Shown: positions 1 to 57,238 of the stretch, in pieces | Layout: every line of letters starts with the position of its first letter | Numbering within the stretch: position 1 is the stretch's first letter | DNA from: an uncultured bacterium | GTDB lineage: Bacteria > UBP4 > UBA4092 | NCBI GenBank assembly: GCA_964644695.1 | Contig: CAZXWN010000016.1 | Location: forward strand, 1 to 57,238 | Direction: 5' to 3' | Length of the DNA stretch: 57,238 nucleotides | The notes under the pieces: model-generated | Told to the model about the DNA's origin: nothing | What the model saw: the letters and a program-made list of their open reading frames with translations, nothing else | Databases searched by the model: none | Program-made: the position numbers and the translations under genes

Positions 1-3000
1 TGTTTACGGATAACAATACGTTCTTGTTCCTTCCGGTCAATCTGCTGACACCAATTGCGAAATTCAGAATAATCTGATGCAGCCAAATCCCAGACAGTCA
101 TTGATATGTACTCTTTATAAACAACAGTGTTTCCTTCTTTAGTAATATCAATTTTGGCCTTACCAAAAGGCTTATCTAACTCCAACGAGTTGGGTAATGA
201 ATCCACAGTAAAGCCATCCGGTAAAGTATATCGGGTTGTAATAGAACGAACCCAGCATGCCCGGAATTTCATAGGATGAATTCTCTCGGTTTGGGGAGTA
301 TAGCTCTCTGTAAGTCTTAAGGGGAATAAATTACCAAATACCTGAATTTGAGTGCCAGTCCTTGCTCCCATCTTCGGTACATGGAAATTAAACTTTATTT
401 CAGAGGGGATACTGAGATTTTTGAAATCAGAGGTCTCAATTTCAGAAACACGGGTCCCCGGCAATACAGCGTTGAATTGCTGTTCCAAGAGTTCCTGAGT
501 CTTAGACAAATTAGAAAAGTTATATCTCATACCACCCGCGAAAACACCCAGCTGTTGCGTTTCTCGTATTCCTTCAGCACTGCCATCGGCATTCAGATTA
601 ATTTCCGTATTGAAATGAGCGGAGTTTTGACTGTAATTGAGTGTCGTTGTGACTCGGAAGGTCCCACCAGTCGAAGTCACACAAAAGACTTCACAGCCCT
701 GGTCACCGACAGGATACTCATCCATTCCAGTGTACATCGCTGTTCCATCTAACCAAATCGAAGTTCCATCCACATCAGGAATATGGCAAATCGCATGGTT
801 GAACAATCCTAAGCTGGGAAGAGTCATATCCACTTTTCCTAAATCCCGGGTCCGAATCAAAACAATCTCTGCAGGAATACCAATCTCATTCAGCATGGTA
901 ATTAAAAGAGTTGCTTTATCCTTACAATCCCCATACCGGGCACGATAGATATCCATTGCTTTATGCGGTTTATATCCACCAATACCAAACTCAAGACCCA
1001 GATAACGGATATCGGTAACGGTATAATCATAGAGCGCCCGGACTTTGTCTATTTGAGTTTTTTTATTGGCTGTCAGTTCATAAACCTTGTCTTTCAAGTC
1101 CTGAGGTGCATCAAAGGATTCCTTAATCAAATTCCAATACCATGTCGCCAGATGGTCCCATGTATCAAAGGTGGAAACTTTTAAATAAGGCAATGTTTCT
1201 GACCACGATGGCATATTAGGCTCAACTTCCACTCGGGGAAGATTCATCAGCTTCACACGATATGTCCGCGTCTTACTGTCATCGGACAAATTCATTTCTG
1301 GTTGTTGAGGAATTCGCTCCAGATAAAAATTGAATTTCCGAGAGGCAGGAGTCAAAAGAACATAATCCGCCACTCGTGTAGGCTCGGTATTTCCCAGCAT
1401 GGCGATATCACCAAAATAATCACCAAAAGGATTCGTCTGTATATCATCAATCGTATATTCCAACTCGACAATAGCTCCCGGTTCAATTCCAGAAAACTGA
1501 TATTGCCGAACACTGTAATCATAATAAAGGCGGGCACCTGCATCCGAGGCGTTATATTCTCCCATTGACTTTGCGTCCTGCTGTGTTCCATCAGGCTTGA
1601 TAACTCGAGCCCGAATAAGCTCTATTTTCTGGCGACCAGGACTGTAAGCAACAGCTTTTCGGCTTTGTGATGAGACACCTTTTTCAGTTAATATCTGCAC
1701 GATTTCATGCCGGTACTGAGACGAATTGCCGTCATCGTAAACCCGAGTAATTGATTGATCCAGTAAATAGACTACATTGGCTTGATCGGTTTCAACGGCT
1801 GTTGGGGGTGTCGCTGTAGCTTGAGCCAAAGTCACCTGATAAGGTGAGTAATATTTATCTTTGTTCGGCTCCAGCCATGCCAGATAATTCGTCAGCCAGG
1901 TGTCATTAGGTTTGGCTAAAAGAGCTTTCTGCCAACAATCCAATGCCTTTGCGTTATCGCCCTGCTTTTTATATAAATCACCCTTGAGTTTCAAGAGACC
2001 CGAATCATAAGGTGTCAAAGCCAAACCCTTTTCCAACCAAGATAAACATTCTGTATCTTTATCCTGTGAATAAGCAGTCTCAGCCAACCGTTGATAGTAG
2101 GAAGCATTATAGGGTTCCAATATTATTCGTTTCTGAAGGAGCACCTGATACTCCTGATATTTCCCGGACTCCAAAGCCAGTCCAATTAATCGATCTGAGG
2201 CTCCGGTGTGGAGCGCATCCAGCTTAGAAGTTTTCTTCACCCATTCTTCCACAAGACTCCGTGGCAATAGAGTGTCTTGCAGTGTCGCCAGTTGCAGCCA
2301 GCCATCCGTAAGCATGGGAAGTAATGAAGTCACTCTGGCAAAACAGGCACGCGCCTCACCATTCCATCCTCTTTTGCGATATTCCAAACCTAGATTGAAC
2401 CAGGACACACCATGTTCCGGATTAATACCGGTGGCCGCTTTTAACCGATCCATGGCACGGTCTCGGAATCCACCCCGCGAATCCAAATCACCCAGGAGGT
2501 TTAAGGTTTGCACATCCATCGTATCGACGGCATAGGCACTTTCCAAAGCCTGGCGCCGTAGATTCACATCCGGCTGAGATTCGACATATACCTTCCGGAA
2601 GAAGATACAGTTTGGATACAGGGATACCGCAGAATCAGCAGCCCATAGACTCAAATGGGCATCTCGATCGGGGATATCTCTCCGGTTATACATTAAAGCC
2701 AACAAAGAAAATGCCATTGCATTTTTCGGATCATCACGGCAAATTCGTTCCAGTTCCGGGATCGAACCTCGGTCCAACACAGGAGGATTTCCCTTGTCCG
2801 TATATGGGGGGAGGGAGGCCACCACCTGTTTCATCACATTGGGTTGACTGGAATATTCCAGACCCGTTACAGGAGAACCATCCGGCTGAGTGATTCGGGC
2901 CGTCAATAACCAGTCCCCATCAAGACGACAGGATTTAATCATGAGGATATTCCAACCCTGGTGTAAATACACAGGAACATGGTCCTGATCAAAACGGCCT

Positions 3001-3815
3001 CTCCGGTCTGCTTTATTTGTAAAGACTTCCTCTTGATTTACCCAGACCTTTAATCCACTTCCACCCAATCTGAGAGCCAACCATCCCGATGTTGGAGATT
3101 TCACTGCGGTTAATACATAACCACAGGCCTGTTCATTAGGACGGAATAAAGCACCTAAATCAATCACGCCCCAATCGGCACCTCTTTGGGGTTCGTACCA
3201 GGACGCAGGTACCAGCTTCCCACTCACGACGGTGTCAAAACTGATACTCTTCTCAGGAGGATATTCCTCAGCCCATCCTGACTTGCCCTCATTATCATAA
3301 GGCCCATTGATCTGGAAAGCGGTCATTAGTCCCAGTGACGAAAGCATCTTCCGGGAGGAGTCAAAATCACCCTCTCTCCGCAGATGATAGGACTGATACC
3401 AGGCACGAAGTGACTGATTGTAGACAGAGGCTGTTGTGTTATGTGACAGCGCCTCTAATAAGGCAGTAAATTGTCCTGTCTTCTGACTGAAATAGGAGAG
3501 TTCCTGTGCCCGGACCAGATACACTTCGGTAAGCGGATTTCCAAAACCCTGCTTCAAAGCCTCATACGAAGATTGACAAGCCCCTTCCGTATCCCCCAGG
3601 GATTCCTGGCAAAGAGACAAACCAAACCATACATCAGGATTACCTGGTTGGAGTGCAGCTTCTTTATTAAACAGGGCTTGCGTCTCTTTAAGAGATTTGC
3701 CTTCCCTCATATAGTTCCACCCGGCGGAATCAAACTCCTGACCATATACAGGGAAAGAAAAAAGGATTACCGTTATAATAATTGCCAGATAAAACTTAAA
3801 TATTATGAGTCGCAT
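1..3815 (-). CDS. Large secreted TPR + DUF3857 + transglutaminase-like domain protein (3' end just outside the window)
   Basis: Absent from the ORF track, consistent with no stop codon inside the window. Hand translation from ATG 3815 gives a signal peptide (MRLIIFKFYLAIIITVILFSFPVYG), then GPYDNEG/GWNILMIK, then transglutaminase motifs RYGDCKDKATLL, FNHAIC and WLDGT. The GDCKD motif and the window-edge sequence IDRKEQERIVIRK were checked to be in the start frame. About 1271 codons. Confidence 0.85.
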   Translation of the reverse strand, partial: MRLIIFKFYLAIIITVILFSFPVYGQEFDSAGWNYMREGKSLKETQALFNKEAALQPGNPDVWFGLSLCQESLGDTEGACQSSYEALKQGFGNPLTEVYLVRAQELSYFSQKTGQFTALLEALSHNTTASVYNQSLRAWYQSYHLRREGDFDSSRKMLSSLGLMTAFQINGPYDNEGKSGWAEEYPPEKSISFDTVVSGKLVPASWYEPQRGADWGVIDLGALFRPNEQACGYVLTAVKSPTSGWLALRLGGSGLKVWVNQEEVFTNKADRRGRFDQDHVPVYLHQGWNILMIKSCRLDGDWLLTARITQPDGSPVTGLEYSSQPNVMKQVVASLPPYTDKGNPPVLDRGSIPELERICRDDPKNAMAFSLLALMYNRRDIPDRDAHLSLWAADSAVSLYPNCIFFRKVYVESQPDVNLRRQALESAYAVDTMDVQTLNLLGDLDSRGGFRDRAMDRLKAATGINPEHGVSWFNLGLEYRKRGWNGEARACFARVTSLLPMLTDGWLQLATLQDTLLPRSLVEEWVKKTSKLDALHTGASDRLIGLALESGKYQEYQVLLQKRIILEPYNASYYQRLAETAYSQDKDTECLSWLEKGLALTPYDSGLLKLKGDLYKKQGDNAKALDCWQKALLAKPNDTWLTNYLAWLEPNKDKYYSPYQVTLAQATATPPTAVETDQANVVYLLDQSITRVYDDGNSSQYRHEIVQILTEKGVSSQSRKAVAYSPGRQKIELIRARVIKPDGTQQDAKSMGEYNASDAGARLYYDYSVRQYQFSGIEPGAIVELEYTIDDIQTNPFGDYFGDIAMLGNTEPTRVADYVLLTPASRKFNFYLERIPQQPEMNLSDDSKTRTYRVKLMNLPRVEVEPNMPSWSETLPYLKVSTFDTWDHLATWYWNLIKESFDAPQDLKDKVYELTANKKTQIDKVRALYDYTVTDIRYLGLEFGIGGYKPHKAMDIYRARYGDCKDKATLLITMLNEIGIPAEIVLIRTRDLGKVDMTLPSLGLFNHAICHIPDVDGTSIWLDGTAMYTGMDEYPVGDQGCEVFCVTSTGGTFRVTTTLNYSQNSAHFNTEINLNADGSAEGIRETQQLGVFAGGMRYNFSNLSKTQELLEQQFNAVLPGTRVSEIETSDFKNLSIPSEIKFNFHVPKMGARTGTQIQVFGNLFPLRLTESYTPQTERIHPMKFRACWVRSITTRYTLPDGFTVDSLPNSLELDKPFGKAKIDITKEGNTVVYKEYISMTVWDLAASDYSEFRNWCQQIDRKEQERIVIRK

Positions 3816-3908
3816 GAAATACCCCGTTCAATTTAGTCGTTCTATTCTCTTTGTTAAACTAGCATAAGACAACCTGGAAGGGATGAAAAGTATTAGGGAG
3901 GTTTTCAC

Positions 3909-4502
3909 ATGTCTAAAATTGAAGTTGTCACACAAGGTTATGCGGAATTCAAAGGGCAGAACTTTATCGCCAGCCCAACGACCGTATTGGTTCGAACTCA
4001 CCGAGGCAAATTAGCCATCATTGACCCGGGGTCAAACACTCCTGCATTACTGGAGGGACTCGACCACTTAAAAATCACTCCAGGTTCAATTGATTTGATT
4101 TGCCTGACACATACTCATGTAGATCACCTGCTAAATATCCGGATATTCCCACATGCACCCGTCTATGAGTGGTATTATTTATATCATCGGGATTCGGGAA
4201 TTTATTCCCCCAATTTATTAGATTCTTTTGACATGACAGTCATTGCCACTCCCGGCCATTGCGACCAGCATGTATCCTATCTGGTCCAGACAGAGAATGA
4301 CAAAGTAGCTGTTGCCGGCGATGTGTTCTGGTGGCTCAAGGGTGAAAAACAGGAAACCCAGAGGGAACAACTTCTCACCCGAAAAGACGGCCCTGGGACT
4401 AATCCCAACCACTTATATCAAAGCCGGAAAAGACTCTTGGAATCGGCAGACATAATCATCCCGGGACATGGAAAACCTTTTCGTACATCGGAGATTAAAT
4501 AA
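3909..4502 (+). CDS. MBL-fold metallo-hydrolase
   Basis: THTHVDH metal motif, plus TPGHC, AGD and PGHG; GGAGG RBS upstream. Confidence 0.85.
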   Translation: MSKIEVVTQGYAEFKGQNFIASPTTVLVRTHRGKLAIIDPGSNTPALLEGLDHLKITPGSIDLICLTHTHVDHLLNIRIFPHAPVYEWYYLYHRDSGIYSPNLLDSFDMTVIATPGHCDQHVSYLVQTENDKVAVAGDVFWWLKGEKQETQREQLLTRKDGPGTNPNHLYQSRKRLLESADIIIPGHGKPFRTSEIK

Positions 4503-4927
4503 TGGATCAATCAGAATTATTCAACAAAATGATACACCACTTCAATACGGAAGACCGGTTCTGCAAAAGCAATGGAATTAAGGTTGTGGAGATAAGGCCT
4601 GGTTATGGACGGACACAGCTGACAGTTTGTGAACAACATCTTAATGGCCTGGATATCGTCCAGGGGGGTGCTGTCTATACACTGGCTGACCTGGCCTTTG
4701 CAGCAGCCTCTAATTCCCACGGCATTTCTTCTGTCGGGATGCACACGGACACCAGTTTTATTCACCCGGGGAAATCAGGAGTTTTAACCGCTGAAGCCCG
4801 TGAAATTTCCAGGACCCGTAAAACAGGTCATTATGAAGTGGAAGTCAAAGATGAGGAAGGGAAACTGATTGCCAAGTTTACCGGCATTGGTTACTTCCTG
4901 GGAACACCCTTTCCACCGGAAAAATAA
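4502..4927 (+). CDS. PaaI-family hot-dog thioesterase
   Basis: HLNGLDIVQGGAVYTLADLAFAAASN motif; TAATG stop/start coupling with the upstream gene. Confidence 0.85.
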   Translation: MDQSELFNKMIHHFNTEDRFCKSNGIKVVEIRPGYGRTQLTVCEQHLNGLDIVQGGAVYTLADLAFAAASNSHGISSVGMHTDTSFIHPGKSGVLTAEAREISRTRKTGHYEVEVKDEEGKLIAKFTGIGYFLGTPFPPEK

Positions 4928-5016
4928 GACAGAACAAGTATCCCATACAATCTACTGTTTACGATTTTATTGTGAGCAGTAGATTGTTTTTATTTTCAAA
5001 CAAAAGGGGGACCCGG

Positions 5017-6132
5017 TTAGACTTTCAAAAAGATATTTTTCCGATACATCCAATACAGGACTATCCACCAGACCAACAGGTAAGAAAGGATAAATCCCCA
5101 GGAACCGGCAATCGGACCACCCAGGGACACAAAACTATCCTGCCAGATTTGCCATAAGGTGACCTTTTCACCCAGAGCATTGGAAATACTCCATTCCTGC
5201 ACTGTATGAATCCTCACAATGATAGAAAAGAAATAAGCCGTGATGGCATTCATCCCAAACACCACAAACGGAAAAGCCATCTTCTTCCAACCCTTCATAT
5301 CCGTAAGGTAATAGAACGCGGCTAACATCCAACATCCAGTCCCGGCACTGAAGAGAATATAAGACGGAGTCCAAAGAGCTTTACTCATCATTAAATTGAA
5401 GTGCCAGAGGACACCGCAGACCATCAGTCCAGCCCCCATCAGAAACAGCATCTTTAACCGTTTCATAGATTCCAGGGTTTTATTCAGGAACAATTCACCC
5501 GCCAGTGTTCCCAGAATAATCAGGGGAGCCGTTGGAATGACCGAGGGAAGCCCTGATAATTTGGCAGGAAGAAGACTCCTCAAATAAGCAGTGTAATTCA
5601 CATCTTCAGTGAGTATAGACAGATATTGCCCATCAGGTCCGGGGAATGAAATAAATCGTAGCAACACCCAATAAATGACCAACATTAATCCGGCAGTCAG
5701 GTATCGGATTCGAACCGGAAGTTCATATAACAACACCCCGGCAAAAAACGCCAGACCGATAAGTTGCAACACCCCTCCGGTGCCAATCGCCAGAGTCTTA
5801 TACAGGCTGCAGCTGATAAGGCACCCAAACAGGATCAAAATCAGCATTCGCTTAAAGGCCTTCCAAAACCACATCCACCGATGAGGGTTCTTCTTCCGAA
5901 ATGAGGCGGCAGATAAAGGAAGGGAAACTCCCACCATGAATAAAAACCAGGGGAATATCAAATCCGTAAAAGTAATCAGCTGGCCCCAGGGAGCATGATC
6001 AAACTGAGGACTGAATGCCGCAGGGTCGCCTCCCTTGTTATTCACAAACAACATGGCGGCAATAGTAAATCCACGAAAAGCATCCAGAGATACTAATCGT
6101 TGGGGTTTAGTCGTTTCAGGTGTCATAGTCAT
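5017..6132 (-). CDS. Heparan-alpha-glucosaminide N-acetyltransferase-like (HGSNAT/DUF5009-type) membrane acyltransferase
   Basis: RLVSLDAFRG, HAPW..TFTDLIFPWFLF, GVLQLIG, KALWTPSY and GMNAI motifs; many TM segments. Confidence 0.85.
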   Translation of the reverse strand: MTMTPETTKPQRLVSLDAFRGFTIAAMLFVNNKGGDPAAFSPQFDHAPWGQLITFTDLIFPWFLFMVGVSLPLSAASFRKKNPHRWMWFWKAFKRMLILILFGCLISCSLYKTLAIGTGGVLQLIGLAFFAGVLLYELPVRIRYLTAGLMLVIYWVLLRFISFPGPDGQYLSILTEDVNYTAYLRSLLPAKLSGLPSVIPTAPLIILGTLAGELFLNKTLESMKRLKMLFLMGAGLMVCGVLWHFNLMMSKALWTPSYILFSAGTGCWMLAAFYYLTDMKGWKKMAFPFVVFGMNAITAYFFSIIVRIHTVQEWSISNALGEKVTLWQIWQDSFVSLGGPIAGSWGFILSYLLVWWIVLYWMYRKNIFLKV

Positions 6133-6308
6133 GGTGGAGATATTTTATCAAATATTTCCCCAGCCAACAGGAACCCCTGCTTTAAGACTGTTTAATTTCT
6201 GATTCAACTGTCAAATATCATTCTGGCTTTTCACCAGTAGTTGAATCATCTTCCCATATCAAATCAATCAGGGGTGTCCACCAGTTTTCCCTATCTGCAA
6301 CACCCTAT

Positions 6309-7064
6309 CTATGGGACTATTTCTGTTTCTACTTCTTTTGTGTCAAAGAGATTATCATCCGTCACAATCTTGATAGTGAGTTTCACTTTACCCGTTTTCC
6401 TGGCAGGTTCAAAAGTCTCTTTATTATTTTCAGGATCTTTCCGATATATGGCCTGGCCATTGGTCACGACCTCGTACCATCCAGATTTATCCTTAAACAG
6501 CTTCTTCCAGGTATTTTCATTATTGTTTATCTTCTTAGGGATTTTCGGAATGGGGGCAGAGGGAGGAGTCTTCGAGTATTTGAAGGGAGGCTTTTGGTTG
6601 ATGATCAAATCATCAATGTGTTTGGCTAATTCAAGCCTATTGGATGATTTACTATATAAATCGATAAAAACATTGTTTCGTGCAAAACAAATATTGGAAC
6701 TCTTTCTTTTGTCATAATTCCAAGACACATCTCCAATTACCCTACTATCATCACTATTCTGATAGAACTGACTATCACTTGCAATTTTATAAGCAGCTTC
6801 AACAGAACTAACAAGTTTATCTTTATCTGGATAGATACCTATAAACAAATAAATCTTATCGCTACTATCGTTCGATAAAAACGTATAACTATTAGCTTCG
6901 AGGAATTTCCTTTGGCTATTGCTTTTCAACTTAAATCCTTCAGGAACTAAATCGTTATATCGTGTAGTATCTATTCCAACAACATAAGTTGCATTAGCTG
7001 ATACGACAGTACTTAATGAAAAGAATACTGTTATTACTATAAGCAGGAGCAATATCTTCTTCAT
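6309..7064 (-). CDS. Secreted hypothetical protein, tandem paralog 4 of 4
   Basis: 251 aa, signal peptide; shares FARNNVF and the C-terminal NQKPPFKY...TDDNLFDTKEVETE block with its neighbours. Confidence 0.85.
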   Translation of the reverse strand: MKKILLLLIVITVFFSLSTVVSANATYVVGIDTTRYNDLVPEGFKLKSNSQRKFLEANSYTFLSNDSSDKIYLFIGIYPDKDKLVSSVEAAYKIASDSQFYQNSDDSRVIGDVSWNYDKRKSSNICFARNNVFIDLYSKSSNRLELAKHIDDLIINQKPPFKYSKTPPSAPIPKIPKKINNNENTWKKLFKDKSGWYEVVTNGQAIYRKDPENNKETFEPARKTGKVKLTIKIVTDDNLFDTKEVETEIVP

Positions 7065-7089
7065 ACTTCAGTTCCTCTAACTAATAAAG

Positions 7090-7839
7090 TTATGGGACTA
7101 ATTCCGTTTCAACTTCTTTTGTATCAAAGAGATTATCATCCGTTGCAATCTTGATGGTGAGCTTTACTTTACCCGTCTTCCTGGCAGGTTCGAAAGTCTC
7201 TTTAGTTCTTTTTTTCCGATATAGGACTTGTCCATTGGTCACGACTTCGTACCGCCCAGAATAATCCTTAAATAAGGCTTTCCATGTATCTTCATTATTC
7301 TTTATCTTCTTAGGGATTTTCGGAATGGGGGCAGAAGGAGGAGTTTTCGAGTATTTGAAAGGAGGCTTTTGGTTGATGATCAAATCATCAATGTGTTTTG
7401 CCAATGCAAGGCTATCTGATGATCTGCTATATAAATCAATAAAAACATTGTTTCGTGCAAAACAAACGCTGATACTTTTTCTTTTGTCATAATTCCAAGA
7501 TACATCTCCAATGACTCTGCTATCATCACTGTTTTGATAATAATAACTATCACTTGCCATTTTTAGAAATGATTCGTAAGAAATAATAAGTTTATTTCTA
7601 TCAGGATAAATACTAATATCTAAACTAATACTATCAGTACTATCTGGTGATAGAAATATATAGCTATTCGCATGTGGAAACCTCATCAGAGTATGGCTTT
7701 TCAACGTAAACCCTTCAGGAACCAAATCGCCATATCGTGTAGTATCCATCCCAACAACATAAACTGTATTAGCTGATGGAACAGCACTTAATGAAAAGAA
7801 TACTGTTATTACTATAAGCAGGGTCAATATCTTCTTCAT
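7090..7839 (-). CDS. Secreted hypothetical protein, tandem paralog 3 of 4
   Basis: 249 aa, signal peptide, same conserved blocks as the neighbours. Confidence 0.85.
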   Translation of the reverse strand: MKKILTLLIVITVFFSLSAVPSANTVYVVGMDTTRYGDLVPEGFTLKSHTLMRFPHANSYIFLSPDSTDSISLDISIYPDRNKLIISYESFLKMASDSYYYQNSDDSRVIGDVSWNYDKRKSISVCFARNNVFIDLYSRSSDSLALAKHIDDLIINQKPPFKYSKTPPSAPIPKIPKKIKNNEDTWKALFKDYSGRYEVVTNGQVLYRKKRTKETFEPARKTGKVKLTIKIATDDNLFDTKEVETELVP

Positions 7840-7864
7840 ACTTCGGTTCCTTTAACTAATAAAG

Positions 7865-8608
7865 TTATGGGACTAATTCCGTTTCAACTTCCTTGGTATC
7901 AAAGAGATTATCATCCGTCACAATATTGATAGTGAGTTTCACTTTACCCGTTTTCTTAGCAGGTTCAAAAGTCTCTTTGGTTCTTTTCTTCCGGTATATG
8001 GCCTGTCCATTGGTCACAACCTCGTACCATCCAGAATAATCCTTAAATAAGGCTTTCCATGTATCTTCATTATTCTTTATCTTCTTAGGAATTTTCGGAA
8101 TGGGGGCAGAGGGAGGAGTCTTTGCGTATTTGAAAGGTGGTTTTTGATTAACGATTAAATCATCAATATATTTGGATATCTCTAAATCTCCGGGACCTTT
8201 CAAGTATACGCGTATAAACACATTATTTCTTGCAAATAACTGCTCTTCTAAACCAGTCATCACCCAAGAATCAGTGCCAACTTTAACAACATCTGAACAA
8301 ATCCGCTTATACTCAACGCTACAAGCATCTTTCAGATATTGTTCAACACTATTAATTAGCATTTCTTTGCTGGGATATATACCAATATCCACTTCAAGAA
8401 ATTTTGAGCTATCTTGCGAAATATACCGGTAACAATTTGCATGAGGATACTGAGATGGCTTGCTCTTTTTTAAGATAAACCCTTCAGGAACCAAGTCGTT
8501 ATATTGTGTAGTATCCATCCCAACAACATAAGTTGCATTAGCTGATGCAACAGTACTTAATGAAAAGAATACTGTCATTACCATAAGCAGGGTCAATATC
8601 TTCTTCAT
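7865..8608 (-). CDS. Secreted hypothetical protein, tandem paralog 2 of 4
   Basis: 247 aa, signal peptide, same conserved blocks as the neighbours. Confidence 0.85.
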   Translation of the reverse strand: MKKILTLLMVMTVFFSLSTVASANATYVVGMDTTQYNDLVPEGFILKKSKPSQYPHANCYRYISQDSSKFLEVDIGIYPSKEMLINSVEQYLKDACSVEYKRICSDVVKVGTDSWVMTGLEEQLFARNNVFIRVYLKGPGDLEISKYIDDLIVNQKPPFKYAKTPPSAPIPKIPKKIKNNEDTWKALFKDYSGWYEVVTNGQAIYRKKRTKETFEPAKKTGKVKLTINIVTDDNLFDTKEVETELVP

Positions 8609-8633
8609 ACTTCAGTTCCTCTAACTAGTAAAG

Positions 8634-9386
8634 TTATGGGACTAATTCCGTTTCAACTTCCTTGGTATCAAAGAGATTATCATCCGTTGCAATCTTGATG
8701 GTGAGCTTTACTTTACCCGTCTTCCTGGCAGGTTCAAAAGTCTCTTTAGTCGTTTTCTTCCGATATATGACTTGTCCATTGGTTATGACATCGCACCGTC
8801 CAGAACAATCTTTAAATAAGTCTTTCCAGGTATTTTCATTATTGTTTATCTTCTTAGGGATTTTCGGAATGGGGGCAGAAGGGGGAGTCTTTGAGTATTT
8901 GAAAGGTGGTTTTTGATTAACGATTAAATTATCAATCTTTTTAGCTATCTCTGTAAAGTCATTTTCCCAACTTAAAACACTCACTAACATATTGTTTCTG
9001 GAATAAACAATTTTATGGTCATTACTTATCCAGACAATGTCTCCAACTACACAGTTTTCAGTTGACACACTATCCCATATTTCACTGATTGTCTTTCGGA
9101 AGGTATTTACAGTCTCAATTAATTTGTCTTTATTGGGATAGATAGCAATCCTTAAAGCATATTTAAGATTATTTTCAGAATCTAACACCTTAGTTTCTCT
9201 TCCATCAGAAAAAAGTAGCGTAGATTCCTTAATAATATTATTCTCATTAGGTGATATTACTTTATTTATTAACTCTTTCGCATCCACACCAGAAACATAT
9301 AAAGTATTTTTTGTCTCACCAAAACAAAGAGTCGCTGTTAATATTAAAAACAAACAGGCACTGATAAAGATAGATACTTTTTTCAT
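8634..9386 (-). CDS. Secreted hypothetical protein, tandem paralog 1 of 4 (distinct N-terminus)
   Basis: 250 aa, different signal peptide, AGGAGG RBS, conserved C-terminal block. Confidence 0.85.
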   Translation of the reverse strand: MKKVSIFISACLFLILTATLCFGETKNTLYVSGVDAKELINKVISPNENNIIKESTLLFSDGRETKVLDSENNLKYALRIAIYPNKDKLIETVNTFRKTISEIWDSVSTENCVVGDIVWISNDHKIVYSRNNMLVSVLSWENDFTEIAKKIDNLIVNQKPPFKYSKTPPSAPIPKIPKKINNNENTWKDLFKDCSGRCDVITNGQVIYRKKTTKETFEPARKTGKVKLTIKIATDDNLFDTKEVETELVP

Positions 9387-9415
9387 TACATTTTCCTCCT
9401 GTCGCTAAACACCTT

Positions 9416-9444
9416 AATATCTGACGTTTCATTGATACTGTCAA
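9416..9444 (-). promoter_or_regulatory. Putative sigma70 promoter for the paralog array
   Basis: TTGACA (9444-9439), 17-nt spacer, GATATT (9421-9416), about 30 nt before ATG 9386. Confidence 0.55.
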
Positions 9445-9633
9445 GATGCTATCCCAGATGCTTGTATATACTTTACATTTATGAAAAAGGTGGACAGAAG
9501 ATATTAAGTTTCATTATTACGGCAAACCCAGGATCATACAGGTTTCCGGTTCATAATACTTAACAAAGAAAACAATCTCTCTCTCAAACTGTAATTTCTA
9601 CCCCCACCCTCTTCGTTTCTGGTTCGTCAGATG

Positions 9634-9680
9634 AACGAAGAATCCACGGAGTGGGTCCGAGCAGGTCCGTGGATGAATCG
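9634..9680. repeat. REP-like palindromic intergenic repeat, copy 1
   Basis: aacgaagaatccacggagtgggtccgagcaggtccgtggatgaatcg; similar to 25970-26018 (reverse) and 37352-37398. Confidence 0.7.
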
Positions 9681-9720
9681 AAGCAGGTGTTCAGTTTCAT
9701 TAGATTTTCAGGAGATGAAA

Positions 9721-9764
9721 AAGAAAAATAAAAAGCCCTGTAACCAAATAGGTCACAGGGCTTT
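9721..9764 (-). terminator. Intrinsic terminator after nuoN
   Basis: aaagccctgt...acagggcttt hairpin with an A-tract on the + strand (U-tract on the - strand). Confidence 0.8.
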
Positions 9765-9786
9765 ATGTAATTTTAAAGAGATTAAA

Positions 9787-11235
9787 TCAGTTCCACTGAA
9801 GCATGAATCCGAAATGCCGGATATAACTGAGAATGGGGCTGATATAAATGAACAGGGTTACGGTCAGGATAAGGGTAATAGCCAGTGCCATTTTCAGAGT
9901 CATCGGACTGGCAGGAACCGCCTTATCGGATACCGGTTCAACCATATACATCTGGCGGATAACTCGGAAATAGTAATAAGCGGCAATGGCACTGTTGATC
10001 GCGACCGCCACCGCCAACCAGTAATTAAAGGGATTTTCAACACCTGCATCGACCGCAGCCATGAAAATATAATACTTACCAAAGAATCCCGCAAGAGGAG
10101 GAATCCCCGTCAGTGACAAAAGTAATCCCGCAAAGGCAAACGCCAATCCCGGAGACCGTTTAGACAGTCCCGAATAATCATCGAGTTCGTCACTACCTAC
10201 CATCATCAGAATAATGAAGGCACCCACATTCATAACAAAGTAAGTCGCCAGATAAACCAAAATGGCTTCCCGTGCTAAATCGGTAAAACTGATTGCCAGT
10301 CCTACCAGGATATAACCGGCATGAGCCACAGATGAATAAGCCAACATTCGTTTCACATTATCCTGTAAAACTGCGACCACATTACCTGTCGTCATGGTAA
10401 TAATGGCTAACACACCCAGGAGAGCCGCCCAATCCATATAGAAGGTTGGGAAAACCATCATAAATACACGATAGAAAATAGCAAACCCTACCGCCTTTGA
10501 ACCAACCGATAAGAAGGCCGTAATCGGTGTCGGTGCACCTTCATAAGTATCAGGCACCCACCAATGGAAAGGAACCATAGCAATCTTGAACCCAAATCCG
10601 ACCATGATCAACAACATTGCCACCACAAACACCACCGAGTCGGCTGTTCCATCTCGGAAGAAGGCAAAGATATCACTGAAATTCAAGGACCCTGTCATTC
10701 CAAACAGGTAAGTCATACCAAACAGCATGACCGCCGATGCCACAGAACCAAACAGGAAATATTTCAAAGCCGCTTCACTGGACCGGGCATCTTTCTTATT
10801 AAAAGCGACCAGAATATAGGAGATGAGACTGACGGTTTCAATGGATAACTGAACCATGATCAGGTTCGAAGCTCCAGCCATCAACATCATTCCAAATCCA
10901 AGGAATAACAGTAAGGCATAATATTCCCCGGCATACCCCTTATTTAAGGGGGCGTAATCCAAACTCATTAAGACGATCAGAGCCAGGACCAGACCCGTCA
11001 GATATTTAAAGAAAATCCCGAACTGGTCATAAACAGCCATGCCTGAGAACAATTCCCGAGGCTCTAATCCGGGGTTCAAGGGTAATAAACTGAATAGTAA
11101 AATCCCGATGGTGAGCCAGCCCAGAGTTTTTTTATTCTTAACAAACAAATCCAGGATGACCACCAACAAACCACCCAGAACCAGGATCATCTCCGGGACG
11201 AAGTAAGGCAGACTTTGCAAAGCATTTATTGGCAT
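9787..11235 (-). CDS. nuoN: NADH-quinone oxidoreductase subunit N
   Basis: EAALKYF, FKIAMVPFHWWVPDTYEGAPTP, KRMLAYSSVAHAGY, GFFGKY. Confidence 0.95.
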   Translation of the reverse strand: MPINALQSLPYFVPEMILVLGGLLVVILDLFVKNKKTLGWLTIGILLFSLLPLNPGLEPRELFSGMAVYDQFGIFFKYLTGLVLALIVLMSLDYAPLNKGYAGEYYALLLFLGFGMMLMAGASNLIMVQLSIETVSLISYILVAFNKKDARSSEAALKYFLFGSVASAVMLFGMTYLFGMTGSLNFSDIFAFFRDGTADSVVFVVAMLLIMVGFGFKIAMVPFHWWVPDTYEGAPTPITAFLSVGSKAVGFAIFYRVFMMVFPTFYMDWAALLGVLAIITMTTGNVVAVLQDNVKRMLAYSSVAHAGYILVGLAISFTDLAREAILVYLATYFVMNVGAFIILMMVGSDELDDYSGLSKRSPGLAFAFAGLLLSLTGIPPLAGFFGKYYIFMAAVDAGVENPFNYWLAVAVAINSAIAAYYYFRVIRQMYMVEPVSDKAVPASPMTLKMALAITLILTVTLFIYISPILSYIRHFGFMLQWN

Positions 11236-11259
11236 ATCAATAATAATCCGTCCGTTCCT

Positions 11260-12771
11260 TTAGGGCATCGGTGCTGCATTAATGGCATTCAATAGTCCTG
11301 TAATAACTGGATTTATCAAGTCAATCAGGAGCCGGGGATATACACCCAAAACAAAGGTCAGAACCAATAAGGGGATCACACTCAGGAGTTCCCGGCCATT
11401 GATTTCTGTCATTTGTTCTTTCCACTTTTCATTGAATGGCCCCAGCAGGACCCGTTGCATCATATACAGGATATAAGCGGCAGTAATAACAATCGTCATG
11501 ACTGCGGCGATAGTGAAAGGTTTCCAAACATAGAAAGCACCGACAAAAGTCATAAACTCAGCAATAAATCCGGACATACCCGGCAGACCCAATGAACCCA
11601 AAGCCGCCACACTTAACACAAAGGTATATACAGGGACCTTGGAGGCTAATCCCCCGAAGGCATTCAAATCACGAGTATGACACCGGTCATAGATGACACC
11701 GACGAGCAAGAACATGGCGCCAGTCAATAAACCGTGGGAAATCAACTGGAAGTAACTGCCGAGGAAACCCTGCACCGTAAAGGCAGACAACCCCAACAGG
11801 ACATAACCCATGTGACTGACAGAACTGTAAGCGACCATCTTTTTGAAATCGGTTTGTGCCAGAGCTACGAAAGCACCATACACCACACCGATGACACCCA
11901 ACCACACAAACAGCCAGGAGAAATCACGGGCAGCCTGCGGCAGAATTGGATAAGAAATTCGGAAGAAACCATAAGCACCCATCTTTAAGAGGATGGCGGC
12001 AAGAATAACCGATATCGGAGTGGGCGCTTCAACGTGCGCATCCGGCAGCCAGGTATGAAACGGCCACACGGGGACTTTGATAGCAAACCCGATAAACAAC
12101 GCCAGGAAAACAAGATGAGGAAGAGTCAAGGAATAGAATCGGAAGTCCGAACCCGCAAAGAGTTGTCCACTCTGACCCAGAGCTGCCAGTTCAGGAATGT
12201 TCAAGGTATGAGGACTGGTTGTGAAATACAGGGCGAGGAATCCCAACAACATCAGGACACTGCCGACTAATGTGTACAGGAAGAACTTAATGGCGGCATA
12301 TTCTTTCCGCGGTCCACCCCAGACACCAATCAGGAAGTACATCGGCACCAGCATAAGTTCCCAGAACACATAGAAGAGAACCAAATCCAAAGAAACAAAG
12401 GTCCCCATCATGCCGGTTTCCAGAAACAGATATAATACCCAGTATTCTTTCACTCTCTTATTGATGCCCCAGCTGGCAATACCTGCCAGGAAAGTCACCA
12501 GACCTGTCAAAGCAATCAATGGAACACTGATACCATCAACACCCATGTGATAAAACACATTCACCTGGGGGATCCATGAGAACTTTTCCTGGAATTGGAA
12601 ACCGGGTAAGGCCGGATTAAACTGGACGGCCAATAAGATACTTAACAGACCCACCACAAAGGTGAATCCCAGACCCATCCATTTAATGAGGTCAGGTTTC
12701 TCTTTGGGCATCATCAATACCGCAATCGCGCCGATCAGCGGGATGAAGGTCAATAAACTTAAAATGGGCAT
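11260..12771 (-). CDS. nuoM: NADH-quinone oxidoreductase subunit M
   Basis: FWELMLVPMY, KVPVWPFHTWLPDAHVEAPT, LLKMGAYG, FIAEF. Confidence 0.95.
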   Translation of the reverse strand: MPILSLLTFIPLIGAIAVLMMPKEKPDLIKWMGLGFTFVVGLLSILLAVQFNPALPGFQFQEKFSWIPQVNVFYHMGVDGISVPLIALTGLVTFLAGIASWGINKRVKEYWVLYLFLETGMMGTFVSLDLVLFYVFWELMLVPMYFLIGVWGGPRKEYAAIKFFLYTLVGSVLMLLGFLALYFTTSPHTLNIPELAALGQSGQLFAGSDFRFYSLTLPHLVFLALFIGFAIKVPVWPFHTWLPDAHVEAPTPISVILAAILLKMGAYGFFRISYPILPQAARDFSWLFVWLGVIGVVYGAFVALAQTDFKKMVAYSSVSHMGYVLLGLSAFTVQGFLGSYFQLISHGLLTGAMFLLVGVIYDRCHTRDLNAFGGLASKVPVYTFVLSVAALGSLGLPGMSGFIAEFMTFVGAFYVWKPFTIAAVMTIVITAAYILYMMQRVLLGPFNEKWKEQMTEINGRELLSVIPLLVLTFVLGVYPRLLIDLINPVITGLLNAINAAPMP

Positions 12772-12851
12772 CTAAATCCTCCAGAAATAATCACAACGAT
12801 TCACTTTTTCTGATTCAATTTAATAACACTCCGGTCACCCGGTATATTTTG

Positions 12852-14822
12852 TTACTGTCCAAACGGTGAACTGCCGATATTCTGTAATACGGTGTACCAG
12901 AGAATCAGGGCAAAACCCGCTACCAATAACAAAATGTAATTCTGAATTAAACCCGTCTGAACCAGGCGGGCGATCCGGCTGCTTTTTTCAACGATCCAGC
13001 CGTTTAGTTCAACTAATCCATCGATTACATACTTATCAAATACATAGTTCAGGAAACTTAAACCCCGAACCATATAACCGCAGGCATTAACTAATCCATC
13101 CACGACCCAGACATCGAACGCATATAAAATCGTCGTGGACCATAAGAATGGTTTAATAATACAGAGTTCAAAAATTTCGTCCCAATACCACTTGTTCAGG
13201 GATAGGGTATACAAAGGTCCCATATAGGCGGCCACTCGTGCGGCGGATATGGATTTTTTGTAATACATCAGATATGCCAGACCAATTCCAGAGAACGCCA
13301 GGATAATACTGCCGCTCATAATGGCATAATTCAGATGGATTTCATGGACAGGCAGATAATGGAAAGATTGATGCAGCCAACCCTGTAACCAGTGATGCGC
13401 CATCGGGGTACCCGGGAGACCGGCAGTCAACGAGAAGAAAGCCAGAATCATTAATGGAACGGTCATGACTTTCGGAGATTCGTGTGGATGAATGGAAGTA
13501 TCCCGCTGTTCTCCAAAGAAGGTCATGAACAGGAGTCGGGACATATAGAAAGCCGTCAGGGCTTCAGTAAATAAGCCCACCCAGAACATCAGGGTGTGGC
13601 CCGGAACTGCAGAGTTAAAGGTGGACAACAGGATTTCGTCTTTACTCCAGAATCCAGCAAACGGCGGGACACCCGCAATGGCAACAAAGGCCATAATGAA
13701 TGTCCAGGCTGTGAACGGCATTTTCTTCAGAAGTCCGCCCATCTGGCGTAAGTCCTGTGTTCCTGTCCCGTGGATCACACTTCCGGCACCCAGGAATAAC
13801 AGGGCCTTGAAGAAAGCATGGGTCATCAAATGGAAGGGACCGGCGGCATATCCACCCACCCCTACGGCCATGACCATGTAACCTAACTGGCTTAAGGTTG
13901 AATAGGCTAATACTTTCTTAATGTCATTTTGTGTCAAGGCAATCGTGGCGGCCATGAACGCTGTAAAACAACCAATGTAAGACACCAGCTGCATGGCTTC
14001 CACAGAACTCTGGAACAGGAAGAACATTCGGGCGACCATATAAACACCGGCAGCCACCATGGTAGCGGCGTGAATCAGTGCTGACACTGGAGTCGGGCCT
14101 TCCATGGCATCCGGTAACCAGACATGTAATGGGAATTGAGCTGATTTACCCATCGCACCACAGAACAGCAGCATGGCAGGAATGGCCAGGGAAGCACCCT
14201 TCCAGCTCATAATTTGTTCAGTCAGAGGTTTGTATTGGAAGGTCCCAAATAACCAGAATAATGACAAGATTCCCAGAAGGAATCCCACATCACCAATCCG
14301 GTTTACAACAAAGGCTTTCATACCCGCTTTAGCGGCGGCAATTCGTTCATACTCAAAGGAAATCAACAGGTAGGAACATAATCCCACCAGTTCCCATCCA
14401 ACAAAAATCAACATCAGGTTATCGGCCAGGACAATAGTCAGCATGGAGAAAAAGAATAAAGATAAGTAGGCAAAGAATCGTGAGAAGCGAGGCGCTCCGT
14501 GCATATAACCAACGGAATAGATTTGAATCAAGGACCCGATAAAAGTTACAACGAACAACATCATAGCGGACAATGAATCAACCATGATACCCACTTTAAC
14601 CGGTTGAGTACCAAAATAGAGCCAGGTCCATTCCAGGCTCAAGGTCTGGCCTTTCATCGTGGCTAATATACAGGGGACTGATAAGAGAAAAGAAGAGATT
14701 GCCGCAGCAATCGATATATACGCACTCTTCTCTTTCATCCGTGAGCCCCAGAATATCAGAACCCAGAACGCCAGAAGCGGTATTAGTGGTATTAAATAAA
14801 AATATTGGGTCAATCCAGTCAT
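12852..14822 (-). CDS. nuoL: NADH-quinone oxidoreductase subunit L (elongated lateral helix)
   Basis: GWELVGLCSY, GKSAQFPLHVWLPDAMEGPTPVSALIHAATMV, SKDEIL; duplicated FDxxVxDGLV segment. Confidence 0.95.
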   Translation of the reverse strand: MTGLTQYFYLIPLIPLLAFWVLIFWGSRMKEKSAYISIAAAISSFLLSVPCILATMKGQTLSLEWTWLYFGTQPVKVGIMVDSLSAMMLFVVTFIGSLIQIYSVGYMHGAPRFSRFFAYLSLFFFSMLTIVLADNLMLIFVGWELVGLCSYLLISFEYERIAAAKAGMKAFVVNRIGDVGFLLGILSLFWLFGTFQYKPLTEQIMSWKGASLAIPAMLLFCGAMGKSAQFPLHVWLPDAMEGPTPVSALIHAATMVAAGVYMVARMFFLFQSSVEAMQLVSYIGCFTAFMAATIALTQNDIKKVLAYSTLSQLGYMVMAVGVGGYAAGPFHLMTHAFFKALLFLGAGSVIHGTGTQDLRQMGGLLKKMPFTAWTFIMAFVAIAGVPPFAGFWSKDEILLSTFNSAVPGHTLMFWVGLFTEALTAFYMSRLLFMTFFGEQRDTSIHPHESPKVMTVPLMILAFFSLTAGLPGTPMAHHWLQGWLHQSFHYLPVHEIHLNYAIMSGSIILAFSGIGLAYLMYYKKSISAARVAAYMGPLYTLSLNKWYWDEIFELCIIKPFLWSTTILYAFDVWVVDGLVNACGYMVRGLSFLNYVFDKYVIDGLVELNGWIVEKSSRIARLVQTGLIQNYILLLVAGFALILWYTVLQNIGSSPFGQ

Positions 14823-14826
14823 CTTT

Positions 14827-15138
14827 TTACCATTTCATTAAGTGGATCTTATCGGCGGAAATCGTCCGATGATTCCGGTAGATACAAATTACAATCGCTA
14901 ATCCGACAGCAACAGCCGCTGCGGCAAGAGTCATAACAAAGATAGCAAACACCTGTCCGGCGCCCGTATTCGGAGTAACAAATCGTGAGAAGGCCACCAG
15001 GTTAATATTGGCCGCAGTCAACATCAATTCAATCGACATCAGGATGCCGACGGCATTACGCCGGGTCAGGGTCCCGTAAAGTCCGATACAGAATAATAAA
15101 GCCGCCAGAACCAGAATATGATTTAACGGAATAATCAT
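14827..15138 (-). CDS. nuoK: NADH-quinone oxidoreductase subunit K
   Basis: RRNAVGILMSIELML and GQVFAIFV; 103 aa with 3 TM segments; lies between nuoJ and nuoL. Confidence 0.93.
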   Translation of the reverse strand: MIIPLNHILVLAALLFCIGLYGTLTRRNAVGILMSIELMLTAANINLVAFSRFVTPNTGAGQVFAIFVMTLAAAAVAVGLAIVICIYRNHRTISADKIHLMKW

Positions 15139-15695
15139 TATTCAGCACCTCCATCATCTTTGGCGGGTTTCTCGCGGCGAGATAACACAATAGCACCAAT
15201 CAAGACCGCCAGAAGTAAGACGGAAACGGCTTCAAACGGAAGCAGATAATCAGTCAATAAGGCATTCCCGATCGTATGAGCATTGGCCAATTCAGCATTC
15301 GTCACCGTAGTCAGCCATGAAGCATTGGGGATTTTCCACAACAATAAGGCCAGTACGGTACCCACAGATACAAAGGAGATGAATTTCTGGTGATTGGTCG
15401 CCTTGTTGTCGCCGCCCTGATTGGCCCGCTGAGTCAACATGACGACAAAAGCTATCAGGGTAATGACTGCGCCGACATAGACCATGATTTGGACAAAACC
15501 AAGGAACTCTGCATCTAACATCAAATAAACAACGGCAGCACCCATGGCAACGACCGCCAGAGATAATGCCGCGTGAAAAATATTTTTCATCGTCACCACA
15601 AACAGGGCACCCAAGACCATCACCGCAGCAATCGCGTAGAAGGAAATCAGCTGCACCCATTCCCAAGGTGCTATGTTGTTAAATTGTTCCATCAT
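15138..15695 (-). CDS. nuoJ: NADH-quinone oxidoreductase subunit J
   Basis: AEFLGFVQIMVYVGAV and YLLPFEAVSVLLL motifs. Confidence 0.93.
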   Translation of the reverse strand: MMEQFNNIAPWEWVQLISFYAIAAVMVLGALFVVTMKNIFHAALSLAVVAMGAAVVYLMLDAEFLGFVQIMVYVGAVITLIAFVVMLTQRANQGGDNKATNHQKFISFVSVGTVLALLLWKIPNASWLTTVTNAELANAHTIGNALLTDYLLPFEAVSVLLLAVLIGAIVLSRREKPAKDDGGAE

Positions 15696-15720
15696 TCTCA
15701 GTTAACTCGCATCCTTAAAC

Positions 15721-16788
15721 TCATTGTCCTAAATTCTTAAAGGCCATCCAAATTCCAACCAGTACGATATTGGCAAAAGAAATCGGTAACAGCACTTTCC
15801 ATCCGAACATCATCATCTGGTCAATTCGTAACCGGGGGAAGGTCCACCGGAACCACATCATCAGATAAATCATTGCGATAACTTTCAGCAGCATCCAGAC
15901 GGGACTGGCTCCCCCTAACCCAAAGGGACCATAATATCCACCCAGGAATACGGCAGAAGCAATAGCCGATACCACCACCATATTGGTATATTCCGCCACA
16001 AAGAAAAGAGCAAACTTCATCCCGGTATATTCGGTATGGTATCCGGCAACCAGCTCAGACTCCGCTTCCGGTAAATCAAAGGGGGTCCGGTTCGTTTCTG
16101 CTGTTGCACAGATAATGTAAATAATAAAAGCAATCAATCCCCAGACACTGAAGATATTCCACACCTGGGACTGGGCATCAACAATCGTGGACATCTTTAA
16201 TGAACCGGTTGTCATCACCACCGCAGTCACAGCCAACACCGCAGGAATTTCGTAAGTGATAATCTGGGCAATCGTTCTCATACCACCCAGCATGGAGTAT
16301 TTGTTATTGGAACCATAACCCGCCATGAAAATAATAATGACCGCCGCACTACCAATGGCCATTAAATATAAAAGACCTAAATCCAAATCTATGGGGATCC
16401 ATCCCTTGTGATAAGGGAAACAGGCAAAGGACATGACCGCAGGGACACTGATGAGCATCGGAGCCAGCCAGAAACTGATCAAATCTTTTCCGCGGGGACT
16501 GATGTCCTCTTTCAACAATAGCTTCACAGCATCTGCAACAGACTGGAATAAGCCAAAGGGACCGACACGGTTTGGACCGATACGGCTCTGCATGTGAGCA
16601 GAGACTTTTCGCTCCATCCAAATCAGAAGCATTCCTGCTACGGAAACCATCGCAAGCACAATACCGCCAAGAACGCACATAATGGCCACTTCCGCCGCAA
16701 AACCTGCCCAACTCGGGTCGATTCCACGGGCAGCAGCCAGTGCTTGTACCCACTCCACGATTTTTATGGTTAATTCAATCAAAGTCAT
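15721..16788 (-). CDS. nuoH: NADH-quinone oxidoreductase subunit H
   Basis: ERKVSAHMQSRIGPNRVGP, AETNRTPFDLPEAESELVAGY, FPRLRIDQ. Confidence 0.95.
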   Translation of the reverse strand: MTLIELTIKIVEWVQALAAARGIDPSWAGFAAEVAIMCVLGGIVLAMVSVAGMLLIWMERKVSAHMQSRIGPNRVGPFGLFQSVADAVKLLLKEDISPRGKDLISFWLAPMLISVPAVMSFACFPYHKGWIPIDLDLGLLYLMAIGSAAVIIIFMAGYGSNNKYSMLGGMRTIAQIITYEIPAVLAVTAVVMTTGSLKMSTIVDAQSQVWNIFSVWGLIAFIIYIICATAETNRTPFDLPEAESELVAGYHTEYTGMKFALFFVAEYTNMVVVSAIASAVFLGGYYGPFGLGGASPVWMLLKVIAMIYLMMWFRWTFPRLRIDQMMMFGWKVLLPISFANIVLVGIWMAFKNLGQ

Positions 16789-16808
16789 TCTTTATTCTTT
16801 CCCGCCGG

Positions 16809-17189
16809 TTAGTTCCATCTAAGGACGCCCTTCTTCCAGGCGTACATTAATCCAACCAGTAATATCAATAAAAAAACGGCCATTTCAGTCAACGCTAACA
16901 TCATTGGCTGGAATGTCCGATAAACTAAAGCCCAGGGGAGTATGAACAGGGTTTCCACATCAAAAATTAAAAAGATAAGTGCCCAGACATAATACCGGGC
17001 ATTAAATTGTATATAGGTAGGACCGCTGGTCTCTTCACCGCATTCGTAGGGAGATATTTTCATGTCCGTTTTAGCACCACGGGCTCGAAGTATCCAAGAG
17101 GTGATGTAGGCGCCGATGCCTAACAGGAGACCAAACAAAAAGAAGATGCCCAGAAGGGCGTAATATCCGCTATTTCCAAAATTGGCCAT
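16809..17189 (-). CDS. nuoA: NADH-quinone oxidoreductase subunit A
   Basis: PYECG, FDVET and YAWKKGVLRW motifs; start moved to ATG 17189 because the longer ORF would span the promoter. Confidence 0.92.
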   Translation of the reverse strand: MANFGNSGYYALLGIFFLFGLLLGIGAYITSWILRARGAKTDMKISPYECGEETSGPTYIQFNARYYVWALIFLIFDVETLFILPWALVYRTFQPMMLALTEMAVFLLILLVGLMYAWKKGVLRWN

Positions 17190-17259
17190 AATAATCCATT
17201 CGGTCTTCACAACAAAAAGACCCAGTTTACCCTTTAATTTGCTTGGAATTAGTTTTAAT

Positions 17260-17288
17260 ATTATGAAAGATTTCACCCACACTGTCAA
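17260..17288 (-). promoter_or_regulatory. Putative sigma70 promoter of the nuo operon
   Basis: TTGACA (17288-17283), 17-nt spacer, CATAAT (17265-17260). Confidence 0.7.
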
Positions 17289-17382
17289 ACCTTGACGCAA
17301 TCCAAGCCTTCACTTTACGGATACTTTTGCTTTTAAGGACGGGAAGTTAATGGTTTGTCCAGACCTGAAAATCTTTTTTTAC

Positions 17383-17410
17383 TTGACACCTCATGAGTTC
17401 CCTGTAAAAT
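17383..17410 (+). promoter_or_regulatory. Putative distal sigma70 promoter of secDF
   Basis: TTGACA, 16-nt spacer, TAAAAT. Confidence 0.5.
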
Positions 17411-17461
17411 TAAAACCCTATTGATTAAGGAGTTTGCGCTTGCAGGAAAGGTTAAAAAGGT

Positions 17462-17491
17462 TTGACAGGGTCTATTTAGATTCAATATAAT
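17462..17491 (+). promoter_or_regulatory. Putative proximal sigma70 promoter of secDF
   Basis: TTGACA, 18-nt spacer, TATAAT (both hexamers consensus). Confidence 0.7.
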
Positions 17492-17654
17492 GATTTTTCG
17501 CATTAATAAGGATTTCTTTATATAGAAGATAGGTCTGTTCACTATGGGAGACTGGAAAAAGGGGTACCCAACTCCATCTCCATCCCGATACAACAGCCTG
17601 CCTGGTAAAGTCATCTAAACTTCAATGTCATTTTAAAACAACAGAGGATAAGCC

Positions 17655-19298
17655 ATGAATTTGATGAGCAAATGGAAAGAACTCTCCATTGTCGCCGTAC
17701 TGGTTTTAGGGGTCGTTTTCCTGATTCCTTCATTCCAGTGGTACAGCATGGACAAGCAACAGCAAGACACTCTCAAGAAAACTGATTACGGGAAGTGGAA
17801 GAAGCTGAACGAGAATAAGTTAAACTTGGGTCTTGACCTCCAGGGCGGTGTCAGCCTTTTATTAAGAGTTGATACAGCTGCGCTGGAAACTATGGCTATG
17901 GAACAGGAAATTGAGCGAATCAATCAAGAGCTTTCTTCCAAACAGTTCCCACAGCAGGTCGCACTTTCTGCAAACTCCACTTCGATCACCGTCGCCTATA
18001 CCAATGATGAAGAAGCAAAGCAGATTACCCAGGTCGCCACTGCTGGTGGATATTTGATGCAAAAGCAAGCCCCAGAAGGTACGCTTGAATTTACTATTGC
18101 CCCGGATAAACTGTCCTATAAGACTCAGGAAACCGTTGAAAATGCACGAAGAGTCATTGAAAACCGTGTCAATGAATTAGGGCTTTCTGAAACCATGGTC
18201 GCCATCGTCAATACCGACCGTATAACGGTTCAGCTTCCGGGTGAAACAGATCCAGATCGGGCCACCAAACTCATCCAGAAACAGGCCTTCTTGGAATTCA
18301 AGCTGGTTGCTGATGATGTTCTGATAAACAGTATCATTGATGCAAATGGACAAGTCCGGCCGGGTGCCATGATTCCGGATGGATACGAGCTAAAATATCT
18401 GAAAGATGTCCGTAATGGCTCTATCACAAATACGCCAATCCTTATCAAGAAACGCGCTGAATTAACCGGCGACAAACTGACCGGTGCCAAGGTGTCACGC
18501 GACTCCATGTCCATGGGTATGCCGTATGTCAGTATGACCTTCGACAAAGAAGGTGCTGTACAGTTTGAACGCATCACCGGCATGAATGTAAATAAACGAC
18601 TGGCCATCGTACTTGATGGTGAAGTAAGATCTGCTCCGAACATTAATGGACGCATCAGTGGAGGTTCTGCACAGATTACCGGACAGTTCAGTGAACAGGA
18701 AGCTAAAGATTTAGCACTCGTGCTTAAATCCGGTGCTCTCCCTGCTCCACTGGTTGTTGAAGAATCCAGTGTTGTCGGTCCGACTCTCGGATTAGATTCT
18801 ATTCGTAAAGGTGTTCAATCAGCCCTTATTGGTGGTTTACTGGTTGTCCTCTTCATGATTATTTACTATCGGTTCTCAGGTTTCATTGCCACCGTTGCTT
18901 TAACACTCAATATCGTTTTATTGCTTGCTTGTATGGCTATTCTGCATGCGACCCTGACCGTTCCGGGTATTGCAGGTATGATTCTGACCATCGGTATGGC
19001 AGTAGATGCGAATGTTCTAATCTTTGAACGTATCAGGGAAGAATTAAGAACTGGGAAAACTCCTCGCGCAGCCATCGAAGCAGGTTACGGCCGTGCTTTC
19101 TCCGCCATTCTTGATTCAAATATCACAACTATTATTTCGGCTTTCATGTTGCTGCAATTTGGTTCCAGTGCGGTGAAGGGTTTTGCTATCACCCTGATGA
19201 TCGGTCTGGCCATCAGCATGTACACCGCCATCCTGGTAACTCGCGTGATTTTCGACAAAATCAGCCTGCGTCCTGGATACAAAAAAATCAGCATTTAA
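17655..19298 (+). CDS. secD: Protein translocase subunit SecD
   Basis: LGLDLQGG, LAIVLDG, GPTLG and GMAVDANVLIFERIREE motifs. Confidence 0.97.
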   Translation: MNLMSKWKELSIVAVLVLGVVFLIPSFQWYSMDKQQQDTLKKTDYGKWKKLNENKLNLGLDLQGGVSLLLRVDTAALETMAMEQEIERINQELSSKQFPQQVALSANSTSITVAYTNDEEAKQITQVATAGGYLMQKQAPEGTLEFTIAPDKLSYKTQETVENARRVIENRVNELGLSETMVAIVNTDRITVQLPGETDPDRATKLIQKQAFLEFKLVADDVLINSIIDANGQVRPGAMIPDGYELKYLKDVRNGSITNTPILIKKRAELTGDKLTGAKVSRDSMSMGMPYVSMTFDKEGAVQFERITGMNVNKRLAIVLDGEVRSAPNINGRISGGSAQITGQFSEQEAKDLALVLKSGALPAPLVVEESSVVGPTLGLDSIRKGVQSALIGGLLVVLFMIIYYRFSGFIATVALTLNIVLLLACMAILHATLTVPGIAGMILTIGMAVDANVLIFERIREELRTGKTPRAAIEAGYGRAFSAILDSNITTIISAFMLLQFGSSAVKGFAITLMIGLAISMYTAILVTRVIFDKISLRPGYKKISI

Positions 19299-19325
19299 CT
19301 TGAAGGAATGAGGAGATAGATAACT

Positions 19326-20279
19326 ATGAGATTTCTCAATGAAACAAATATAGATTTTGTTGGAATACGGAAATACGGTTACATCATCACCACGGTGCTG
19401 ATTTTAGCCAGTATCGCCGCATTTATCTTTAACTACCAAAAGATGGGTACTCCTTTTTACTGGGGTCTGGATTTCCGCGGTGGTATCAGTATCACTGTTG
19501 ATTATACTCAGCCTATCAGTGAAGAAACCATTCGTACACAATTAGCTCCATTGGCTCTGAAAGACCTCACCATTCAGCGTGTTATGACCAATGGTAAACC
19601 AACTTTCATTATCCGGACTACTACCGGCGATAATGAAAAGGATGCTAAAACCAACCTTGCAACCAACATTATAACCACGCTAAAAACAGCGGCTGGTAAT
19701 AATAATCTAACCGTTCTTTCACAAAAGTCAGTAGGTTCATCTGTCGCGAATGACTTTATCAACCGTGCTTCCTGGGCAGTTGTTCTGTCATGGCTGGGTA
19801 TTATCGTTTATCTGGCTATTCGGTTTGAGTTCAAGTTTGCGACAGCAGGTGTATTTGCTCTGGTGCACGATACCATCATTACCCTGGGTGCCTTGGCCCT
19901 TTTCCAGAAAGAGTTTTCTCTGGTCATCGTAGCCGCTATTCTGACCAACATTGGTTATTCGATTAACGATACCATCATCATCTATGATCGAATCCGGGAA
20001 GACCGTCGGTTACATTCCCGAATGACTTTCGGAGAACTGATCAATCTCAGTACCAACCAAACCCTAAGCAGAACGATTCTGACCGTCTTAACCGTCTTAA
20101 TTGTGGCCTTAAGCTTGTTCTTCTTTGGTGGAGCTGTTCTTCATGATTTCGCCTTCACAATCATTATCGGTGTCTTCACAGGAACCTTCTCTTCAGTCTT
20201 CGTTGCCAGTCCCATCATCCTGGAATGGATCAACTGGGAAAAGCGCCGCGAAGCTAAAAAAGCACAACTGAATAAATAG
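19326..20279 (+). CDS. secF: Protein translocase subunit SecF
   Basis: GLDFRGG, ALVHD and GYSINDTIIIYDRIRE motifs. Confidence 0.97.
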   Translation: MRFLNETNIDFVGIRKYGYIITTVLILASIAAFIFNYQKMGTPFYWGLDFRGGISITVDYTQPISEETIRTQLAPLALKDLTIQRVMTNGKPTFIIRTTTGDNEKDAKTNLATNIITTLKTAAGNNNLTVLSQKSVGSSVANDFINRASWAVVLSWLGIIVYLAIRFEFKFATAGVFALVHDTIITLGALALFQKEFSLVIVAAILTNIGYSINDTIIIYDRIREDRRLHSRMTFGELINLSTNQTLSRTILTVLTVLIVALSLFFFGGAVLHDFAFTIIIGVFTGTFSSVFVASPIILEWINWEKRREAKKAQLNK

Positions 20280-20282
20280 TTC

Positions 20283-20310
20283 TTGACCTGATTCAATCTC
20301 AGGTTACAAT
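20283..20310 (+). promoter_or_regulatory. Putative sigma70 promoter for fusA2
   Basis: TTGACC, 16-nt spacer, TACAAT immediately after the secF stop. Confidence 0.5.
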
Positions 20311-20320
20311 GAATGTTAAA

Positions 20321-20354
20321 TGTCTCGGGCGGTAAACTAAAATCGCCCGAGACA
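20321..20354 (+). terminator. Strong hairpin: secF terminator or 5' hairpin of the fusA2 leader
   Basis: 13-bp stem tgtctcgggcggt/atcgcccgagaca (one G-U pair); no clear U-tract. Confidence 0.45.
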
Positions 20355-20366
20355 ACTTAAACTCAG

Positions 20367-20521
20367 CACGGACAGTCGCCTTCGATAGTGCGAAGCAGGA
20401 ATTAAATAAGTTAAGCGAGTTATCCTGAAAGGGAGTCTCGCGGTTCCAGCGCTAACTGGTTTAACTGATTTAATTACTATGATGAAAATCATAATTACTA
20501 TCGGTAAGGAGACTGTCTGTG
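20367..20521 (+). promoter_or_regulatory. Candidate structured 5' leader sequestering the fusA2 RBS and start codon
   Basis: 20367-20389 is complementary to 20497-20521 (contains AAGGAG and GTG); inner stem 20400-20414/20461-20475; two GAAA-capped hairpins. Confidence 0.55.
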
Positions 20522-22612
20522 AATGTAAAAGAGTTCCCCTCCAGCAACATCCGTAACCTGGCGATTGCCGGGCACAACGGAACCGGAAAATCCTCTCTCT
20601 TGGAAGCCATTCTTTACATGGCTGGCGTAACTACCCGGATGGGAAAAACCGAAGAAGGAAATACCGTTTCTGATTACGATCCCGATGAAATTAAACGCGG
20701 GACATCCATCAATGCCACTTTAGCAACGTGCGAGTGGAAAAAGTGTAAGGTCAATTTTATTGACACTCCCGGTTATCCAGATTTCATCGGTGATGTGAAA
20801 GGTTCTTTACGCGTCGCGGATTGCGTTCTCGTTGTCTTAAATGCCCACTCCGGAGTTGAAACCGAAACTGAAAAAGTATGGCATTATGCAACAGAATACA
20901 ATGTTCCCAAAGCCATCTACATTAATAAGATGGACAAGGAACGGGCGGATTTCGACGCTGCTGTAGCCTCTGTGGAAAAGACCTTCGGTGTAAGAGCGGT
21001 CCCCCTGGAAATACCCATTGGCAAAGAAGCAGGCTTTAAGGGTGTTGTTAATGTCTTAACGAAAAAAGCTTACACAGCAAAGGGCAATAAGTTTGAAGAA
21101 ATACCAACCCCTGCTGAAATGGCTGACGACTTGGAAATGGCATGGGCAAAGCTTTGTGAAGCCGTTTCAGAAACTTCTGACGAGCTCATCATGAAGTTCC
21201 TTGATGGACAAGAACTGACCACTGAAGAAGTCCTTCAGGGTATCAAGGATGGCATTTTGAAACAGGTATTTGTCCCGGCCTTCTGCGGTTCCGCCTCCAA
21301 TGGTATTGGTGTTCATGGTTTAATGGACATCATCAGTGAATACTTCCCTGCACCTTCTGATTTCCCTCCAATTAAAGCTGTAAAAGGTGACGGCAGTGAA
21401 GTTGAAGTTACTTGTGATCCCAACGGTCCACTGGCTGCTTTCGTGTTTAAGACCATCGCTGACCCATTTGCTGGCCGATTAAGCCTAATCCGTGTTTATT
21501 CAGGAACCTTATCCAAAGACGCCATTACTTATAATTCCGTAAAGGACAAAGAAGAAAAGATTGCGTCCCTCATGCTCCGGTGCGGTAAAGATAAACAGGA
21601 TGTCCATAATATTTGCGCAGGCGATATTGCCGCCTCTGCAAAGCTGTCCATTACCACAACCTCTGACACTTTATGTGCCAAGGGAAGCAATATAAAACTC
21701 ACCCCCATCAAATACCCAGAGCCACAAATCACAATGGCGATTGAGGCCAAGACACAGGGTGAAGAAGATAAACTCGGCAACGCTTTCAGCCGCTTATTAG
21801 AAGAAGATCCGACCCTTTCACTGAAGCGTGACAGTGAAATGCATCAGACATTAATTTCCGGCATGGGTGAAATGCACTTGAATGTTATGCTGGAAAAAGC
21901 CAAATCTAAATTCGGTGCGGATGCCATATTGAAAGAACCCAGAATCCCCTATAGGGAAACCATCAAAGCAAAAGCATTGGGTGTCCAGGGTAAATTCAAA
22001 CGCCAGTCTGGTGGCCGTGGCCAGTATGGTGACTGCGTAATTGATATGGAACCTTTACCGCGCGGCTCTGATTTTGAATTCTTCAATGATATTCATGGCG
22101 GCGTGATTCCTTCCAACTTCATTCCATCCATTGAAAAGGGTATTCGCGAAGCGAAAGAACATGGTATCCTGGCCGGATATCCAGCGGTTGACTTTAAGGT
22201 CAGACTCCACTTCGGTTCTTACCATGATGTAGATTCTTCTGATATGGCCTTTAAGATTGCAGGTTCCATGGCTTATAAGAAAGCAATGGAACAGTGTAAG
22301 CCGACCATTTTGGAACCGGTCATGAATGTTGAAGTCCGTGTTCCTGAAGAATACATGGGTGCGGTCATGGGTGATTTGAATTCCCGCCGTGGACAGGTCA
22401 TGGGTATGGAAGCTGACGGGAGTTATCAGGTCATCAAAGCCCAGGTCCCACAGGCGGAAATGCACAGATACTCCGTGGATCTTCGTTCGATTGCCCGCGG
22501 CCGTGGTTCCTTCATTATGAGGTTCTCTCATTATGCGGAATGTCCGCCGGATGTCCAGAAGAAGATCATCGAAACATCCGATCGGAAGGTCAAATCCGAA
22601 GACGAAGCATAA
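20519..22612 (+). CDS. fusA2: Elongation factor G paralog (EF-G2 / EFG II type)
   Basis: Full EF-G architecture (RQSGGRGQYG, YHDVDSS, LLEPV-like motif) with divergent G motifs GHNGTGKSS, RGTSI and DTPGY; located outside the str operon. Confidence 0.92.
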   Translation: MNVKEFPSSNIRNLAIAGHNGTGKSSLLEAILYMAGVTTRMGKTEEGNTVSDYDPDEIKRGTSINATLATCEWKKCKVNFIDTPGYPDFIGDVKGSLRVADCVLVVLNAHSGVETETEKVWHYATEYNVPKAIYINKMDKERADFDAAVASVEKTFGVRAVPLEIPIGKEAGFKGVVNVLTKKAYTAKGNKFEEIPTPAEMADDLEMAWAKLCEAVSETSDELIMKFLDGQELTTEEVLQGIKDGILKQVFVPAFCGSASNGIGVHGLMDIISEYFPAPSDFPPIKAVKGDGSEVEVTCDPNGPLAAFVFKTIADPFAGRLSLIRVYSGTLSKDAITYNSVKDKEEKIASLMLRCGKDKQDVHNICAGDIAASAKLSITTTSDTLCAKGSNIKLTPIKYPEPQITMAIEAKTQGEEDKLGNAFSRLLEEDPTLSLKRDSEMHQTLISGMGEMHLNVMLEKAKSKFGADAILKEPRIPYRETIKAKALGVQGKFKRQSGGRGQYGDCVIDMEPLPRGSDFEFFNDIHGGVIPSNFIPSIEKGIREAKEHGILAGYPAVDFKVRLHFGSYHDVDSSDMAFKIAGSMAYKKAMEQCKPTILEPVMNVEVRVPEEYMGAVMGDLNSRRGQVMGMEADGSYQVIKAQVPQAEMHRYSVDLRSIARGRGSFIMRFSHYAECPPDVQKKIIETSDRKVKSEDEA

Positions 22613-22637
22613 TTCCAACTATCTCTATGATGATACC

Positions 22638-22670
22638 AAGGCGGTTGTCTCACGACAGCCGCCTTTTTCT
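22638..22670 (+). terminator. Intrinsic terminator after fusA2
   Basis: aaggcggttgtc-tcac-gacagccgcctt followed by a T-tract. Confidence 0.85.
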
Positions 22671-22721
22671 TTATCCTGCTAATTCAGGTAAAATATCCAT
22701 AAACTTATTCAGGATGATCAA

Positions 22722-23462
22722 ATGTCTATAAAAGCTCTTTGTTTCGATTACGGGAACACCATTGTATCCATTGAAATGGATTGGAAAATCCAGCACCCGA
22801 AAAACATCGCCGGGATGACTGAGTATTTGAAACCCCTGGTCAAAAGCCAGGAATTGGCTGAATTAACTGCCAATAAATTCCATCAGAATAAACACGCTTA
22901 TGCCACTCTGGGCAGAAAAAATAATCACGAATATCCCAGTGAGGATGTCCTGATGGAGACATTACGGGAATGTCAGGCACCGGAATTGTCGGCCTGGCAG
23001 AGAGATGAAGCGGTGCGTGCCTATTTCCGGCCTGAACGGAATAATTATGTTCTGGTGTCCCAATGTCATGAAGTCCTTGATGCGCTGAAAACAGCCGGTT
23101 ATAAACTGGCTATTATTTCAAATGCCAGTTCCAGCAATTTGATACGGGATGAAATTCAAGAACGAAACCTGACGGAGTATTTTGATTTTGTCACCGTATC
23201 TTCAGACCATTTTTATCGGAAGCCTTTACCAGAGATATACAATATGGCACTCAATGCTCTGGGAGTTGAACATCCATCAGCGGTGATGGTTGGAGATGTT
23301 CCGGCCTATGATGTTGAAGGCCCGAAAGCCATCGGAATGAAAGCCATTCTGGCTACCTATGTAAAATCTTCCGAAGGTCTTCAATATCCCTCCGCAGTCA
23401 CTCCCGATGGGGTAGCGGAAACCTTTGCCGACATCCCCCAGATTATCCATGAATGGAAGTAA
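22722..23462 (+). CDS. HAD-superfamily hydrolase
   Basis: FDYGNT, ISN, RKP and MVGD...D motifs. Confidence 0.88.
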   Translation: MSIKALCFDYGNTIVSIEMDWKIQHPKNIAGMTEYLKPLVKSQELAELTANKFHQNKHAYATLGRKNNHEYPSEDVLMETLRECQAPELSAWQRDEAVRAYFRPERNNYVLVSQCHEVLDALKTAGYKLAIISNASSSNLIRDEIQERNLTEYFDFVTVSSDHFYRKPLPEIYNMALNALGVEHPSAVMVGDVPAYDVEGPKAIGMKAILATYVKSSEGLQYPSAVTPDGVAETFADIPQIIHEWK

Positions 23463-23464
23463 AT

Positions 23465-24223
23465 ATGCCTCAAATCAAATCGGATAACTATCAGAAATTC
23501 GCCCCTTTCTATGACATCCTGGGATTCAATCTGTTTTCATTTATGATTATTCCTTATCTGGATGACATGCTGGTCCGGTTAAATTTTAACGGGACCCATG
23601 TGTTGGATATGGGTTGTGGAACTGGGGACACGGCCATGTGGTTTTCCGATAAAGGTTATGAGGTCACAGGGATTGATATTTCAAAGGCCATGCTGACGGA
23701 AGCTAAAAGAAAAGCTAAAGAAGAGGGGATGAAGATCACCTATCTGGAAAAAGATATGAGGAAACTCACCTTCAAAAATGAATTTGATTTGGCCGTGTGC
23801 CTGTTCGATTCCATGAACCATATTTTGAAGGAAGAAGAGCTGTCCATGGTAATGAAGGGGGCCTGCCACGCATTGAAAAAAGGCGGATGGTTTTTGTTTG
23901 ATATGGTAACTCCCTATGAATTGTCTCAGCAGTGGGATGATGCGGTCCGGAGAGAAACGTCCGATAAAATAGAATTAGTTTTAAACAGTACCTATGACCG
24001 TAAAACCCGTATTGCGACATTAAATGGAACTTTCACAGACCAATCGGGAAAAACGCCTAAGATCTTCACTCAATCCTTCCAGGAACGAGCCTATACTCCC
24101 ACTCAAATGAATGAGATTATAAAGAGCTCGGGGCTGGTCCTGAGAGAACAATTCAAGTGTTTTTCCTTCGACCCACCGAAAGCCCAAACCTACCGAATAT
24201 TCTACGCACTTCAGAAGCCTTGA
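23465..24223 (+). CDS. Class I SAM-dependent methyltransferase
   Basis: VLDMGCGTG, GIDIS and FDSMNH motifs; alternative start at 23453. Confidence 0.88.
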   Translation: MPQIKSDNYQKFAPFYDILGFNLFSFMIIPYLDDMLVRLNFNGTHVLDMGCGTGDTAMWFSDKGYEVTGIDISKAMLTEAKRKAKEEGMKITYLEKDMRKLTFKNEFDLAVCLFDSMNHILKEEELSMVMKGACHALKKGGWFLFDMVTPYELSQQWDDAVRRETSDKIELVLNSTYDRKTRIATLNGTFTDQSGKTPKIFTQSFQERAYTPTQMNEIIKSSGLVLREQFKCFSFDPPKAQTYRIFYALQKP

Positions 24224-24271
24224 GTTAAACTCAAACTAGAAGTTGATTTACGAAAGGGAAATATCATATCC

Positions 24272-25102
24272 ATGTATTGGGTTGATTATCATGTACACCC
24301 GAACACTTTTATAAATGGGCGGTATTGGCCGCACAATCAGCCACTGCACGCTCATTTAGAAGTCTGCCGGCAAAAGGGAATCCACGAAATAGGGTTTTCA
24401 GAACATGGACCCAGATATCACCCTACCTACAACCATACTTCCTTACAGATGGATGATATACCGGCCTATTATGACACGCTGATGGCCCTACAAGAGACAA
24501 ACCGGGATATTAAGATTAGAGTAGGCCTTGAGCTGGATTACGCCCCAGAATTTGAATCTAAGTGGCATCACCTGAAAAAACAGGCTCCTTTTGATTTCCT
24601 GGCTGGAGCGGTTCATTTTTTACCGAATTGGCTTCCCACACCAGAGGGCCGGAGAGCCTATGATAAAACCGGAAGAACTCTGGAGCATCTGTTCATCGAA
24701 TATTATCAGATGATGAAATCAGCAGCCCGAAGTCAATTATTTGATTTTCTGGCACATCCGGATTTAGTCAAGATCCATTCCATCTTGAGTCACCTGCCCG
24801 AACCGGATATCCATATCGAATTATGGGAAGAGTTTTGCGAAGTGTGTCGAGAAAATCAACAGGTCATTGAATTTGATACCGGATGGAAACGGCATGAATT
24901 AGACTGTTATCGGCCTGCTCCAGATTTTCTGGAGATAGCCCGAAGATATGACATCCCCATCACCTTGGGGTCAGATGCCCATAAACCAGAGGATATCGGG
25001 ACAGCCTACGAATCACTGCCGGAGATTCTTCATCAGGCCGGTTATACTCACGTCACAACTTTCCATAGACACCGCGCAACGCAGCATCCAATTCATGACT
25101 GA
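24272..25102 (+). CDS. PHP-family histidinol-phosphatase-like (HisJ/HisK) hydrolase
   Basis: DYHVH, FSEH, GAVH, AHPD and GSDAH motifs. Confidence 0.85.
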   Translation: MYWVDYHVHPNTFINGRYWPHNQPLHAHLEVCRQKGIHEIGFSEHGPRYHPTYNHTSLQMDDIPAYYDTLMALQETNRDIKIRVGLELDYAPEFESKWHHLKKQAPFDFLAGAVHFLPNWLPTPEGRRAYDKTGRTLEHLFIEYYQMMKSAARSQLFDFLAHPDLVKIHSILSHLPEPDIHIELWEEFCEVCRENQQVIEFDTGWKRHELDCYRPAPDFLEIARRYDIPITLGSDAHKPEDIGTAYESLPEILHQAGYTHVTTFHRHRATQHPIHD

Positions 25103-25103
25103 T

Positions 25104-25841
25104 TTATTCGGTGATGCGTTCTCGGACCCTGCTCCAATTTTCCTTTTCCAGAAAACTACCGGAAATATTTTGTTCCATCTCTAAAAACATTTGATAGGGA
25201 ACGGTAAAGGAAACATAATTTTTATCTACCATGGGCCGGACTGTGACATCCAGTAAACCAACGACGGCTTTAGGTGTTTCTTTTTTGGATTCATCGAGTG
25301 GCAGGATAAAAAGAGACTGGCATCCGGCGCCAAAAGGAATCCTCACCTGGTCAATTCCCGGAGAGTTATAATTCGCCAACACAGTTAATGCGGACAACTG
25401 GTCCATATTCACATAGAAAGAAATCAAGACGGGCGTTTCCGATTCGGGATTCACTTGAGTCACCGGCTTCAAGACAACATATTCACTGGGAATGTCAGTC
25501 ATCGGAAGATTATCCACGAAGTCTTTTGCCAGTTCAGGTGTTTTGATATATCCCTCACCCTCTCGGAATCCTTCTTTACCTGCCGAAAGGAAATATTCTA
25601 TTCCACCCGGAAAATTCATATAAGCATTTCCAAATCCCATTCCCACTTTCCCACCCAGACAGGTGGTTGTTTTTCGGCTGAAAACGACCATTTTACCTTT
25701 GGCGGCAGCTCTGAAAAAGGGCACCACACAAGTCCAGACACCTTCTCTGGCTTCTAAAACATCGGCGGGCTTCTCATCCATCATCAGAAAAGCGACGGGT
25801 AAATATTGAAGTTTTAATTTATCAATTAAACGGCTTTCCAT
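25104..25841 (-). CDS. DUF169-family protein
   Basis: Conserved Cys pattern (WTCVV, TCLGG, FGAGCQS) and VVGLLDVTVR resemble DUF169. Confidence 0.7.
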   Translation of the reverse strand: MESRLIDKLKLQYLPVAFLMMDEKPADVLEAREGVWTCVVPFFRAAAKGKMVVFSRKTTTCLGGKVGMGFGNAYMNFPGGIEYFLSAGKEGFREGEGYIKTPELAKDFVDNLPMTDIPSEYVVLKPVTQVNPESETPVLISFYVNMDQLSALTVLANYNSPGIDQVRIPFGAGCQSLFILPLDESKKETPKAVVGLLDVTVRPMVDKNYVSFTVPYQMFLEMEQNISGSFLEKENWSRVRERITE

Positions 25842-25969
25842 AGGTAAATTCCTTCCACAAAAAATAAGTGTGGCTATTTATACCGATTCTACTGCGACTC
25901 AAGAAAGGTGTCCACCCGGTTCGATAGTGGGACTTTGGTTTGATAATTCCCTAGGGAAACCGCACAAAT

Positions 25970-26018
25970 AACGAACATTTCACGGAGCTGTTCAGACCCT
26001 CTCCGTACCTTCTTCGTT
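25970..26018. repeat. REP-like palindromic intergenic repeat, copy 2
   Basis: aacgaa...acggag...ctccgt...ttcgtt; its reverse complement aligns with 9634-9680. Confidence 0.7.
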
Positions 26019-26116
26019 GCTGAGACTCGAATCATACTTGTAGAAATAGAAGTGATAAATAAGACTTTAATCGGCGTGAAGAATCACATAGATATCCCTG
26101 AAAAGGAAAATTTCTA

Positions 26117-28492
26117 TCAGGGTTTGATCAGGTAGAGATTGGGGAAATACGGGTTAATGGCACGGATTTTATCTGCCCATTGATGTGCCTGCATTTTGTC
26201 GCCCTTGATTTGCCAGTACAAACCAATACCCAGCATGGCATCAAGATCCCTGGGGTCTTTTTCTAAAAGCCGTTTTAACAAAGGCAGCGTTTCATCAATA
26301 CGGTCTGGAGGATTCCCCAACAAATTGAATAAACGGAAGACTGCCTCCCGCTGATAAGGGTCAATTGCCAGGGCCTGCCACAACAACTCTTCCGCATGTT
26401 TTTTATCCCCAATATCCACAAGTTTTACCGTGGGGAATAAAAACCGGGCCTCCATGAAATAAGGGTCATTCCGGTCAGCCTTCTTCCAAAGTTTGACAGC
26501 CTCTGCCTGTTTTCCTGACTCCCAAAGAAGAAGCCCTGCTCTAAACAATGATTCAGATGGTTTATAGACTTTTCCATCACCGTGATATTCCAAGGCCAGA
26601 CTTTTTACGGGAGGATAAATAAATCCTGCCATTCGGTAATGGGTAATAGCCAGTTCCGTAAAAGCTCGGGCAGATTGCTGGTCATTCATTTCAAGAGCAT
26701 TTCTCCGGAGCCATTCAGAAGCCTCCGCAAAATCATAATGAAGGTCGGAGTATTGCATATCACGCAGCGCCAGTTGATATTGGTGAACCGCCCCCAACAC
26801 ATCCCCTAACCGTACATAAGCCAATCCCAACTGATAGTGAGCCCGACCATTTCGGGGGTCAAGCCGCACGGCCTGATTTCCATATTTTGCAGCAAGATTC
26901 AAAGCCGCTGTAACACCCTCTTGCGAATCTGCCATTCGTAAATCTTCGGCCACCTGAAGATAATATTCCAATCTGTTTTTGGCATAATCCGCTTTCAAGG
27001 TCACCAGTATGGGCCAGGTCAACAGAAGCACACAAATACCCGTCAGAATCAGGGTCGCTTTCTCTTTTAAGGTCAGTGAATTTTGTTCCACAGTTGTTGG
27101 AGATTGGTTTGAAGGTTCCCATATTACCCAGACAGCAAAGAATATCCATGTTGCCGCCAGTGGAGCCACATGGAAAGGAAAGTCCACCAGAGATTGAATC
27201 AATACGCCCAGAACTCCCGCCAATATAGCGCTTCGGTCACCCAAAACAGAATCCGTTATCAAAGAGGATTTCCAGGCTCGCCGGATAAAGACAAACAAAA
27301 GCCAGCCCATGGCTGCAAAACCAATAAGACCCATTTCGGCCAGGACTTCCAGATATTCATTATGGGAATGATTGGTCAGTTTGGCCGTAGGTTCTAACTG
27401 GGTATTCGGATGCTGGTCAAAATATTCACCCTGCGCCAATGGAATCCAGTATTTGAAGGAACCCAGTCCACACCCCGTAATCGGATTATCCTTGAATAAA
27501 GTCCACGACCCGGCCCACATCCGGATCCGGTCATCCCGGAAATAAGTTTTTTTCTGTAACAAAGTATCATGAAGCCGTTGCGTAATAGATACACCTAAAG
27601 GATTCAGGGGATTTTTGAATGAGAGAATCCCGAACCCCACCATAAAAATCAAAGCTCCGGCAATAATTTGCCATCGGAATTTACGGATAAAGTCTTTCCA
27701 ACCGGTCTGAACAACACTTCGATAAAACAGGAGAAGAGCCCCTGCCAACACACCCAGCCAGACTCCACGAGACAGGGTCGCTAACAGGATAAATCCAAAC
27801 CACACCAGCAACAGGCCAGTAACAGGTTTGAACCATCGTTGCGTATAATGGCCATTTTTCCGAAGATACAGGAGGGCTGCACTGCATAACATGATAAAAC
27901 AGGCAACACCGTTATTATGCCCAATGGTGGCGGCCATTCGATTCCGGTCATCGGCCTGAGGAAGTAATCCCCACCAATAAAATTGAAGATGTTGACTGGT
28001 GGCCATTAAGGCAACGACGACACCTGTCAAAACCAGCCACCCGGAAAGACGGAGAACCTCTTCTCGTTTCCAATTCCTGTCATTGAGGATATATATCAAC
28101 AAAACACCCAAAACCAAAAGGGTCCAGCTCTCATAGTGATCCGGTAAAACATGAGAAAGGTTGGCAAGGATGGACAGGGTAGCAGCGACTACAAATAACA
28201 GGAGCGCACTCCCTACGGGCAAGGGTCTTAACCGGGTCTCGCGGGATAAAAGTTTACTGCAAAGAGTCAGGGCAAGCAGTACATAAACACTGATTTTGAA
28301 GAAGGCCTCTTTCATGACCAGATTGGTAAAAAGAGGAATCCAATGGGGGCGGCTGACGATATCAGGGCTTAATTCTTTAACGATAATATGCCCAGGTCCA
28401 CGAATCATTAATAACGGACAAACCACAAGTAACAGGAGGGCGACTAACAACCATCCTTTATTGATACGAGATATCCAGGCAATACGGTTCAT
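26117..28492 (-). CDS. O-antigen ligase-family (Wzy_C) membrane protein with C-terminal TPR repeats
   Basis: TLSRG, RIRMW, GCGLGSF and HSHNEYLEVLAEMG motifs; TPR-like helical repeats (DPRNGRAHYQLG). Confidence 0.85.
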   Translation of the reverse strand: MNRIAWISRINKGWLLVALLLLVVCPLLMIRGPGHIIVKELSPDIVSRPHWIPLFTNLVMKEAFFKISVYVLLALTLCSKLLSRETRLRPLPVGSALLLFVVAATLSILANLSHVLPDHYESWTLLVLGVLLIYILNDRNWKREEVLRLSGWLVLTGVVVALMATSQHLQFYWWGLLPQADDRNRMAATIGHNNGVACFIMLCSAALLYLRKNGHYTQRWFKPVTGLLLVWFGFILLATLSRGVWLGVLAGALLLFYRSVVQTGWKDFIRKFRWQIIAGALIFMVGFGILSFKNPLNPLGVSITQRLHDTLLQKKTYFRDDRIRMWAGSWTLFKDNPITGCGLGSFKYWIPLAQGEYFDQHPNTQLEPTAKLTNHSHNEYLEVLAEMGLIGFAAMGWLLFVFIRRAWKSSLITDSVLGDRSAILAGVLGVLIQSLVDFPFHVAPLAATWIFFAVWVIWEPSNQSPTTVEQNSLTLKEKATLILTGICVLLLTWPILVTLKADYAKNRLEYYLQVAEDLRMADSQEGVTAALNLAAKYGNQAVRLDPRNGRAHYQLGLAYVRLGDVLGAVHQYQLALRDMQYSDLHYDFAEASEWLRRNALEMNDQQSARAFTELAITHYRMAGFIYPPVKSLALEYHGDGKVYKPSESLFRAGLLLWESGKQAEAVKLWKKADRNDPYFMEARFLFPTVKLVDIGDKKHAEELLWQALAIDPYQREAVFRLFNLLGNPPDRIDETLPLLKRLLEKDPRDLDAMLGIGLYWQIKGDKMQAHQWADKIRAINPYFPNLYLIKP

Positions 28493-28533
28493 TGCTAATC
28501 ATTTTAGCACTGCTCCCGTACTGCCTGTTGATA

Positions 28534-31524
28534 TCAATCCATCAAATTATTCCACAGGGGCGCTGCTGTAGGACCGACAAACGGAGTCATGTCATAAGCA
28601 GCCATGCCATTGTTGGTTTTCATGACATACAGGGTTGCCGTAATCGGGTCATAACACACGTTCCCGGCCAGATTTGTATTCGGGTTTGTGGAGGGGAAAA
28701 GAGCCGCGCCTCTCAATACCGGATGATTTTCCGACCATTGATATATCAAAGCACCGTTAACGGTCGTGGAAACACCTGTCGAAAGGAGATAAGGTCCGGC
28801 ATCCAGATGAATCAGGGAACCCATATAATCTTCCATATTCTGCGCCACTAAAGACGTTCCTAATCCACTGACAAACCCCTCATTATTTACCGCAGAGAGT
28901 TGCCAGGAGCTCCCACTCTTCATAACCCGATACAGTTCACTCTGACTGCCTTTTAAGAGAAGAGAAGAAGCCGATTCTACGCCAACGCCATAGATTCCAT
29001 AACTGCCCACGGTAACAGAAGATAAATTAACCGTTTCCGATAACCCAAACTGCGCTCCATTTCCAGTGGTCAATACATGGAACCTGATATGGGATTCTGA
29101 ACTGGTAACAAATAATTTCGTTTCCGCTCCACTGCCCCAGGCTCGGACCACTCGGCCTGCATAGGAAGGAAGGCTGATTTGCGCCGCCAGAGAACAAGTG
29201 GCGGTTTCATTCGCCCACTGGTAGATACGGAATTGCGTACTGTCATAATTACAGGCGTAAATGACACCATCTGCCGCCACATCAAGAGACATCAGATTTC
29301 GGTATCCACCCATCAAACCGGTATTATCCAGTCGGCCTAAATCAGAACCGTCCACACTGTTCATAATGTGGATACTCTGAGTACTATCATTGGAAATCAG
29401 GAGATGTCGTGTTGTGGGATTGAATGCCATGTCCCGGCAATTATCTCCACTGGGCGTAAACCAGCTCGGCGGATTCCCTATCCGGTTTTCCACTGTCACA
29501 TCGTAATGCCGACTCCAACGAGCCATCATTTTTTGAATCGTTGTTTGAACGGGAGTATCCACTGACAATGTAATCGGTAACCGGTTAAAGGGGTCAAAGG
29601 CTTTATCAATAGTAACCGCTAACTGTTCTTTTTTAACCACGGAAGACGGCAGGAATTGACTGTTTTCAGCCCAACCCTGAGTACATCGTAATTGACGGAA
29701 ATACTGGATGGCTTTGAACAAGGGCATCCCGGCAGTCACATCTGTGTAATAGGGCGTAGATGTTTGGGGTTCCGGGCTTCCCGACAACTGCCATACGGCT
29801 CCAGCCAATGCATCACGCGTCAAACTTATTCCTGTTGTGTCCCAGATATATTGGGTGGTTAGGACATCCACGGCCAATGCCCGGCGCAGAGCCAACGCGC
29901 CATCATAATAGGTCATTGTGGCAGATGGATCAAAATAACAGGATTTCAACCAGCTGCTGGTAATGTCCCTTGCGCGAAGCGCCCCCGCCACCGATACCCT
30001 CTGGATAGGCTGATACGCCCAATATGTACTACTGACGTCTTTGAAGGGCATCAGCATGGAACCATAATTGAGCAGCACCTGCTGTAACTGACGAACATTG
30101 ACTTGTCGGGGCTGAATACTAGACTGACAGCTTAACGCCGCTGCTGCACCAGCCGCCTGACCGGTCAACATCACGATCGGTTGAAGACGGGTACTCCCAT
30201 TCACAATATGGCTTGCAGAAATGTTTTTATCACAAGCCATAAATCCGTCTTTACCTTCAGGAATCAGAGTACCATAGGGGATAGTGGGGCTTTGGCTGGC
30301 AGGATAATGCTCTCCCATATTACGATAAGGATTGTCCGCATCATTCACAAAAATAGCGTGGTGATGGTCAATAGAATAATCTCCCACGGCAATACTGGTC
30401 TTATAAAGTGGAGGGAGATTGTTGTCATACCGATTAACAACATCCTGTTGTCTGTAAGTGACCAGACCCTGCATTCTACGGGCTTCCCGAACATAGGGGA
30501 TATGAGGCAAATAGTCCGGAGTCTCATATTCATCCGTAGCTAAACCAATTTGAGGATGTCCATTCGTCTGAATGTAATAAAGAAATCCCAAGGTAATGTT
30601 CTTGGCTCTTTGTAGTGCAGTCTGTCTTGCGTAAGGAGTCATTTCATGTGGAATCACATCCGCATCATTCCCATGGAAGGGCCAATTGATCATATATTTG
30701 TTATTGGGGAGTTTCCCATAACTAATCATGGAAGCCCAGGTGTGAAGGGTGTGGTAATGAATCGTTGTATCGGTACACGGCTCCTTGAAACTTCCATCGT
30801 ATAGGGATGCGTCATAATCGGGAGGTTGAGGAATTAATGTAGTGGGTGTTCCATAATCTTTAAATACCGCACAGTAAGTCAGGTCCTGTACCAGCATATC
30901 CGTCGTATCTTCTGCGGCGGATTCACCAAAGGTAGATTTCGCATCACGTCCTAATCGGTAAGGGATTCCGGCCAGAGGAAGAAGGTCTCCATACTCAGTA
31001 CCATCCAGAGTGACATGGGCTCTGATTTCGACAGTATCCCCGGATGAAGTAACGATGACAGCACCCTTGATAGTATTTTGACTTTGGATAACACTGATAC
31101 AAGTCGAATTGTAGTAAGTCTGGATATTGCCCGTAGTCGAAACCAGTTGCTGCCAGGCCCAGTTCCCGGCTTTAGGTTCAAAACAAAATACGCTGACCCA
31201 GGCCCCAGTCTTAACAGCATTTGCATTCCCACCATAGTATTGTATTATTTTATTGTTTACATCCTTATAGATACCCGTTTCCAGAGTTCCTTGATTCCCA
31301 TCATAACAACTCACGGCAGCAGAACTCATCATGCCGCCCAGCCATGGCGTTTCTTCTACGAGGATAACCTTTACCCCCATCCGTCCGGCTTGAACGGCAG
31401 CCGCCGCACCTCCACAGCCACCCCCAACAACTAAAACATCCGTCGTAACAACACTATAGGTCCAGCCAAAACTGGTCAGAAGGAGAAATATAAGGGAGAC
31501 TATTAAACTCGATAGTTTCTTCAT
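28534..31524 (-). CDS. Secreted FAD-dependent oxidoreductase with SLH-like domains and a C-terminal beta-propeller-like region
   Basis: Signal peptide, DVLVVGGGCGG, YVREARR, NGSTRLQP; SLH-like segments FKDVSSTYWAY and YTDV...FLPSSVVKKEQLA. Confidence 0.82.
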   Translation of the reverse strand: MKKLSSLIVSLIFLLLTSFGWTYSVVTTDVLVVGGGCGGAAAAVQAGRMGVKVILVEETPWLGGMMSSAAVSCYDGNQGTLETGIYKDVNNKIIQYYGGNANAVKTGAWVSVFCFEPKAGNWAWQQLVSTTGNIQTYYNSTCISVIQSQNTIKGAVIVTSSGDTVEIRAHVTLDGTEYGDLLPLAGIPYRLGRDAKSTFGESAAEDTTDMLVQDLTYCAVFKDYGTPTTLIPQPPDYDASLYDGSFKEPCTDTTIHYHTLHTWASMISYGKLPNNKYMINWPFHGNDADVIPHEMTPYARQTALQRAKNITLGFLYYIQTNGHPQIGLATDEYETPDYLPHIPYVREARRMQGLVTYRQQDVVNRYDNNLPPLYKTSIAVGDYSIDHHHAIFVNDADNPYRNMGEHYPASQSPTIPYGTLIPEGKDGFMACDKNISASHIVNGSTRLQPIVMLTGQAAGAAAALSCQSSIQPRQVNVRQLQQVLLNYGSMLMPFKDVSSTYWAYQPIQRVSVAGALRARDITSSWLKSCYFDPSATMTYYDGALALRRALAVDVLTTQYIWDTTGISLTRDALAGAVWQLSGSPEPQTSTPYYTDVTAGMPLFKAIQYFRQLRCTQGWAENSQFLPSSVVKKEQLAVTIDKAFDPFNRLPITLSVDTPVQTTIQKMMARWSRHYDVTVENRIGNPPSWFTPSGDNCRDMAFNPTTRHLLISNDSTQSIHIMNSVDGSDLGRLDNTGLMGGYRNLMSLDVAADGVIYACNYDSTQFRIYQWANETATCSLAAQISLPSYAGRVVRAWGSGAETKLFVTSSESHIRFHVLTTGNGAQFGLSETVNLSSVTVGSYGIYGVGVESASSLLLKGSQSELYRVMKSGSSWQLSAVNNEGFVSGLGTSLVAQNMEDYMGSLIHLDAGPYLLSTGVSTTVNGALIYQWSENHPVLRGAALFPSTNPNTNLAGNVCYDPITATLYVMKTNNGMAAYDMTPFVGPTAAPLWNNLMD

Positions 31525-31636
31525 TATGGGGAAAAACCCTTTCTTAAATTTACACTAGAAGTATAGGATTTTCACGGTCATTCGTAAAGAATAAATAACC
31601 CCTGACATCCAACTTGCCGGCGAACCACATCACAAC

Positions 31637-31669
31637 AAAAACGGCCCTCCGGAATATCCAGAAGGCCGT
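31637..31669 (-). terminator. Intrinsic terminator after the GHL10 gene
   Basis: ACGGCCTTCTGGA-TAT-TCCGGAGGGCCGT followed by TTTT on the minus strand. Confidence 0.75.
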
Positions 31670-31689
31670 CAGGTTTTATCTAAGACAAA

Positions 31690-33159
31690 TTATTGGGCAT
31701 TGACCCGCTCACTCTCATTATTTAACCGGTCAAGGGCAGACACTGCAAACTTAGCACTGGGACTACCGGCTTCCGTCAGTGAGATGGTCAGGCTTGATTC
31801 CCGGGCAGGAATCACTTTTAACAAAGTATAAGTCGAATTCATTCTCTTATAAACAGCCCACCGGTAGGTCGATGAATCTAAAGAAGAACTCCATTGTAAC
31901 CGGTGGTTACCCAGGCTATCAACCGTCCATTGGACATTCTCCGGAGCGGCAGGAGCGGTATCTTCCTTCCAAGGCATGGCCGGTGTCAATGCCAGTCGTG
32001 GGAAACACGACATTCGGAAACTCTCCGCCAGACTATTATTTCTTACTAATGCTCGGGCACTATAAAAAACTATCCCCTGCGCACCTAATTCACGGGTGAC
32101 TTGGATCCTCCGGATTCCCTCTTGAATGGATGGAGCTTCGGCCGCCGGCCCACCTTGAACAATGTTGGATCCGGCATACACATGCCTGTTCTGAGTATTC
32201 TGTTCCATCCACCATTGCAAAATACGGCTATAACTTTGCTTCGGCGCATCAATGTTCCAGTAGATTTGGGGCGTCAAATAATCCACCCAACCTTCCTGTA
32301 ACCACTTCCTTGAATCCGAATATAAAGATTTATATGACTCTAACCCAGCAATTCCAGTGGGATAACCATTCTGCCAAATACCAAAAGGCGAAACACCAAA
32401 TTTAACCCAGAGTTTTTCTGCTTTGATAGTTTCCCCGACCTCTTTGATCATCTTGTTGACGTTATCTCGCCGCCAGTCATCTTTTCTTAAATTTCCACCC
32501 TGGCTGATATAAGCCTGATACTCTTTACTGTCATCAAACTCCAGACCCCGTTTGGGATAGGGATAGAAATAATCATCAAAATGAATACCGTCCACATCAT
32601 ACCGACTCACAATATCTGAAACAATCATTTTGATGTATTCCACAGATCCGTCAGCTCCCGGATTGATATATAAAGAACCACCGTACTCTTTCACTAGTTC
32701 AGGATGCGTTTTTGAAATGTGATTGCGTGCCTTTTGAGTCGTAGCAGTAACACCGGCCCGATAGGGATTCAACCAGGCATGGACTTCCAGCCCTCGTTCA
32801 TGTCCCGCATTAACCGCAAACGACAGTGGATCCCAAAGCGGTTGTGGGGCCTTCCCCTGAGTCCCCGTTAACCATGATGACCAAGGTTCATAAGTGGACT
32901 GATAAAGAGCATCGCCTTCGGGTCGTACTTGGAACATCACAGCATTTAAACGCAAGGAAGTGGCCTTATCCAGAATATCCAGGAGAGCTTTTTGCTGCAT
33001 GGCCGGAGAATCATTTTTATTCGGCCAATCAAGATTCCACACTGTGGTGATCCAGACAGCACGGAACTCCCTATCTGAGTTTTTGGCTGCCCACCCAAAC
33101 GATGTAAAACACCCCCAACACATCAACACACTCAACATAACAACAAATAACTTACGCAT
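31690..33159 (-). CDS. Glycoside hydrolase-like family 10 (YddW/DigH-like) protein with a C-terminal Fn3-like domain
   Basis: EFRAVWITTV, HAWLNPYR, DGIHFDDYFY and PQIYW motifs; signal peptide. Confidence 0.88.
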   Translation of the reverse strand: MRKLFVVMLSVLMCWGCFTSFGWAAKNSDREFRAVWITTVWNLDWPNKNDSPAMQQKALLDILDKATSLRLNAVMFQVRPEGDALYQSTYEPWSSWLTGTQGKAPQPLWDPLSFAVNAGHERGLEVHAWLNPYRAGVTATTQKARNHISKTHPELVKEYGGSLYINPGADGSVEYIKMIVSDIVSRYDVDGIHFDDYFYPYPKRGLEFDDSKEYQAYISQGGNLRKDDWRRDNVNKMIKEVGETIKAEKLWVKFGVSPFGIWQNGYPTGIAGLESYKSLYSDSRKWLQEGWVDYLTPQIYWNIDAPKQSYSRILQWWMEQNTQNRHVYAGSNIVQGGPAAEAPSIQEGIRRIQVTRELGAQGIVFYSARALVRNNSLAESFRMSCFPRLALTPAMPWKEDTAPAAPENVQWTVDSLGNHRLQWSSSLDSSTYRWAVYKRMNSTYTLLKVIPARESSLTISLTEAGSPSAKFAVSALDRLNNESERVNAQ

Positions 33160-33206
33160 TATCTGACCATCCTCAAAGATAAAATTATGTAGAGATAACT
33201 ATTTAT

Positions 33207-34256
33207 TTACTTTTCAAGATATTCGCGGAGTATCGGAACCAGTTTATCGGCAATGCCACGATTCCCAATCTCGTTTGGATGAGTTCCGTCAATACTTCCT
33301 TTTTTAGGGTCCAACCATCCATCGGTTTTAATAAAGACAACCTTGGAGTCCTTATCCTTTGTCTGAATTTTAGTGATGGCATTCCGCCATTGTTCTTCAA
33401 ACATTCCCTTGAAGGGTTCCATGACCAAAATCCATGCCTGGGGATGATGACTTCGCAGCTGTTTCAGAAATGCGTAGGCATGAGTCTGAAAAACCAACGG
33501 GTCTGCCATGGGTTCCGAATCATTGGTCCCGAGATTCACCGTTATGATGGCTGGGTCTATTGGTTTACCATCCATCTGGTGTTTCTTAACGGTATTGTTG
33601 ATGCGGTCATAGGCTTTCGGAAGTGTGCCGACATCAGACATTTTGTACAAGTTATGTGACAGCCCAATCCCTGAGATGGCGGTAATAATGGGCTCGACAC
33701 CCAGATCCATTGCCGCCATATATCCATAGGTCAGACGACCATCCCCATTTTTATTGTTATAGGGGCCATGAACAGCAAATCCAGCGGTAATGGAGTCGCC
33801 AATAAATTCAATACTTTTAGCAGGGCGTGCCGGTGGAGGAAGTACCTTTTCACCGTCTTCAAGGATGAAACCCACCACTCTCATATATCCCCATCCACTC
33901 TCATTCTTTTTGGAAACAATCAGGGTATGTTCACCCTCCGAGAGAATGGAATCTGTCATTTCGAATTCAGTCGCAGTGCCCGGTTCATCGAATCGCCGCC
34001 AATCCTGATTATCAATTCTTATCCACCAGGTATTTTTCGTAGGTTCAAGTAACCTCATTTTGATACGGCGGCCCGTAAACTTAACAACAATGGTAGTACC
34101 CGGCCAATCCAAATTAACTATGCTATTCTCTGAATAGACTCTGCCCCAGTATTGAATACGGGAGTCATTTGCCGGAACAAAGACAGTGGCCTCGGCAGGA
34201 ATCGCCAACCAAAGTAAACTCATCAGAATAAAACAAATCCACAATCCTCTACGCAT
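33207..34256 (-). CDS. SGNH/GDSL carbohydrate esterase (CE2-like)
   Basis: FIGDSITAG, NLGTND and DGTHP motifs; N-terminal YWGR...WPG domain; AAGGAG RBS 6 nt before ATG 34256. Confidence 0.85.
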   Translation of the reverse strand: MRRGLWICFILMSLLWLAIPAEATVFVPANDSRIQYWGRVYSENSIVNLDWPGTTIVVKFTGRRIKMRLLEPTKNTWWIRIDNQDWRRFDEPGTATEFEMTDSILSEGEHTLIVSKKNESGWGYMRVVGFILEDGEKVLPPPARPAKSIEFIGDSITAGFAVHGPYNNKNGDGRLTYGYMAAMDLGVEPIITAISGIGLSHNLYKMSDVGTLPKAYDRINNTVKKHQMDGKPIDPAIITVNLGTNDSEPMADPLVFQTHAYAFLKQLRSHHPQAWILVMEPFKGMFEEQWRNAITKIQTKDKDSKVVFIKTDGWLDPKKGSIDGTHPNEIGNRGIADKLVPILREYLEK

Positions 34257-34271
34257 GACAAACTCCTTCAT

Positions 34272-34598
34272 TTACTTTTTAATCAAAACCAATAATGTGG
34301 CCGCCAAAAACCAGGCACCTAAGGCCGTTAATACCGCGGGCACAGGCCGTATCTTATAACTCATGATATATAACACTGCGGCAAAACAAAGCCACACCGG
34401 AATAGACCAAACACTCCACCAGATGGTCTGTCTCATCTTTTCTACCTGACCGGATTGACTCATAAAAAAGAAGGTCGGCAAACTGATGATTGGGAAAAAC
34501 AGGAGTATTCCACCCAGGTAACTATATCGTGTTCCGGATAGCCAGAGAATGATTCCGGCAAATACACCACTCATCACAGCTTTCAAGATAATGTCCAT
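34272..34598 (-). CDS. Small GlpM/DUF3147-like membrane protein
   Basis: 108 aa, about 4 TM segments, YLGGILLFFP motif. Confidence 0.6.
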   Translation of the reverse strand: MDIILKAVMSGVFAGIILWLSGTRYSYLGGILLFFPIISLPTFFFMSQSGQVEKMRQTIWWSVWSIPVWLCFAAVLYIMSYKIRPVPAVLTALGAWFLAATLLVLIKK

Positions 34599-34749
34599 AA
34601 TGTAGATATTATAATGCAGGTACATCCCTGATGAATTTTATTTATCTTGCATGTGAATACCCAGCAACCCTCTCCAAAATTCAACCAAGGTATCATTGAC
34701 AAAGAAAGGTACCCGGTTTAGATTGGGGGGATACGAACAGGAGATTGTA

Positions 34750-36114
34750 ATGCCACGATATTGGATGATTATTTTAATCGGGATCCTGCTGGTCATAATC
34801 AGTGGTGCGAAACCGTCCGAATTCGGGCCCGAGATACCTGTTTGTATTGCGGATGGGAATCAGGGGTTCCCTGTTTCCGTAACCAATGGAGATTCAGGTT
34901 ATTTTGTAGTCTGGCAGGACAAACGGCAATCCAGTCTGGATATCTATGCCCAACACATTAACAGTAATGGCGAATCTTTGTGGCGTTCTGGCGGAATCTC
35001 TGTTTGTCAAAACCCGGGGAGGCAAGAGTACCCTCTGGCTGTTGAGGATGGACAAGGGGGCATCTTTGTAGTCTGGCAGGATATGCAGTCCAGAGACCGT
35101 TATTTTTATCTGCAGCACCTGACGGCAAAGGGCCATCGAAAGTGGGCCAACTCGGGTGTTCCCTTAACCAAAACCAGCCCCATGCAAGTTAAAGCATGGT
35201 TACTTCGTGATAAAACAGGAAACCTGTATCTTGCCTGGAAAGAAATATTTAAAACTCAAACTCGGTTTTTTCTAAATCGGATAAACACTGAAACAGGAAC
35301 GCTGGCCTGGAAAAAACCAATGCAAATATCCTCGACACCTCGAAGTAACGGGGATCCCAAATTTATCATGGATTATCCAGACCAAATAATCCTTTTGTAT
35401 CAAATCAAAGGGGTAGAAGAAAACAGTATTTATATTCAGAAAATCAGTCCCACCGGACAACGGAAGTGGGGTCCCTATGGCATTAAAGTAGCGGATACCC
35501 TCATGGATACTTCCTCTCTCTCAGCAGTACCTGACGGAACTGGGGGCGTGATTGTCGTTTGGGACAATCCAACAGATTATTATTACGGTGTTTATGCCCA
35601 GAGGTTTAACATGGACGGTATGACTCTCTGGGGAAACAATCCCATATTGGCAGGAACCGAACAAGAAGGGTTATTCTTCCCAATAGCAACATCTGACGGA
35701 CAGGGAGGTGTTTTGGTCGTGTGGAACATTGTCCGCCCCTCACAAAAAGAATGTGGACTGGGGATACAGGCTATCAACCGGGACGGCAGTTATAAGTGGA
35801 ATAAGAAATCCATTGAGGCTGTAAACCTGAAAGGCGACAGAATCACAGATTCACTCCTGACCCCGGATGGCAGTGGGGGCGCAATCATTGTATGGTCCGA
35901 TGACCGCAGAGGTAATTTTGACTTGTATCAACAGCATATTTCACTCACAGGCAAACTCATCTATCCATTAAACGGGTCTCCTCTGGTTATAGAGACCAGT
36001 CAACAAATTTACCCCCATATCATGTCCAGACCGAATGGTACAGGCTTGCTGTACTGGTGGGATTTTCGCCGGCAACAGTATGATATCTTTGCCCGAATAC
36101 TGAATACTGACTAA
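34750..36114 (+). CDS. Secreted beta-propeller-like repeat protein
   Basis: Signal peptide; repeated DGxGGxxVVW...Y(A/L)Q(H/R) blades; AGGAG RBS before ATG 34750. Confidence 0.75.
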   Translation: MPRYWMIILIGILLVIISGAKPSEFGPEIPVCIADGNQGFPVSVTNGDSGYFVVWQDKRQSSLDIYAQHINSNGESLWRSGGISVCQNPGRQEYPLAVEDGQGGIFVVWQDMQSRDRYFYLQHLTAKGHRKWANSGVPLTKTSPMQVKAWLLRDKTGNLYLAWKEIFKTQTRFFLNRINTETGTLAWKKPMQISSTPRSNGDPKFIMDYPDQIILLYQIKGVEENSIYIQKISPTGQRKWGPYGIKVADTLMDTSSLSAVPDGTGGVIVVWDNPTDYYYGVYAQRFNMDGMTLWGNNPILAGTEQEGLFFPIATSDGQGGVLVVWNIVRPSQKECGLGIQAINRDGSYKWNKKSIEAVNLKGDRITDSLLTPDGSGGAIIVWSDDRRGNFDLYQQHISLTGKLIYPLNGSPLVIETSQQIYPHIMSRPNGTGLLYWWDFRRQQYDIFARILNTD

Positions 36115-36214
36115 TCAACTTTCCTTTACTATCAATTATTTACCTATGCTTCTAATACCAGTAATGCTAAAATGAGCCGTGGATATTTTAGACAAAAACG
36201 GAGGCGTGTCAATT

Positions 36215-37273
36215 ATGCAATTAAGAAGAACTATCAGTATTTGTTTGGCTATTTTAGGGATTGCCAGCTTATCTTTGGCTCAACCCAAACCTAAAGTTCC
36301 TGTAAATTTCATCTATACCGAAGGTGAAACCGCAAAGGTTAAAGTCAATGTCATTGGAGATGGCACTTTAAAATTTGCGACGAATGACCCCAATTTGAAA
36401 TCAATGGGATTAGACTCAGCTATCCCGGTTAATTTGAGTGTTGGGATGCTTGCTGAAGTATCCACACTGTCTGTTACCCCGGATGGAACAGGGACTTTCA
36501 ATCTTGCCTTAAAAAACCCAGACATCAATGTAAATGTACTGGGACAGCGTATCCAGATGACAGAAAAGGGCGGGGAATTCAAAACTTTTCTAAACGGGAA
36601 AGAAATGGACACCAGAGGGTCCGACTCAACCAAAGCTGCGACTCCCAATCCTTTCAAGGATGCCGTCATGCAGTTCACCGTAGATTCTAAAGGCAAAGTT
36701 CTTAATTATGAAAACTCCATGTATAAAGAATTAGAGAAAGATCCCGCCTTTAGTGACCTCCAGAGTCAAATGAAAAATTACATGATGAAAATGAACCGTC
36801 GTTTCATCCCGATGGATGAAATCGGTATTGGGGATACATGGGCAGACACCACCCGATTTGAGGATATCCCACTGCCGATAAAATTCTCAAAACCACTGCA
36901 AATTATCACCAAGTATCAAGTTAAAGATATAAAAGATGTGAATGGTGAAAAAGTAGCCGTCATTGATTACAAGACGAAAAATGATTTTACCGGAACATCC
37001 ATGAGCTTTGATTTCTCCAAATTCGGAAAATCAGCCGGTGCCATGGCTCCCATGCCCATGAATGGTGATTTAAAATTCACCTTCAAAAAAGCCGCATTTG
37101 AACAAAGCGGCCAAATGCAAGTCGGCTTAGGTAAATCTCGAGTCGCAAAAATCAGCCAGCAAATCATTGCCGATTTTGTTATCGGTATTGACATGAACAT
37201 TATGGATAAACCCATGAACATGGATATCCAGGCCAAGGGAAAAATGCTGGTCTTAATCGAAAACCAGAACTAA
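36215..37273 (+). CDS. Secreted hypothetical beta-rich protein
   Basis: GGAGG RBS, signal peptide ending SLA, IGDTW motif. Confidence 0.75.
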   Translation: MQLRRTISICLAILGIASLSLAQPKPKVPVNFIYTEGETAKVKVNVIGDGTLKFATNDPNLKSMGLDSAIPVNLSVGMLAEVSTLSVTPDGTGTFNLALKNPDINVNVLGQRIQMTEKGGEFKTFLNGKEMDTRGSDSTKAATPNPFKDAVMQFTVDSKGKVLNYENSMYKELEKDPAFSDLQSQMKNYMMKMNRRFIPMDEIGIGDTWADTTRFEDIPLPIKFSKPLQIITKYQVKDIKDVNGEKVAVIDYKTKNDFTGTSMSFDFSKFGKSAGAMAPMPMNGDLKFTFKKAAFEQSGQMQVGLGKSRVAKISQQIIADFVIGIDMNIMDKPMNMDIQAKGKMLVLIENQN

Positions 37274-37289
37274 ACACGGTCAACGATAC

Positions 37290-37330
37290 AAAAAACCGGG
37301 ATTCAGTTCAACTGAATCCCGGTTTTATTT
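37290..37330. terminator. Bidirectional intrinsic terminator
   Basis: aaaaccgggattcagt/actgaatcccggtttt inverted repeat between convergent genes. Confidence 0.85.
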
Positions 37331-37351
37331 ATGCCAAAAGTCTTTATGTTT

Positions 37352-37398
37352 AACGAACAAACCACGGACCTGCTCCGAGCAGCTCCGTGAATGATTCA
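37352..37398. repeat. REP-like palindromic intergenic repeat, copy 3
   Basis: aacgaacaaac-cacggacctgctc-c-gagcagctccgtg-aatgattca. Confidence 0.7.
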
Positions 37399-37436
37399 GT
37401 AAAGGGTAAGAATCAAACTCTGGCTTTGGGGGTATA

Positions 37437-39062
37437 TTAATGGGTGTTTTCGCCGATAACGGCTCGTGCAATCGACGCCGTATGAGAATCAATCATTCGG
37501 AGGTTCGTAAGAAGGTCCAGATGGATTTCACTGGTCTCAATGGATTCCGCAAGCCCCTGGCGTAACCGTTCAATATGTTTTAGACGGTAAACCCGTTCCT
37601 GCTGAGAATTGGCTTGTTTATTATGTACGACTTGTCGGGCCAAATCTTTATCATTATTTGCAAAAGCCGTAATGGCCATCCGGTAATTGGAAAAGACCTG
37701 TTGATAAAGATCCATAATATCGTTCCAACCTGGCTCAGAAAATCTTCCACCCAACTGTTTTTTCTTTTGGGCAATTCCCATAATATTCTTTGAAACCAAG
37801 TCAGCTGTATTTTCCAGTCGGGTGGCAATAGTCAAAATTCCCACCTGACGGTGTGCCTGACTCGTTGTTAAGGGCCGATCTGAACCCACCTGAATCAAAT
37901 AATGTTTAATGGCTTCTTCCAACGTATCCACTTTTTCTTCCAAGGAAAATATTTCTTTGAATAATTTGTCCGTGGGTTGTGTAAAACACTCAGGGATATT
38001 TCGGAGGATTCGTTCGACAGCATTGGCCAGTCGAAGGGTTTCCCGAACAGATTCGCCTAAGGCAACGCTCGGATTCTCAATAAACATATCATCCAGAAAC
38101 CGGGGCTGGTTATCATCTGCCTTTTCAGATTTATCTGGAACCAGTATCCGGCCTGCTTTTGCCAGTAGGCCCGTCATAGGCAGGAAAACAAGCGCCGTAA
38201 TCACATTAAACAAAGTGTGAGCATTGGCCACCTGACGACCAACATCACTGGAGGTTTGAGCTATCAGCCAGCTGAACTGCTGTAAGAAGATGGCAAAAAA
38301 CAGAACCCCGGCACTTTTTACAATCAGGTTAGCAATGGCTAATCGGCGAGCATCCTGATGTTTACCCAGAGAAGAAACCAAAGCGGTTGCCGTAATACCC
38401 AGATTGGCACCCAATATCAACGGCATCGTCTGAGGTAATGTCATTAACCCATTTAACGCGAAGACTAACGCCAAACCCACGGTCACAGCACTGTTTTGCG
38501 CCATGGCAGTAAATAGGGCCGCAATCATAATTGTATATAAGGGGGTTTGGTTAAAAGCCTGAAGGACTTCTTGAAATAAGGCATTTGACGCTAAAGGTTT
38601 CAGCGCTGTGGACATGACGGATAACGCATAAAATACAAACCCGATTCCCAGGATAACACTACCCACCGAACTAACGGGACGATATCGAGTGACAAGTCGA
38701 GCTAGAATTCCAATAATTATCAATAAAGGCGCATAAGCAAAGACATTGAATGCGATGAGTTGGACAGCGACGGTGCCTCCAATATTCACGCCTAATAGGA
38801 GGGCTATTCCGGTAGCCAGAGTAATGATTCCGGCATTTACCAGGGTGACAATAAGGACAGCCGTTACACTGGAGGATTGGAGGACTCCTGTCAGTGTAAT
38901 GCCTGCCAGAAGACCTTTGAAAGGATTAGAAGTGAATCGGGATAAAGATTTCCGGAACCGAGGTCCAGCAATCGATTGGAGTTCATCTCCCACCAATTGT
39001 GCACCAAAGAGCATCAGGCACAGTCCGGCAATAAGTTGAATTAATGGCAGGTATCCCTGCAT
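37437..39062 (-). CDS. Na+/Pi cotransporter family protein with PhoU-like domains
   Basis: QSSS, GVNIG, GANLG and ANAHTLFN motifs; C-terminal SIETSEIHLDLL. Confidence 0.9.
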   Translation of the reverse strand: MQGYLPLIQLIAGLCLMLFGAQLVGDELQSIAGPRFRKSLSRFTSNPFKGLLAGITLTGVLQSSSVTAVLIVTLVNAGIITLATGIALLLGVNIGGTVAVQLIAFNVFAYAPLLIIIGILARLVTRYRPVSSVGSVILGIGFVFYALSVMSTALKPLASNALFQEVLQAFNQTPLYTIMIAALFTAMAQNSAVTVGLALVFALNGLMTLPQTMPLILGANLGITATALVSSLGKHQDARRLAIANLIVKSAGVLFFAIFLQQFSWLIAQTSSDVGRQVANAHTLFNVITALVFLPMTGLLAKAGRILVPDKSEKADDNQPRFLDDMFIENPSVALGESVRETLRLANAVERILRNIPECFTQPTDKLFKEIFSLEEKVDTLEEAIKHYLIQVGSDRPLTTSQAHRQVGILTIATRLENTADLVSKNIMGIAQKKKQLGGRFSEPGWNDIMDLYQQVFSNYRMAITAFANNDKDLARQVVHNKQANSQQERVYRLKHIERLRQGLAESIETSEIHLDLLTNLRMIDSHTASIARAVIGENTH

Positions 39063-39177
39063 ATTATCCCGACCTCCTTTCCCGATAAAAGGGTAAACAA
39101 TTATTATACTATTATTAACACAGATTTAACACAAATCCCGTTGTAGAATTACAATAGTTCAGTAAGGAGTGTTTGTT

Positions 39178-40587
39178 ATGACTCATAATGATGTTCCACA
39201 TTACGACATAGCTATTCTGGGTGGCGGACCTGCCGGATACACGGGAGCTATTCGGGGAGCACAGTTAGGACGCAAAGTCTGTTTGATTGAAAAAGAACAG
39301 TTGGGTGGAACCTGTTTGTGGAAAGGATGTATCCCCAGCAAAGCCTATCTAAACGCATCAGAATTATTATATAAAGCCCAACATTCATCGGATTTTGGAA
39401 TACATATTGAGGGACAGGTAACCGCTGATTTTAATGCTATTTTCAATCGGAAGGAAAATATTGTTTCTCTGTTGAATAATGGAATCAAATCCTTATTAAA
39501 GAGTCAGGGCGTTACCGTCATATATGGAACAGGGTCGCTTCGAAATAGCAGAACCCTTGAGATAAAAACAGGTAACAACTCATCCCAGCTCATTACGGCT
39601 GACAACATTCTGTTATGTACCGGTTCCCGCCCCGCGTCTCTGGCCGACCTTCCTGCAGATGGGGAAACGATACTCTCCACAGATCAATTTTTCCAATTAA
39701 AAAAGCTCCCCGAATCCATTCTGATTCTGGGAGCGGGATATACAGGTTGTGAGACGGCCTTTACGCTGTCCGAGTTAGGGGTTGATGTAACCCTGGTGGA
39801 AATGATGCCCCTGCCATTACCGGGAGCGGATATTGATATTTCCACCTTATTGGCGCGTCAATTTCGAAAGCGAAAAATCCGTCTTTTGACGGATACCCGA
39901 CTGCTATCCTTTGACAGAATGAATCCGGGTATACGGGCCCATTTTTCCAAAGGCGACCCCATTATCGTCAATCAAATCCTGATAGGAATCGGCCGGGCGC
40001 TCAATACGGAAAATATGGGATTTCAGGATGCAGGCCTTGGAATGGGCCCAAAGGGACAAGTCATTGTCAATGAAAAGATGCAAACCAATATCCCTGGGAT
40101 TTATGCGGCAGGCGATATAGTCGGCAAGATGATGCTGGCGCATGTTGCATCTAAACAGGCGCTTATCGCTGTTGAAAACATGTGTGGGCACAACAGAGAA
40201 ATGAAATATCATGCGATTCCCTCCTGCACCTTTACGCATCCACCGATTGCATCTGTCGGCCTCACCCAGCAGGATTGTGAACAACAAAAAATCCCCATCC
40301 GGACAGGTCGATTCCAGGTCAGGACTTTAGCTGCTTATCAGGTGGCTGGGGAGCTGGATGGATTGGTTAAGGTTATTGCAAAGGAATCAACCGGACAGAT
40401 ACTGGGAATTCATCTGATGGGGAAAAATGTTGCAGAGATGCTGGGTGAGTGTGTACTTGCTGTCAAAAATGAAATGATAGACAAAGACTTTGCTGAACAT
40501 GTTAGAGCGCATCCCACCATGGCCGAAGCTATTCAGGAAGCCGTAGAGGATTCCTTCGGCTTATCCATTCATACACCAAAGAAATAA
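39178..40587 (+). CDS. lpdA: Dihydrolipoyl dehydrogenase
   Basis: GGGPAG, GGTCLWKGCIPSK redox disulfide, MLAHVA and HPTMAE; AAGGAG RBS. Confidence 0.88.
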   Translation: MTHNDVPHYDIAILGGGPAGYTGAIRGAQLGRKVCLIEKEQLGGTCLWKGCIPSKAYLNASELLYKAQHSSDFGIHIEGQVTADFNAIFNRKENIVSLLNNGIKSLLKSQGVTVIYGTGSLRNSRTLEIKTGNNSSQLITADNILLCTGSRPASLADLPADGETILSTDQFFQLKKLPESILILGAGYTGCETAFTLSELGVDVTLVEMMPLPLPGADIDISTLLARQFRKRKIRLLTDTRLLSFDRMNPGIRAHFSKGDPIIVNQILIGIGRALNTENMGFQDAGLGMGPKGQVIVNEKMQTNIPGIYAAGDIVGKMMLAHVASKQALIAVENMCGHNREMKYHAIPSCTFTHPPIASVGLTQQDCEQQKIPIRTGRFQVRTLAAYQVAGELDGLVKVIAKESTGQILGIHLMGKNVAEMLGECVLAVKNEMIDKDFAEHVRAHPTMAEAIQEAVEDSFGLSIHTPKK

Positions 40588-40600
40588 GAGATAATAAATT

Positions 40601-41071
40601 ATGAAATGGACAACTGAAGTTACTTTTGATCTTCCAATTGAATTAGTCTGGCATTACATTAACCAGCAAATCTCTTCACTAAGACTGACACCTCGGATTC
40701 GGGTGGACGGGTCCCATTTATCCCTTATTCCCCAGAAATCATTCATCCTGGCAAAACATCCATTGGAACTTTCTAACTATTCAGATATTGTTCTTATCCC
40801 AATCTCGGATAACTCCACTTCCTGCAAATTAACATTTCAACTCACTCATCTGATTATCTTCCTGACTGTTTTCGTCGGTATCTTTATTGTCTTTCTGGCA
40901 ACCTTCCTCAGCATTATTCAAGAGGCGTCCTGGTTCTCAGCCTTTCTCTCATTGGGACCGACATTGCTGCTAATCATGGGTGCAATGACTCTCTTGATAT
41001 TGGGAGTTAAGTGGACGATTGAACTTTGGCTGAAGAAAATTTCAGACCAAATAAAAAACCTCGTACCTTGA
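40601..41071 (+). CDS. Hypothetical membrane protein
   Basis: 156-aa ORF with two C-terminal TM segments, filling the gap between lpdA and a terminator. Confidence 0.6.
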   Translation: MKWTTEVTFDLPIELVWHYINQQISSLRLTPRIRVDGSHLSLIPQKSFILAKHPLELSNYSDIVLIPISDNSTSCKLTFQLTHLIIFLTVFVGIFIVFLATFLSIIQEASWFSAFLSLGPTLLLIMGAMTLLILGVKWTIELWLKKISDQIKNLVP

Positions 41072-41088
41072 AAGGTACGAGGTTTTTT
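41053..41088. terminator. Bidirectional terminator ending the ribosomal superoperon and the lpdA unit
   Basis: aaaaaacctcgtacct-tgaa-aggtacgaggtttttt. Confidence 0.9.
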
Positions 41089-41103
41089 GATTTCTTTTAC
41101 CGA

Positions 41104-41346
41104 TTATTCATCGGCTTTTAAAAGCAAGGCAATTACAATCGAAACATAACCTAAAATAATCAGGAATGGTGCCACAATTCCTTGCCAGTTACGTCCATAA
41201 GCATCCACATAGGGCATTAAGAAGAACCCTAAAACAATGCCTACTAAGCCGGCAGTGAAGATAAACTTCTTCAGAAAGAGTCGTGACCCCTTCTGAGCTG
41301 TTAAACTACTTTGATTCGGTTGCACTGGCTGAGGCTTGCTTTCCAC
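41104..41346 (-). CDS. Small two-TM membrane protein (DUF3098-like) overlapping the rplQ 3' end
   Basis: [12 protein letters not shown]...[10 protein letters not shown] pattern; GTG start preceded by GAGGTG; fills the gap before the terminator. Confidence 0.6.
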
Positions 41347-41758
41347 TTGCCTTCACCTCTTCTTTAGCGGTTTTATCGGCCGGAATTTCTTTGATTTTTT
41401 CGGGAGCATCCACTAATTCAAGACAGGCTTTCATCGCCGCATCTCCGGGACGGAATCCCATTTTAATCACCCGGGTATAACCGCCATTACGGTTGGCATA
41501 ACGCGGAGCAATTTCATCAAACAATCGCTTCACAACCGTCTCAGACCGGACAGTCTGAGCTACAATTCGGCGATGATGCAAATCATTTTTCTTGGCATGG
41601 GTTATGAGTTTCTCAGCAATCGGACGCAGGACCTTAGCCTTAGTTTCGGTGGTCACAATGCGATCATGTTCAAACAGGGCTGTAACCATATTCCGGAATA
41701 AGGCAATCCGGTGGGAAGTGGTCCGACCCAACTTTTTTCCAGCTACTCGATGGCGCAT
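41306..41758 (-). CDS. rplQ: 50S ribosomal protein L17
   Basis: [19 protein letters not shown]. Confidence 0.98.
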
Positions 41759-41826
41759 ATCTCTCTGTAACCTCTTCTTTTCACAATGTCAGTGATGGTT
41801 AGGAAACGAATACATCTGCCGGAAGG

Positions 41827-42849
41827 CTAGATACTGTCGTTTGAATCCCGTTTTACCGGCTGCCCGTTGATGATTTTCATCCCCAGGAACAGGTCCATCT
41901 TTTCCAAGATTTCCTTAATTTCATTCAGTGATTTTTTACCAAAGTTACGGAATTTAAGTAACTCATCTTCACTATAAATAATCAATTCACGAATCGTCTT
42001 GATGTTGGCAGCCTTCAAGCAATTATATGCCCGAACTGACAATTCAAGTTCTTCGATGCTCTTATCAAGCAACGGATGTTGAGTGCCACCAATGGCTGAT
42101 TCGGTAGGAACCTTTTCATCCATCGTCGGAGCAGCATCTTCAATTTCTGAAGAGTCTGTACTTTGAACAAAAACTCGGAAATGCTTGATCAAAAGGCTAG
42201 CGGCTTCACCTAAGGCATCCTGCGGTGAAACACTACCATTTGTCCATATTTCCAAAGTCAGTTTTTCATAATCTGTCCGCTGTTCAACACGGGTATTCTC
42301 AACCAAATATTTAACTCTACGAACAGGAGTATAGATGGCATCAATAGGTAAAACACCAATAATTTGATGAGCCGGTTTATTCTCGTCCGCCGGAACATAT
42401 CCACGGCCTCGTCCTACAGTTAATTCCATCTGCAGTTTGGCGCCAGGACTCAGCGTGGCGATTTCAAGATCAGGATTTATGACAGTTACCATACTGTTTG
42501 ATTGGAAATCAGCAGCTGTCACAACACCTTCCCGATCAACATCAAGAATCAGAGTCTGAGGTTCTTCAACTAAGGAACGCACGACTAAGGACTTCAAATT
42601 AATAACGATGTCCATGGCATCTTCCTTAATTCCCGGAATTGCCGTATTTTCATGCAAAACACCGTCAATCTTAACTGAAGTAACAGAATCTCCTAAAATC
42701 GAGGTCAAAAGGACCCGACGAAGGGAGTTGCCTATCGTAACGCCATACCCTCTTTCCAGAGGTTGGAAAGTAACCTTCCCATATTCCTGTGTCAGAGTTT
42801 CCTCGTCCCACTGAAACTGGTCCGGGATAAGAAATCGCATATTTTCCAT
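41827..42849 (-). CDS. rpoA: RNA polymerase alpha subunit
   Basis: PLERGYGVTIGNSLRR, LSVRAYNCL, NFGKKSL. Confidence 0.98.
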   Translation of the reverse strand: MENMRFLIPDQFQWDEETLTQEYGKVTFQPLERGYGVTIGNSLRRVLLTSILGDSVTSVKIDGVLHENTAIPGIKEDAMDIVINLKSLVVRSLVEEPQTLILDVDREGVVTAADFQSNSMVTVINPDLEIATLSPGAKLQMELTVGRGRGYVPADENKPAHQIIGVLPIDAIYTPVRRVKYLVENTRVEQRTDYEKLTLEIWTNGSVSPQDALGEAASLLIKHFRVFVQSTDSSEIEDAAPTMDEKVPTESAIGGTQHPLLDKSIEELELSVRAYNCLKAANIKTIRELIIYSEDELLKFRNFGKKSLNEIKEILEKMDLFLGMKIINGQPVKRDSNDSI

Positions 42850-42990
42850 TCAGTGTCTCCTTTAGTCTCGTGTCACACCGGTTTATAAAACCATTAAGGC
42901 TTATTTTAAATCGCATCCAAAAGACGCGGGGGCCGTCGCTTTTTCCAAAGTCTTTTAACAGAATTTGGAATCGCTTAACTAGTGCAACAC

Positions 42991-43617
42991 CTATTTGGAG
43001 TAGAATTCGACGACCAATTGTTCTTGGACATCCAGTGGAATTTGATCACGAGTCGGGACAGATAAAATACTGCCGCTAAACTTCTCAAAATCACAGGATA
43101 ACCAAGCCATTGATTCCCGGGATTTGGCAACTTCCACAGCCTGCACAACACCCGGATTTTTACGACTTTTTTCAGTCACTGCAACGACAGAACCGGGTTT
43201 AACCAAGGCTGACGGAACATTGACTTTTTTGCCATCTACCGTAATGTGTCCGTGCAGTACTAACTGACGGGCCTCAGTTCGGGAAGTAGCAAAACCCATT
43301 CTAAAGACAACATTGTCTAAACGACGTTCCAGAAGTGCCAGTAGATTTGTACCCGTGATGCCACGCATCCGGCTGGCTGCTTCAAAGTAATTACGGAACT
43401 GTTTTTCTAATACACCATAAATAATTTTGATTTTCTGCTTTTCGCGCAGATGAACTCGATAATCTGACGGTTTTACGCGGGAGCGGCCATGCTGACCAGG
43501 AGCATAACTACGCCGTTCAAGGGCGCATTTCTCCGTGTTGCAACGAACGCCTTTTAAAAATAATTTTACGCCTTCCCGGCGGCAAATCCGACAATCAGGA
43601 CCTGTATTCCGTGCCAC
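42991..43617 (-). CDS. rpsD: 30S ribosomal protein S4
   Basis: CRICRREG, LERRLDN, VVEFYSK. Confidence 0.98.
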   Translation of the reverse strand: MARNTGPDCRICRREGVKLFLKGVRCNTEKCALERRSYAPGQHGRSRVKPSDYRVHLREKQKIKIIYGVLEKQFRNYFEAASRMRGITGTNLLALLERRLDNVVFRMGFATSRTEARQLVLHGHITVDGKKVNVPSALVKPGSVVAVTEKSRKNPGVVQAVEVAKSRESMAWLSCDFEKFSGSILSVPTRDQIPLDVQEQLVVEFYSK

Positions 43618-43650
43618 AAGTATCCTCCAATAGTTTACTCAGGTAAAAGT

Positions 43651-44034
43651 TTAGATTCTCCGCCGTTTGGGGGGTCTGCACCCGTTATGCGGAATCGGGG
43701 TAACATCCTTAATCATGCTGATATCTAGACCAGCAGCTTGGATAGCACGAATGGCCGATTCACGACCGGCACCCGGCCCCTTGACGAAAACTTCCACTTC
43801 CCGCAAGCCCATATCCATGGCCTTGCGTGCTGCGGCCTCTGCGGTCACTTGAGCAGCAAAAGGAGTGCTCTTTCGAGAACCCTTGAAACCTTGTGTGCCA
43901 GCAGATGCCCAAACCAGCGTGTTTCCTTTCGGATCGCTGATGGTCACAATTGTATTATTAAAAGTGGCCTGAACATGAACAACACCCTTACTAAAACCAA
44001 GGGCTTTCTTTTTACTTACTGTCTTTTTTTCCAT
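43651..44034 (-). CDS. rpsK: 30S ribosomal protein S11
   Basis: [19 protein letters not shown]. Confidence 0.98.
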
Positions 44035-44096
44035 GCTAGATTAACCCCTTACTGATTTTCGCTCGTAAGTCTGACATTATCATTTCAATATACAGA

Positions 44097-44468
44097 CTAT
44101 TTCTTGCGCTGGGCGCCCACTGTTCTCCGAGGACCCTTACGGGTACGAGAATTTGTGTGCGTGCGCTGGCCACGGACGGGTAGACCCCGGCGATGACGAA
44201 GACCCCGATAACATCCAATATCCATATAACGTTTGATGTTCTGGGTTATTTCACGCCGTAAATCACCTTCCACCTGATAATCCCGAGCGATCAGGTTGTT
44301 AATCCGGGCAATCTCCTCACCGGATAGATCTTTGACTCGACGTTCCGGATCGATGTTGACCTTTTTTAACATTTCCAGGGCAAAGGTTCGGCCAATGCCA
44401 TAGACATAGGTCAGGGAGATACTTATTTTCTTCTCCCGAGGGATGTCGATACCTGCTATGCGTGCCAT
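44097..44468 (-). CDS. rpsM: 30S ribosomal protein S13
   Basis: [19 protein letters not shown]. Confidence 0.98.
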
Positions 44469-44477
44469 AGTTCCTCT

Positions 44478-44591
44478 TTATCCTTGTTTTTGTTTATGAC
44501 GAGGGTTTTCACAAATCACACGGACCTTGCCGTGCCGCCGGATGATTCGGCATTTTTCACATCTTTTTTTAATGGATGACCGTACTTTCAT
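44478..44591 (-). CDS. rpmJ: 50S ribosomal protein L36
   Basis: Too short for the ORF track; hand translation [37 protein letters not shown]. Confidence 0.97.
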
Positions 44592-44617
44592 GTTCCATTT
44601 CCTTCTATGATTGCTGG

Positions 44618-44836
44618 TTATTTATTGCGGAAAACAATCCGACCCCGATTCAAGTCGTAAGGGGACAATTGAACCTTCACCTTATCACCAGGTAAAATAC
44701 GAATAAAATGCATTCTCATTTTTCCCGAGACATAGGCGAGTACCACATGTCCATTTTGGAGTTCTACTTGGAACATTGCATTGGGCAGTGGCTCAATTAC
44801 TGTTCCTTCTACTTCGATGGATTCTTGCTTTGCCAT
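44618..44836 (-). CDS. infA: Translation initiation factor IF-1
   Basis: [21 protein letters not shown]. Confidence 0.98.
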
Positions 44837-44920
44837 AAGGTTGAACTATAAAGTTCTACTCTCCTCCACTTGAATGGTGGTCCGGTTAATAACAAATCCT
44901 GCCATTAACCATAATGTTAG

Positions 44921-45679
44921 TTAATTTAAAGATGTCAAAATAACGGGACCATCTTTTGTAACAGCGACCGTATGCTCAAAATGTGCTGAAGGCATACCAT
45001 CTTTCATAACTACAGTCCAACCATCGTCTAAGACCCGAATATCAGGTCGGCCCATACTAACCATTGGCTCAATTGCCAACACCATACCTTCCAACAATCT
45101 TGGGCCACGACCAGGACTGCCATAATTAGGTACGGGAGGGTCTTCATGCATACTACGACCAATTCCATGCCCAATCATTTCCCTGATCACGGAAAATCCG
45201 TGCTTTTCAACATAAGCCTGAACTGCATGGGATATATCACCTATTCGGTTACCAACCACAGCCTGTTCGATGCCGAGAGAGAGCGAATCCGCCGTCACCT
45301 TAACCAGTCTCTGGTGAGATTCAGAAATCGCATCCGGATTGCCAACGATAATTGTCACAGCCGCATCGCCGTGCCATCCGTTTTTAATGACTGTAACATC
45401 AATACTCACGATATCACCTTCATTAATAACACGTCCTGAAGGTATTCCATGCACTAATTGTTCATTTACAGAAACACAAATGTGCGCAGGATACCCATGA
45501 TAACCAAGGTCTGCTGACTTTCCACCCTTTTTATGGATGGACTCAGCAGCCCAAAGGTCCAAATCTTTTGTTGTAATACCAGGAACAAGTCTATCTTTAA
45601 GTTCTGAAAGAACCTCCGCAACGACAAGACCTGCCGCGCGAATTGATTCGATTTCTTTCAAAGACTTGAAGTATATCAT
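44921..45679 (-). CDS. map: Methionine aminopeptidase type I
   Basis: VHGIP, GHGIG...HEDP, IEPM, AHFEHT. Confidence 0.97.
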   Translation of the reverse strand: MIYFKSLKEIESIRAAGLVVAEVLSELKDRLVPGITTKDLDLWAAESIHKKGGKSADLGYHGYPAHICVSVNEQLVHGIPSGRVINEGDIVSIDVTVIKNGWHGDAAVTIIVGNPDAISESHQRLVKVTADSLSLGIEQAVVGNRIGDISHAVQAYVEKHGFSVIREMIGHGIGRSMHEDPPVPNYGSPGRGPRLLEGMVLAIEPMVSMGRPDIRVLDDGWTVVMKDGMPSAHFEHTVAVTKDGPVILTSLN

Positions 45680-45686
45680 TATAACA

Positions 45687-46352
45687 CTATTTATTAGACA
45701 TATCCAGATTGTTACATATCATCTGGAATAGATCTTCTTTGCGAATTTCACCGTCAAGAGACAACAAAATTCCCTTTCGGGTGTAGAAATCTACTAATGG
45801 CTGCTTGGTTTTGCTTTCATATTCAGCAAAACGCTTACGAACTGTTTCCTCGTTATCATCAGCCCGGTGAAACAAATCAGTTTGACAGTCGTCGCATTTT
45901 CCAGCTGTTTTGGGAGGCATTCCGATGAGATTGTAAACACGCCCACATTTTAAACAAGATCTGCGATTTATTATCCGTGAAACCAGAGTTTGCTCTCTTA
46001 CTTCCAGATTAATGGCCTTGCTTAAGGTCTTCCCCTGCTTAGTCATAATGTCATCAAGGGCTTCCGCCTGAGCCAATGTTCGGGGAACTCCATCAAGAAT
46101 AAACCCTTTTGAACATTTTTCGCTAGCAAGTTCCTTTTCCAAAATCCTAAAAATCAGTTCATCTGGAACATACAAACCTTTATCCATAAATGATTTGGCT
46201 TCAATTCCCAAATCGGACTCTGCAACAACTTCTTGTCTTAAAATATTTCCAGTAGAGATATGAGCAAGTCCATAATGCTTAAGAAGAAATTCGCATTGGA
46301 CACCTTTTCCTGAACCAGGAGCACCTAAAAGTATCAAATTAAGCGGTGACAT
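45687..46352 (-). CDS. adk: Adenylate kinase (Zn-type lid)
   Basis: GAPGSGKG, LDGVPR, CxxC...CxxC, RADD. Confidence 0.97.
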   Translation of the reverse strand: MSPLNLILLGAPGSGKGVQCEFLLKHYGLAHISTGNILRQEVVAESDLGIEAKSFMDKGLYVPDELIFRILEKELASEKCSKGFILDGVPRTLAQAEALDDIMTKQGKTLSKAINLEVREQTLVSRIINRRSCLKCGRVYNLIGMPPKTAGKCDDCQTDLFHRADDNEETVRKRFAEYESKTKQPLVDFYTRKGILLSLDGEIRKEDLFQMICNNLDMSNK

Positions 46353-46354
46353 TT

Positions 46355-47758
46355 CTACCAGTTACCTCTACCTTTAAGCGGCCGCTGTGGAACAAATCCT
46401 TCATAGTGACGCATAATTAAGTGTGACTCAATCTGCTTCATTGTATCCAAAGCAACACCGACTACAATAATTAGTCCTGTACCACCCAAGAAACTAGAGA
46501 TAATATATGGCACACCGAGCATAATTGTTACGGCTTCGGGAACAATGGCGATAAAAGCCAAGGCAAAAGCTCCAGGTAAAGTAATTCTAGTTAATATCTT
46601 ATCAATCATATCTGAAGTTGGTTTTCCTGGGCGAACACCTGGGACGAAAGCTCCATATTTTTTCAAATTTTCTGAAACATCCACAGGGTTAAAAGTAACA
46701 GCAGTGTAGAAATAGCAGAAAAACACCGTAGCTAGAACAAACATAAAGTTGTACGGGTTAATCATCTTCAGAAAAAACAATAAACCAACACGGTCATAAC
46801 CAGTTGGAACAAAACTCCATAAACTCATATTTTCTGCATAGGGATTAAAAAATGATTGAATGAATTGAGCAACACTGGAATTCGACCCTAATAAATTTGC
46901 TATTGTGCTTGGGAAAATAAGTATAGAACTAGCAAAAATGACGGGGATAACGCCAGCATGATTAATTTTAAGAGGAAGATAAGTGGGCGTGCCCCCTACA
47001 ACTCTTCGACCAACAACTCGTTGTGCATGTTGAATTGGCAGCTTTCTCTGGCCTTGAGTTAGAAGAACAACTCCAGCAGAAATTAAAGCAAATAGTGCCA
47101 ATATAATAACAATCTTAAAGATACTCAGCTGACCAAGATTGAATTCCTGGATTGCCGTGGTAACTGCCATTGGCATACGAGCAATAATCCCTGCGAAAAT
47201 TAAAAGTGAAATTCCATTTCCAATTCCACGCTCGGTAATTTGTTCACCCAGCCACATCAGGAAAGCTGTTCCAGCAGTTACTGTTATCATAAACATCAAC
47301 CGAAAACCAAAACCTGGGTTCATGACAATCATATGCCCTGTAGAATTCATACTTTCAGCATACATCGCCAAGCCATATGCCTGAAAAGCAGTCAATACGA
47401 TAGTTCCATATCGAGTGTATCGGGTTAAAACTTTTCGGCCCTGATCTCCTTCTTTAGCTAATCTTTCCAAAGAAGGAATTACGACGGTCAATAACTGGAG
47501 AATAATCGATGCAGATATATAGGGCATAATCCCCAGAGCAAAAACCGTTAATTGTTTAAAGGCCCCACCTGAAAACATATCCAGTAAACCAAATAATCCG
47601 CCCCCACCAGTTTCAGCCATTTGTTGAATAGCAACAGTGTTAATCCCAGGAACAGGTATATGTGCGCCTAACCGAAATATGACCAGGAAGAACAAGGTAT
47701 ATAATATACGCCGACGAAGATCGGGAATGTTCATTATGCTTTGAAAAGCTTTAATCAT
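46355..47758 (-). CDS. secY: Preprotein translocase subunit SecY
   Basis: LGIMPYISASI, GIGNGISL, PGVRPG, GGTGLII. Confidence 0.98.
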   Translation of the reverse strand: MIKAFQSIMNIPDLRRRILYTLFFLVIFRLGAHIPVPGINTVAIQQMAETGGGGLFGLLDMFSGGAFKQLTVFALGIMPYISASIILQLLTVVIPSLERLAKEGDQGRKVLTRYTRYGTIVLTAFQAYGLAMYAESMNSTGHMIVMNPGFGFRLMFMITVTAGTAFLMWLGEQITERGIGNGISLLIFAGIIARMPMAVTTAIQEFNLGQLSIFKIVIILALFALISAGVVLLTQGQRKLPIQHAQRVVGRRVVGGTPTYLPLKINHAGVIPVIFASSILIFPSTIANLLGSNSSVAQFIQSFFNPYAENMSLWSFVPTGYDRVGLLFFLKMINPYNFMFVLATVFFCYFYTAVTFNPVDVSENLKKYGAFVPGVRPGKPTSDMIDKILTRITLPGAFALAFIAIVPEAVTIMLGVPYIISSFLGGTGLIIVVGVALDTMKQIESHLIMRHYEGFVPQRPLKGRGNW

Positions 47759-47805
47759 ATTTTGCCCATTAAAAATAAAATTATGAAATAAAACTCAAAA
47801 CTTAT

Positions 47806-48261
47806 TTAAGCCTTGAGCCCTTTAACTTCAACTTTGCCACCAATTGCTTCAATTTTCTGCTTTGCAGATTCAGAGAAAGCGTTGGCAATAATGGTCACTT
47901 TTTTAGTTAAATCACCATTTGCTAATACCTTAACTGGCTGGTCGGCATGTTTAATCACACCTGCATCGCGTAGAACCTGTGCATCAATAACATCAGTCTG
48001 CACACGCTCTAAATCACATAAATTGACAATCTGATAGCAATACTTTTGGAATTTTGTGTTATGGAAACCACGTTTAGGCATACGACGCATTAAAGGCATC
48101 TGACCACCTTCATATCCCCATCTATTATGAGCACCAGATCGGGCAGTCAAGCCTTTTCCGCCACGGGTTGATGTTTTTCCGTGACCACTTCCTGTTCCGC
48201 GTCCTACGCGTTTACTTTTTTTCCTAGAACCATCATTAAACGTAAATTCGTGGAGTTTCAT
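47806..48261 (-). CDS. rplO: 50S ribosomal protein L15
   Basis: RVGRGTGSGHGKT, EGGQMP. Confidence 0.97.
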   Translation of the reverse strand: MKLHEFTFNDGSRKKSKRVGRGTGSGHGKTSTRGGKGLTARSGAHNRWGYEGGQMPLMRRMPKRGFHNTKFQKYCYQIVNLCDLERVQTDVIDAQVLRDAGVIKHADQPVKVLANGDLTKKVTIIANAFSESAKQKIEAIGGKVEVKGLKA

Positions 48262-48338
48262 AGCCTACTCTCTAATGTCTAATTTGTTTTATGAACATTG
48301 TTGATGTTATTACAATCAAAAACAAAGCTCAACTTTAA

Positions 48339-48884
48339 TTAATTATTTGCCCTCAAAGCAGCAACGACAGCTGGATCTTTCAGTCGTTTCAAAGCATCAA
48401 TTGTTGCAGCAACAACATTAATAGCAGTATCTGACCGTTGGGATTTTCCAACAATATCATGAATCCCAGCTAATTCAACAACAGGACGAACGGTCAACCC
48501 CGCTCGAACACCAGAACCTTCTTTAGCGGGTTTCAGAAGAACACGTGCGGCACCGAAAATACCAACCACTTCATGCGGAATTGTTTTCCCTTTCAAAGGG
48601 ATACGGAAGATATTTTTACGTGCATCATCAGTTGCCTTACGGATAGCTTCAGCGACTTCGCGAGCCTTTCCATATCCAGCGCCTACCTGACCTAGTCCAT
48701 CACCCACGACAACAATAGCCGTGAAACTGAATCGCCGTCCACCTTTAACAACTTTTGCCACGCGGTTGACTTTAACAACCCGCTCTTCAAAACGAAATTC
48801 TTGTGAATCAACGGACTGCCGATTATCGGGAGCCTGGCGATCATGTGCTTTTTTAAATTGAGTTGTGGTTTTCTGATCTGTCAT
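48339..48884 (-). CDS. rpsE: 30S ribosomal protein S5
   Basis: [15 protein letters not shown]. Confidence 0.98.
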
Positions 48885-48893
48885 GGTCCACCT

Positions 48894-49250
48894 TTAGAAT
48901 TGCAATCCAGCGGAACGTGCTGCTTCCGCTAATGCTTTTACTTTACCGTGAAATTTATAACCAGACCGATCAAAAACCACCTTAGTGATATTTTTAGTCT
49001 GGGCTATTTCAGCAATTTTTTTACCCACTTCAGTGGCACCTTCCTTATTAGCTTTTAAGCCTTTAAGGTTATCAGCTTTTGTCGAAGCTGCTGCCAATGT
49101 TTTTCCAGCTAAATCATCAATCAATTGAACATAGATGAAACGGTTACTCAAAAAGATGCTTAATCGAGGCCGTTCCAAGGTCCCTGAAAGGTGACTACGT
49201 ATGCGAAGATGACGACGATTTCGTCCTTCTAACTTTTTATTTGCTGACAT
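48894..49250 (-). CDS. rplR: 50S ribosomal protein L18
   Basis: RPRL, VFDRSGYKFHG. Confidence 0.97.
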   Translation of the reverse strand: MSANKKLEGRNRRHLRIRSHLSGTLERPRLSIFLSNRFIYVQLIDDLAGKTLAAASTKADNLKGLKANKEGATEVGKKIAEIAQTKNITKVVFDRSGYKFHGKVKALAEAARSAGLQF

Positions 49251-49279
49251 AATATTTTAACTCCTCGTTGCCTTATCGA

Positions 49280-49828
49280 TTAAGCAGTTGTTTTTCCAAC
49301 TTTACGACGCAACTTCTCATCTGTAAACCGAATACCTTTGCCCAGATAGGGTTCTGGCGGACGTATTCGTCGGATTCTCGCTGCGGTTTCACCTATCAGC
49401 TGTTTATCAGCGCTGAAAAGCTTAATACGTGTTGTTTTATCCTGATTTGTTTCTAACTCCACTTTAATTCCAGTCGGAACAGGAAATAAAACAGGATGAG
49501 ATAAACCGGCTTGAATATTAATTGAAGTACCTTCCAGGGTAGCACGGTAACCAGTGCCCACGATATCAAGGCTCTTACGATAACCTTCAGTAACACCTAC
49601 CACCATGTTATTCAATTGAGCCCGGCATAAGCCATGTAAACTGCGAACTTGCCGATCTTCTGCCGCCCGACTTACAACAAGGGTATTACCTTCCTGGACG
49701 GCGCTGATTGATTCCGGCAGGTCTAAATGTAATGAACCATTTGGTCCGGAAATATCAATGGATTTTCCGTTAATTTGCACTTTGACTTTATCTGTCAGAG
49801 GCACAGGGAGACGTCCAATTCGTGACAT
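49280..49828 (-). CDS. rplF: 50S ribosomal protein L6
   Basis: MSRIGRLP start at 49828; PEPYLGKG. Confidence 0.97.
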   Translation of the reverse strand: MSRIGRLPVPLTDKVKVQINGKSIDISGPNGSLHLDLPESISAVQEGNTLVVSRAAEDRQVRSLHGLCRAQLNNMVVGVTEGYRKSLDIVGTGYRATLEGTSINIQAGLSHPVLFPVPTGIKVELETNQDKTTRIKLFSADKQLIGETAARIRRIRPPEPYLGKGIRFTDEKLRRKVGKTTA

Positions 49829-49887
49829 ATTATTTATCCTACTTAATCCGATTTTAACCGGCAATTACGCCGGGCTTCCAGTTTTGC

Positions 49888-50286
49888 TTACCATACTTTA
49901 CAAAGAAGTTCGCCACCAGTATTCTGTTGACGGGCATCACTGTCAGTTAATAATCCCTTAGGGGTAGACAAAATAGCAATACCCATTCCATTCAGGATTC
50001 TTGGAATACGATTTGCAGGTACATATATCCGCAGTGAAGGTTTACTGATTCGCTCAATCCCTTCAATGATACGAACACGATCCGGTGCATATTTCAAATA
50101 TACACGGATAACATTCTGCTTGCGGTTCTTCACCATCTTAAAATTCTTAATAAAGCCCTGGTCCCGAAGGATGCGAGCTAATTCCTGTTTAATGCGCGAA
50201 CACGGAATATCAACTTTTTCCTGATAAGCTGTGTTTGCGTTCCGAATGCGCGTAAGCATATCGGCAATGGGATCTGTAACAACCAT
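49888..50286 (-). CDS. rpsH: 30S ribosomal protein S8
   Basis: DPIADMLTRIRN, GGELL. Confidence 0.98.
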   Translation of the reverse strand: MVVTDPIADMLTRIRNANTAYQEKVDIPCSRIKQELARILRDQGFIKNFKMVKNRKQNVIRVYLKYAPDRVRIIEGIERISKPSLRIYVPANRIPRILNGMGIAILSTPKGLLTDSDARQQNTGGELLCKVW

Positions 50287-50313
50287 ACTTATAAACCTTA
50301 TCCTTCCGTCAGT

Positions 50314-50499
50314 CTACCAACTGGATTTTGTCACACCGGGTATTTGGCCCTGAAGTGACAAAGTGCGGAAGCAAATCCGACACATATTGTATTTGCGCAG
50401 ATAAGCACGACGGCGACCACATAATGGGCACCGGGTATACTTCCGTGTTGAGAACTTGGGCTCTCGTAACGATTTGAACATCTGAGATTTTTTTGCCAC
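50314..50499 (-). CDS. rpsN: 30S ribosomal protein S14 (type Z)
   Basis: CPLCG...CRICFR. Confidence 0.97.
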
Positions 50500-50510
50500 A
50501 GTTTAAACTC

Positions 50511-51164
50511 CTATGCAGAAAAGGGGAAACCTAGCCCCTTCAACAGTTCTCTAGACAACTCGTTTGATCCACCAGCAATCGTAATAGTGATATTCATACC
50601 AGTGGGACGAAGATTATCATCAACTTCAATTTCCGGGAAAATTACCTGATCCTTCAAACCAAAGGTGTAGTTTCCTGCACCATCAAAGGATTTTGGGGAC
50701 AATCCACGAAAGTCCTTAATTCTTGGAATTGCTAAATTAATCAACCGATCCAGGAATTCATACATCAGAGTTCCACGAAGCGTAACCATGCACCCAATCG
50801 GCATTCCTTCACGAAGCTTAAAATTAGCAATGGACTTCTTGGCTCGAGTAATAACAGGCTTTTGCCCTGTAATCAGAGTAATATCCTTAATTGCAGCTTC
50901 AAGGACCTTAATATCTCTGGACCCTTCACCGCAACCGACATTCACAGTAATTTTCTTAATTTTGGGAAGCTGCATCCGGTTTTTCATGCCATAGGCTTTC
51001 ATCATGGCCGGACTCACTTCTTCTGTATAACGTTTATATAACCGGGGTAAATACCCTTCCGGACGCTGAGGACGTTCAGGAGTACTTTTAGTATCCTTTT
51101 GGTCAGCTTTATCAGCCGCATCAGCTTTTTTAGTTCTTCTTGCCTTCTTGTCGTTTTCTGCCAT
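50511..51164 (-). CDS. rplE: 50S ribosomal protein L5 (N-terminal extension)
   Basis: ITGQKP, FKLREG, PRIKDFRG, FPEI. Confidence 0.97.
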   Translation of the reverse strand: MAENDKKARRTKKADAADKADQKDTKSTPERPQRPEGYLPRLYKRYTEEVSPAMMKAYGMKNRMQLPKIKKITVNVGCGEGSRDIKVLEAAIKDITLITGQKPVITRAKKSIANFKLREGMPIGCMVTLRGTLMYEFLDRLINLAIPRIKDFRGLSPKSFDGAGNYTFGLKDQVIFPEIEVDDNLRPTGMNITITIAGGSNELSRELLKGLGFPFSA

Positions 51165-51260
51165 GGTAGTCTCTTTATCTCTGTGGTTTCAGGATCTTCC
51201 TGATGCCGAACAACTTAATTGTCAGCCTTCAGGAGCCTTTTTGGAATTATCTACCGTTAC

Positions 51261-51626
51261 TTATTTTGTGGATTCCTCTGAACTTAGAGTTTCTCCACAT
51301 TTTACACATACGCGGGTTTTACGACCATCTTCTAATACCAGACTTTTTGTCCGGCGACCAGCGTTACATTTATCACAGAATAAACTTACTTTTGCGACTG
51401 CAATAGGAAGTTCCTGCTCAATGATTCCACCTTTAGGATTGGCCTGAGTGGGTCGAACATGCTTTTTGGCAAAATTGATTCGTTCCACAAGGACACGGTT
51501 AGTCAAGGGATAAACTTTTAAAATCTTCCCTTTCTTGCCGGCATCCTTACCTGCGAGAACGATCACTGTATCGCCTCTACGTAAGCGTATTTTTTGTCTG
51601 ACGGTTTGGTTGTTTTTTTTGACCAT
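51261..51626 (-). CDS. rplX: 50S ribosomal protein L24
   Basis: GDTVIVLAGKDAGKKG KOW motif. Confidence 0.97.
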   Translation of the reverse strand: MVKKNNQTVRQKIRLRRGDTVIVLAGKDAGKKGKILKVYPLTNRVLVERINFAKKHVRPTQANPKGGIIEQELPIAVAKVSLFCDKCNAGRRTKSLVLEDGRKTRVCVKCGETLSSEESTK

Positions 51627-51650
51627 ATCGAATTTCCTTTATGCCTTCTT

Positions 51651-52019
51651 TTAAAGAACTTCCGGGGCCAGGGAAATAATTTTCATAAATTTCTTATCAC
51701 GTAACTCGCGGGCTACTGGCCCAAAGATACGAGTGCCCTTTGGTTCCATCTGGTCGTTAATGATGACGGCTGAGTTCCGGTCAAAACGGATTCGTGAACC
51801 GTCCGGTCGTTTGTATTCCTTTACAGTACGGACAACAACGGCTTTACAAACATCGCCTTTTTTGACCATTCCATCAGGAATAGCATCTTTAACCGCTACC
51901 ACAATAACATCGCCAACGCGGGCATAACGAATACGGGAGTGGCCAAGGACTCGAATACAGCGGACTTTACGTGCACCACTGTTATCTGCAACATCAAGAT
52001 TGGTTCCTAAACTAATCAC
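51651..52019 (-). CDS. rplN: 50S ribosomal protein L14
   Basis: [18 protein letters not shown]. Confidence 0.98.
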
Positions 52020-52045
52020 GGTCTATTACCTCTGCATTTGGCTTG

Positions 52046-52321
52046 TTATTTTTTTTCAACGGACACTTTGCTATGTTCCAAGACTTTCATGACCCGCCAT
52101 CGTTTCATCTTTGACAAGGGCCGAGTCTCAATAATCATCACGGTGTCACCGACACGTGTGACATTATTAGTGTCATGTGCATAGACATTTTCAGAACGAC
52201 GAATCCGCTTTTTATACAACGGATGGACCTTAATAACTTCGATAGCCACGACGGCAGTTTTGTCCATTTTATTTCGGACAACCGTACCAACTTCGACTTT
52301 TCGCTTAATCTTTGTTTCCAT
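52046..52321 (-). CDS. rpsQ: 30S ribosomal protein S17
   Basis: KMDKT, HPLYKK, ETRPLSK. Confidence 0.97.
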   Translation of the reverse strand: METKIKRKVEVGTVVRNKMDKTAVVAIEVIKVHPLYKKRIRRSENVYAHDTNNVTRVGDTVMIIETRPLSKMKRWRVMKVLEHSKVSVEKK

Positions 52322-52349
52322 ACTGTCTCAGCTTCCTTCCTGCGTCTGG

Positions 52350-52550
52350 TTACTTAACGGCAGCTCGTTTTAACTCACCTAATCGAGTTTCCACACGAGC
52401 AACCACTTTGCGCTTGTTACGGATCAAGCGGAGATTGTCCACTTGTCCAAGTGCCTTTTGCAGGCGCAGTTTAGAGATTTCCTCACGGGTATCGACCAAA
52501 AGCTTTTCTAGCTCAGCCTGGCCCAGTGCATTGAACTCATTTTTCTTCAT
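52350..52550 (-). CDS. rpmC: 50S ribosomal protein L29
   Basis: Position between rplP and rpsQ; LRLQKALGQ...VARVET. Confidence 0.93.
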   Translation of the reverse strand: MKKNEFNALGQAELEKLLVDTREEISKLRLQKALGQVDNLRLIRNKRKVVARVETRLGELKRAAVK

Positions 52551-52555
52551 AATGT

Positions 52556-52966
52556 TTAGCCTCTCTCCGAAATGAGTTTAGTGCCGAAGGGCAATTTATG
52601 ACTGATTAAGCGGGCAGCTTCTTTGGCCTGCTCAGGAGTAATACCTTCAATCTCAAAGAGAATCCGACCGGGCTTAACAACGGCTACCCAATACTCTGGA
52701 GCACCTTTACCTTTACCCATTCGGGTTTCAGCAGGTTTCACTGTTAAGGGTTTGTCTGGGAATACTCGGATCCAGATTTTACCACCCCTCTTAATAAAAC
52801 GGGACAAGGTGATACGTGCAGCTTCAATCTGATAATTATACAACCATCCACATTCCTGTGCCTGAATGGCATAAGTTCCAAATGAAATCGAGGAACCACG
52901 GGATGCAACGCCGCGCATTCGTCCCTTCTGCATTTTCCGATATTTAACGCGTTTCGGTAACAGCAT
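52556..52966 (-). CDS. rplP: 50S ribosomal protein L16
   Basis: QIEAAR, RMGKGKG. Confidence 0.98.
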
Positions 52967-52989
52967 ATTTTCTATCCTCTATCAGTAAT

Positions 52990-53643
52990 CTAGGCCTTGA
53001 CCGACCCTAATTCAGGGCGAGCCAGAATTTCACCTTTAAATATCCACACTTTAATACCGATGGTGCCATATGTCGTGTGGGCTGTCGTATAACCGTAATC
53101 AATCTTGGCACGAATAGTATGCAGAGGCACACGACCTTCACGATACCATTCATAGCGGGCAATTTCCGCACCATCAAGACGACCTGAAACAGATATTTTA
53201 ATACCTTTAGCATCAAGACGGATTGCCGTTGTTACAGCTTTCTTCATGGAGCGACGATAACCAACACGCTTTTCGAGAGCGGCAGCAACACCTTCAGCTA
53301 CTAATTGCGCGTCAAGTTCAGGCTTTTTGATTTCAACAATATTGATGAAAACTTTATGCCCCGTTCGTGTTTCCATATCTTTCCGGAGTTTCTCAATTTC
53401 CGACCCCTTCCGACCAATAACAATACCAGGACGAGCGGTGTGAATACTGATTCGCGCCCGATTAGGAGTGCGTTCAATTTCAATTTTTGAAACACCAGCC
53501 TGATAAAGTCTGTCTTTCAGGTATTTCTTGATCACCAAATCTTCATGAAGATTTTTGGCATATTCTTTGTCGGAGTACCATTTGGAACTCCAGGTTTCGG
53601 TGGTCCCTAGTCGGAACCCGATTGGATGTGTTTTCTGACCCAT
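52990..53643 (-). CDS. rpsC: 30S ribosomal protein S3
   Basis: [13 protein letters not shown] start at 53643; GRVPLHT. Confidence 0.98.
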
Positions 53644-53677
53644 ACGACCTAAGAATCCTTGTTCCGTTGGTTTTGTT

Positions 53678-54010
53678 CTACTTTTCCTCAAGAACCACAG
53701 TAAAATGGCTCAGAGGTTTTCGGATCCGCCCTGCACGCCCCATAGCTTTTGGCTGGAAGCGGCGAAGATGCGGTCCTTTGCCAATCCGCAGTTCTTTAAC
53801 AAACAGACGATTGACATCAATATTTTGATTTACATTCTGGGCATTGGCTACTGCTGATTTCACCAATTTTTCAATAATCCGAGCAGATTTCGTCGGAGTG
53901 AAAGCCAGATTGTTGAGCGCTTCATTAACTTTTTTCTTTTGTACAAGGTCTATCAAACGCACGCTCTTTTGCGCTGAGACCCTGATATACCGTGCAGTCG
54001 CTTGATACAT
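53678..54010 (-). CDS. rplV: 50S ribosomal protein L22
   Basis: KSAVANA, PKAMGRA, SHFTVV. Confidence 0.97.
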
Positions 54011-54036
54011 AAGCCATTCCTATCCTAACTGTTCGT

Positions 54037-54321
54037 TTATTTCAGAGCCGTGGATTTATCAGTGTGATGGCCATGAGTCCGGAAAGTCCTTGTAGGAGCG
54101 AATTCCCCTAACTTGTGCCCGACCATATTTTCCTGAACATATACGGCAATAAACTTTTTCCCATTATGGACAGCAAAAGTATACCCGACCATACGGGGTG
54201 TGATTGTGGACCGCCGGGACCAAGTCTTAATAGGTGACCGGTCGCCGGATCTGTCGGACTTATCCAGTTTTTTCAGGAGTTTCGGTTCAACATACGGACC
54301 TTTTTTCAGTGAACGACCCAT
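54037..54321 (-). CDS. rpsS: 30S ribosomal protein S19
   Basis: RSLKKGP, GHKLGEF. Confidence 0.98.
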
Positions 54322-54351
54322 TGATTCTTACCTACTGTCTTTCTTAGTGTA

Positions 54352-55170
54352 TTATTTGCGACGCTTGACGATCCATTTGTCCGTCCCTTTATTCCGACGG
54401 GTCTTAAAGCCCTTGGTTTTCCATCCCCAAGGAGATACAGGATGACGACCACCGGAGGTTTTGCCTTCACCACCACCATGTGGGTGATCAACCGGGTTCA
54501 TTACGACACCTCGAACGGAGGGATAAATACCCATCCAACGAGAACGTCCAGCTTTACCGATTGACACATTACTGTGTTCAGCATTACCCAGAGTGCCAAT
54601 AGTTGCACGACAATCTAAGCTAATCCGGCGAATTTCACCAGAAGGCATCTTAACTTGGGCATAATCTCCGTCCTTACCGATCAGCGTAGCGCCAACGCCG
54701 GCAGACCGAACCATCTGTCCACCTTTACCAGGACGAATTTCCAAATTATGGATGCTGGTACCTGTAGGAATTTCCCGGATCGTGAGATTGTTTCCAGGAT
54801 TAATATCCACACCAGGACCTGAAATTACGGTGTCTTTAAGCTTGAGGCCTTCGGGACACAAAATATAACGCTTTTCACCATCCGCATAGGCCAACAAGGC
54901 AATCCGGACGCTACGATTTGGATCATAATCAATGGCGATTACGCGGGCCGGGATTCCATCTTTATTCCGTTTGAAATCAATAACCCGGTACATTCTCTTA
55001 TGTCCGCCACTGATATGACGGGTAGTTATCCGTCCCTGGTTATTTCGGCCACCAGTTTTCCGCAGCGGCTGAATAAGGTCGCTGGAAGGCTGGCCATCAC
55101 CAATCTTCTTAAAGACCAGTGTTGTCCGCCAGCGAAGCCCGGGAGATGTAGGTTTATATCTCTTGATCAT
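54352..55170 (-). CDS. rplB: 50S ribosomal protein L2
   Basis: [19 protein letters not shown]. Confidence 0.98.
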
Positions 55171-55192
55171 AGTCAGCGTCTCTCTTTAAGTG

Positions 55193-55471
55193 TTAAACGA
55201 ATTCGATCTTTTCGCCCTTTTTCAGGGTTACAATTGCTTTTTTAAAATCTTGATCTTTTCCAACACGGCCACGTATGCGACGGGTTTTCCCCTTAACAAC
55301 GACGGTGTTGACGGCTGTAACTTTCACTTTAAAAACGACTTCAATAGCCTTTTTGATCTCGATTTTATTTGCCTTCCGAGCTACCACGAAGACATACTGA
55401 TTTAAGTTTTCGGTCAAATCAAGACTTCGTTCAGTCTGGTAAGGTCTGATGATGATATCTTTCAATTCCAT
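55193..55471 (-). CDS. rplW: 50S ribosomal protein L23
   Basis: ANKIEIKKAIE, KKAIVTL. Confidence 0.97.
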   Translation of the reverse strand: MELKDIIIRPYQTERSLDLTENLNQYVFVVARKANKIEIKKAIEVVFKVKVTAVNTVVVKGKTRRIRGRVGKDQDFKKAIVTLKKGEKIEFV

Positions 55472-55485
55472 TGTCTTCGCACCTG

Positions 55486-56112
55486 CTATTCCGCCAGCTT
55501 GTCTTGAAGCTGACTGATGGCCGCTTTGTCAAACATGACTTTCCCAAAGCGAAGGACATCATATGCATTGATATTGTTTAATGTCACCAGCTTAACGAAA
55601 GGAATGTTCCGTGCGGACTTCATAAAGTTTTCATTCATTTCGGACATGACCACCAGAACTGTATCCATGATCTGAAGTTTATCCATCAAATTCATGACTG
55701 GTTTAGTCTTAGGTTCTGTTGCATTAAAATCTTCAAAGACAACCAAACCTTCATTGGCTAAACGATAAGAAAGAACACTTCTCATAGCCAAGTCTTTTTT
55801 CTTTTTTGTCAGATTTTGTGTGTATTTGCGGGGTTTTGGACCAAACACGGAACCACCACCAACCCACACAGGGGACCGACTAGAACCAGACCGTGCATTA
55901 CCAGTACCTTTTTGTTTCCAAGGTTTTTTACCACCACCACGGACTTCATCACGCCGTTTGGTAGAAGATGTACCCTGACGCTGGTTAGCTAAATATGCTA
56001 ACACAGTTTCCTGTACAACGGGCTGATTCGGTTCAATGGCGAATACGGAATCATTCAAATCCATCTCGCCTGTTGTGTTTCCAGTCAGATTATAAAGTTT
56101 AATCTTTGCCAT
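55486..56112 (-). CDS. rplD: 50S ribosomal protein L4
   Basis: KPWKQKGTGNAR, FGPKPR. Confidence 0.98.
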   Translation of the reverse strand: MAKIKLYNLTGNTTGEMDLNDSVFAIEPNQPVVQETVLAYLANQRQGTSSTKRRDEVRGGGKKPWKQKGTGNARSGSSRSPVWVGGGSVFGPKPRKYTQNLTKKKKDLAMRSVLSYRLANEGLVVFEDFNATEPKTKPVMNLMDKLQIMDTVLVVMSEMNENFMKSARNIPFVKLVTLNNINAYDVLRFGKVMFDKAAISQLQDKLAE

Positions 56113-56118
56113 AAGTCA

Positions 56119-56778
56119 TCAACTCTTTGCTCTTTTGGTCTTAGCGGCTTTTTTAATTTCGACCACCGCGGAGGTCCAACCGGGAATCGCGCCTTCAACC
56201 AGAATCAGATTACGTTCAACATCTACTCTTCGGATCGTCAGACTCATAACAGTCTGACGCACGTTTCCATATTGCCCAGGGAGAGTTGTTCCCTTCAAAA
56301 CTCTTGAAGGAGATGAACTCTGACCGATACTACCCGGTCGGCGATGCATCATGGAACCATGGGAGGCGGGCTGACCATGCCACCCATATCGTTTCATACC
56401 ACCGGCGAAACCTCGTCCTTTTATCAAACCACTGACGTCAACTTTTTCGCCTTCTTTAAAGAAGTCGCAGGTTATTTTCTGACCGACTTCCATATTAACA
56501 ACGTCTGTAGTTTTGAATTCTTTAAAATGTGTAATCTGGACATTATCCAGACCTGCTTTTTTTAAACGACCTAAGGTCGGCCGGTTAATTTTCTTATTCT
56601 GACTTACATGTTTGAAACAAAATCCAAGCTGGATTGCTTCATAACCGTCAGTCTCCACATTCTTCTTTTGGACGACATAACCGGGACCAACTTCGATGAC
56701 CGTCACCGGAACCATTTCACCGGACTCGGTGAATATCTGAGTCATCCCTATTTTTCTGCCTAATAAACCGGTTAACAT
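56119..56778 (-). CDS. rplC: 50S ribosomal protein L3
   Basis: KIGMTQ, KGRGFAG, RRPGSIG. Confidence 0.98.
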   Translation of the reverse strand: MLTGLLGRKIGMTQIFTESGEMVPVTVIEVGPGYVVQKKNVETDGYEAIQLGFCFKHVSQNKKINRPTLGRLKKAGLDNVQITHFKEFKTTDVVNMEVGQKITCDFFKEGEKVDVSGLIKGRGFAGGMKRYGWHGQPASHGSMMHRRPGSIGQSSSPSRVLKGTTLPGQYGNVRQTVMSLTIRRVDVERNLILVEGAIPGWTSAVVEIKKAAKTKRAKS

Positions 56779-56798
56779 TCTTTATACCAACCTTTGCG

Positions 56799-57107
56799 CT
56801 AAATCTTGATCTCGACATGAATCCCTGCGGGTAAATCCAGTTCCGTAAGGGCATCCAATGTTTTTTGGGTCGGGTTGAGGATATCCAGCAATCTCATATG
56901 AGTTCGCATTTCAAACTGTTCCCGAGACTTCTTGTCACAATGCGGTGACCGCAAAACCGTGACCTTATTAATCTTGGTCGGAAGAGGAACCGGACCGGAT
57001 ACCGTCGCCCCGGTGCTTGTCACCGTTTCCACAATGTTCTTGGTGGATTTATCCAACAAGCGATAGTCAAAGGCTTTCAGTCGGATTCTAATTTTTTGAG
57101 TCTGCAT
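56799..57107 (-). CDS. rpsJ: 30S ribosomal protein S10
   Basis: [22 protein letters not shown]. Confidence 0.98.
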
Positions 57108-57182
57108 ATTTACTTTTCTTTACGACTTTGGATTTATTTATTGGTTTCTGCCCTGTTCGCCAACTGGCGGCAGGATTTAACT

Positions 57183-57238
57183 CTACTTAAGGATTTCGTG
57201 AACGACGCCAGCACCCACGGTACGACCACCTTCACGGA
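57183..57238 (-). CDS. tuf: Elongation factor Tu, C-terminal fragment (gene starts outside the window)
   Basis: Hand translation REGGRTVGAGVVHEILK* directly upstream of rpsJ. Confidence 0.95.
   Translation of the reverse strand, partial: REGGRTVGAGVVHEILK

Follow-up and report, generated by a model that had tools for sequence, protein, structure and literature searches.

The DNA analyzed here, 57,238 nucleotides from an uncultured bacterium (the window; contig C16 of a 28-contig, 3.07-Mb assembly), almost certainly encodes the membrane arm of a second complex I that does without NuoEFG and has its nuoB-C-D-I genes on another contig, C1. With the same assurance, its NuoL is placed in a clade that spans phyla and has two modules in the lateral helix, a doubling that is ancient and almost invariant in length. 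A doubled helix combined with one nuoM is the normal state of a large family, and the window locus is an ordinary member of it. Judged from sequence comparisons, the product of the one nuoM may fill two middle positions of the arm (L-M-M-N), a reading that we hold tentatively, with slightly more doubt than belief.

The window operon and its NuoL

The minus strand between positions 9787 and 17300 carries nuoA, H, J, K, L, M, and N, as identified with Pfam and NCBIfam models. nuoA (16809..17189, minus strand; PF00507, with the NCBIfam NuoA models below cut-off) encodes 126 aa from an ATG at 17189; its open reading frame extends to a TTG at 17300, but the ATG is the likelier start, relatives being 125 to 126 aa long. 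It is followed on the same strand by nuoH (15721..16788; PF00146, E = 2e-117), nuoJ (15138..15695; PF00499), nuoK (14827..15138; PF00420), and nuoL (12852..14822; protein P0001, 656 aa; NF005141, TIGR01974, PF00662, PF00361, and PF01010). An 80-nt spacer (12772..12851, minus strand), with a GGAGG at 12778-12782, 7 to 11 nt before the nuoM ATG, separates nuoL from nuoM (11260..12771, minus strand; 503 aa; TIGR01972, 587 bits against a cut-off of 263.8, and PF00361). The last gene is nuoN (9787..11235, minus strand; 482 aa; TIGR01770, 394 bits against a cut-off of 332.6). In agreement with a prior reading of the letters alone (the sequence-only reading), Pfam and NCBIfam found only one nuoM between nuoL and nuoN, and it is the sole nuoM of the cluster.

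Neither set of models found nuoB, C, D, I, E, F, or G within the window. An intact nuoB-C-D-I set stands alone on C1 (C1:24723-27535). The NuoB and NuoD encoded there are 55 to 67% identical to the copies in long-helix operons, versus 47 to 56% to this genome's canonical copies, which indicates that the window cluster and the C1 genes together encode a single complex I of 11 subunits that does without NuoEFG. The canonical operon, on contig C3, is complete (nuoA-N, with a fused EF). A PF00361 search of the whole genome returned eight antiporter-like genes: three in the window, three in the canonical operon on C3, and two in a Hyf-like hydrogenase cluster on C4. The second nuoM- or mrpD-like gene that the sequence-only reading had proposed to look for is therefore missing from the cluster, while five more antiporter-like genes do exist, on C3 and C4.

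Compared with the same genome's canonical copies, NuoL is longer (656 versus 629 aa, +27), and NuoM (503 versus 519 aa) and NuoN (482 versus 491 aa) are slightly shorter. Once 25 extra residues of NuoL are set aside, each of the three lies within about 16 residues of its canonical copy. No subunit among L, M, and N of the cluster is enlarged, the 27 additional residues of NuoL being close to the 25-residue gain of its helix. Four secreted paralogs and a 93-aa open reading frame beside the cluster were considered as a hidden subunit and were rejected because they have no counterparts beside the clusters of relatives. Likewise, no conserved extra gene accompanied the cluster in the relatives examined.

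The identity of NuoL is given by its scores against the curated models (688 bits for NF005141, cut-off 556; 665.5 bits for TIGR01974, cut-off 407.5), by the presence of the antiporter core, the lateral helix, and the last transmembrane helix, and by the order nuoK-nuoL-nuoM-nuoN. In an AlphaFold2 model, the lateral helix (HL) comprises residues 545-622 (12957..13190, minus strand). Module 1 of HL (residues 569-594; 13041..13118, minus strand), with the motif FDxxhhDGxVN, has the sequence FDVWVVDGLVNACGYMVRGLSFLNYV. It is directly adjoined, at an offset of exactly 78 nt, by module 2, the extra module (residues 595-620; 12963..13040, minus strand), with the sequence FDKYVIDGLVELNGWIVEKSSRIARL. 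The last transmembrane helix, TM16, follows the conserved QTG (residues 625-649; 12876..12950, minus strand; a helix in the model). On the plus strand, the 12-mer AACTAATCCATC occurs at 13011 and 13089, owing to codons that the two modules have in common for a conserved D-G-L-V. Gln622 of QTG lies 74 residues after Asp548 of WYWDE; the corresponding distance in the canonical NuoL on contig C3 is 49, a net helix lengthening of 25 residues. An alpha helix rises 1.5 Å per residue, and the 25 extra residues would add about 37 Å to a straight one. The two adjacent 26-residue units, the 78-nt offset, the repeated 12-mer, and the 74-residue spacing had all been described in the sequence-only reading, and all were reproduced here.

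Modules 1 and 2 are identical at 10 of 26 residues and 36 of 78 nt, and the duplication is therefore old. Their ungapped BLOSUM62 score of 44 was reached in none of 100000 shuffles of module 2, and the runner-up 26-residue stretch in NuoL scored 17; these results establish that the repeat is real and beyond chance. A general repeat search of the window returned 13 families, with the 78-nt NuoL repeat not among them because its DNA identity is too low. Across phyla, FDxxhhDGxVN is kept in both modules, with F, D, D, G, V, and N invariant or more than 90% conserved (alignment A1, of 12 C-terminal NuoL sequences, and alignment A3). Long- and short-helix NuoL have the same Q(T/S)GxxxxY junction ahead of TM16, which suggests that TM16 may use the same docking site in both classes.

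The AlphaFold2 monomer model of NuoL, made from a 38-sequence alignment, has a mean pLDDT of 85.1 and contains one unbroken 78-residue helix (545-622), followed by a helix at 625-649. In 10-residue blocks, pLDDT is 70 to 82 up to residue 600 and 51 to 67 beyond it, over module 2 and TM16. Looping out of the extra segment, which the sequence-only reading had named as part of a refuting outcome, is not seen in this monomer, in which the pLDDT of module 2 is low and which cannot show docking. The best Foldseek matches were exclusively canonical NdhF, NuoL, and ND5 (TM 0.75 to 0.82). No solved structure with a two-module helix was found by Foldseek or by PDB sequence match, where all matches stop at module 1, and literature searches returned no structure or subunit stoichiometry for a long-helix single-nuoM complex I.

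Helix length and nuoM number among relatives

To place the window NuoL among its relatives, the Asp-to-Gln spacing was measured in 78 NuoL of at least 560 aa from 41 related genomes and the best 80 of 296 confirmed loci. The 80 loci were found in a species-genome collection with the 5-sequence alignment A2, the window's own lineage being excluded. Two classes resulted: the spacing was 74 to 78 in 53 proteins, including that of the window, and 48 to 50 in all 25 short-helix NuoL, including this genome's canonical copy. No spacing between 50 and 74 occurred among the 78. The value of 47 to 48 that the sequence-only reading gave for standard NuoL is thus replaced by 48 to 50, while the lengthening itself stands; by alignment, the window helix falls in the 74-78 class and not in the class of normal length.

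Besides the window, 52 loci in this sample (41 genomes plus the best 80 of 296) have the long helix, and 39 of these contain a single nuoM (L-M-N). The mismatch between helix length and nuoM number is therefore not confined to the window operon. Two nuoM genes are present in five of the 52 (L100, with a fragmented M, L110, L115, L129, and L131), and the remaining eight loci end at a contig edge or without an adjacent nuoN. L096, whose nuoL is partial, is a sixth two-nuoM locus. The two-nuoM loci of this sample all share the Chloroflexota-type layout, A-H-J-K-L-M-M-N, and a NuoL spacing of 75 to 78. Nearly all single-nuoM long-helix loci have a spacing of exactly 74. The proposed likeness to 2M enzymes in helix length was borne out, both by these values (74 versus 75 to 78 in six Chloroflexota-type L-M-M-N loci) and by shared ancestry in trees. 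Single-nuoM long-helix loci were found in Chlorobiota, Ignavibacteriota, Bacteroidota, Planctomycetota, Zixibacteria, Calditrichota, Armatimonadota, Deferrimicrobiota, and Chloroflexota, in two Hyphomicrobiales metagenome-assembled genomes (MAGs), and in the window's own class. They include MAG loci of Chlorobiaceae (L055), Ignavibacteriaceae (L064), and Calditrichaceae (L084).

In a NuoL tree, the window NuoL shares a long-helix clade with NuoL of single-nuoM operons (SH-aLRT 99) and with two-nuoM NuoL. In a NuoL tree of 43 rows, built by a quick search with the helix columns removed, two-nuoM NuoL is nested within this clade: (Armatimonadota single-M, (Caldilineaceae single-M, (Anaerolineales single-M, two-M clade))), with supports of 93 to 100. 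A tree holding 23 single-nuoM long-helix rows together was rejected by an AU test (difference in log-likelihood, 148; p-AU, 1.6e-5) in which these rows were set against five two-nuoM and eight short-helix rows, rows of uncertain nuoM count were left free, and the group had been named only after a tree had been seen. The nesting indicates that nuoM number changed within the clade without a change of helix class. In a NuoM tree, the M proteins of long-helix operons group together with a single exception (SH-aLRT 97). Where an operon has two nuoM genes, the M adjoining L is orthologous to the lone M of the closest single-nuoM relatives, and the M adjoining N belongs to a group on a long branch near the base of the long-helix M clade, where the branching order is not resolved. 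The basal placement of this second M would fit either a gain or an ancient duplication.

The two modules are more alike in single-nuoM NuoL (mean identity, 8.7 of 26 residues; n = 40; range, 2 to 13) than in two-nuoM NuoL (mean, 5.7 of 26; n = 6; range, 4 to 7), although all the two-nuoM proteins come from one clade and the modules of two single-nuoM Planctomycetota have diverged just as far. Greater likeness in single-nuoM proteins is what would be expected if both modules bind one protein.

Gene counts were extended to whole genomes of relatives. Exactly three PF00361 genes are present in genome G003, which belongs to the same class and, by marker genes, is 100% complete with 1% contamination; all three lie in the long-helix operon. 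G037 likewise has only three in the genome. Five other genomes checked (three chromosome or complete records and two MAGs) have 5 to 12 PF00361 matches each.

Proposed filling of a fourth position

In the proposed arrangement, the NuoL helix would serve as a ruler spanning four pump-sized positions, with TM16 docked on NuoN as usual. The single nuoM product would occupy both middle positions, giving L-M-M-N, and each NuoM copy would be held by one of the two near-identical helix modules. The enzyme would thereby gain a fourth ion-translocating module, as 2M complex I has, without a second nuoM gene. This arrangement best fits the phylogeny, the NuoM tree, gene counts, subunit sizes, motifs, translation signals, and module similarity taken together, and we put it just short of an even chance of being right. 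It would require NuoM from one gene to make three side contacts (L-M, M-M, and M-N), which counts against it. No complex I relative is known to us in which the product of one antiporter-like gene takes two successive positions. To our knowledge, the second M of all four-pump enzymes described so far is a separate and diverged protein, a hint that the two positions need different proteins.

A broader form of the proposal concerns the family as a whole. In it, a large NuoEFG-less family would have its four pumps set by the NuoL ruler, with one nuoM supplying two of them, and the published two-nuoM enzymes would be a later split, at the gene level, of a state already in place. On the sequence comparisons, we regard this as somewhat less likely than not. 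The proposed family takes in Chlorobiota, Bacteroidota, Ignavibacteriota, Planctomycetota, the window organism's class, and others.

Translation signals were compared in an exploratory way. Shine-Dalgarno strength was taken as the duplex energy with a generic anti-Shine-Dalgarno sequence, with the first start of the longest open reading frame used, uncurated, as the start codon. In the window operon, the energies are -9.3 for nuoM, -2.8 for nuoL, and -5.7 for nuoN; in the same genome's canonical operon, they are -2.8 for nuoL, -5.6 for nuoM, and -6.6 for nuoN. Of 38 long-helix single-nuoM operons, 25 give nuoM the strongest signal of the three genes; among canonical operons, 6 of 18 do. In the long class, the median energies are -3.1 (L), -6.4 (M), and -2.9 (N), and in the short class they are -5.2, -4.3, and -5.7; the L-M spacer has a median of 35 nt in long-helix single-nuoM operons and of 1 nt in canonical ones. 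A naive Mann-Whitney test between the classes gave p = 0.004, in what is essentially a comparison of two clades; the ribosome-binding-site and module-similarity contrasts are each of this kind and are not comparisons of independent samples. Strong nuoM ribosome-binding sites recur in many phyla, and Bacteroidota, Ignavibacteriota, and Chlorobiota showed no signal for any of the genes. None of the five two-nuoM operons has its strongest site at nuoM; four have it at nuoN, and one (L129, with a split nuoN) has it at nuoL. Shine-Dalgarno strength is a poor predictor of protein output. The bias toward nuoM is weak evidence that would fit a need for more NuoM.

The L-M-M-N reading has to be weighed against an enzyme with no fourth pump, in which an L-M-N arm would be held by a longer strap, with TM16 lying beyond NuoN over NuoK, NuoJ, and NuoA towards NuoH, or in which the arm is more curved. 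Gene content is most simply read in this way, since one nuoM is found in 39 of the 52 long-helix loci (from 41 genomes and the best 80 of 296) and G003 and G037 have only three antiporter-like genes, and the arm of enzymes without NuoEFG may differ from the solved ones. We nevertheless consider it, the main rival, rather unlikely, since the nested L-M-M-N operons of the same clade use the same helix length. If 74 residues did no more than span L-M-N plus K, J, and A, a second M should require a further module, yet the spacing in two-nuoM NuoL is just 75 to 78. In addition, the QTG/TM16 junction is unchanged, and module 2 repeats the motif that, in the relevant passage on the E. coli enzyme, adjoins NuoM (PMC3274701). 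A fourth position filled by a protein encoded elsewhere, be it the canonical NuoM from C3, a Hyf-like subunit from C4, or an unrelated membrane protein, would draw on the five further antiporter-like genes of this genome, and the five other genomes checked, with their 5 to 12 matches, all exceed three. G003 and G037, however, have no such gene to spare, so that a separately encoded extra pump, which the sequence-only reading had also offered, fails as a general answer. Nor is there a conserved extra gene with the cluster in the relatives examined, and the neighboring secreted paralogs and 93-aa open reading frame are unmatched there. For the window, we consider this explanation improbable.

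Two further explanations concern the module itself. It could be the relic of a two-nuoM ancestor, now looping out or functionless, and the position of the second Chloroflexota-type M at the unresolved base of the M clade is compatible with an old duplication followed by many losses. A free remnant would be expected to drift or be deleted, yet nearly every single-nuoM member, in more than 10 phyla, keeps the spacing at 74, both motifs are conserved, and the modeled helix is unbroken. A relic is very improbable. A recent duplication or an assembly artifact might be suspected from the exact 12-mer and the regular 78-nt distance between copies; this suspicion is refuted, to the point of near impossibility, by the identity of only 36 of 78 nt and by the same two modules in 52 NuoL of other genomes.

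If one NuoM does fill two places, each turnover of the enzyme would transport one ion more than the number of its pump genes implies, and the complex I ion-to-electron ratio assumed for many anaerobes and phototrophs would be off by one. Helix length instead of gene number would then determine copy number, a principle of assembly new to these enzymes. Should the helix merely strap further along the arm, the "26-residue insertion" could not be used as a four-pump marker in genome surveys. Either way, that marker needs a caveat. For the window alone, the finding is ordinary: one more family member.

Comparison with known complex I enzymes

2M complex I was reportedly defined by Chadwick, Hemp, Fischer, and Orphan in 2018 (ISME J 12:2668). 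Passages in later papers describe it as having a NuoL helix longer by about 26 residues and as lacking NuoEFG (PMC6606698, PMC9040806, PMC7117926, and PMC7419157), and one of them gives the Chloroflexi layout as nuoL-M-M-N with nuoBCDI apart (PMC7117926). The window enzyme resembles this type in that its NuoL helix is about 26 residues longer than usual (spacing 74, versus 75 to 78 in two-nuoM operons), NuoEFG is absent, and nuoBCDI is split from the membrane genes. It differs in that the second nuoM, the defining gene of the type, is absent from the cluster, where a single nuoM lies between nuoL and nuoN. Further, the modules of the window NuoL are nearly alike, whereas the sampled two-nuoM proteins have a diverged second module.

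Canonical NuoL/Nqo12/ND5 proteins (E. coli, PDB 3RKO; the C3 copy) share with the window NuoL the same fold, the WYxDE start, and the QTG/TM16 end. They have a spacing of 49 to 50 residues, versus 74 in the window, and one FDxxhhDGxVN-like module in place of two. In E. coli NuoL, the equivalent motif, around D563/P564, is placed by the passage concerned in the kink region closest to NuoM (PMC3274701).

A helix insertion without an extra pump gene has been remarked before. Yu et al. (2022, mBio, PMC9040806) describe the same insertion in NuoL of two "Candidatus Manganitrophaceae" complexes without an extra pump gene. These enzymes, Complex_I_1 and Complex_I_2, are like that of the window in this described feature and may or may not belong to the same NuoL clade. 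In that passage, the observation is a remark made in passing about one family; here, the mismatch spans a large clade that crosses phyla. The single-nuoM operons L054-L093, which have 11 genes and come from Chlorobiota, Ignavibacteriota, Bacteroidota, and others, have the helix class of the window NuoL, one nuoM, and no nuoEFG in the operon. Most of them keep nuoBCDI inside the operon, unlike the window organism's family, which split these genes off. The window locus has the features of the long-helix single-nuoM family throughout: a two-module helix, one nuoM, NuoL and NuoM placed in its clades, and matching NuoBCDI. It adds a member to a kind of enzyme already remarked upon, and the question of what lies under the extra module concerns the family as a whole.

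NuoEFG genes and tree placement of long-helix loci

Absence of NuoEFG has been ascribed to complex I clusters that combine a long-helix NuoL with a single nuoM. In L061, a locus from a Hyphomicrobiales MAG, NuoE/F/G-like genes directly follow such a cluster, and in L073 and L077 the cluster is followed directly by a second nuoB-C-D-E-F-G block. Because of these three loci, the absence of NuoEFG is not a strict rule across the long-helix single-nuoM family.

L047, L048 and L049, from the related genomes G014, G028 and G036, respectively, encode two-module NuoL proteins that were placed among short-helix NuoL in the tree, at poorly supported forks. In the NuoM tree, the proteins from L047 and L048 were placed inside the clade of NuoM from long-helix operons, and the L049 protein grouped with the canonical NuoM of G000, the genome of the window. 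Doubling of the NuoL helix may have had more than one origin or may have been exchanged repeatedly.

L110 is a Chloroflexota-type, two-nuoM locus (nuoA-H-J-K-L-M-M-N) on a contig labeled as a Pleurocapsa minor MAG, i.e., a cyanobacterium. Its NuoL and both of its NuoM proteins grouped with Anaerolineae in the NuoL and NuoM trees, and its occurrence under a cyanobacterial label is due to misbinning of the contig or to transfer of the genes.

Other genes of the window

Directly downstream of nuoN lie four tandem paralogous genes (6309-9386, minus strand) encoding products of 251, 249, 247, and 250 aa that share 48-78% pairwise identity. All four have a signal-peptide-like N terminus, variable first halves and nearly identical C-terminal halves. 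None matched Pfam or NCBIfam, and no counterparts were found alongside the nuo clusters of relatives.

Elsewhere in the window, residues 1-480 of a 996-aa protein (28534-31524, minus strand) match FAD_oxidored (PF12831), and Pfam gave no hit for the long remainder toward the C terminus. The gene adjoins those for a GHL10 glycosyl-hydrolase-like protein, a CE2/GDSL esterase and a 791-aa O-antigen-ligase/TPR protein.

Antiporter-like genes outside the long-helix operons

In the related genome G037, nuoM is the last gene of the long-helix operon (L046, L053). The third antiporter-like gene, presumably nuoN, sits on a different contig. In G000, the two PF00361 genes remaining besides those of the window and the canonical operon belong to a group 4 hydrogenase cluster (C4:153350-160670, minus strand). 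This cluster resembles Hyf/Hyc; its antiporter-like subunits, of 672 and 479 aa, are encoded together with NuoH-, NuoD-, NuoB-, and NuoI-like proteins.
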